Shown here in pieces: positions 1-32,000 of a DNA stretch of 32,000 bases. The stretch spans positions 1,260,001-1,292,000 of the forward strand of contig NC_013771.1 of assembly GCF_000025125.1 (NCBI RefSeq). Direction: 5' to 3'. This DNA comes from Candidatus Atelocyanobacterium thalassa isolate ALOHA (GTDB taxonomy: Bacteria > Cyanobacteriota > Cyanobacteriia > Cyanobacteriales > Microcystaceae). The notes beneath the pieces were generated by a model, which ran no database searches, was not told where the DNA came from, and saw only the letters and a list, made by a program, of their open reading frames with translations. The translations under genes were made by a program, and so were the position numbers. Position 1 is the first letter of the stretch. Each line of letters begins with the position of its first letter.

Positions 1-1896
1 TGCTAACCAGAGATAGCGAGGGATATTTTCTCTTACCCTTCCTAGTGATTGAATAACAGATGTAGGATTTTGAATACCTTGAGCTAGACACCAAACAGAG
101 CTGAAATGTCCTTTTACATCAATACTAATTCCTGTCTCAAGAACAGGACTAGTAATAACAACATCATATTTGGTTAATATTGAATCTAAATGATCAATAC
201 ATTTATAAGCACTATGATTTGGATCTATTAGAGACTCAGAATCGATACGAAGAATTTTGGCTTCAGGAAATTGTTGTTGTAGATATAATTCTAAAGTTTG
301 TGTGCCCCATTTGCTAGTTAATTTCTGAGCTGATAGACAAATATAAGGTTTGCCGCCTTTTTGAATATGTTCTACTAAATCTTTTAAAAACTTCTTAGGA
401 GTATTTTCTATATAGTTGTAAGCTTTCCATGTACTTGAAGATTTAGGTATCCAGTTATTTCTAACTATGTAAGGTTTTATAGGATATCCAGATAAAGTAA
501 TTAGATACTCTACTGAAATATTGCTTAAATCTGCGTCTGCAACGAATAGCCTACCTTTCCCATTCATAACTGACTGCATTAAACTCTTTAAGCATCTTAG
601 AATGGAGACTCGATTATTAGAACAAGTATCAGAATTAAGACCATGCCAAAGTACTTGTTCAACCTCATCAATAATAATTAATGCATCTTGCCAATCATTT
701 GGATTAAAATTTGCCTGTGATTTCTCGTGCAGAGAATCAATACAAAGACCATATCCATAATGTCTTTTTGAATTATCTTGGTATTCCGTAATATATGATA
801 GTCCAAAGCGTTGACAAAGCTGTTGAACTAATTTGATACGATGCCCAATGACTAAAATTTTTTGTTTTTTTGCAATTGCTTTCTGAACAATTTTAGATAA
901 GAATTTAGTTTTTCCGGTACCAATACCAGATTTTATAGCAACTAGTTTTTCCGTTTCCGGTATAGATAAGTTAGGAATGTAAGGAGTATTAATTTCTAGA
1001 TTGGAATCAAGAGTTAAATGGTTTAGTTCCTTTGCTTTCCAAGTTTCAATAGGAAGAGCCTTGTTGTAACACTCATTAAAAGAATCATTACCAGAATTTA
1101 ATAAAAAATCATCTACTCCTTTTCCATATTTCAAATCCCAGGTAATTACTTTAACCTGGCATTTTAAAGAATTCATTAAAAATCCTAATTTTTTAATTGC
1201 TTTATTAACCGCCTTTACAGTATTAGGTTTGTTATCTTGATCAAAGACTATATAAATATTTCTTCCTCTTGCAACTAGTTTATGTAATTGAGGAATTAAG
1301 TAAGATTTTCCAATACGATTACCAATCTCATCTTTTGGCGTCCGATAACCATTATTAATACCAGGAAGGGCAACAGCTACATAGCCTGTAGTTAGTAACG
1401 CACCTGCTTTTTTTGCCCCTTCTGTTATGCAAAGTGGAATAGACTTATTGTCAATTACCCATTGCCAAAAGCCAAAGTCTGATTGAGATTTATCAACCAT
1501 TTCTAATCTAAATTCGATGTTATATCTTTCAGCTATTCTTCGCCATAAATGTAGTGGTACTCTTAAAGCAAAAATACCTGTTGGTGTTTTTGGAGGATGT
1601 TCATATCTAATTATTCTATTTTTATCATGATTAAAGCGTGGCTTATCTGGTTTAAAGCATCCCCAAAGATCGCTTGATCCTGTCATAACATCAATACCAG
1701 AACACCACCATCCCCCTTCTTCTACATGTTCATAACGCTTTAAGATAGAGTTGCTAAGCCTACCGTTATTTCTTCTGGTAAGTTCATCAGAATATAGTAA
1801 ATATTCTGACGAAGAGGTTCCTTTTAAAGTTTTTACATTTAATTCAATCAATTGCCTATCAACGCAACTGTTCAACCATTCTTGTTCATGTCCCAC
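1..1896 (-). CDS. Partial CDS (C-terminus lies beyond the left window edge): DUF3854/Toprim primase-like domain fused to a P-loop SF2-type helicase; CyRepA-like plasmid-type replication protein
   Basis: Absent from the ORF track because it runs off the edge. The reverse frame is stop-free from nt 1 to 1956 (652 codons) in ~30% GC DNA. My translation gives EWLNSCVDRQLIELNV (N-terminus), CITEGAKKAG (Toprim Glu), IYIVFDQD (DxD), KSGIGTGKTKF (Walker A, about nt 905-935), LIIIDEVE (Walker B) and TSPVLETGISID. The first in-frame ATG (1686) lies downstream of the conserved N-terminus, so GTG at 1896 is the likeliest start. Confidence 0.75.
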   Translation of the reverse strand, partial: MGHEQEWLNSCVDRQLIELNVKTLKGTSSSEYLLYSDELTRRNNGRLSNSILKRYEHVEEGGWWCSGIDVMTGSSDLWGCFKPDKPRFNHDKNRIIRYEHPPKTPTGIFALRVPLHLWRRIAERYNIEFRLEMVDKSQSDFGFWQWVIDNKSIPLCITEGAKKAGALLTTGYVAVALPGINNGYRTPKDEIGNRIGKSYLIPQLHKLVARGRNIYIVFDQDNKPNTVKAVNKAIKKLGFLMNSLKCQVKVITWDLKYGKGVDDFLLNSGNDSFNECYNKALPIETWKAKELNHLTLDSNLEINTPYIPNLSIPETEKLVAIKSGIGTGKTKFLSKIVQKAIAKKQKILVIGHRIKLVQQLCQRFGLSYITEYQDNSKRHYGYGLCIDSLHEKSQANFNPNDWQDALIIIDEVEQVLWHGLNSDTCSNNRVSILRCLKSLMQSVMNGKGRLFVADADLSNISVEYLITLSGYPIKPYIVRNNWIPKSSSTWKAYNYIENTPKKFLKDLVEHIQKGGKPYICLSAQKLTSKWGTQTLELYLQQQFPEAKILRIDSESLIDPNHSAYKCIDHLDSILTKYDVVITSPVLETGISIDVKGHFSSVWCLAQGIQNPTSVIQSLGRVRENIPRYLWLA

Positions 1897-2279
1897 GCTT
1901 TTGTCTCCACTTTTAATGCTACAAAAAGCATTATCTATAGTGTCAGGATCTAGATCCTAAGGAAAAAAAACTAAATATGGAAGATACAAATAAACTACTA
2001 TGCTAAAAGAATAATTTAAACAGTTTAAACATAAGTTAAACTTATATTTAAATTTATAGTTTTGAATTATGCGAACTCAGATTAAAATAGTAAATATGTA
2101 AATATAGTTTTTTATTAGAATTCTTCTAACAGAATCATGCAAAATTACTTTTCTAACATAAAACTAAAAATAGTAAGGTTAATAGATTTACGATCTAAAG
2201 AAAATTTGTACAGTATATTCTTTAATATTTGTATAGATAAAACTGATATATTGATATCTACATACTGATCTTATGCTTA

Positions 2280-2309
2280 AATTCAAAAATTTCTAAATAT
2301 TTTTGAATT
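2280..2309. repeat. Perfect 11-bp inverted repeat (aattcaaaaat / atttttgaatt) with an 8-nt spacer, in the gene-free spacer between the rep-like gene and aroF
   Basis: Read directly: arms at 2280-2290 and 2299-2309 are exact reverse complements. Confidence 0.6.
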
Positions 2310-2471
2310 ACTTAATCTTTCTTTGAAGATACAGAGTCATGTTATCTTAAAATTATTTACGTAATTACAAACTTCTAATAATAGAAAATAAAATTAACCT
2401 TTAAAATTAATGGCAAAGTATTGATAAAATTTTAAAAAATATTTAGAAATTGATTTTAAAGGCGGTCTTTA

Positions 2472-2622
2472 ATGATCATAGTTATATAAAAAACTCTCCA
2501 ATTGATGAGATTGAAAGTGTTAATACAGGAAATTTAAAATTGGAGATTAAATCTCAAAAAGATCATTAGTAAATATAAAACTATTATTTGGATTAATAAA
2601 AGAGAGCTTTTCTTTTTATCCT
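2472..2622 (+). pseudogene. Frameshifted remnant of the N-terminal ferredoxin-like regulatory domain of type I-beta DAHP synthase
   Basis: ATG at 2472 reads MIIVI then TAA. The next frame (from 2489) reads KNSPIDEIESVNTGNLKLEIKSQKDH then TAG TAA. The aroF frame is open from 2551 and reads ISKRSLVNIKLLFGLIKESFSFYPL. Together these resemble the N-terminus I recall for full-length enzymes (MIVVLK..EDIE.V....G.HKVVIGLVGE......VE.V..V..PFK.AS). Confidence 0.45.
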
Positions 2623-3510
2623 TTGATAGCTCAAGAACTTAACCTATGGATTGAAAGTGTTTTGTTAATAGAATATCCATTTAAGCGCGCAAGTCTGGAA
2701 TATTTAGGTGGCGAATATAGTGAAATTATTGTAAGCACTCCTAATGGAATCGTTCCAATTGGTAAAAATCATCCGACAGTAGTCGTGGCAGGTCCTTGCT
2801 CAGTTGAGAATAAGACTATGATTGTTGAAACTGCAAAACAAATTAAAGCATCAGGGGCTAAATTTTTGAGAGGTGGTGCTTACAAACCTCGTACTTCTCC
2901 ATATGCTTTTCAAGGTTATGGAGAAAGTGCTTTAGAGTTACTATCTATTGCTAAACAAGAAACTGGTTTAGGTATCATAACAGAAGTGATGGATGCTGGT
3001 GATTTAGATAAGATTAAAGAGGTCGCTGATATTATTCAAATAGGAGCTCGAAATATGCAAAATTTTTCTTTACTTAGAAAGGTTGGCTCTCAAGATAAGC
3101 CTATTCTTCTAAAACGGGGAATAGCAGCTACTATTAATGAATGGCTAATGGCTGCTGAATATATCTTGGCAGCTGGAAATCCAAATGTCATTCTTTGCGA
3201 AAGAGGCATTAGAACATTTGATACTAAATATACTCGTAATACTTTAGATTTGTCCGTAATACCAGTTTTACGCTCATTAACTCATTTACCAATAATGGTT
3301 GATCCTAGTCATGGAACTGGAAAGGCAGACTATGTACCTGCAATGGCTACTGCAGCAGTAGCAGCAGGTACAGATTCCTTAATGATTGAGGTACATCCCA
3401 ATCCGGCAAAAGCTCTGTCAGATGGAATTCAATCGTTAACTCCAGTTAAATTTAATAATCTTATGCACAAAATATTCGTTATTGACCAAACAATTCATAA
3501 ACTGGCATGA
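2623..3510 (+). CDS. aroF: 3-deoxy-7-phosphoheptulonate (DAHP) synthase, type I-beta catalytic core
   Basis: Motifs VVAGPCSVEN, LRGGAYKPRTSPYAFQG, IQIGARNMQNF, LLKRG, ILCERGIRTF, DPSH and EVHPNPAKALSDG. The track start is TTG. No in-frame ATG precedes the metal-binding Cys of GPCSVE. Confidence 0.9.
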   Translation: MIAQELNLWIESVLLIEYPFKRASLEYLGGEYSEIIVSTPNGIVPIGKNHPTVVVAGPCSVENKTMIVETAKQIKASGAKFLRGGAYKPRTSPYAFQGYGESALELLSIAKQETGLGIITEVMDAGDLDKIKEVADIIQIGARNMQNFSLLRKVGSQDKPILLKRGIAATINEWLMAAEYILAAGNPNVILCERGIRTFDTKYTRNTLDLSVIPVLRSLTHLPIMVDPSHGTGKADYVPAMATAAVAAGTDSLMIEVHPNPAKALSDGIQSLTPVKFNNLMHKIFVIDQTIHKLA

Positions 3511-3587
3511 AAAAATACTTTTTAAATAATTTTATGTATCAGTTTTTGCTACAATTTTCTAATCTTGATTACTTTATTATTAACTAA

Positions 3588-4406
3588 ATGATTTGGCCAT
3601 TTAAAACTAGAACTACTAAACAGATTGCTCGCATTGAAATCAAAGGGGTAATAAATTCTGAAACTCGTAAGTTTTTATTGGAAGCTTTGGAAACAGTTAA
3701 AGAAAAAAAATTTCCTGCTTTGTTATTACGTATTGATTCTCCAGGAGGCACAGTTGGCGATTCTCAAGAGATTTATGAAGCTCTTAAAAAATTGCAGAAA
3801 AAAACAAAAATTGTAGCAACTTTTGGCAATATTTCAGCTTCCGGAGGAGTTTATATAAGCATGGGGGCACCATATATAATGGCTAATCCTGGAACTATTA
3901 CTGGAAGTATTGGAGTTATTTTAAGAGGTAATAACTTTAAAGAATTATTGAATAAAATTGGAGTTTCTTTTCAAGTTGTTAAATCTGGGCCTTATAAAGA
4001 TATTTTGTCTTTTGATAGACAACTAAGTCCAGAAGAGGAAAAAATTCTTCAAGAGATGATTGATATTAGTTATCAACAATTTATAACAACTATATCTAAG
4101 GAACGTAATTTAGATATGGATAAGACAAAAAGTTTTGCTGATGGTCGAATTTTCACAGGGGAACAAGCTTTAAAATTAGGAATGGTAGATCGTTTAGGAA
4201 GTGAAGAAGATGCTCGGTGCTGGGCTGCAGAGCTTGTTGGACTAGATCCAGAGAAGACCAAATGTTTTACTATTGAAGAATCAAAACCATTTCTGAATCG
4301 TATATTTTCCAAAAATAACAATAAATCAAAGTTTACTTTAATGAATGATCGTATAGAATTTGAATTAAAAACTAGTGGACAACTTTTATGGCTATATCAG
4401 CAATAG
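3588..4406 (+). CDS. sppA: Signal peptide peptidase SppA, 36K type
   Basis: ClpP/crotonase-like S49 peptidase pattern: LLRIDSPGGTVG, FGNISASGGVYISMG (catalytic Ser region), ITGSIGV and GRIFTGEQALKLGMVD. Confidence 0.85.
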   Translation: MIWPFKTRTTKQIARIEIKGVINSETRKFLLEALETVKEKKFPALLLRIDSPGGTVGDSQEIYEALKKLQKKTKIVATFGNISASGGVYISMGAPYIMANPGTITGSIGVILRGNNFKELLNKIGVSFQVVKSGPYKDILSFDRQLSPEEEKILQEMIDISYQQFITTISKERNLDMDKTKSFADGRIFTGEQALKLGMVDRLGSEEDARCWAAELVGLDPEKTKCFTIEESKPFLNRIFSKNNNKSKFTLMNDRIEFELKTSGQLLWLYQQ

Positions 4407-4652
4407 GATATTAGATTTTAAAAACTCATAGAGATTTTAATTTATACGATCCATAATTCATAATTCTAAAAAACATGGAATTAGAAATATTTAATAGATT
4501 AAAGTAGATTTATTGAATACTTTAAAAAATAAATCAAACTATTAGTGTCGCTTTGAATTTTATGTGCCAGTAAGATAATTTAATTTATTCTACTTGCATG
4601 ATTCAAAGATGATATATTTCAATCTTAATATATAGTAGACAGGATCTAAAGA

Positions 4653-4687
4653 TATTGTAAGTAAAATAAAAGCTTTTACTTACAATA
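4653..4687. repeat. Perfect 14-bp stem, 7-nt loop hairpin in the 795-bp convergent spacer
   Basis: tattgtaagtaaaa (4653-4666) pairs exactly with ttttacttacaata (4674-4687); loop is taaaagc. No adjacent T-tract on either strand. Confidence 0.6.
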
Positions 4688-4757
4688 AGATTTCAAGAGA
4701 CTTTCTGAATTATTACTATAACTTTCATTTTAAATAGTAAATTCTAACTTAAGCAAT

Positions 4758-4797
4758 AATATCAGTAGGTTTTTATAAGTTTACTGATATTTTATTG
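4758..4797 (+). terminator. Possible weak intrinsic terminator (10-bp perfect stem followed by a T-rich tail)
   Basis: aatatcagta (4758-4767) pairs with tactgatatt (4782-4791), followed by ttattg. The stem is AT-rich and lies about 350 nt past the sppA stop. Confidence 0.25.
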
Positions 4798-5201
4798 AAG
4801 TATAGTGATTTTTTATATTGTCTAAGAAATTACATTAATAACCAGAATATTATTAATTCAATTGCGGTTTTAAATATAAATTAATAAAAAAGAGAAGATT
4901 TACGTTTTTGAAAGTGGTTAATTAATTATTATTTAAAACTATTTACACATTAAAATACATACTTTACTTAATCTATAGACTTGATTATATATTTATATTC
5001 AGGCTTGGTATTTGAATTCTTATTATTTTGTAGAATTTAAACTAATACTTATTAGAGTTGTTATGGTTTTTTATTTAACGAATAAATTACTTGAAACATT
5101 AAATATTATTTATTACATGTAATCATGTTATTTTAACAGTTGAAAACTAACTTTTAAAAAATAAAGATTAACAACTAAATTAGAAGATTAGTAATATTCA
5201 A

Positions 5202-5732
5202 TCAAGAGTTAGAACTAGAAGATAAAACATTTGCAACTTCTACTTCATTATTTATATCATCAGCAAAATTACTAACTTTAAAACAATTAGGTGTAAACAA
5301 GAAAATACTTTCACCAATACGCTCTTGATATCCTTCAATAGCGTACGTTCCTCCAGCAACAAAATCTACAGCTCTTTGTCCTTCTTCTGATTCCATTGAA
5401 TTTAAATTAAGAACAACAGATTTCTGTTCTCGTAAAACTTCTATAACTTTAGGCATTTCATCAAATGATTTAGGCTCAACTACAACCACTTCTGCAATAT
5501 TGCTGATTCTAGACATTGCAACAACATTATCTTGATGATTTTTAAAATTCTTTTTAGTGGCAATACGAGATTCCTTTGATTTTAACCAAGGATGTACTTC
5601 ATTGTCACTGGAAATATTTTTTTTATTTGATTCTTTTAACTCAAGATTAGAATTTTCATTAACTTCCATGTAATCGGAATCATCATCAAAACATTCTGCC
5701 ATAGACCAACGTTTTAATCTTTCTAAAATCAT
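5202..5732 (-). CDS. sepF: Cell division protein SepF
   Basis: C-terminal SepF/DUF552 core: [68 protein letters not shown] prefer ATG at 5732 (MILERLKRW) over the TTG at 5783 used by the track. Confidence 0.8.
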
Positions 5733-6172
5733 TGTATATCTCACTAGTTTGCAAGTATTTACGGAAAAGTGATTAAACACCAAAACGCTATTTAGTATCT
5801 TCTAAATTCGAAGAAAAATTCTTTTAACTTCTAGAACTTTTATACAATATTCTAAAATTTCTTTTCAATCTAGAATAAAGAACTATAGATTATGGTATCT
5901 AAAAGATCTTTTATGATTGTCGTCATGATACTCTAATATGTTCCCGTTATATTTCAAGAAACATACTTGATTTTTTATAAAGGTTAATTTTTTCTTTTAA
6001 AAATTTATCAACTTTTTACTTATCACATATCCAAGTAAATAAATATGATGCAATAATTTACGGATTTCTTTTACTTTTACTCCCTAATTAAAATTAAATC
6101 TATACTGAAAATAAGAATTTAAATATAGTAAATCATTAAATTTTTTAATTATTAGAAAGTATTTATTTATGT

Positions 6173-7822
6173 TTATCTTAGTCTTCCTGAACGTAGAATA
6201 CTAATAATTAGCCATACTCCTAATATACTTGCTGAAGTAAATAAAACACTGCTTATTATAGATAATTGCTGAGTTGAAGAACCAACAGAAATGATTGCGG
6301 CTCCCATTATTAAAGATCCTAAAACTATACTAAATGAAAGTCTATTTGCTGAAGCATCAATACTACGTCTCAAAGGTTCTAATTCTCTTAATTTTATATT
6401 CCAGTTAAAAGTCTCTGAGGATAATCGATCTAATAAAGTTTCTATTCTTCGAGGAGTCTTCAAGGAAATAGATTTCAAATCTAGGATTGTTCTTAGTCCC
6501 GTTTGTAGAGGTTTATCTCCCACGAGTTGACGATAAAATAAACTAGTCATTAATGGGTTTATTTCATCAAAAAGATTGAAAGATGGGTTAAACTGTCTTG
6601 CTGTACCTTCTAGATTCCCTAAACATTTTGCGTATAATCCTAAATTTCCTGGAATTGTTAATTTATTTTTGCGTGCAATTTGTAATATTTCATATACAAC
6701 TTCGCTTAGATTAAATTGAGAAAGATTTAAATTATAGTATTTCTTTAATATTTTTTTATAATCATTTTGTAACTTTAGCAGATTATCTACTTTATCTGAT
6801 TCTGATAGCTTAAATGTTAATTGAGCACATCCTTGAGCATCTAAATCAAAAATTGCTAATAATAATTCTATTAATATTTTTTGTGTTTGTGGATCAATTT
6901 TACCTACCATTCCACAATCAATAATAGCTATCCTACCGTCATTTAAATAAAATAAATTACCAGGATGAGGATCTGCATGGAAGAATCCATCAACATAAAT
7001 TTGTTGAAAGAAAGCCCTAAACAGTAAGGTTGTAATCTCTTTTCGTTTTTCCTTAGCAGATTTAATAGCTTTAGGAATATTTAAATCAGCTTCTAAAATT
7101 GGTTTTCCATATAACCATTCTAAAACTAAGATTTTTTCTGTCGTTATTTCCCAATATACTCTGGGTATTAGTATATTATGAGCATCAAACCAGAGGCTTG
7201 AAGATAAATTATTGCGAATAGTATCTGTATAGCTTGCTTCTTTTGTAAAATCTAATTCAGATTTAATAGCTTCACAAAATTCATCAGCAAGCTGTACGAT
7301 ATCATAATTTCTCCCAAATTCTGTGAGTGAGACTAATTCGGCAATTCCTTTGATTAAATTGATATCTTGTTGTACTATCTTGTCAATATTCGGACGTTGA
7401 ACTTTAATAGCCACTTCTTCTCCATTAAGAAGAATTCCACGATGAATTTGTCCAATAGAACCAGCTGCAATGGGTTTCTTCTCAATATTACTAAATATAG
7501 CTTTTATAGGTTTTGATAATTGCTCATTTAAAAGAGCTTCAATTTCGCTCCAAGGAACTGAAGAAACATTAGACTGCAAAGCAGTTAGAGCTTTAATATA
7601 ACTAGGAGAGAGAATATCAGGACGTGTACTTAAAAGCTGTCCTAATTTCACATAAAAAGGACCTAGTTCTATTAATATATTTCTCAAAACCTCTGGGGTG
7701 GGAATTTGAGGGTTTTCTGTTTTACCAGCTGTTAATAATCCTCTCATATATTCCCAGCCGTTGCTAAGTAAGACTTCAAGAATCTCTCGTTGACGAGCAC
7801 TAGTTTGAGTCAAAGAAAACAT
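6173..7822 (-). CDS. ABC1/UbiB-family atypical kinase with a C-terminal membrane anchor
   Basis: IAAGSIGQIHRG, VAIKVQRP, FHADPHPGN and IDCGMVG, plus two hydrophobic C-terminal segments. Confidence 0.85.
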   Translation of the reverse strand: MFSLTQTSARQREILEVLLSNGWEYMRGLLTAGKTENPQIPTPEVLRNILIELGPFYVKLGQLLSTRPDILSPSYIKALTALQSNVSSVPWSEIEALLNEQLSKPIKAIFSNIEKKPIAAGSIGQIHRGILLNGEEVAIKVQRPNIDKIVQQDINLIKGIAELVSLTEFGRNYDIVQLADEFCEAIKSELDFTKEASYTDTIRNNLSSSLWFDAHNILIPRVYWEITTEKILVLEWLYGKPILEADLNIPKAIKSAKEKRKEITTLLFRAFFQQIYVDGFFHADPHPGNLFYLNDGRIAIIDCGMVGKIDPQTQKILIELLLAIFDLDAQGCAQLTFKLSESDKVDNLLKLQNDYKKILKKYYNLNLSQFNLSEVVYEILQIARKNKLTIPGNLGLYAKCLGNLEGTARQFNPSFNLFDEINPLMTSLFYRQLVGDKPLQTGLRTILDLKSISLKTPRRIETLLDRLSSETFNWNIKLRELEPLRRSIDASANRLSFSIVLGSLIMGAAIISVGSSTQQLSIISSVLFTSASILGVWLIISILRSGRLR

Positions 7823-7933
7823 AAAAAATTTATATGACTTTTTATAAAAATGGAAAATTAAGTATGAAGAATCTATATTGACTTGGTCAAAATGTCGCTT
7901 AATTTAGTTTGCTAAAAAATAATATTGAAATAT

Positions 7934-8995
7934 CTACAGAAATTTTTTAAATTCAGGATAGTTTGCTATATTTTTTAATATTTGTTTAATGTCTTGAGTA
8001 CGGCTCTTATCAACTACAAGAGTAACATTGTTATCACGGACAATAACTAAATTTTTTAAGCCAATAGTAGCGATAAGCTCATTCTTATCACTTGCATAAA
8101 TAATAGAACCCTTTGTATCGATGCCTATATGTTTACAATGTTCGATGTTAGCTTTTGCTTCATTAGTTAATCTTTCTAAAGAGTTCCAATCTCCCAAGTC
8201 ATCCCAACCAAAATTAGCATTCAATACATAGGTAAACTTAGTTTTCTCCATTAGAGCATAATCGATACTAATTTTTTCTAAATCTTTATAAGCTTCTTTA
8301 CCTTTCTTTCGAAGAAAATTTAATAGCTGAGGAGTGTATCTTTCTAATTCTTGCAACATAATATCTGCACGAAAGATAAGTATCCCACTATTCCAACTGA
8401 ATTTACCATTTGCGATCAATAACTCTGCGGTTTCTTGATCAGGTTTTTCCACAAAACGATTAACCTGATATGCAGGAAGATTGCCAGCATAATTGATTGG
8501 TTCTCCTTGTTCAATATATCCATAACCTGTAGAAGGGTATGTTGGCTGAACTCCCAAAGTAATTATGGCATTTCCTGGAGAGGCTAATTGAAAAGCAGAA
8601 TTTAAAGTAACTAAAAAATCTTCTTCACTTTTTATCCAATGATCTGCAGGAAAAAAGCCTATAATTACATCACTTCCATAACGTTTAACAATTTCTAATA
8701 TTGCCCATGCTACTGCAGGAGCAGTATCTTTTCCTTCGGGTTCAATTAGCAAATTAGAATCCATCATATATGGTAGATGTTTCTTAACATCCTTAACAAT
8801 AGAATCAGTAGTAACAACCCAAAGGTTATTCCAGTTTTTAGCTATTGGTAATAAGCGGTTAGCTGTAGACTGTAGTAAACTATCTCCACTATCGTCCAAA
8901 GATAAAAATTGTTTAGGACGTTGACGGCGAGAAAGAGGCCAAAATCGTTCGCCTTTTCCACCAGCAAGAATTACAGGTATAAAAGATTGGGGCAT
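7934..8995 (-). CDS. Mannose-1-phosphate guanylyltransferase-like nucleotidyltransferase (no C-terminal isomerase domain)
   Basis: N-terminal PVILAGGKGERFWPLSR sugar-nucleotidyltransferase signature. Length 353 aa. FPADHWI and GYGYIEQG motifs. Confidence 0.8.
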   Translation of the reverse strand: MPQSFIPVILAGGKGERFWPLSRRQRPKQFLSLDDSGDSLLQSTANRLLPIAKNWNNLWVVTTDSIVKDVKKHLPYMMDSNLLIEPEGKDTAPAVAWAILEIVKRYGSDVIIGFFPADHWIKSEEDFLVTLNSAFQLASPGNAIITLGVQPTYPSTGYGYIEQGEPINYAGNLPAYQVNRFVEKPDQETAELLIANGKFSWNSGILIFRADIMLQELERYTPQLLNFLRKKGKEAYKDLEKISIDYALMEKTKFTYVLNANFGWDDLGDWNSLERLTNEAKANIEHCKHIGIDTKGSIIYASDKNELIATIGLKNLVIVRDNNVTLVVDKSRTQDIKQILKNIANYPEFKKFL

Positions 8996-9268
8996 TTTAT
9001 CTGCATTATTCAGTATTTGACATGATTGTATCTCTAAATAACAAATTAGTTTAACTTTTAATTAAGAAGTCATAATATTGAATCTTGATAAAAAATATTT
9101 AAGAAGTGATTTAAAACAAATATCATATAATATTTTAAATATTTTATATCTATTATTTTAATAGCACATATAAGTAAATTTATATTACCGTTATGTTGTA
9201 GTCTTAAAATTCAGTTAGATCTTATTTTTCTTCTAAATTAAATATGACGCTGTTACAAAGAACAACTT

Positions 9269-10168
9269 ATGCTAGGATTTGTCGGTTTAAATAAACCATC
9301 AGGGTTAACATCCCATGACTGTATTAGTAGGTTAAGAAAATTATTTAAGTTTAAAAAAATAGGTCATGGAGGTACTTTAGATCCTTCAGCTACAGGTGTC
9401 CTACCTATAGCTATAGGTAAAGCAACACGCTTGATACCTTTTTTACCAAAAAATAAAGCTTACAAAGCTACCATAATTTTTGGCTTGAAAACTCGAACAG
9501 ATGACTTGGAAGGGGAAATTATTAGAGTAAAATCTGGGATTGGTCTCACCTTAGAAGATGTCAAAAGTTTATTAAACAACTTTATAGGAAATATTGAACA
9601 GATTCCACCTTTGTATAGTGCCATTCAAAAGAATGGGAAACGTTTATATTTTTCTGCTAGAGAGGGGGAAAAGGTAGATATTCCATCAAGAACAGTTAGA
9701 ATCGACACTATCAAAATACTAGACTGGCATCCTGGTGAGTTTCCAGAATTAACAATTAATATTCAATGTGGCTCAGGAACTTATATTAGATCCTTAGCTA
9801 GAGATTTGGGCGAAAAGTTAGGTATTGGTGGGACTTTAGCTAAGCTTGTCAGAACAAAAAGTTGTGGAATTATATTGCCAGATACATCAACTCTAGAAAG
9901 AATAAGTAAACAGTTCAAATACAATGAATTTACTTTAATTAAACCAGAATATTTATTAAAAGAACTTCCTTCCTTGAAATTATCTTCAAAAGAAAGTATG
10001 TGTTGGTGTCAAGGACAAAAAATATTGATTAATATTCCAAAATTAGAGTTATTTTCTAAATTTATCCGAGTCAAGAACGAAGAAGAATTTTTAGGAATAG
10101 GTTGTTACGTATCTGATGGCAAGGATGACTTTCTTAAACCTAAAGTTGTTATCAAAGAAATTCTTTAG
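9269..10168 (+). CDS. truB: tRNA pseudouridine(55) synthase
   Basis: GLNKPSGLTSHD, GHGGTLDPSATGVLPI (catalytic Asp), IPPLYSAIQKNGKRLY and GSGTYIRSLARDLG. Confidence 0.9.
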   Translation: MLGFVGLNKPSGLTSHDCISRLRKLFKFKKIGHGGTLDPSATGVLPIAIGKATRLIPFLPKNKAYKATIIFGLKTRTDDLEGEIIRVKSGIGLTLEDVKSLLNNFIGNIEQIPPLYSAIQKNGKRLYFSAREGEKVDIPSRTVRIDTIKILDWHPGEFPELTINIQCGSGTYIRSLARDLGEKLGIGGTLAKLVRTKSCGIILPDTSTLERISKQFKYNEFTLIKPEYLLKELPSLKLSSKESMCWCQGQKILINIPKLELFSKFIRVKNEEEFLGIGCYVSDGKDDFLKPKVVIKEIL

Positions 10169-10427
10169 TGTAGATTTTAATAAAGTGCAACCATAATATC
10201 TACTTAAATAAAAAAGTTATTCAATAGATTGTGTATGCAACTGTAATTTTTTGATAAAAGTTGTTTATCTTATTTTTACAAAAGTAAACAAGGCTGGATA
10301 AACTAACTTATTGAGTAGTTTTATATAGAATTATATATTTTTATAATATTCACTATACTTATTAAATATATATACTGATGATTTATTTTGATTAATAAAT
10401 GTACAAAAATGGAGAGTAGTTAATAAA

Positions 10428-11630
10428 GTGCCATATCAAGAATTGACTCAGAAAATTGTAACTCCAGATATTTACAGTTCTTATTTTTCTAAAATTACTT
10501 GTCAGAGAGCATGGATGCAAATAGATCTTGATGCTTTAACTTATAATGTAACTCAAATTAAAAATTTACTATCTACTGGAACTGCATTAATGGCAGTTGT
10601 AAAAGCAGATGGTTATGGTCACGGAGGTGTTACTGTTGCTAAGACAGTACTTAAAGCTGGGGCAAATGCTTTGGCAGTAGCCACATTAATGGAAGGAATA
10701 GAATTGCGTGAAGCAGGAGTTAATTCACCAATACTAGTATTAGGCGTAACAAATACACCTGAGGAAGTAGTGGCAAACATACACTGGAATTTGGAAGCTA
10801 CAATCTGCTGTTTAGAGCAAGCTTTTATGATTTCCAGAACTTTATCTCAATATAAAAAACAATTATCTGTCCATCTTAAATTAGATACAGGAATGTCTCG
10901 CTTAGGAACTCCTTGGTATCAAGGAACTAGATTAATTAAATTAGTACATAAGTTGCCATATTTGAAGCTATCAGGTATTTATTCTCATCTTTCTGCATCT
11001 GATGATCCGGATAAAGAAAGCATAGAATTACAGCATCAGCGTTTTGAAACAGTAGTTTCTGATCTGAAAAACCAGAATAAATTTTGCCTACATTTTGCTA
11101 ATTCTGCAGCTACAATTAATTATCCTCAGTTACACTATAATCTTGTGAGAGTAGGATTAGCTCTGTACGGAATCTATCCATCTCCTCATTTGCGTTCTCA
11201 AGTTTCCTTAAAGCCTATATTGCAGGTTAAAGCAAAAATTACTCAAATTAAAACTATCTCTCAAGGCACGAAAGTTAGTTATGGCAACCAATTTACTAGT
11301 AAACATTCCATGATAATTGCAATAGTTAGTATTGGCTATGCTGATGGTGTTCCTCGAAATTTATCCAATCGACTTCAAGTATTGATTCATGGCCAAAGGG
11401 CTCATCAGATTGGGGCTATTACTATGGATCAATTAATACTAGATGTAAGTCATGTAAAAGATATAAAAGTTGGGGATATAGTAACATTAATTGGTAAGGA
11501 TGGAGAGCAAGAAATTACAGCAAATGACTGGGCTTTAGAGTTGGGGACTATCTCCTGGGAAATTCTTTGTGGTTTTAAGCGTCGACTACCTAGGGTTAAT
11601 ATTCAAAATATTCCTAATAAAAATAAATAA
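10428..11630 (+). CDS. alr: Alanine racemase
   Basis: AVVKADGYGHG (PLP Lys), HLKLDTGMSRLG, VSYG, GYADG and ITMDQL. GTG start. Confidence 0.9.
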   Translation: MPYQELTQKIVTPDIYSSYFSKITCQRAWMQIDLDALTYNVTQIKNLLSTGTALMAVVKADGYGHGGVTVAKTVLKAGANALAVATLMEGIELREAGVNSPILVLGVTNTPEEVVANIHWNLEATICCLEQAFMISRTLSQYKKQLSVHLKLDTGMSRLGTPWYQGTRLIKLVHKLPYLKLSGIYSHLSASDDPDKESIELQHQRFETVVSDLKNQNKFCLHFANSAATINYPQLHYNLVRVGLALYGIYPSPHLRSQVSLKPILQVKAKITQIKTISQGTKVSYGNQFTSKHSMIIAIVSIGYADGVPRNLSNRLQVLIHGQRAHQIGAITMDQLILDVSHVKDIKVGDIVTLIGKDGEQEITANDWALELGTISWEILCGFKRRLPRVNIQNIPNKNK

Positions 11631-11745
11631 TTATAAAGTTGATAATATTAAAATTAGTTTTGTTGTTTTATTCATTTATTGTTAGAAATCTTTCAAAAAG
11701 TAAAAAGGTATTAGTAATATTTACAAGTAATAGTTATTGTAAAAA

Positions 11746-12267
11746 ATGTCAACATTACGTTCTATAGTAATAAATCAAGAAAAAACTGACGATATTTATG
11801 AAATATATCTTTTAGAACCTACAAGATATATTTTAAATAATTATTCTCAGTTATTTGCTAGTTGGGGTAAATCTCCTCATTCATTAATAATAGTTTTATT
11901 ATATTCTACAATACCTTTGAATAATAACTGTGCGCGAGTTAGGAGAGAAAAAAATAGATTAAAAGAAAATTTCTTAAGACTAGGAAAAACTATCCAATTA
12001 ACTTTACAGAAGAAGCAATACTTGGTTGAAATTATAGATCCTCAAGATGGAAAACCACTCAACTCAACTTCTGATCAGATTTTTTTAGATAGTGTAGCAG
12101 TTGTTCATAAGTCATTGATGATGCACTATATATCTTTCGGAAAATGTAAGCTACTACACCATCCATTCCAAAAAACAAGTATTTATCCAGGCTTAATGAT
12201 AACAAATGCTAAAACTGAAAGAATTAGAGATTTGATAACAGCAAAAATCGTTTCAGATTCAAAATAA
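11746..12267 (+). CDS. Hypothetical protein (173 aa); faint resemblance to MMADHC-like proteins that I cannot substantiate
   Basis: A clean 173-codon ORF in AT-rich DNA. I recognise no catalytic motif. Confidence 0.5.
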   Translation: MSTLRSIVINQEKTDDIYEIYLLEPTRYILNNYSQLFASWGKSPHSLIIVLLYSTIPLNNNCARVRREKNRLKENFLRLGKTIQLTLQKKQYLVEIIDPQDGKPLNSTSDQIFLDSVAVVHKSLMMHYISFGKCKLLHHPFQKTSIYPGLMITNAKTERIRDLITAKIVSDSK

Positions 12268-12305
12268 AATAAGTTACTTATACTTAGCTACTATTACTAA
12301 TAATG

Positions 12306-12336
12306 AAAACACCTTATTAAAAATTAAGGTTTTGTT
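12306..12336 (+). terminator. Weak hairpin plus T-rich tail between the convergent hypothetical ORF and rpsF
   Basis: acctta (12311-12316) pairs with taaggt (12325-12330), followed by tttgtt. Flanking A/T pairs need a bulge. Confidence 0.25.
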
Positions 12337-12428
12337 ATGTTTCTAAGAATATATTTCTTTATAAAAAATTACACTACCTGAAAGCAATAAAGTATAAATG
12401 ATTTCAGAATAGTGTAAAAAGTAATAGA

Positions 12429-12854
12429 TTAATCTTCAGAAGCTATAGGTTCTACTGTTTTTGCTTCAGAAGTTTTAGGATTATTATTGTCTAGTTCTTC
12501 TGATTTTTTTACTATCTCAGGGTTGATCTCATTATTATCAAGCTCAGAAGTTTGTTCAATTAAGTCTTCTTCTACTTTAATCGTAAGATAGCGTAATACG
12601 TCTTCCTCTAAACGCATTATTCTTTCTAAAGGTTCAATCTGCGTACCATCTGCTTGATAATTAAATTGAACATATATACCATCAAGCTTTTTTTGAATAG
12701 GATAAGCAAGACGGCGTTTGCCCCAGACATTTACCTTAATATCTATAGCATTATTTTTGATTAAGAAATCTTGATATTTAGTTACAGCTTGATTTGCCTG
12801 TTCCTCAGATAAATCAGGTCGTAAAATGTAAATCATTTCATAGTGTTGGCTCAT
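12429..12854 (-). CDS. rpsF: 30S ribosomal protein S6 with an extended acidic C-terminal tail
   Basis: N-terminus [15 protein letters not shown]......[16 protein letters not shown] lies 8 nt upstream of the ATG. The tail carries an ELDNN repeat. Confidence 0.9.
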
Positions 12855-13282
12855 TACTTTAAACTCCTTTTGGGCATACTGGCTTCTAACTTGGTCATAT
12901 TTTCTGATTGAGAAGCAAGGATTTTTGAAAACTAACTAATATAGAGCAATAAAATTTTACTTTTAATAGAAATCTTTCAATACTATACATTACCACTGTA
13001 TATAACTATCTTGCAAAAGATAAATCAGATATAGCTAATTTAACTGATTATTAATGTTTATGCCAATAATTTAAAATTACTTAAAAGTCAATTAGCTTCA
13101 ATTAAAGCTTTTTTAGCTTAGTTGAATAGTCTTAAGCACTAATATTTAAAAAAAATATTTAAATCTAACATCTATAAAAAGTCTATATTTTTTATACTAG
13201 AAATTACTTTAACTAAAATTTTGACATACATATAAAAAAATAATTAACTATCTTGGAACTACTTAAATTTATTAGATATTTA

Positions 13283-13359
13283 TTTCCTAGTTATATCTTT
13301 ATTTTCTTAAAGATTTATTAATTAAAGCTTTAAGAAAAATAGATAATATAACTAGGAAA
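13283..13359. repeat. 77-nt imperfect palindrome or long hairpin, 51 nt downstream of the Tic20-like gene
   Basis: Outer 14-bp perfect stem (13283-13296 with 13346-13359). Inner 11-bp perfect stem (13302-13312 with 13328-13338). Asymmetric internal loop and 15-nt apical loop. Confidence 0.65.
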
Positions 13360-13409
13360 GTGACCTAAAAAGCTTAATAAGATTTCTTAAGCTAACAATT
13401 TAAAGTTAA

Positions 13410-13916
13410 TTAACGAATACGGGAATATGCAGCTTCAGAAATAGTAGGAATTTCTGCATATCGGCCTAATGTACTTTGGAACATAGAATAATAAGAAGCA
13501 ATAAGACCGCCTAGAAAGATAAGACTGTAAAAAGTTTCTATCAACAATCCACTGTGTCCTAAAGCAGGTATTAAAACATATTGCATTACGATTCTTGCTA
13601 AAGCTAATGAAATTGATATGAGAATAGATTGCATTGTGTTGTAACGAATAAAATGACTAATTTTTTCGTTTCTGACAACTGCTGCAAAAAGTATAATAAA
13701 TACTGCGAAGCTAGCAAAGCTACCCAGAGGTCCCAATAAAGATGCGATAAGTCCATAGCTTAATTCTATTGGTAAAGCAGGGAAGCAGAAAAAGCCAAAG
13801 GCAGGAAACTGTTGTAAAAGAAAGCTTCCAAAAAATAAAGTATCATAAATAGCAAAACAATAAACTATGATTCCAAAAATGCGATCTGGTATACTTACTG
13901 ATCCACGCCACGTCAT
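13410..13916 (-). CDS. Tic20-like inner-membrane protein (cyanobacterial homologue of the chloroplast Tic20 family)
   Basis: Four predicted hydrophobic helices and an N-terminus MTWRGSVSIPDRIFGIIVY typical of cyanobacterial Tic20-like proteins. AAGGAG lies 8 nt upstream of ATG 13916, so I reject the GTG at 13955 used by the track. Confidence 0.65.
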   Translation of the reverse strand: MTWRGSVSIPDRIFGIIVYCFAIYDTLFFGSFLLQQFPAFGFFCFPALPIELSYGLIASLLGPLGSFASFAVFIILFAAVVRNEKISHFIRYNTMQSILISISLALARIVMQYVLIPALGHSGLLIETFYSLIFLGGLIASYYSMFQSTLGRYAEIPTISEAAYSRIR

Positions 13917-14059
13917 TGTTAATACTCCTTTATTACAGAAAAGATTAAACAACACTAATGTACAACATTTATTAAAAATAATATTATCTAGTTTTAATCT
14001 ATATAAATTTACCTACAAGTTTTTTTAGAATAATGATTAGTATTGTAGAATTTATAAAT

Positions 14060-14599
14060 TTACTTTAGATCCAATAAACCTTTTTCTTTCAATTTAGGAT
14101 TAAATCGGATTTCAACATTACTTCCACGATCTGAAAGTGATTTTTCAATATTGTTTTGTACTTGTCTAGCAATTGTTTTTAAGAGTTTTATTTGAGATAT
14201 TTCATTACCATTAGCATAGTCTTTTTTATCTTCTTCTGTCATTTGTATTTTTGCATCAATAGGTTGAGTCCACAATGCCTGATGTTCTAAACTCTCAAGA
14301 ATAGAATTTTTATACTGGCTGATCCAGTCTTTCTTAATTTGTTCTAGGATACTACGGTTAGGATTATCTATTGTTTCAAATTTAAGCCAATAACAATTAT
14401 TCGGTTGACGAACTAAATGTTGTTTTAAGCTTAAATAAATATCGCGAGAATAGCCTATAAACTGAATGTGCTTGTTTTTATTAAAAATTGCATAAACTCC
14501 TATCTTTTTGTGTAATTTTTCGTTTATCAATCCGTCATTATCTAAATATGGAAAAAAATTCAATGACTGTAAATCTGATGTTATGTTCTTGATAGTCAT
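14060..14599 (-). CDS. Stand-alone GIY-YIG nuclease-superfamily domain protein
   Basis: GVYAIF ... IQFIGYSRDIYLSLKQH ... LEQIKKDWI matches the GIY / YIG / Arg / Glu spacing of the GIY-YIG fold. Confidence 0.6.
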   Translation of the reverse strand: MTIKNITSDLQSLNFFPYLDNDGLINEKLHKKIGVYAIFNKNKHIQFIGYSRDIYLSLKQHLVRQPNNCYWLKFETIDNPNRSILEQIKKDWISQYKNSILESLEHQALWTQPIDAKIQMTEEDKKDYANGNEISQIKLLKTIARQVQNNIEKSLSDRGSNVEIRFNPKLKEKGLLDLK

Positions 14600-14945
14600 A
14601 ATTTTGGGAGATAAAATTATAGTTAGTAAATAATATTTTTGTTCATATATACTATTCAGGTGAAAGACTGAATATTTTCAAATATATAATAACTCATACA
14701 AGTATGATTCTAAAAATTACACTTATGTAACAAAGATAATTAGACATTTAGCAAATTTAAATTATTTAAATGTTTTTTGTAATCTTAAAGTTATGATTGT
14801 TTGAATTTAATAGTTAACTAATATTTTATTAAAATTATCAATTTAAACTTTGAAGTACATTTCAATATATTCTGAATATTATCTAGCAATTATCGTATGC
14901 TATTAATTTCAACTTTTTGGACAAACAATTACTTAGTTTAACCTC

Positions 14946-14954
14946 TGTTATAAT
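14946..14954 (+). promoter_or_regulatory. Extended -10 element (TGtTATAAT), candidate promoter for tRNA-Ser
   Basis: tgttataat at 14946-14954 ends 20 nt upstream of the mature tRNA 5' end. There is no good -35 at 17 bp. Confidence 0.35.
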
Positions 14955-14973
14955 AGTATGCGTTCATTATTTT

Positions 14974-15058
14974 GGAGAGGTGGCAGAGTGGTTGAATGCG
15001 GTAGTCTCGAAAACTATTTTGTCGCAAGGCAACGAGGGTTCGAATCCCTCTCTCTCCG
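14974..15058 (+). tRNA. tRNA-Ser (anticodon CGA), type II with a long variable arm; CCA not encoded
   Basis: Folded by hand. Acceptor GGAGAGG/TCTCTCC (one G-U), 3-bp D stem, anticodon stem GTAGT/ACTAT with loop CU-CGA-AA, 5-bp variable stem, T arm GAGGG-TTCGAAT-CCCTC, discriminator G. Confidence 0.9.
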
Positions 15059-15192
15059 TCATAAATATCAAATATTTAAAATATTATTTGTTATTATATG
15101 TAATTCTTATTAATTAGAGAATTATTGACTGCTTTCAAGAAACAAGAAAGTTTAATGGCTTATGACATAAATTAAATTTGTACTAAATATTA

Positions 15193-15774
15193 TTATTTTA
15201 AGTAAGCTGGCTGTTTGTACAAAGAGCCTAATCTGTCAAAAGGCCAAAAACGAACGAAGGCTTTACCGATAATCTTTTTTTTAGGTACAAAGCCCCAATA
15301 ATGGGAATCATAACTATTATTTCTATTATCTCCAAGAACAAGATATTCATCTTCTGGTATTCTGCTAGGTCCATAATTATAATCAGGAGCTTCAAAAATA
15401 TATTCTTCAGATATTTTCTTTCCGTTTACATATACTTTTCCTGTTTTTACTTCAACTATTTCTCCAGGAAGTCCTATAATTCTTTTAATAAATGCATCTT
15501 TAAAGTTTTCTGCTTTAAGTGACTCTGTTGGATTAAAAACTATTACATCTCCTCGAATTGGTTCTCGAAAGAGATAACTTAACTTTTCAATAATTAAACG
15601 ATCATTAACTTCTAAAGTTGGCCTCATAGAAGAAGAAGGAATATAACGTGCTTCAGCAATAAATGTTCGAATACCTAAAGAGAGAACAGCTGCAGTGACA
15701 ATAGTTTGTATTAATTCGATCCAAGGATTATTTTTAGAAAACTGAGAACCTTTATTCTTTGAACTTTGAGTCAT
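15193..15774 (-). CDS. lepB: Signal peptidase I
   Basis: N-terminal TM segment, SSSMRPTL (catalytic Ser), KRIIGLPGE (catalytic Lys) and GDNRNNSYDSHYWGFV. Confidence 0.9.
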   Translation of the reverse strand: MTQSSKNKGSQFSKNNPWIELIQTIVTAAVLSLGIRTFIAEARYIPSSSMRPTLEVNDRLIIEKLSYLFREPIRGDVIVFNPTESLKAENFKDAFIKRIIGLPGEIVEVKTGKVYVNGKKISEEYIFEAPDYNYGPSRIPEDEYLVLGDNRNNSYDSHYWGFVPKKKIIGKAFVRFWPFDRLGSLYKQPAYLK

Positions 15775-16259
15775 ATTAAGGATATGTTATTTAATTAAAA
15801 ATTAATATTCTAAAACTTTGTTTAACAGAAAAATATCTAATTTTTAAGTCTACTATTCAAAAGAAAACTTAGTTTCTTAATTTAATAGAGAAATGCTTTA
15901 ATAGCCTTATTGTTTCTATCTATCAAGTTCTTTTTTTTATAACAAATCTTTGATAAATCAGGCATTAATCAAGAACAGCAAAATTCGTATTAGATATTAT
16001 TGTTAATATAATATTTGATACGACGCTTCTGATTTAACTTTGTTGCCTTAAATTAATAACTTTAATATTTCTTCTTACAAAGATTAAACTAAAAGATTTC
16101 ACTTTTCAAAATTTGTACCAAATTATCACAACTATAATTTCAAGTCAAAAGAAATTAGATAGAATAATGTATTAACAATACTTTACTTACTATTACTAAT
16201 AAGACGGGCTATACTAATGTTTTAAAATGAAAATATCTATGCAATAAAAATAATATAAT

Positions 16260-17474
16260 TTATTTTTTTATTTCTTGATTAATTGTTTTAATTTTCATTA
16301 AAAAATATTCTTGATCATAATTTAGAGAACGAGCTAAGATCAATCCTTCCTTAAAAGCAGATAAGGCAAGATCATATTGAAATTTCTCCATATAAATTTC
16401 TCCTACTATGCCATATGTTTTCATTAATCCATAATAGTTATAAGATATTTTTTCAATTTGGAGTAACTTTTGATAAATTTGTAAAGCATAATCAACTTGT
16501 TTATAATTTTCGTAAAGAGATGATAGTTTTGTTAATGCTTCTTCTGCAACTCTAAATAACTTTAACTTCCAAGCTAAAGTATAAGCTTCTTGATAATTTT
16601 TACTTGCTATTTCTGGTTGGTCTAAAAGTTGATAATCTTGACCTATATCAACTTTAAGTGAAGGGATAAAGTGTATTTTTTGAGTTAAAAAATAGCTTTT
16701 TACTAATTTTTCTTTAATGTTTACAGAGTTATTAGTTTGTAGAGATGCATTATAAATGCTAGATAAGATTTGTAAATAAAACTGTTCTAAATAAGCGTTC
16801 TTTTTGATTTGTGCTCTGTATAATAATTTTTCATAAATTTTTGCAGCATTTGGAAAATCAAATTTAGCTAAATATAGTTTTCCTAGCCCTTGTAATGACT
16901 TCTCTGCAATCAGTGTAATTTGCTTTTTTTGAGCATATTTTAAAATCTTTTTATAAATTGTAATAGAATCGTCTAAGCTGTTAAGCTGAAAATATGCATC
17001 TGCTAAAGCTATTAAAAAATTTAAGCTCACGGAATTTTCTTGTTCAGAAATTTTATGCAAGTTTGAAATACGTTTACTAATAACTTGTACGTCTTCTTTC
17101 CTAGCTAATTCCCATGCAATTTTCCCTATCTCTCCCAACCTATTGAGTTCTTCAATTCTGCCTAAAACTCTTCTTAGTCTTAATTCTCTATACCAAATCG
17201 TAAAAGCGAGATCTACATCACCTGCACGCATTTCTCTCTGCGCTTTCTGATTTAACTGATTGAGATTTTCTCTTAATTGAGTCTTTTCTAAAATTGTTAA
17301 AGGACGAATAATATGCGGAATTAAAGAATCTTCTAGAGGTATTTCTAAAGGGTCTAAGACAGGCTCTGGTAAAGATAATGCCAAGTTATGCAAGAAAATA
17401 TAATTATTGAGACCAATAAGAAAGGCTACACTTCCAAGAGAACGAATTTTATTTGTAGAAAAAAAATGAATCAT
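16260..17474 (-). CDS. TPR-repeat protein with an N-terminal hydrophobic segment
   Basis: Repeated about 34-aa A/Y/L-patterned helical units (for example DDSITIYKKILKYAQ, NAAKIYEKLLYRAQ, ALQIYQKLLQIEK, LALSAFKEGLILAR). Confidence 0.7.
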   Translation of the reverse strand: MIHFFSTNKIRSLGSVAFLIGLNNYIFLHNLALSLPEPVLDPLEIPLEDSLIPHIIRPLTILEKTQLRENLNQLNQKAQREMRAGDVDLAFTIWYRELRLRRVLGRIEELNRLGEIGKIAWELARKEDVQVISKRISNLHKISEQENSVSLNFLIALADAYFQLNSLDDSITIYKKILKYAQKKQITLIAEKSLQGLGKLYLAKFDFPNAAKIYEKLLYRAQIKKNAYLEQFYLQILSSIYNASLQTNNSVNIKEKLVKSYFLTQKIHFIPSLKVDIGQDYQLLDQPEIASKNYQEAYTLAWKLKLFRVAEEALTKLSSLYENYKQVDYALQIYQKLLQIEKISYNYYGLMKTYGIVGEIYMEKFQYDLALSAFKEGLILARSLNYDQEYFLMKIKTINQEIKK

Positions 17475-17678
17475 AATAATTAATAAAAAATTTTTAATTA
17501 GAAATAATTTTAAAACTTTAGTTATATTTATAAATGTTAGTCTGTGCCTACTTTTTTATCCAAAAAAATAATGATTAATTTATATACTTTAAAGATATTT
17601 CTTCATGCAAAAACTTACTATCTCTTATTTCTCAAAGTATAAATTATAATATTTGTTAATAGGTATTACAGTTTTTAT

Positions 17679-18539
17679 TTATGACTTATTTCGTCGTGGG
17701 TTAAATTTTTCTTTAGAACGAATCTGTTTGTATAAAAATAATTCTTCTTCACTAATTTCTGAAGGAATAGCTATGTTTATTTCTAAAAATTGATCTCCTC
17801 TTTGTCCCAATTCATCAAAATATCCTTTATTGGCTAGACGAAGTTTTTGTCCGGCTTGAATACCTTTAGGAACTGTTATTTTAACCATACCATCAATTGT
17901 AGGAACAGTAATCTCTTCTCCTAGTATTGCTTCACTTGGGGTCAATAAAATTTCGTAAATAATATCTATATTTTTTAACTTAAAAAAAGCATGGGGTGTT
18001 ATTAATATTTCAAGGTATAAATCTCCTCCATTAAGTCCTTGATTTTTAAGTCTAATTTTTTGCCCACTAATCATTTTGGATGGCATATCTACTTCTATAG
18101 ATCTACCATCCTCTAAGCGTATTCTTTCTCTTCCTCCACAATAAGCTTTCTCTAAAGAAATATTTAATTTAGCTTCAACATCTTGTGCATTATGCAAAGA
18201 GCTGACAGTCTTCGCTTTTTTATTAGCATCAGAATTAAAATTTATATTTTTAAATTTTGAAAAATTTCTTTTTTGTTCGTTATTTTGAGAATGAAACGAA
18301 AAAGAATCATATCTTTTTTTGTTAAATTTTAAACGATTATAATCTGCTCTTTTAGTTTCATCTGATAAAATATTATAAGCTTCATTAATACTTTTAAATT
18401 TTTCTTCTGATGTTTTATTCCCTGGATTAACATCAGGATGATATTTTCGAGCAAGTTTACGAAAAGATGCTTTAATTTCTTCTGCAGTAGCATTTTTCGT
18501 AACTTCTAAGATTGTGTAATAGTCATGAATTTGTTGCAT
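17679..18539 (-). CDS. J-domain co-chaperone lacking the Gly/Phe region and zinc finger (type II/CbpA-like; DnaJ3-like partner of the upstream Hsp70)
   Basis: J domain DYYTILEV...KYHPDVNPG...INEAYNILSD. DnaJ C-terminal beta domains (GQKIRLKNQGL, GQKLRLANKGY). No CxxCxGxG repeats. Lies 59 nt downstream of dnaK. Confidence 0.85.
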   Translation of the reverse strand: MQQIHDYYTILEVTKNATAEEIKASFRKLARKYHPDVNPGNKTSEEKFKSINEAYNILSDETKRADYNRLKFNKKRYDSFSFHSQNNEQKRNFSKFKNINFNSDANKKAKTVSSLHNAQDVEAKLNISLEKAYCGGRERIRLEDGRSIEVDMPSKMISGQKIRLKNQGLNGGDLYLEILITPHAFFKLKNIDIIYEILLTPSEAILGEEITVPTIDGMVKITVPKGIQAGQKLRLANKGYFDELGQRGDQFLEINIAIPSEISEEELFLYKQIRSKEKFNPRRNKS

Positions 18540-18598
18540 ATATACAATGTTAAAAAGAATTTAGAATGGTTAGAATTAAAATTGATTTGCTCTAAAAC

Positions 18599-20737
18599 TT
18601 AAAACCAATCTTCTTCTTCTTCATCCCATTGATTTTCGTTTGGTATTTGACGAAAACGGTTACGATTTTGGTAAGATTCGTATTGATCTCGAGAATATCT
18701 CAAATCCTTTTGAGGGAAAGAATGGTTGTCACTATTTTGTTTAATCATATTATATTCGTCATATTGATCATTGTAACGTTCATATTCAGAAGATTCATAA
18801 TCTTTCCGCTTTTGGTAATAAGTGGAATTATAATCAGAATCATAAGGAATATATGAATCAGTTTCGGAATCATTCGCAAAAGTTCTTTTAATAGATTCTA
18901 ATATACCTTCATCCTCTTCCTCATATTGTAAACGTACTTCTCTATTTAGTTCATGCAATAAATCCTCTAAATTATCTTTTGCTTTATCTAAAGATCTTTC
19001 ATCATCATTATTTAAACTCTCAATAATCTCACGATTTAAAACTTCAATTTGACGACGATAGCTACTAGTAAATTGAGCTCCAAAATCGAGTGTAATATCT
19101 TTTATTCTTCTTAAGGCTTGATCTGTTAGAGCTTTAGCATTATTACGTTTTTCTATACGCTCCCGCCGCTGCCGATCTTTCTCCGCAAATATAGAAGCTT
19201 CTTGAACCATCCGATCAATATCTTTTTCACTAATAGTAGAGGTTCCTTGGATAAGGACACTTTGTTCTCGCCCTGTTGCTTTATCCCTTGCAGTAACTTG
19301 TAATATTCCATTTGCGTCAATATCAAAAGCAACTTGTACTTGAGGAAGTCCTCTTGGAGCAGGAGAAATTCCCGTAAGTTTAAAACGTCCTAAAGATTTA
19401 TTATCAACAGTCATTTCACGTTCTCCTTGAACAACATGAATTTCTACTATGGTTTGATTATTTTCTCCTGTCGAAAAAATATCAGAGCGACGTACTGGGA
19501 TAGTTGTATTACGAGGTATAAGTTTTTTCGTAACACCTCCTATCGTTTCTAAACCTAAGGAAAGAGGAGTTACATCTAATAATAATATTTCTTTAACTTC
19601 ACCAGCTAAAATACCTGACTGAATAGCAGCTCCAACTGCTACAACTTCATCAGGATTAACATTTTCATTAGGTTCTTTATCAATTAAACTACGTACCAAA
19701 GACTTAATCATCGGCATCCTAGTCCCTCCACCTACGAGTACCACCTCATCAATCTGAACAGGAGTTAATTTTGCATCATTCATAACTCTTTTGAGAGGAC
19801 GTTGTAAGCGACTTACTAAGTCTGAACAAAGATCTTCAAACTGAGGACGTGTTAATTTTTTCTCTATATGTTGCGGACCATTTTCTGTAGCGGTAATAAA
19901 AGGAAGATTTATATCAGTTACACTTACTCCGGAAAGCTCTATTTTAGCTTTCTCTGCGGCCTCAGTAAGGCGTTGTAAGGCTTGTCTATTTTTCCTTAGA
20001 TCTATACCTTCATCCTTTAAAAATTGCTCAGCTAGCCAATCAACAATGCGTTTGTCAAAATCACTCCCTCCTAACTGAGTATCACCACTAGTGGATTTAA
20101 CCTCAAATACTCCATCCCCAACTTCTAAGACGGAAACATCAAAGGTGCCTCCTCCTAAATCAAAAACCAAAATTTTTTGAGATGTTTTTTGATCTAATCC
20201 GTAGGCTAAAGAGGCTGCAGTCGGTTCATTGATTATTCTTAGTACTTCTAATCCTGCTATCTTCCCTGCATCTCTGGTAGCTTGTCTCTGAGAATCATTA
20301 AAATATGCAGGAACTGTAATTACCGCACTTGTAACAGGTTCTCCTAAATAACGTTCTGCCTCTTCAGCTAGCTTTCTCAAAATAAATCCTGATATTTCTT
20401 CAGGAGCAAAATCTTTGTTTAAACGAGGGCATGCTAGCTTAATATTACCATTATCATTTCGACGAATAGTATAAGGAACTTGTTTTGATTCATTAGTTAA
20501 CTCATTATATTTACGTCCTATAAATCTTTTAACACTATGGTATGTATTTTGAGGATTAAGAACAGCCTGCCTTCGTGCCATTTGTCCTATTACCAACTCC
20601 CCATCTTTACTAAAGCCCACCATAGAAGGAGTAGTACGCATTCCTTCGGAATTAGCGATAACCACTGGCTTACCGCCTTCCATAACTGCGACTACAGAAT
20701 TTGTTGTTCCCAGATCAATGCTAACTACTTTACCCAT
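18599..20737 (-). CDS. dnaK: Hsp70 chaperone DnaK, DnaK3-type, with an approximately 110-aa Tyr/Asp/Glu/Asn-rich C-terminal extension
   Basis: [18 protein letters not shown] and [10 protein letters not shown]. The tail ends [13 protein letters not shown] lies 9 nt upstream of ATG 20737, so I prefer that start over the TTG at 20752 in the track. Confidence 0.9.
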
Positions 20738-21180
20738 ATATTTTTTCTCCAACTACTCCGTTTTAAATATGAGTGTTATTTATTCGGAAACTTAATTTTA
20801 ATATATATTTCATTAATGATGATGATATTGTATCTAATTATATAAAGTTATTATGATCAAATATGTTAAGGATAAATAATACACCAGTAAGTTAAAGAAT
20901 TAACCTAATAAGTAGTTTTTCTAGTTGAGAACTTACAATTTTAGCAAATAAACAATTATATATATGCAAAAGATTAGACTATTTTTTGAAATTTAAATAA
21001 TAACTAGTTACTATTTAAATTATCAAGAACACAAAGAATATTTATATTTTACTGATTTTACAAGTGATTATTTTAGCTAATAAAGTTAAATGTTAATTTC
21101 TATTGATGAAAACAAATATACACGATTAGGTCTTATTTTAGTATATTGTCCTATCCAAGCATTAGTAAAACTAGAATTTA

Positions 21181-21222
21181 AAACGTAGTAATAGAAAGTA
21201 CCGGAAGTCTATCACTACGTTT
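21181..21222 (-). terminator. Probable intrinsic terminator of the Nfu gene
   Basis: 14-bp stem with one mismatch (21181-21194 with 21209-21222) and a 14-nt loop. On the minus strand the stem runs into TTTTAAATT. It lies 56 nt past the stop codon. Confidence 0.5.
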
Positions 21223-21278
21223 ATTAGTAAAAGAAAAAATACTTAATAATATATAGCTTTTTTCTAAATCTTTAAACT

Positions 21279-21521
21279 TTAAAATGCTTGTTCAACTTCT
21301 GAAACTTCAGGAATCATTTCTTTTAAACGTCTTTCAATTCCCATTTTAAGAGTCATGGTAGAACTAGGGCAGGAGCCACATGCTCCCTGTAGACGTAATT
21401 TCACGATTGCTCCATCTATTTCGACAAGCTCTACATTACCTCCATCTGCTATTAAGTATGGACGTAATTCATCTAAAACTTGTTCGACATTAGTTGGTGT
21501 TAAAGCCATTACTTCCGACAT
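21279..21521 (-). CDS. NifU C-terminal-domain (Nfu-type) Fe-S cluster scaffold/carrier
   Basis: 80 aa. [16 protein letters not shown]...[11 protein letters not shown] (CxxC). Confidence 0.85.
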
Positions 21522-21843
21522 ATTTACCTCGATTGTATTGAACTAAGACTGGGGAAATTAAGAAATTTATTTTTTCTTACCCAATGAATAAAAACTGTAG
21601 AAGACTTTTACTTAATAATAATGCTAGTTTAACTCATGATTGTAAAAACTGTATCTTAAGTTAATTTCTATTCTGTAGCTTCTTTGTACAGACATATTAG
21701 ATACGTCTGTAATTATAGTATTTAATGAATACTTTAATTAGGTACAAAAAACAGAACTTATAAGATTTAATAATGATAATTTAAATAAGACATATACTAA
21801 CTTTATTGGATAGCCAACATATATCAATTGGTCAAGTTACTAC

Positions 21844-23388
21844 CTAGCTTTCTACATTTTGGTTTTTTAGTAATGGAAAAGCAATTACATCTCTTATACT
21901 TGCAGAATTTGTTAGTAGCATTATGAGTCGATCAATACCGATTCCCAATCCTCCAGTAGGAGGCATTCCATATTCTAAAGCTGTTAAAAAATCTTCATCT
22001 ATATTGTGAGCTTCTAAGTCTCCTGCTGCTTTTTTAATAGCTTGTTTTTCTAGCCTTTCTCTTTGGTCAATAGGGTCGGTTAATTCAGAAAAACTATTTG
22101 CTAATTCTCGTCCCATGATATAAAGTTCAAATCTTTCAACCACATTTCCTTTTGTACGATGAGGTTTTGCTAATGGAGAAATTTCGACAGGAAAATCTAA
22201 AATAAATGTAGGTTGAATTATTGTCTCTTCTACAGTTTGCTCAAAAACTTCATTAAGTAACTTTCCTATAGTCCGACAGGCTTCCGGGATTTGTATTCCT
22301 AGCTTGTTGACTGCTATTTTGGCTTCTTCGAAAGTTTTAAAACTTTCGAAATCTAAATTATTTTTTTCTTTAACTATTTCATTCATAGTAATTTTTCGCC
22401 AAGGTTGCGAAAAATTAATTTTTTGTCCTTGACATTCAATAATTGTATCTTGACCTATATCATGAATAATCCTGGTGATAATTTTTTCTGTTAACTCCAT
22501 CATGCCATAGTAATCTGAATATGCTTCGTAAATCTCAATGGAAGTAAATTCTGGATTATGTTTAGTTGAAATTCCTTCGTTACGAAAAATTCTACCTATC
22601 TCAAATACTTTTTCAAAGCCACCTACAATTAGTCTTTTTAGATGTAATTCTGTCGCAATCCTTAAATAGAGATCCATATTTAATGTATTGTGATGCGTTA
22701 TAAAAGGTCTTGCATCTGCTCCGCCTGCTTCAGATTGCAAAACAGGTGTTTCTATCTCAAGAAATCCCCTCTCTTCTAAAAATTTACGAATAGAGGATAT
22801 TACTTTTGAACGGCAACGAAAAGTCTCCCTTGTACTAGGGTTAACTATTAAGTCAATATATCTTTGGCGGTAACGTTTTTCTCTGTCAGTTAAACCATGC
22901 CATTTATCAGGAAGTGGTAATAATGATTTAGTTAAAATTTCATATGTTTTCACTTTAATAGAGAGTTCACCTTTTTCGGTCTTTTTTATACTCCCTGTAA
23001 CTCCAATAATATCACCAGTATCTATGAGTTTTTTGAGATGATTAAAAGGGTTTTCTATATTACTCATATTATCTTGAATAATTTTTTTATCAAGATATAG
23101 CTGAATATTTCCTGTTTCATCTTGTAGAGTAAAAAAAGCAAGCTTTCCAAAAACTCTACGAGCCATAATTCTTCCAGCAAGTGAGACTTCTTTGTCTAGT
23201 TCTTCTCCTTCGCCTAAATCAACATAAGTTTTCTGTAGATGAGCAGCATTATGAGTAGATTTCCATTGATAAGCATAAGGAACTAAACCTAGCTTTTTTA
23301 GCTCTTCTACCTTTGCAAGGCGTGTAGCACGAATTTCTTGTAATCCGGAATTAAATTGAGCTTCTTGTTGCGATGAATTAAAGGACAT
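21844..23388 (-). CDS. lysS: Lysine--tRNA ligase, class II
   Basis: OB-fold N-domain, [17 protein letters not shown] (motif 2 region) and [14 protein letters not shown] (motif 3). Confidence 0.92.
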
Positions 23389-23582
23389 TTGTAATATGAA
23401 CTATATAGTATTTAGAGATTAAATAAAATTTGAAATTATTGATCAAACTATTATTATAGCGTCACAAATGCTTGGAATAAATATTTTATTAATTGCTCAT
23501 TAAAATACTTCTATGTGTATTCTAAAAAATATTAAATTCCATAGGAACAAGGAATTTAGAGAAACAAAGTACTCATGTTATA

Positions 23583-23670
23583 TTTATATTAGGTACTTTC
23601 AACGATCTTACACATTGAAATTTCTAACAGTATCAATAAGTTTTATATAGGCACTTTAACAATGCTTACA
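23583..23670 (+). repeat. Two imperfect ~30-nt direct repeats, 59 nt apart start to start, upstream of ktrB
   Basis: tttatattaggtactttcaacgatcttaca (23583-23612) versus tttatataggcactttaacaatgcttaca (23642-23670). About 26 matching positions with 3 single-nt indels. Confidence 0.55.
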
Positions 23671-23806
23671 TGATTTATTGAGGATCGAATATAAATACAA
23701 TTAAGTCATGTTTTATGATATTAGTTAGTTAAATTAATATTTAAATAATAGTATTTTTTATATTTATGTTAATGTACGAGCAATTCAGTTCTATTAAGAT
23801 TTTTTA

Positions 23807-25177
23807 TTGCTGATGACGATTGCAAGGACGATTTGCTTAGGTTTTTTAGCAGTGATTTTAGTGGGTACATTATTATTAATGTTACCCTTTGCTACTAGTG
23901 ACGGAAGTTGGAGCAACCCTTTAGTTGCTTTGTTTACATCTACCTCTGCCGTATGTGTAACAGGATTAGTTGTTGTTGATACAGGAAGTTATTTTTCTTT
24001 TTGGGGTCAGTTAATCATCCTTTTGCTAATTCAAGTAGGAGGATTGGGTTATATGACAACAACTACTTTCCTAATACTTGTCCTAGGTAGAAAGTTTGAC
24101 CTTAGACAAAAATTTGCAATAAAGGAACCATTTGATAGTTCTCATCTATATGGTAGTAGCCAAAATATTATTATTTCAATTGTTGCAACAACTTTAATTT
24201 TCGAAATTCTTGGTATTTTATTAATGCTTAATGTATTTTCGGATAAATATGGAACCTTTCAAGGTTTATGGATAGCCACTTTTCATAGCATTAGTGCTTG
24301 GAATAATGCAGGATTTAGTTTATTTTCAGATAGTTTAATTAGTGTTGGTGACTCTTTTATAATCAATTTTGCAATTTCTATATTGATTATATTCGGAGGC
24401 ATTGGTTATCAAGTCATTATTGAAATGTATATAGCAATTAGACATAAGCTTAAAAATAAACAAGAAAGGTTAGGATTTTCTTTAAATTTTAAAGTTGCAA
24501 CAAGTACGACTATCGCCTTACTTGTTGCTGGAACTATTACATTTTTGATTACCGAATATAATAATCAAGCTACTTTAGGATTGTTGAATTTTCATAATAA
24601 ATTATTAACAGCTTGGTTTCAGTCTGTTACAACAAGAACAGCGGGATTTAATAGTATTGATATTAAAAATATGACTTTTGCTGGTCTTTTCCTAACTATG
24701 GGACTTATGTTTGTAGGTGCAAGTTCTAATGGAACAGGAGGAGGCATTAAAACCACAACACTTTGTATCCTAACTAATTGTACACGCTCTGTCTTAAAAG
24801 GAAATCATGAAGTAGTAATGTTCCGCAGAGAAGTTCCTGTTTCTTTAATTTTAAAAGCAGTTGCTGTTGTATTTGGTTCAACAAATATGGTTGTTCTAAT
24901 GACATTATTAATTTCGCTATCTGAGGCTAGCTTAAATCCTACTTTCTTTGACTCTGGGGTTAGTTCCTTACAAGTTTTGTTTGAGGTGATTTCTGCATTT
25001 GCAACTGTAGGACTTTCTACAGGTATTACAGCTAATTTATCTTCTTTATCACAACTTTTATTAATTCTCACAATGTATGTTGGAAGAGTGGGGATACTTG
25101 TTTTTATCGCAGCTATTTCCAAAAAATCTCAACCACGATTAATACAATATCCTGAAGAAACTTTATTAGTCGGATAA
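23807..25177 (+). CDS. ktrB: TrkH/KtrB-family K+ transporter membrane subunit
   Basis: Multi-pass membrane protein with repeated pore-loop motifs (SAVCVTGL, AWNNAGFS, TTRTAGFNS, ATVGLSTG). Adjacent to ktrA. The start is either TTG 23807 or ATG 23813. Confidence 0.8.
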   Translation: MLMTIARTICLGFLAVILVGTLLLMLPFATSDGSWSNPLVALFTSTSAVCVTGLVVVDTGSYFSFWGQLIILLLIQVGGLGYMTTTTFLILVLGRKFDLRQKFAIKEPFDSSHLYGSSQNIIISIVATTLIFEILGILLMLNVFSDKYGTFQGLWIATFHSISAWNNAGFSLFSDSLISVGDSFIINFAISILIIFGGIGYQVIIEMYIAIRHKLKNKQERLGFSLNFKVATSTTIALLVAGTITFLITEYNNQATLGLLNFHNKLLTAWFQSVTTRTAGFNSIDIKNMTFAGLFLTMGLMFVGASSNGTGGGIKTTTLCILTNCTRSVLKGNHEVVMFRREVPVSLILKAVAVVFGSTNMVVLMTLLISLSEASLNPTFFDSGVSSLQVLFEVISAFATVGLSTGITANLSSLSQLLLILTMYVGRVGILVFIAAISKKSQPRLIQYPEETLLVG

Positions 25178-25234
25178 GTTGTAAATTTTATATTATTATA
25201 AATAGATATTTCTAAAAAAGGGTGAGGTATTAAT

Positions 25235-25927
25235 TTGAAGTCCTTAAATTTTTTAAGTATTCTTCGTAGAGAGACCCGTCAATTTGCAGTTATTGGATTA
25301 GGACGCTTTGGGCGTTCAGTATGCAGAAACCTTCATAAATTAGGCTACGAAGTATTAGGAACAGACATAAAAGAATCTTTAGTGTCTCAAGTTTTAACTG
25401 AGAACATTGCTTCAAGTGCCATCAAACTAGATTCAACTAAGCCTAATGCTCTAAAAGAGGCAGGTATTTTTGAATTTGATACTGTTATTATTGCTATTGG
25501 AAATTATTTGGAAGAGAGTATTGTTACTGCTTTAAATATTAAAGAAGGAGGTGTGAAATACGTAATTGCCAAAGCCTCTTCTGATGTTCATGGCAAACTT
25601 TTGCAAAAAGTTGGGGCTGATTTAGTTGTATATCCCGAATATCAAGCTGGGTGTGACTTAGTTCATTTACTCACGCAAAATCCTAGAATCATAGAAAGAT
25701 TCGAACTTGATCCTGATCATAGTATTGTAGAAACTCGTATTCCGCAAGAATTCCACGGAATAGCTATTGAAGAACTAAAACTTAGAAGCCGTTATGATAT
25801 AAGCGTACTAGCTGTTGGTAATGATGATAAGTTTAAAATTAATCCTTCACCTCAGGAGAAATTAAATAAAAATTTATCAATGGTTGTTATTGGTTCTAAC
25901 AAAGCTATTCAAAAACTACCTCTATAA
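25235..25927 (+). CDS. ktrA: KtrA/TrkA-type K+ uptake regulatory subunit (RCK N and C domains)
   Basis: Rossmann motif VIGLGRFGRSV. 230 aa. TTG start with GGTGAGG 7 nt upstream. Confidence 0.8.
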   Translation: MKSLNFLSILRRETRQFAVIGLGRFGRSVCRNLHKLGYEVLGTDIKESLVSQVLTENIASSAIKLDSTKPNALKEAGIFEFDTVIIAIGNYLEESIVTALNIKEGGVKYVIAKASSDVHGKLLQKVGADLVVYPEYQAGCDLVHLLTQNPRIIERFELDPDHSIVETRIPQEFHGIAIEELKLRSRYDISVLAVGNDDKFKINPSPQEKLNKNLSMVVIGSNKAIQKLPL

Positions 25928-25928
25928 A

Positions 25929-26483
25929 TTAAGCATCAGTAAGAATGTTATTATTTTTAACTGATGTGGAGTTTAAAAGAAATAGAGATGCACGAGACAT
26001 CGCTTCATGAGATAAATTCATTTTAGTTAAAGTTATCAAACCTTCCTGAATAAACATATCTCGTATCAAACTTTTATTAACTTTATTAAATTCCGTTTCA
26101 TAAAAAACTTCTTTAATTCCGGCAGAAATTATTAGTTTCAAACAAGATATACAAGGTTCCAAGGTTACGTAAATAGTAGAGTTATTTGTAGAAATTCTAT
26201 ATTTTGCTGCTTGTGCAATAGCATTTGCCTCTGCATGAACAGCACGTGAAGGCAAATTGCTAGAAGAAATACAGCTTTCAAGTCCTGGATAACAAACACC
26301 CTGACTTATACAGTGACTAGAGTTGGCAGGAGGACCATTGTACCCAGTAGATAAAACACGCTTATCTTTTACAATAACGGCTCCTACTGGAAAGGCTAAA
26401 CAAGTAGATCTTGTAGCAGCTAACTTAGCCATCATCATAAAATACTCGTTCCAAGTAGGTCTTTGACCTTTTATGTATGTCAT
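25929..26483 (-). CDS. Deoxycytidylate (dCMP) deaminase
   Basis: Zinc-binding HAEANAI and PCISCLKLI motifs. Size and layout of ComEB/dCMP deaminases. Confidence 0.85.
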   Translation of the reverse strand: MTYIKGQRPTWNEYFMMMAKLAATRSTCLAFPVGAVIVKDKRVLSTGYNGPPANSSHCISQGVCYPGLESCISSSNLPSRAVHAEANAIAQAAKYRISTNNSTIYVTLEPCISCLKLIISAGIKEVFYETEFNKVNKSLIRDMFIQEGLITLTKMNLSHEAMSRASLFLLNSTSVKNNNILTDA

Positions 26484-26514
26484 AAAAATATTTATAAGAA
26501 TTATTTAAAAAATA

Positions 26515-26946
26515 TTAAACTCCTGTTGAGCCGAATCCATCTGTGCCTCTAATTGAAGAACTTAAGGAATCTACCTCTTCAATTTCAACACGTATGATAG
26601 GCATGATAACCATTTGAGCAATTCTCATTCCTGGTAAAACTTTGAAAGAGATTGAACCATGATTAATCAGAACTACTCCAATCTCTCCACGATATCCTTC
26701 ATCAATAGTTCCTGGAGTATTTAAAACGGTAATTTGATGCTTTAAAGCTAAACCACTTCTTGGACGAATTTGTGCTTCTGTATTAGGAGGTAGTTCAATA
26801 GAGATACCAGTCTTAATTAGTTTACTTTCATAAGATTTAATTTCTACTTCTTCTATAGATATTAAATCCATTCCTGAATCTCCATAGTGCTCATATCGTG
26901 GAATAACCGCAGAGCTCTTTAGCTTTACTATTTTTAACTTATTCAT
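26515..26946 (-). CDS. dut: dUTP diphosphatase (trimeric dUTPase)
   Basis: [26 protein letters not shown] and GFGSTG, which are dUTPase motifs 1-5. Confidence 0.9.
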
Positions 26947-27083
26947 GTGATTATTTATTAATATAAAAAAGCGAGTTAATTTAAACTTCTACTAAAAATA
27001 GCTATTAAAAATTAGTATATGTTGCAATTTTATTTTTAGAAAGATATGTACTTTATCTGTAAAAGCTCAACTATCTTAACAAA

Positions 27084-27111
27084 ATTATATTTTGACATCA
27101 ATATTTGTCAA
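27084..27111 (-). promoter_or_regulatory. Consensus sigma70-type promoter (TTGACA, 16 nt, TATAAT) between the TS-like gene and dut
   Basis: The minus strand reads TTGACA (27111-27106), a 16-nt spacer, then TATAAT (27089-27084), about 135 nt upstream of the dut ATG. The -35 is half of an inverted repeat, ttgaca-N8-tgtcaa. Confidence 0.35.
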
Positions 27112-27143
27112 TGCCTATACAATGACTTAGAAAAATTTTTTAA

Positions 27144-28658
27144 CTAACTTTTAACTGTTAAGGGTTTATCTTGCTGATAATGATAAGATTTGTCCTTTAA
27201 ACAAATTTCTGCCTTTTGTAATTCTGAGCCCAAGTACATAGCATGTTTAATTCCAATACCAGGAGAATCCTCTGCAATTTTGTTATAGATTTTCCTTGCA
27301 GATTTACCAAAGTAACAATTTACAATTTCTCCTGAACCTGGGGTAATATGCTCAACAAATATTTGATTATTTTTAATAACAATTAAATAGCTACCACTAG
27401 GATCAGCATATTTTTTTTCTCGACATATTGTTTCGTATTCTGCATCTACTATTTTATCTGCATATTCCCAACAATCGTTATATATATGAGCGCTTTGGCT
27501 AACAGTCACTAATGGACCAATTTTCAACTTCTGATTAATTCGATTTTGTATTTCTCTCATAATATGTATTTGCAATGCCCTTAGGCCCATTGCATTTGAA
27601 GGCCATGCGGAAAACATATCATTACTACGAAACGTAGCTGTTAAAGATAATTCATCATCAATAGTTCTTATCCAAATATGATTTAGGCATGGAGGGCTGT
27701 CATTATTATCATAATCATTAACATCCCAGAGAGACATGACAGCTCTGGAAGAATTAATATCAGAAACTAGTAGATCAATAACTTGTTGGATTTGATCTTT
27801 TTTAAACCAAGATCTTAATCTTTGGCCATATGTATATTTGATCCCTTCTCGTTGTGAAGAATCATCAAGAATTTGGGATATATAGTCGTTGATAAATTCT
27901 CTTCTTATAGGAAGATAATTGGGTTCAGGAAAATAGAAATCTAAGGGTTCATCAGTAACGACAGCTACAATATTGATTAGTTCTTGCCATTTTCCATATT
28001 CAGTTGGCCTAACTCTTCCAGTTGTTTTAATACGATGTAATATCCTAACCCAGGTTTCTGCAATTGTAGAACCTTCTATTCGATGACAATATTTAGTTCC
28101 AGGACGTATTTTGGAACTAGTTTCCGTAAAAGGGAAAATCAGGGGATTACTCCAAGATTTTTTTTTCTCTTTTTTATTTAGTTCTTTGACATGATCAACT
28201 ACTTTAGAAATTGATTCAACTTCTCTATAAACTATAGATTCGCGAATTAACTCTAATACCTCAGCAGGAATTTCTATATCTATATACCCAAGAACATTAG
28301 AATTAATAATCCATACATCTTTCCCTATATGATCAACTCCTGCCCTGAAACCTTTAGACAAGAAATCTAATAGACATTGACATCCTCCTGCGTTTTGATC
28401 TTCTTTCGTTGACTGCAGTATAACGAGCGAAGCTACATGAGGATTTGCTAATAGGTTTCTTATTAAAGGGCTAATACCTCTGGTTGGACTATATAAGTTT
28501 CCAATAACTGCATATTCTTTTGATGTTAAATATCTTGCAACTGATTCTTTTACTGTCCATCCAGTAATGATAGCTGTTTGTCCATAACCACAAATTAATT
28601 GGTTAGCTTTGTAATGAGGATCATAATTAAATAAATAGTTTGATGGTGTAATCGTCAT
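27144..28658 (-). CDS. Thymidylate synthase-like three-domain protein: MtrA-like N-domain + ThyA-fold core + DUF4346-like C-domain
   Basis: Core motifs by my numbering: SSRAVMSLWD (res 303-312), SPPCLNH (Cys324), FRSNDMF (Arg344/Asp347), WPSNAMG (Asn355) and SAHIYND (His391/Tyr393). These parallel ThyA motifs RR..S.WNP, PPCH, QRS.D, PFNIA and H.Y. The N-terminus (AIITGWT...YAVIGNLYSPTRGISPLIRNLLANPHVASLVIL) resembles MtrA-like domains. The C-terminus is HAMYLGSELQKAE. Confidence 0.7.
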   Translation of the reverse strand: MTITPSNYLFNYDPHYKANQLICGYGQTAIITGWTVKESVARYLTSKEYAVIGNLYSPTRGISPLIRNLLANPHVASLVILQSTKEDQNAGGCQCLLDFLSKGFRAGVDHIGKDVWIINSNVLGYIDIEIPAEVLELIRESIVYREVESISKVVDHVKELNKKEKKKSWSNPLIFPFTETSSKIRPGTKYCHRIEGSTIAETWVRILHRIKTTGRVRPTEYGKWQELINIVAVVTDEPLDFYFPEPNYLPIRREFINDYISQILDDSSQREGIKYTYGQRLRSWFKKDQIQQVIDLLVSDINSSRAVMSLWDVNDYDNNDSPPCLNHIWIRTIDDELSLTATFRSNDMFSAWPSNAMGLRALQIHIMREIQNRINQKLKIGPLVTVSQSAHIYNDCWEYADKIVDAEYETICREKKYADPSGSYLIVIKNNQIFVEHITPGSGEIVNCYFGKSARKIYNKIAEDSPGIGIKHAMYLGSELQKAEICLKDKSYHYQQDKPLTVKS

Positions 28659-28833
28659 AAGCAGCTATTAGATACATTGTAAATATTTTTTTCACAGGAT
28701 TTATACAAAAAATAATTTTTTTTGTAAAAATCAATCTAACATAGTATTGTGTCTAATAATTTTTTCAATTAACTATACCGAATCGTCTCATACGATAAAT
28801 TGAAAGTACTATAAACATGACAAATTATTCTTC

Positions 28834-28876
28834 AAAAATACAGAAATAGAAAGTTTTATAATTTTTCTATTTCTGT
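28834..28876 (-). terminator. Rho-independent terminator of rseP
   Basis: Perfect 13-bp stem (28840-28852 with 28864-28876) and an 11-nt loop. It starts 5 nt after the rseP stop and is followed on the minus strand by ATTTTTG. Confidence 0.65.
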
Positions 28877-28881
28877 TGTGC

Positions 28882-29967
28882 TTACATACCAAATTGCTTA
28901 ACAAATTCTTGAACTATAGTTAAATTTACCGTGTCACGAATAATTACGAAAATTCCTAATCCTAGCAATAGGACAAGGCCAGTTTGCATAACACCTTCTT
29001 GAAACTTATTGGGTAATGGTTTTCCTAAAAATCCTTCTATTAATAAAAATATCAATTGTCCACCATCTAATGCAGGCAAAGGCAAGATATTGATAACAGC
29101 TAAATTAATACTAATTAGTGCACCAAATTGAAATAAATTTCCGAGATTATTTTGAGCAATACTAGCCCCATACTCAACAATTTTAACAGGACCGGCGACT
29201 TGTTCTATATTTTCTTGAAAGTGCCTTATTAATTGCCAAAATCCTTTAATTGTGAGAGTAAAAGCATTTAGATAAGTCTTACTACTATAAACAAATATTT
29301 CCACTAAGTTCTTGGCGCGGCTCAACTGAACATTGGGCAATAAACCTACTCCAATTTTTCCTTTCCCTTCTTCAGTTAGCTCAGGTATCACTGTTAAATC
29401 TAATATTTCTTCTTTTCTTTTAATAGTCAAATTTAAAGGTTTATTTATCGAGTTTTTAACTTTTTCAACGAATAATGTAGTTGCTTCAGGAAACTCTTTT
29501 AACGGATATTGATCTATAGATAAAATAATATCTCCTTCTTTTATTCCTGCATCCATAGCTGCAGAATTATTATCTATTTGAGGAACCATCAGTCCTGGTT
29601 GTAAATCTTGAATTCCCATCGTAGCGGTCTGCCCAACCAAAAGAAAATAAGCAAATACTAGATTAGCAATTACTCCTGCACTAATAACTATAGCTCGATC
29701 AGTAATAGGACGATTGCGAAGTAAATTTGGATCATCAATTGATATTTCGCTTTCTGGATCGTCATCAGGGAAACCGACAAATCCACCTAAAGGTATAAGG
29801 CACAAGGTGTATTCAGTTTCTCTCCCTTTGTATCTAGCTAAAACAGGTCCAAAGCCTATGGAAAATCGTTTAACATGAATTCCTTGTAATCTTGCAGCAG
29901 AAAAATGACCTAACTCATGAACAACAATTAAAATAACTAAGACTGTGATTGCCGCCAACATTGACAT
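28882..29967 (-). CDS. rseP: RIP (site-2) zinc metalloprotease RseP, M50 family
   Basis: HELGHF near the N-terminus, a central PDZ-like segment and NILPLPALDGG near the C-terminus. Confidence 0.88.
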   Translation of the reverse strand: MSMLAAITVLVILIVVHELGHFSAARLQGIHVKRFSIGFGPVLARYKGRETEYTLCLIPLGGFVGFPDDDPESEISIDDPNLLRNRPITDRAIVISAGVIANLVFAYFLLVGQTATMGIQDLQPGLMVPQIDNNSAAMDAGIKEGDIILSIDQYPLKEFPEATTLFVEKVKNSINKPLNLTIKRKEEILDLTVIPELTEEGKGKIGVGLLPNVQLSRAKNLVEIFVYSSKTYLNAFTLTIKGFWQLIRHFQENIEQVAGPVKIVEYGASIAQNNLGNLFQFGALISINLAVINILPLPALDGGQLIFLLIEGFLGKPLPNKFQEGVMQTGLVLLLGLGIFVIIRDTVNLTIVQEFVKQFGM

Positions 29968-30115
29968 AATAAATTAGTTGATTATCGGATATTTAACATC
30001 CCTATATTGTAAAACATATGGTAATCCTCTTTCACTTTCAATTAATAACTGATAAAAAGTATTAAAATATCGTATTCACCAATTAAACTTAAAAAATAAT
30101 AATTTAGATATTTTT

Positions 30116-31558
30116 ATGACATTTAACCAAAATCCAATAAAGTTTGGGACAGATGGATGGCGAGGTGTTATCGCAGCAGATTTTACATTTGAAAGAGTTG
30201 CAATAGTAGCTCCCCTATGTGCCCAAGTTTTATTAAACAATTATGGAACAGTATCTAATAGCCACACTATTATCGTAGGGTATGATCGTCGTTTTTTAGC
30301 TGAAGAATTTGCTAAGATTGCTGCTGAATCTCTCATTGAAGCCGGTTTTGATGTTGTTTTTGCTGAATCTTATGCTCCAACTCCTGCTTTTAGTTGGGCA
30401 GTTAAATCACAAAATGCTTTGGGGGCTATTGTATTAACTGCAAGTCATAATCCTGGAAAATATCTGGGCATAAAAGTCAAAGGAGCTTTCGGTGGTTCAG
30501 TTTCCTCTGAGATTACCCAACAAATTGAGAACTTACTATATGAAATGCCTAAGTTCTCTGGCAAGACAGGTATTTTAAGTTACTTTGATCCTTGGAAAAG
30601 TTATTCTCAAGAATTAAAAAGTAAAGTTAATATTAAAAAAATTCAACAGGCAGTTCACAATAAAGATTTAACTATTTTTGCTGATGTTATGTATGGAGCT
30701 GCAGCTAGTGGATTGGAAAGATTATTAGAATGTCCTATACAAGAGATTAATAGCAATCGCGATCCTCTTTTTGGAGGCAATCCCCCAGAACCTTTGCCGT
30801 GTTATCTTACGAAGTTACTAACTACAGTCAAGAAATTTAATGCTGAAAAAAGTTCTGGTTTAAGCATAGGTTTAGTTTTTGATGGAGATGGCGATCGCAT
30901 TGCAGCAGTTGATAAGCAAGGGAATTTTCTTAGCTCTCAAATTTTACTTCCGATCCTTATGGATCACTTGGCAACACACAAGGGATTAAAAGGCGAGATT
31001 GTTAAGACCGTTAGTGGTGCGGGACTGATTTCTTATCTAGCAGATTTTTATAATTTACCAATTCATGAAACTTCGATAGGCTACAAATACATAGCTAATA
31101 GAATGTTAAACGGCAATGTTTTAATAGGGGGAGAAGAATCTGGAGGAATCGGTTACGGGACACATATACCTGAGAGGGACGCCTTATTATCTGCACTATA
31201 TTTGTTGGAAGCAATAGTTGAAAGTAGTGATGATTTAGGAGAGTATTATTTAAAATTACAAAAAAAAGTAAATTTTTTTAATGCCTATGATCGTATCGAT
31301 TTGCCATTATCTAGTCTTGATATACGCTCAAAATTGATAAAGCATCTAGAAACGAAGTCTTTTAATGAAATCGCTAACAAAACTGTCCTAAAGTGTGATA
31401 AAAAAGATGGATATAAATATTATTTAACAGATCAAAGTTGGTTGCTTATACGTTTTAGCGGTACAGAACCTACTTTGAGGCTATATTGTGAGTCTTTAAC
31501 TTTAAAGCAAGTTAACAATATCTTAGAATGGGTGAAGAATTGGGTTAACTCAATTTAA
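30116..31558 (+). CDS. Alpha-D-phosphohexomutase (phosphoglucomutase/phosphomannomutase family)
   Basis: TASHNPGKYLGIK (phosphoserine loop), FDGDGDR (Mg site), GGEESGG (sugar loop) and RFSGTEP (phosphate loop). Confidence 0.88.
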   Translation: MTFNQNPIKFGTDGWRGVIAADFTFERVAIVAPLCAQVLLNNYGTVSNSHTIIVGYDRRFLAEEFAKIAAESLIEAGFDVVFAESYAPTPAFSWAVKSQNALGAIVLTASHNPGKYLGIKVKGAFGGSVSSEITQQIENLLYEMPKFSGKTGILSYFDPWKSYSQELKSKVNIKKIQQAVHNKDLTIFADVMYGAAASGLERLLECPIQEINSNRDPLFGGNPPEPLPCYLTKLLTTVKKFNAEKSSGLSIGLVFDGDGDRIAAVDKQGNFLSSQILLPILMDHLATHKGLKGEIVKTVSGAGLISYLADFYNLPIHETSIGYKYIANRMLNGNVLIGGEESGGIGYGTHIPERDALLSALYLLEAIVESSDDLGEYYLKLQKKVNFFNAYDRIDLPLSSLDIRSKLIKHLETKSFNEIANKTVLKCDKKDGYKYYLTDQSWLLIRFSGTEPTLRLYCESLTLKQVNNILEWVKNWVNSI

Positions 31559-31633
31559 ATATCCATAATCTATAATATGAAAGTGATTCGTATATTTTTA
31601 ATATTTTAAAAAACTCTAAAAATAATTAAACCT

Positions 31634-31831
31634 ATGCAGTATCAAACAATAAGGCTAGCACAGTTTCTAAAATGGAAAAGATTAGTAAATAGTGGAGGGG
31701 AAGCAAAATTCAAAATACAAGGAAAAGAAGTATTGCTTAATGGTAATATCGAAACTCAAAGAGGTAAGCAATTAATAACAGGAGATATAGTGACCTTTAA
31801 TGGAATTGAATACAAAGTTTTACTCGAGTAA
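31634..31831 (+). CDS. Small S4-domain RNA-binding protein (YbcJ-like)
   Basis: 65 aa. IRLAQFLKW..LVNSGGEAK..I....VLLNG..ETQRGKQL..GD, typical of the S4-like fold. Confidence 0.7.
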   Translation: MQYQTIRLAQFLKWKRLVNSGGEAKFKIQGKEVLLNGNIETQRGKQLITGDIVTFNGIEYKVLLE

Positions 31832-31884
31832 ATTTACTATACAATAATCATTTTGTTATTGTCATAATTAAAGAAATATCTTTA

Positions 31885-32000
31885 TCAATGATTATATTTA
31901 ATTGATAAGTCTTCAAGAATCTTATTTTTAATATTTAATGCAGTTGCTGGAGCTAGTAAGATTCCATTTCGATAGTGTCCAGTAGCCAATAATATGTTTG
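31885..32000 (-). CDS. Partial CDS (N-terminus beyond the right edge): C-terminus of an FAD-dependent glycine oxidase (ThiO-like)
   Basis: My reverse translation from nt 31998 reads NILLATGHYRNGILLAPATALNIKNKILEDLSIKYNH, ending at TGA (31887-31885). GHYRNGILLAPATA is characteristic of ThiO/DAO-family C-termini. Confidence 0.5.
   Translation of the reverse strand, partial: NILLATGHYRNGILLAPATALNIKNKILEDLSIKYNH

Follow-up and report, generated by a model that had tools for sequence, protein, structure and literature searches.

A vertically inherited chromosomal CyRepA1-family gene of the cyanobacterial symbiont UCYN-A and its inverted-box leader: a candidate DnaA-independent replication factor

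DnaA, the sequence-specific initiator that works at oriC, has an AAA+ fold, and its gene, often found beside the sites that DnaA binds, is autoregulated. Since 2016, it has been an open question how cyanobacteria (Synechocystis, Nostoc 7120, PCC 7002, and organelle-bound endosymbionts) manage replication independently of DnaA. The plasmid that rescues a dnaA deletion strain of S. elongatus is reportedly, in Ohbayashi's work of 2016, pANL. A study from 2020 termed the mechanism 'unknown', and a preprint from 2026 speculates on host-encoded initiators.

Slr7037 is needed for the autonomous replication of pSYSA, also in a heterologous host; pSYSA is a defence plasmid, and its replication has been proposed to be transcript-primed (PMC9978351). 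In the CyRepA family, Rep activity has been demonstrated for Slr7037 and CyRepA2 only. Ohdate et al. 2024 (PMC10899382) reported chromosomal CyRepA homologs in 80 of 145 genomes and stated that their function needs validation. Supplementary Data 1 of that paper lists cyu:UCYN_11190, cce_1866, slr0554, alr3925, ETSB_0960, RGRSB_0911, and Aazo_4775; the presence of the gene on the UCYN-A chromosome was thus already tabulated, and the accessible part of the paper presents it without a separate vertical core clade, a link to dnaA loss, or a cis element. According to the same source, the only Rep candidate of pANL is a CyRepA homolog. In our literature searches, we found no paper linking DUF3854 or CyRepA to DnaA-independence, and no functional papers on slr0554, alr3925, or UCYN_11190. 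The inserts in the AR-seq screen were 1.5-2.5 kb, and the gene-plus-leader module is about 3.3 kb; the screen could not have recovered slr0554 because its inserts were too small. In herpes simplex virus, the origin-binding protein UL9 attaches as a dimer to inverted boxes on either side of an AT-rich spacer (PMC12543377).

In the present study, we analysed a window of 32,000 nucleotides from Candidatus Atelocyanobacterium thalassa isolate ALOHA (UCYN-A; NC_013771.1:1260001-1292000). We found that the left edge of this window falls within the single chromosomal CyRepA1-family gene of UCYN-A, an intact gene that is transcribed, passed on by vertical descent, and maintained by strong purifying selection. 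Our preferred reading, which we hold tentatively and at a little less than an even chance, is that it encodes an ancestral chromosomal CyRepA1 primase-helicase with its own cis module, possibly starting or restarting replication without DnaA. The analysis makes a concrete and testable candidate for DnaA-independent initiation out of a gene whose annotation reads hypothetical or 'plasmid replication protein'.

The window edge cuts the gene, and the 5' two-thirds lie inside (positions 1-1896, minus strand; codons 1-632 of 1009 of the UCYN_11190 ortholog). Re-reading positions 1-1956 returned the stop-free reverse frame of 652 codons that the first-pass annotation had described, continuing past the left edge. 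That annotation had also maintained that the frame has no usable ATG and that translation starts at GTG 1896 or at a non-canonical codon, and the GTG start stands. No in-frame ATG occurs before codon 91 of the open frame, and ahead of the conserved EWLNSCVD block there is just one codon of a start type, the GTG at 1894-1896 (minus strand). The orthologs have their ATG at the same alignment position (MNHRQEW / MNYLLEW) and start with M-[N/G]-H-x-Q-E-W exactly at this codon, and a Shine-Dalgarno-like GGAG can be read 8 nt upstream of the GTG (1905-1908, minus strand). The GTG is common to the window, to a relative with 99.6% nucleotide identity (L021, protein P0001), and to UCYN-A4, in which a 1-nt indel directly upstream of the GTG disrupts the frame. 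Because the orthologs begin at the same codon and both relatives share the GTG, this start is unremarkable. In the published ortholog table, residue 1 of UCYN_11190 is aligned with residue 22 of cce_1866. We followed the gene leftwards, as had been suggested, by way of these two relatives; in both it is full length (1009 aa) with an undisrupted 3' part. The proposed transcriptome check also gave a positive answer, with UCYN_11190 detected on an in-situ diel microarray (values of 5.1-6.7 in Table S5; Fourier score 4.4 and FDR 0.15 in Table S2).

Four parts make up the protein: an N-terminal region outside any assigned family, a primase-like domain of the Toprim type, an SF2 helicase, and a C-terminal region that lies beyond the window. 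The N-terminal region (1471-1893, minus strand; about 140 aa) contains the GGWWCSG, WGCFKP, and YEHPP blocks with many invariant residues and has the lowest dN/dS of the protein (0.046); a Pfam profile search of this region gave no match, and the AF2 confidence is just 50-74 before residue ~110. The DUF3854/Toprim-like domain (1084-1470, minus strand) matched PF12965 with E = 2.5e-53 (aa 163-291 of the open frame) and also gave a weak match to a DnaG profile. It carries ITEGAKKAG (1402-1428) and IVFDQD (1234-1251). The UL9-like SF2 helicase (4-951, minus strand), with GIGTGKT (907-927), IIIDEVE (658-678), and TSPVLETGISID, covers the first half of the CyRepA1 model. For NCBIfam NF042913, the fragment in the window (aa 336-651 of the open frame) scored 387.2 bits against a cutoff of 200, over model positions 2-300 of 595 only because the window cuts the gene; P0001, which is full length and 99% identical, scored 616.7 bits over positions 2-594. 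The window protein also matched ResIII (E = 9e-6) and Herpes_ori_bp (PF02399; 32.5 bits against a gathering score of 20, E = 3.5e-8), the latter over profile positions 22-203 of 820 only. The first-pass annotation had placed a Toprim pair, Walker A and B motifs, and an SF2-like motif in this frame and had assigned it to the CyRepA1 family as kin of Slr7037; every motif was found in its place, and the DUF3854 and NF042913 scores, which lie well outside what chance would give, confirm the family. Across 27 family members (22 chromosomal and 5 plasmid), 159 alignment columns are invariant, including E159, D219/D221, G326-T330, D410/E411, and motif VI Q616/R620/R622 (P0001 numbering). For the chromosomal CyRepA members, primase, helicase, and DNA-binding activities and any part in initiation are putative.

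In the domain order (N-terminal, DUF3854/Toprim, SF2 helicase, C-terminal), Slr7037 is the same as the UCYN-A protein, and it shares all of the catalytic residues. However, it is only 39% identical and falls outside the chromosomal clade described below. The gene for Slr7037 sits on a plasmid, downstream of the ssr7036 region with its sense and antisense RNAs, whereas the UCYN-A gene is chromosomal and has an inverted-box leader; the Rep activity that was demonstrated for Slr7037 is putative for the chromosomal member.

In the fold search, the best PDB match of the CyRepA1 model was HSV-1 UL9 bound to OriS (9hgi_B), with E = 5.1e-15 across 870 aligned columns; the next class, generic SF2 helicases, reached ~1e-8 and was thus worse by about six orders of magnitude. 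The best viral matches (BFVD) were annotated as 'replication origin-binding protein' and 'helicase-primase', with E values down to 4e-28 over 700-1068 columns. The TM-scores were low (0.33/0.40 to UL9; 0.33-0.48 across the viral and UL9 matches), as expected from flexible, multi-domain models, and part of the UL9 match may lie outside the helicase core. In a PDB sequence search, UL9 had E = 0.025. The likeness to UL9 therein consists of these fold matches, the Herpes_ori_bp match above the gathering score, and, as described below, the layout of inverted boxes around an AT-rich spacer. Against this, the sequence identity in these matches is just 13-16%, UL9 lacks a Toprim domain, since priming in herpesviruses falls to a separate complex, and its boxes are unrelated in sequence to the cyanobacterial boxes, whose binding by CyRepA1 is putative. 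DnaA is comparable in function only; its AAA+ fold is unrelated and it has no helicase or primase activity.

One option raised in the first-pass annotation was that the gene is left over from a plasmid or mobile element that had integrated; it would then be decaying or selfishly maintained. The family name and the best-studied members, which are plasmid Rep proteins, favour this view, as does the gene order around the locus, which varies between genera (the flanking genes differ among UCYN-A, Crocosphaera, and the spheroid body). The evidence already contradicts it, and we consider it very improbable. In the 99.6%-identical relative, the full-length gene lies between the genes for DAHP synthase and rsfS, and the same flanks are shared by two sublineages of UCYN-A whose divergence has reached dS ~0.8 (flanking genes 0.6-0.8 versus UCYN-A4). 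Against UCYN-A4, the dN/dS of the gene is 0.080 (dS 0.76), at the level of the neighbouring housekeeping genes (0.07-0.16), and all four protein regions are at 0.05-0.11. The housekeeping context that had been noted before was confirmed, as the window contains housekeeping genes only; no integrase, transposase, att site, or adjacent tRNA was found in the window or at the UCYN-A loci, and the only tRNA in the window (14973-15060) is 13 kb away. The GC content at the gene (0.32-0.33) shows no anomaly relative to the range across the window (0.24-0.37).

Since synteny across genera was uninformative, we relied on phylogeny. Chromosomal copies with 55-69% identity to the UCYN-A protein reside on chromosomes of 2.5-6 Mb and form a monophyletic clade congruent with the species tree. 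Neighbour-joining bootstrap values were 200/200 for this clade, for UCYN-A with Crocosphaera, and for the spheroid bodies, and every plasmid copy fell outside the clade. All 261 matching plasmids in PLSDB encode proteins no more than 47% identical. The gene thus belongs to a chromosome-specific CyRepA1 clade, distinct from plasmid Rep genes such as slr7037, and it is not described by the definition of CyRepA1 as a plasmid replication protein, being chromosomal in an organism with no plasmid in the Ohdate table. Applied to such chromosomal genes, the PGAP label 'plasmid replication protein' misleads. This distinct chromosomal lineage is constrained at a housekeeping level even in a genome of 1.44 Mb.

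Directly upstream of the start, a leader/promoter region (1897-2030, minus strand) is conserved, with 85-97% identity to UCYN-A4 versus 53-68% farther upstream. It contains a proximal box, ACACTATAGATAATG (1929-1943, minus strand; consensus ACrCTAnATrTrG), which also occurs upstream of the orthologs of the core clade. A spacer of 24 nt (1944-1967, minus strand), in which a -10-like TAGGAT (1954-1959) and the palindrome AGGATCTAGATCCT can be read, separates it from the distal box (1968-1982, plus strand). The latter is an inverted copy of the proximal box, AAACTAAATATGGAA on the plus strand of the window and TTCCATATTTAGTTT on the strand of the gene. In the core-clade genes, the module lies shortly before the start codon and consists of two inverted boxes of 13-15 nt, spaced by about 40 nt, with an AT-rich stretch between them. 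The start-to-start spacing is 39 nt here and 38-42 nt in the lineages in which both boxes were located, and across lineages the spacers are 75% AT, versus 58% for the loci overall.

A weight-matrix scan of the loci from which the boxes were defined is circular; therefore, only a metagenome set and a published sgRNA count as tests of the box. In 41 of 43 dereplicated, independent metagenome loci, the inverted pair scored above all control windows (median 27 versus a maximum of 15 over 982 control windows), and the box sequence is also present inside the published slr0554 sgRNA. Only one of 11 plasmid-like paralog loci passed the same test, and the module was absent upstream of slr7037 and four other plasmid copies. 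No iteron array was found within 10 kb in most loci, which have just the two boxes. In Rfam, positions 1850-2650 of the window gave no match, and nothing there is credible as a known leader RNA. The pair is a new cis element and a candidate binding site of the CyRepA1 protein, and tractable relatives allow direct assays of whether it is bound and acts as an origin.

As the boxes bracket a -10-like hexamer, they may be a mere operator, possibly for another transcription factor. In 16 of 39 loci, a hexamer of the form TAnnnT begins at position 8-9 of the spacer; this positional preference alone supports the '-10' reading, because TAnnnT was not enriched in the spacers over shuffled sequences (29/39 versus 70%). 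A scan with the sigma-70 consensus called no site at the box module, and its total was below that in shuffled sequences. We also considered a reading in which the boxes serve a widely conserved transcription factor with no relation to CyRepA1 and the gene has a non-replicative function, for example control or exclusion of CyRepA plasmids, defence, or DNA processing. The bracketed hexamer is a classic operator layout, CyRepA plasmids are present in many of the carriers, and pSYSA itself serves defence. We judge this improbable. UCYN-A and the spheroid bodies, plasmid-free in the Ohdate table, keep the gene under the constraint given above; the box pair is in most loci the top-scoring site in ~6-22 kb and confined to the CyRepA1 gene; and the primase and helicase catalytic residues are all conserved.

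Several symbiotic cyanobacteria had been said to lack dnaA, and for UCYN-A the literature agrees (PMC6315102). An intact dnaA was to have counted against the other option of the first-pass annotation, a domesticated initiator; this condition does not apply, and the option is a candidate reading. The dnaA gene is also missing from all spheroid bodies and from Nostoc azollae, the losses being independent of one another. UCYN-A, the spheroid bodies, and N. azollae have exactly one chromosomal CyRepA1 copy each, and UCYN-A keeps dnaB and dnaN. According to the Ohdate table, the chromosomal copy is absent, with one exception, from S. elongatus (which is DnaA-dependent), Prochlorococcus, marine Synechococcus, and Thermosynechococcus. 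In the same table, however, no CyRepA gene of any kind is listed for the free-living, dnaA-less Cyanobacterium aponinum, C. stanieri, and HL-69, and Geminocystis, also without dnaA, has plasmid copies only. The gene is therefore not present wherever DnaA-independent replication occurs, and CyRepA1 is not a general substitute for DnaA. We had considered the mapped unique origins of C. aponinum and Geminocystis as a comparison and rejected it; the paper describes multiple origins, the chromosomal copy is absent, and the two cases became counter-evidence. Most carriers of CyRepA1 have dnaA as well, and many also hold CyRepA plasmids.

In the role that we tentatively prefer, that of an ancestral chromosomal primase-helicase, the gene is most likely not a recently captured plasmid gene. 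The CyRepA1 protein would assemble into an oligomer on the inverted boxes, in the manner of UL9 at OriS, and this binding would at least autoregulate its own promoter. Its helicase and primase activities could open the DNA and lay primers, and the retained DnaB/DnaN/Pol III replisome would then start or restart chromosome replication without DnaA. With such an ancestral chromosomal factor, UCYN-A, the spheroid bodies of diatoms, and Nostoc azollae may have been able to tolerate losing dnaA. In a bolder form, possible but doubtful, the vertically inherited clade (UCYN_11190, cce_1866, slr0554, alr3925, ETSB_0960, and Aazo_4775) together with the box module would constitute the DnaA-independent initiator system of many cyanobacteria, a UL9-like helicase-primase that fires at the box pair of its own gene and may fire elsewhere as well. 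If so, an initiator system that was already in place would explain why dnaA could be lost in UCYN-A (the nitroplast) and in the other two lineages.

Of 11 conditions in a CRISPRi screen of Synechocystis, the slr0554 knockdown had fitness values of -0.4 to -1.1 in seven and positive values in two; in four conditions, the value was -0.86 to -1.08 at padj 0.005-0.013. The knockdowns of dnaA and priA were close to neutral (-0.5 to +0.6), in the case of dnaA unlike that of slr0554. Values for dnaN and dnaE-N were -0.2 to -2.4, and those for dnaB, dnaG, and dnaX were -1.5 to -5.6 (dnaB, -2.4 to -4.0), next to which the slr0554 knockdown is mild. This mild and condition-dependent phenotype would suit a protein that works not in initiation but in replication restart, repair, or an R-loop/D-loop primosome. 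Such a factor would reload forks, or prime them, where they stall or at intermediates of recombination, a PriA-like job done with a built-in primase in highly polyploid cells, and the boxes would be an autoregulatory operator; we regard this reading as rather unlikely. The neutral priA knockdown leaves room for a second restart factor, and a restart role would also agree with the coexistence with dnaA in most carriers, the absence from some dnaA-less species, and the proposal of transcript-primed replication for pSYSA. PriA is likewise an SF2 helicase in DnaA-independent replication, and the protein gave weak, motif-level matches to the NCBIfam PriA helicase model (E = 6e-5), with a score of 21.7 bits against a cutoff of 230; PriA has no primase domain. 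On the other hand, PriA was not among the best 50 matches listed in the fold search, and the closest structural relatives among the matches listed are origin-binding initiators, not PriA, RecG, or Mfd. The tested family members are all plasmid initiators, a paired-box module is unexpected for a structure-specific restart factor, and three independent dnaA-less endosymbiont lineages have kept the gene. Should the protein be a restart factor, or its gene merely autoregulated, the integrated-plasmid reading would still be corrected.

The ortholog in C. subtropica is 2.4 kb from dnaN. As tblastn with that DnaN was negative in the window and at the other loci then in the set, we take this proximity as a coincidence. 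In UCYN-A, the oriC predicted by Z-curve, an approach that presumes DnaA-type landmarks, adjoins dnaN (PMC4009838) and, by locus-tag order, is far from the CyRepA1 gene.

The 652-codon stop-free reverse frame at window positions 1-1956, which runs off the left edge, was borne out by reading the sequence, and all five motifs named in the first-pass annotation were found in the frame of UCYN_11190: ITEGAKKAG (1402-1428), IVFDQD (1234-1251), GIGTGKT (907-927), IIIDEVE (658-678) and, further downstream, TSPVLETGISID, all on the reverse strand. The proposed assignment to the CyRepA-like proteins with DUF3854 and helicase domains was confirmed by profile searches with Pfam and NCBIfam. In Pfam, the open frame matched DUF3854 (aa 163-291, E = 2.5e-53), Herpes_ori_bp (3.5e-8), and ResIII (9e-6). 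The NCBIfam model NF042913 'CyRepA1' gave 387 bits (cutoff 200) with the window fragment, and, since the left edge of the window cuts the gene, the match was limited to model positions 2-300 of 595; the full-length protein of a close relative, P0001, gave 617 bits and covered the entire model. The product of UCYN_11190 is without doubt a member of the CyRepA1 family.

No in-frame ATG occurs before the one at codon 91 of the open frame, as stated in the first-pass annotation. The view that the gene has no usable ATG was correct in that no early ATG exists and translation starts at GTG 1896, but the feature is an ordinary GTG start. In all three UCYN-A sequences, those of the window, its close relative, and UCYN-A4, this GTG (1894-1896, reverse strand) lies at exactly the start codon of the orthologs, whose aligned N-termini read MNHRQEW, MNYLLEW, or MNHQQEW. 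Munoz-Marin et al. published an ortholog table in which residues 1-1009 of UCYN_11190 align with residues 22-1031 of cce_1866 from Crocosphaera subtropica, with the same start. The orthologs, the three UCYN-A sequences, and the published table therefore indicate an ordinary GTG start; GGAG is found 8 nt 5' of it, and a 1-nt indel directly upstream of the GTG disrupts the upstream frame in UCYN-A4.

The complete 1009-codon gene is present on the relative's contig, which has 99.6% nucleotide identity to the window. The genes upstream on this contig are in the same order as in the window (DAHP synthase, S49 peptidase, SepF, UbiB, NTP-transferase, TruB, and alanine racemase), and rsfS, a CGLD27-like gene, and asparaginase lie downstream; the arrangement of the UCYN-A4 locus is identical. 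The closest proteins to UCYN_11190 are P0001 (1009 aa, 99% identity), that of the UCYN-A4 MAG (88%), and then that of Crocosphaera (69%), which assigns the window to a genome of Candidatus Atelocyanobacterium thalassa (UCYN-A).

The suggestion that the gene is the remnant of an integrated plasmid or mobile element was contradicted by context, composition, selection, phylogeny, and low identity to the plasmid copies. As had been noted, the gene content of the window is entirely housekeeping, including S6, a Tic20-like protein, signal peptidase, DnaJ/DnaK, a class II aminoacyl-tRNA synthetase, TrkH/TrkA, dCMP deaminase, dUTPase, a thymidylate-synthase-like protein, an M50 protease, and an enzyme of the phosphoglucomutase/phosphomannomutase family. 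The one tRNA in the window, a tRNA-Ser, is 13 kb from UCYN_11190, and no compositional anomaly of the gene relative to the window was found. The dN/dS against UCYN-A4 was 0.080 at a dS of 0.76, with 0.07-0.16 in six neighboring genes and 0.05-0.11 in each of four regions of the protein. The homologs of Crocosphaera subtropica, Gloeothece, Lyngbya, and five diatom spheroid bodies are also chromosomal; the complete chromosomes that carry them measure 2.5-6.1 Mb. In a neighbor-joining tree of 22 chromosomal and five plasmid proteins (200 bootstraps), a single clade held all the chromosomal copies (200/200), and the groupings of UCYN-A with Crocosphaera and of spheroid bodies with Cyanothece-like strains matched the species tree (200/200 each). 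Members of the chromosomal clade share 55-69% identity with the UCYN-A protein, and the experimentally characterized Slr7037, the Rep of Synechocystis plasmid pSYSA, shares 39%; among the 261 matching plasmids in PLSDB, none exceeded 47%. By sequence, the gene is a CyRepA1 family member, but one that lacks the attribute of a plasmid replication protein.

Gene order around the locus differs between genera. In C. subtropica (CP000806.1), dnaN (cce_1864; positions 6389-7570 of the fetched locus) lies 2.4 kb upstream of cce_1866 with one gene between them, and the predicted oriC of that genome adjoins dnaN (PMC4009838). As dnaN was absent from the vicinity of the ortholog in all the other loci then examined, this closeness is probably a coincidence.

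The region directly upstream of the GTG (1897-2030) is 85-97% identical to UCYN-A4, with 53-68% identity farther upstream, at a dS of about 0.8. It contains two copies of a box of 13-15 nt, read in the sequence: the proximal box ACACTATAGATAATG (1929-1943, reverse strand) and a distal box (1968-1982) inverted relative to it. Their starts are 39 nt apart, and TAGGAT (1954-1959) is located between them. Box pairs with starts 38-42 nt apart were also found upstream of the orthologs from Crocosphaera, one spheroid body, Pannus, Okeania, Lyngbya, and an unclassified cyanobacterial MAG, and an identical 15-mer, ACGCTACATATAGAG, is common to Crocosphaera and the spheroid body; in a Coleofasciculaceae locus, the proximal box alone was identified. 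The five plasmid copies examined, slr7037 among them, had no such pair upstream. Because the sites in these original loci defined the weight matrix, we tested it on 80 newly fetched, independent metagenome loci. The upstream pair beat every control window in 41 of 43 dereplicated loci of the core clade of chromosomal copies (≥50% identity; median pair score, 27.2), against a maximum of 15.2 in 982 core-set control windows, and in only one of 11 dereplicated loci of plasmid-like paralogs (41-44% identity; median, -2.9). The metagenome pairs, with the consensus ACrCTAnATrTrG, are spaced by 39-42 nt (mode, 40), and the spacers are 75% AT, compared with 58% for the loci overall. A published sgRNA against slr0554, the chromosomal ortholog of Synechocystis, GACTCCATATCTAGTGTGCGG, contains the box; thus, the element extends to a species outside the matrix set. 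The module may be an operator, an origin, or both, and, by analogy with HSV-1 UL9 and autoregulated Rep proteins, the UCYN-A protein itself might bind it.

Several details of these upstream regions were also observed. Four core-clade loci (L057, L066, L080, and L088; 50-56% identity) had poor upstream pair scores (-4 to 15), which could reflect a start codon misassigned by the offset rule or a module that these lineages have lost or altered. Among the loci scanned, only that of Pannus brasiliensis (gene start, 9105) had extra boxes clustered near the gene, namely a second box-like pair, ACACTACATCTTGTG and TGACTATATATAGAG, at about -367 and -338 (29-nt spacing), some 300 nt farther upstream than the canonical pair. 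In the window, the boxes enclose a perfect 14-nt palindrome, AGGATCTAGATCCT (1945-1958), part of which coincides with the -10-like TAGGAT. The palindrome is UCYN-A-specific: UCYN-A4 has an imperfect version, and Crocosphaera has none. About 80 bp (about 2225-2305; alignment columns 385-466) are shared with the 99.6% relative and missing in UCYN-A4, and the spacer at 1897-2440 has 20.8% GC overall.

Across the family, 159 alignment columns were invariant in 27 of 27 proteins, including (P0001 numbering) Toprim E159, D219xD221, and D262D263, Walker A G326-T330, Walker B D410E411, and motif VI Q616/R620/R622. In an AlphaFold2 model from 30 clade members (mean pLDDT, 77), the predicted fold of the UCYN-A protein is UL9-like: UL9 was the best match in the PDB (E = 5e-15 over about 870 columns), and generic SF2 helicases were the next class (about 1e-8, mostly 350-530 columns). 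In a viral structure library, proteins from giant viruses, herpesviruses, and phages named 'replication origin-binding protein' or 'helicase-primase' ranked highest (E down to 3.9e-28, 700-1068 columns). TM-scores were only 0.3-0.5, low values that are to be expected when multi-domain proteins are flexible. UL9 acts as a genuine initiator, dimers of which bind inverted boxes around an AT-rich spacer and distort the spacer (PMC12543377). In slr0554, a CRISPRi library annotation gives an internal transcription start in the C-terminal region ('Entry1945 intern slr0554'), and the sequence quoted for it encodes the conserved GQGSLFLPDFNGSQLGAIIG block.

The absence of dnaA, from which a role as a domesticated initiator had been proposed, agrees with the literature for UCYN-A (PMC6315102); dnaA is also absent from all spheroid bodies and Nostoc azollae, and the losses in these three lineages were independent (PMC7198777). 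As UCYN-A keeps dnaB and dnaN, what it lacks is the initiator. These dnaA-less endosymbionts have exactly one chromosomal copy each (UCYN_11190, ETSB_0960, RGRSB_0911, and Aazo_4775), and UCYN_11190 is transcribed in situ. Synechocystis and Nostoc 7120, in which dnaA is dispensable, also have one each, and the copy is absent, with one exception, from the DnaA-dependent S. elongatus and from the genomes of Prochlorococcus, marine Synechococcus, and Thermosynechococcus. In PCC 7002, the DnaA-independent origin has been mapped close to position 1. In a Synechocystis CRISPRi screen, the fitness of slr0554 was -0.86, -1.07, -0.99, and -1.08 in four high-CO2 conditions (padj 0.005-0.013); values were about 0 for dnaA and priA (-0.5 to +0.6), -0.2 to -2.4 for dnaN, 0 to -1.9 for dnaE-N, and -2.4 to -4.0 for dnaB. 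However, this knockdown phenotype is mild, and further observations speak against an initiator: most carriers of the chromosomal copy also have dnaA, the free-living, dnaA-less C. aponinum, C. stanieri, and HL-69 have no CyRepA gene, the copies of free-living Geminocystis are only plasmid-borne, there are only two boxes rather than an iteron array, and the Z-curve-predicted oriC of UCYN-A adjoins dnaN (PMC4009838). The main rival explanation is that the protein serves a restart or repair primosome instead of initiation. DnaA-independent initiation or priming, including weaker versions in which the protein is a contributing factor, is tentatively our likeliest single function, at a little under an even chance.

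Chromosomal CyRepA homologs were tallied in 80 of 145 cyanobacteria by Ohdate et al. (2024; PMC10899382), whose supplementary table includes UCYN_11190 and who described the function of these homologs as still in need of validation. No paper linking CyRepA or DUF3854 with DnaA-independent replication was found in the searchable literature, where four points are apparently unreported: the placement of the gene in a separate clade that is inherited vertically and constrained like housekeeping genes, the predicted UL9-like fold, the paired-box module as a clade marker, and the retention of the gene in every dnaA-less endosymbiont lineage.

Elsewhere in the window, a 179-aa ORF without a Pfam family adjoins the gene of the Tic20-like protein (14060-14599 and 13410-13955, reverse strand). 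Upstream of the DAHP synthase ORF (2623-3510), positions 2440-2622 (forward strand) look like the decayed N-terminal regulatory (FXD) domain of this enzyme, interrupted by a stop or frameshift; in UCYN-A4, the remnant persists as its own 41-aa ORF, in a different frame from the main one. In the table of Munoz-Marin et al., residues 4-293 of UCYN_11210 align with residues 54-343 of cce_3366, so about 50 N-terminal residues are missing. A tight dTMP-synthesis cluster (25929-28658, reverse strand) comprises dCMP deaminase, dUTPase, and a 504-aa protein with a partial thymidylate-synthase domain and a PterinBD-DUF4346 domain.

Follow-up and report, generated by a model that had tools for sequence, protein, structure and literature searches.

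The window analysed here, a stretch of 32,000 nucleotides from UCYN-A isolate ALOHA (NC_013771.1, positions 1,260,001–1,292,000; all coordinates below are positions within it), carries on its minus strand a gene for a probable three-domain thymidylate synthase (27144..28658), which encodes a protein of 504 aa with an ATG start and a stop codon at 27144–27146, and which was delimited using the ORF list, Pfam and NCBIfam. The protein comprises an N-terminal MtrA-fold (Rossmann-like) domain (residues 1–165; 28164..28658, minus strand), assigned by comparison of a family profile with MtrA structures; an archaeal-type ThyA catalytic core (residues 194–410; 27429..28079, minus strand), assigned by TIGR03283, PF00303, hhalign and Foldseek; and a C-terminal PterinBD-DUF4346 domain (residues 411–504; 27147..27428, minus strand), assigned by Pfam PF14251. 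This architecture had been proposed in a preliminary description of the same DNA and is borne out by Pfam, NCBIfam and the N-domain family profile. The linker between the N-terminal domain and the core (residues 166–193; 28080..28163, minus strand) is the least conserved segment of the protein, with a mean identity of 22% in alignment A2, and AlphaFold pLDDT is below 50 across residues 179–191 within it. The alignment-based AlphaFold model of the full protein has a pLDDT of 75.5 and a pTM of 0.50, and its inter-domain geometry is uncertain; a single-sequence model (pLDDT 34) was unusable. The protein is identical (100%) to cluster P0001 and shares 85% identity with its UCYN-A4 orthologue, relative to which dN/dS is 0.12 for the whole gene and 0.10–0.16 for the individual domains (0.155 for the N-terminal domain). 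All three domains are under purifying selection.

Downstream on the same strand, as the preliminary description had stated and as the ORF list, Pfam and NCBIfam support, lie dut, encoding a dUTP diphosphatase of 143 aa (26515..26946, minus strand; PF00692, E 2e-29; NF001862, 181 bits vs a cutoff of 103), and then a gene for a ComEB-like dCMP deaminase of 184 aa (25929..26483, minus strand; PF00383, E 9e-29). Because a perfect sigma-70 consensus (TTGACA-16-TATAAT; 27084..27111, minus strand; 12/12 matches) lies in the 197 nt that separate the thymidylate synthase gene from dut, dut and the dCMP deaminase gene probably have their own promoter and may be transcribed separately from the thymidylate synthase gene; the site was identified by its pattern alone, and the region as a whole does not contain more promoter-like sites than expected by chance.

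The catalytic core was matched to the thymidylate synthase family by several routes. Pfam Thymidylat_synt (PF00303) matches residues 270–405 above its gathering score (E 1.7e-16; 60.6 bits vs a cutoff of 24.3), and alignment of the core to E. coli ThyA (thyA, EC 2.1.1.45) by hhalign gave a probability of 98%, with approximately 25% identity over 127 aligned columns. When the AlphaFold model was compared with the PDB using Foldseek, only ThyA-fold structures were matched, the top ones with E ~1e-11 and many thymidylate synthases with a probability of 1.00; these neighbours include MilA and the phage dCMP hydroxylase AfhB (TM-score 0.75, target-normalised), as well as bifunctional DHFR-TS fusions, which appear through their thymidylate synthase halves. 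The top NCBIfam match is the archaeal model TIGR03283, “thy_syn_methano” (residues 194–398; model positions 3–199/201; E 1.2e-39), although its score of 136 bits is below the equivalog cutoff of 174.55, such that TIGR03283 is the best model and yet the protein is not a member by the NCBI rule. The short archaeal ThyA described by this model likewise has a minimal core that lacks the canonical C-terminal segment; its 201 positions represent the core alone, whereas in the window protein, which comes from a folate-using cyanobacterium, the core is flanked by the MtrA-like and DUF4346 domains.

The fold and the catalytic set are common to the core and E. coli ThyA. Profile alignment, with codon coordinates verified, places the equivalents of Tyr94 at Y277, of the nucleophile Cys146 at C324 (codon 27687–27689, minus strand), of Arg166-Ser167-x-Asp169 at R344-S345-x-D347, of Asn177 at N355 (codon 27594–27596, minus strand) and of His207-x-Tyr209 at H391-x-Y393, and the proposed superposition of the catalytic residues on ThyA thus holds in this alignment. 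Across 30 cyanobacterial, 33 diverse and 80 viral sequences, the counterparts of Cys, Arg-Ser-x-Asp, His-x-Tyr and Tyr94 show no or almost no variation. N355, the equivalent of the residue that selects dUMP rather than dCMP, is invariant in the 33 diverse and 80 viral sequences, in agreement with the selector role that had been assigned to it; dCMP hydroxymethylases, in contrast, have Asp in place of Asn177 and occur in a phage hypermodification context, whereas the present family has a cellular context of dut, dCMP deaminase and thymidylate kinase. Among the phosphate-binding arginines (R21, R126′, R127′ and R166), R166 is kept as R344 and R127 as R305, but R126 is replaced by Ser304, and the arginine pair that had been reported here is therefore a single arginine. 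R305 is itself variable: Ser takes its place in 70/80 viral copies, and the copies of Rippkaea and Aphanothece lack it. For R21 and E58, the alignment to E. coli ThyA placed no counterparts, with R217 possibly corresponding to R21.

The core lacks the elements by which canonical thymidylate synthases clamp folate. In the alignment to E. coli ThyA, the folate contacts W80, W83 and F176 are replaced by S261, L264 and S354, respectively, and the alignment ends at residue 220/264, leaving the C-terminal tail (residues 221–264) without a counterpart; the window protein instead adds approximately 165 N-terminal and 94 C-terminal residues. The statement that every landmark of the ThyA active site is kept was therefore too strong: it stands for Cys, Asn, Arg-Ser-x-Asp, His-x-Tyr and Tyr94, but not for W80, W83, F176, the C-terminal 45 residues or R126. 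Since the core has neither the canonical clamping residues nor the tail, something must stand in for the folate clamp, and it is plausible, given the extra domains, that the folate cofactor is handled in a non-canonical manner.

The C-terminal region, which had been described as DUF4346-like, is matched by PF14251 over residues 419–497 (E 2.1e-22; 80.1 bits vs a cutoff of 29.6; model positions 2–86/86), and D419, G422, H472, E479 and Y494 are invariant across the family. Profile searches retrieved no solved structure for DUF4346, even at E 10. The domain also matches the C-termini of two NCBIfam models, TIGR00284 (E 8e-7), an archaeal dihydropteroate-synthase-like protein, and NF002128 (E 7e-12), which describes long MtrA-like proteins and matches the N-terminal domain as well. 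In both types of protein DUF4346 is located at the C-terminus, as here, but the catalytic partner is different, and in the present family a ThyA core sits between the two halves of the module. This recurrence on TIGR00284 and NF002128 proteins makes the combination of MtrA-like and DUF4346 domains look like a module of pterin-dependent proteins. Binding of a pterin by DUF4346 is a putative property, implied by the Pfam name and by the association with pterin-dependent partners.

A Pfam scan of the N-terminal domain of the window protein alone detected nothing, and the relationship to MtrA becomes apparent with the family profile: a profile of 24 N-domains matches the MtrA structures 8q3v, 5laa and 5l8x with E values of 1.8e-7 to 6e-5, which upholds the earlier proposal that the ~165 residues preceding the core are MtrA-like. 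Individually, 8/24 N-domains match Pfam MtrA (PF04208; best E 1.2e-12), distant members of the family match NCBIfam mtrA (E 2e-16), and the window protein itself has a weak match to an MtrA subfamily in NCBIfam (residues 45–143; E 1.9e-6). MtrA is the corrinoid subunit of the methanogen methyl-H4MPT:CoM methyltransferase (PDB 5laa, 5l8x and 8q3v; PMC4915002). The two share a Rossmann-like fold, the motif G..G(I/L)..LI.NL..NP.I..L and part of the meander segment YI(E/D)..IP, and W34 and N72 of the N-domain are invariant. The matches end within the soluble domain of MtrA (model position 131/186; chain residue ~150/238), beyond which the window protein continues into the ThyA core and not into a membrane anchor; whereas MtrA has such an anchor and belongs to a membrane mtrA-H complex, the domain is here fused to a thymidylate synthase, and no mtr genes are present in the window. 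MtrA also has an axial cobalt ligand, His84, which is hydrogen-bonded to Glu54. In the alignment, Q88 stands in the place of His84 (relatives have K, E or a gap there) and P58 in that of Glu54, and the dyad is kept in no member examined, including those nearest to MtrA.

Of the 526 GTDB species that carry the family, most are cyanobacteria; it also occurs on 119 IMG/VR viral contigs. The gene has been retained in the reduced genome of UCYN-A and in the genomes of diatom spheroid bodies. The fused form is absent from the cultured phages in INPHARED, and BFVD contains no full-length structural match. The family is neither rare nor unrecognised: NCBI and JGI annotate it as “thymidylate synthase” in hundreds of genomes. 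Full-text literature searches on the family and on its archaeal relatives found no biochemical study of the fusion, consistent with what the preliminary description had said of it. In a COG table of 31 cyanobacteria, ThyX was listed in 23 and ThyA in 8 (PMC5954106), which fits the presence of one or the other enzyme per genome; the cyanobacteria covered by the SEED folate table (2007) were only of the ThyX type (Anabaena, Nostoc, Trichodesmium and Synechocystis). At least one dUMP-supplying gene or thymidylate kinase gene is located within 4 kb of the family gene in 58/80 cyanobacterial loci, where the individual counts are 26 for dCTP deaminase, 22 for dut, 18 for DCD-like genes, 16 for dCMP deaminase and 15 for thymidylate kinase; dut is downstream in 22/80 loci and dCMP deaminase downstream on the same strand in 16/80. 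In the 80 viral loci that were kept, genes for the large (43) and small (24) subunits of ribonucleotide reductase are the most frequent neighbours, and the neighbourhoods of three non-cyanobacterial members offered no informative context.

Taken as a whole, these observations are best read as describing a ThyA-type thymidylate synthase in which the added domains replace the lost cofactor-binding elements, a reading to which we assign a probability of roughly 0.6. The gene represents a real and conserved variant, as yet uncharacterised, of a known enzyme, and it is probably the only thymidylate synthase gene of UCYN-A. In the mechanism proposed, the archaeal-type core (residues ~194–410) would convert dUMP to dTMP in the classical manner, with Cys324 attacking C6 of dUMP and methylene-tetrahydrofolate giving both the carbon and the hydride, and the dUMP would be supplied by the products of the downstream dut and dCMP deaminase genes. 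The added domains, mainly DUF4346 with its invariant Asp, His, Glu and Tyr, would take over binding of the pterin cofactor or closure over it. The enzyme quite probably makes dTMP; the action of the accessory domains in cofactor binding is a tentative proposal, to which we give rather less than an even chance.

The added domains might instead leave the cofactor untouched and serve in oligomerisation, stability or allosteric regulation, such as the sensing of nucleotide or folate pools. The MtrA-like domain has a generic Rossmann-like fold from which the known ligand residues of MtrA are missing, the model (pTM 0.50) contains no confident inter-domain packing, and R126 and R127, which are partner-subunit residues in canonical ThyA, are not conserved, hinting at a changed quaternary arrangement. 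A scaffolding or regulatory role is nevertheless unlikely: it would leave the lost clamping residues and tail without the replacement that they need, the invariant polar residues D419, H472, E479 and Y494 are typical of a ligand site and not of a scaffold, and DUF4346 is also found with other pterin enzymes.

There is a small chance that the enzyme is bifunctional, with the MtrA-like Rossmann domain and DUF4346 re-reducing the dihydrofolate released by the core, which would make the protein a functional analogue of DHFR-TS. The DHFR-TS of protists and plants provides a precedent for a thymidylate synthase fused to a folate-related, recycling partner, the Rossmann-like fold of the N-domain would be compatible with such a role, and DUF4346 occurs on an archaeal dihydropteroate-synthase-like protein, the product of which is a dihydropterin. 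DHFR-TS contains a DHFR domain, however, whereas no DHFR, FolM or flavin-reductase family match was found here by Pfam or NCBIfam, a dinucleotide-binding glycine motif was not recognised in the N-domain, and the activity of the added domains is putative. A tblastn search with E. coli FolA found no FolA-like gene in the window or in the 80 related cyanobacterial loci, which is weak evidence for the bifunctional enzyme; folA is rarely linked to thyA, so that its absence nearby says little. The broader idea that the MtrA-like and DUF4346 domains form an unrecognised pterin-handling module with a second activity, at its most interesting a FolA-independent re-reduction of dihydrofolate in situ, is just as improbable.

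An unusual product had also been suggested, and a ThyA-fold enzyme yielding 5-hydroxymethyl-dUMP or another C5-modified pyrimidine, as phage hydroxymethylases do, would be compatible with the non-canonical cofactor pocket, with the occurrence of the altered-chemistry ThyA paralogues MilA and AfhB among the structural neighbours and with the frequency of the family in uncultured phages. No variation is seen, however, in the catalytic and specificity residues, Asn355 and Cys324 included, the neighbouring genes supply dUMP or encode dTMP kinase in cyanobacteria and encode ribonucleotide reductase in phages, and the COG counts are consistent with a sole thymidylate synthase where ThyX is absent, all of which renders such a product very improbable. 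The DNA of cyanobacteria has ordinary thymine, which likewise counts against it. Least probable of all, and rejected here, is a corrinoid-dependent enzyme, the form of the unusual one-carbon donor proposed earlier in which a cobamide on the MtrA-like domain would deliver the methyl group or relay it. In its favour, the N-domain is homologous to cobalamin-binding MtrA, a CobA/CobO/BtuR-like gene lies near the family gene in 21/80 cyanobacterial loci and, in the syntenic UCYN-A contig, cobU is located at a distance of ~5 kb, but the His84/Glu54 cobalt-ligand dyad is absent from every member examined, the core retains the full residue set for reductive methylation, and the CobO-like neighbour is taken as synteny and not as a functional link because it is always accompanied by RNase PH in one synteny block.

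Few enzymes have been studied as thoroughly as thymidylate synthase, which is also a major target of drugs. The present family does without the folate-clamping residues of the textbook enzyme and has two additional domains, both conserved, and it appears to be what serves as thymidylate synthase in UCYN-A, the lineage of the nitrogen-fixing “nitroplast”, in the spheroid bodies of diatoms and in hundreds of cyanobacterial species, a range that includes bloom-formers such as Microcystis and extends to a large group of uncultured phages. If dTMP is all that the enzyme makes and only its cofactor clamp is different, the finding is useful but incremental; if the added domains do re-reduce dihydrofolate, the enzyme would be a counterpart of DHFR-TS in prokaryotes and phages, and this would explain the presence of the module on the archaeal dihydropteroate-synthase-like protein. 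The mode of cofactor binding, once known, would provide a function for DUF4346 and for a non-corrinoid branch of the MtrA fold, and would clarify both the working of archaeal-type thymidylate synthases and the need of these organisms for a separate dihydrofolate reductase.

The thymidylate synthase-like ORF (27144..28658, minus strand), which lies in a window with a GC content of about 30%, encodes a 504-aa protein for which the preliminary description had proposed, from the sequence alone, an MtrA-like domain, a ThyA core and DUF4346. This three-domain layout was borne out by Pfam and NCBIfam matches and by comparison of an N-domain profile with MtrA structures. In Pfam, Thymidylat_synt covers residues 270–405 (E 1.7e-16) and PterinBD-DUF4346 covers residues 419–497 (E 2.1e-22). 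The top NCBIfam model for the core is TIGR03283, the archaeal thymidylate synthase (residues 194–398, E 1.2e-39), at 136 bits, under the equivalog cutoff of 174.55; the MtrA-subfamily match is weak (residues 45–143, E 1.9e-6), and the C-terminus resembles the ends of NF002128, a long MtrA-like model, and TIGR00284, an archaeal dihydropteroate-synthase-like model.

The core was aligned to E. coli ThyA at 98% probability by profile alignment, in which Y94, R127, C146, R166-S167-x-D169, N177 and H207-x-Y209 of the E. coli enzyme correspond to Y277, R305, C324, R344-S345-x-D347, N355 and H391-x-Y393, respectively. Thus, the landmarks noted earlier hold for Cys324, R344-S-x-D347, Asn355 and H391-x-Y393, whereas the supposed arginine pair is reduced to R305, with R126 replaced by Ser304. 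Apart from R305, the aligned catalytic positions show little or no variation across 30 cyanobacterial sequences, 33 diverse sequences with identities as low as 29%, and 80 viral sequences. R305 (codon 27744–27746), the only arginine that remains from the canonical R126/R127 pair, is replaced by Ser in 70 of the 80 viral copies (L085–L164), and the Rippkaea and Aphanothece proteins (P0048 and P0052), which read DAASGVMSLWD, lack it, suggesting that phosphate binding by the partner subunit may differ from that in canonical ThyA. The strong divergence of the core, also anticipated in the preliminary description, is evident in the replacement of W80, W83 and F176 by S261, L264 and S354 and in residues 221–264 of E. 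coli ThyA, the tail closing over the folate, which have no aligned counterpart; DUF4346 stands in their place. An alignment-based AlphaFold model (pLDDT 75.5, pTM 0.50), in which the domain positions relative to each other are not reliable, matched only ThyA-fold structures in searches of PDB and BFVD.

The most economical reading of these sequence features is that an unusual protein would carry out the ordinary conversion of dUMP to dTMP, in which the Cys would act as the nucleophile and folate would provide both carbon and hydride. The core is of the minimal archaeal type, without the cofactor clamp of canonical ThyA. Conservation of the two added domains is as strong as that of the core, and purifying selection acts on all three domains (dN/dS between the window and UCYN-A4: N-domain, 0.155; core, 0.110; DUF4346, 0.100). 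DUF4346 contains invariant Asp, His, Glu and Tyr residues in family alignments and is also found on other pterin-dependent proteins. From the clampless core and these properties of the added domains, we infer that the latter may bind or enclose the pterin cofactor. The most probable alternative is that they are purely structural or regulatory, followed by a second activity, such as the re-reduction of dihydrofolate, and then, with lower probability, by a modified pyrimidine as the product.

A search of residues 1–181 alone against Pfam gave no match. A profile of 24 diverse N-domains matches crystal structures of MtrA (8q3v, 5laa and 5l8x; E 1.8e-7 to 6e-5), Pfam MtrA is matched individually by eight of the 24 (best E 1.2e-12), and distant members of the three-domain family reach E 2e-16 against NCBIfam mtrA and have precomputed matches to PF04208; homology of the N-domain to MtrA is therefore established. 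MtrA binds cobalamin via His84, which is hydrogen-bonded to Glu54 (Wagner et al., PMC4915002). In the 504-aa protein, His84 aligns with Q88, where relatives have K, E or a gap, and Glu54 aligns with P58; the dyad is kept in none of the aligned family members, the most MtrA-like ones included. The N-domain is thus homologous to MtrA yet lacks its cobalamin-ligating residues, and membership of the corrinoid-binding MtrA family fails on this defining ligand. A CobA/CobO/BtuR-like corrinoid adenosyltransferase homologue, notable beside an MtrA-like domain, is located downstream in 21 of 80 cyanobacterial loci (L025, L029, L032, L035 and 17 others); since it is accompanied by RNase PH in every one of them, it probably represents a synteny block. 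Corrinoid chemistry is the least probable of the four alternatives.

As described previously, dut (26515–26946, minus strand) and dCMP deaminase (25929–26483, minus strand) are positioned downstream of the thymidylate synthase gene on the same strand. In the 197-nt spacer that separates the stop codon of the thymidylate synthase gene from the start codon of dut, a pattern match identified a perfect sigma-70 consensus, TTGACA-16-TATAAT (27084–27111, minus strand), which suggests that dut and dCMP deaminase may be transcribed separately from the thymidylate synthase gene. An Rfam search revealed no riboswitch. No thyX, thyA or folA was found in the rest of the window, which consists of cyanobacterial housekeeping genes; in a COG table of 31 cyanobacteria, 23 have ThyX and 8 have ThyA (PMC5954106), consistent with each genome having one of the two enzymes. 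In 58 of 80 cyanobacterial loci, at least one of dCTP deaminase (26 loci), dut (22), a DCD-like protein (18), dCMP deaminase (16) and thymidylate kinase (15) is encoded within 4 kb of the thymidylate synthase gene.

Several other features were observed in these regions. A second dCTP-deaminase-like protein, ~330 aa in length and extended at its C-terminus by a long segment whose end looks hydrophobic, adjoins the gene downstream in 18 of 80 cyanobacterial loci (L004, L005, L007, L029 and 14 others), and in a Chroococcidiopsis MAG (L044, 8475–10193, minus strand) the neighbouring dCTP deaminase is split by an intein (Pfam Intein_splicing, E 4e-17, inside the DCD domain). In the window, a 173-aa ORF (11746–12267, plus strand) matches Pfam MMADHC (E 7e-8), to which the human methylmalonic aciduria/homocystinuria type D protein belongs; this family is unexpected in a reduced cyanobacterial genome. 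A 181-aa ORF (13410–13955, minus strand) matches Pfam TIC20, chloroplast import apparatus Tic20-like (E 2e-17), and may deserve note given that this lineage is regarded as an organelle. TrkA (25235–25927, plus strand) shares 99% protein identity with its UCYN-A4 counterpart (L002, 8720–9409), compared with 81–86% for adjoining genes, indicating either unusually strong conservation or recent exchange.

The closest named genome, the UCYN-A4 MAG (“Candidatus Atelocyanobacterium thalassae”), encodes an orthologue with 85% identity in the same gene order, and the next relatives are found in Crocosphaera and diatom spheroid-body endosymbionts (64–68%). A relative is encoded in 526 GTDB species genomes, the best 80 of which carry cyanobacterial labels, except for a few unclassified MAGs and two other labels; some distant family members belong to unnamed metagenome lineages, and one to a Nanoarchaeia MAG. 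Full-length three-domain relatives with 42–59% identity are also present on 119 uncultured IMG/VR contigs, many of 50–200 kb, and the 80 viral loci kept retain all catalytic residues and the DUF4346 invariants. In most of these loci (L085–L164), the gene is at about 5001–6500. Besides many ORFans, the neighbours that recur most often encode the large subunit of ribonucleotide reductase (43 of 80), a RusA-like resolvase (35) and the small subunit of ribonucleotide reductase (24). Among the cultured phages in INPHARED, the three-domain form was not found.

Full-text literature searches on the three-domain family and its archaeal relatives returned no paper describing the fusion or DUF4346, or reporting a structure or activity for any member. 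Clustering of the family at 90% identity gives more than 1,371 clusters, almost all of ~500 aa and most named “thymidylate synthase”; with clustering at 50%, E 1e-30 is passed by 359 clusters, and the full-length matches reach down to ~30% identity. Because the family is already catalogued and named in databases, the gene is not new in itself, and its product can best be classed as a known enzyme in an uncharacterised variant form.
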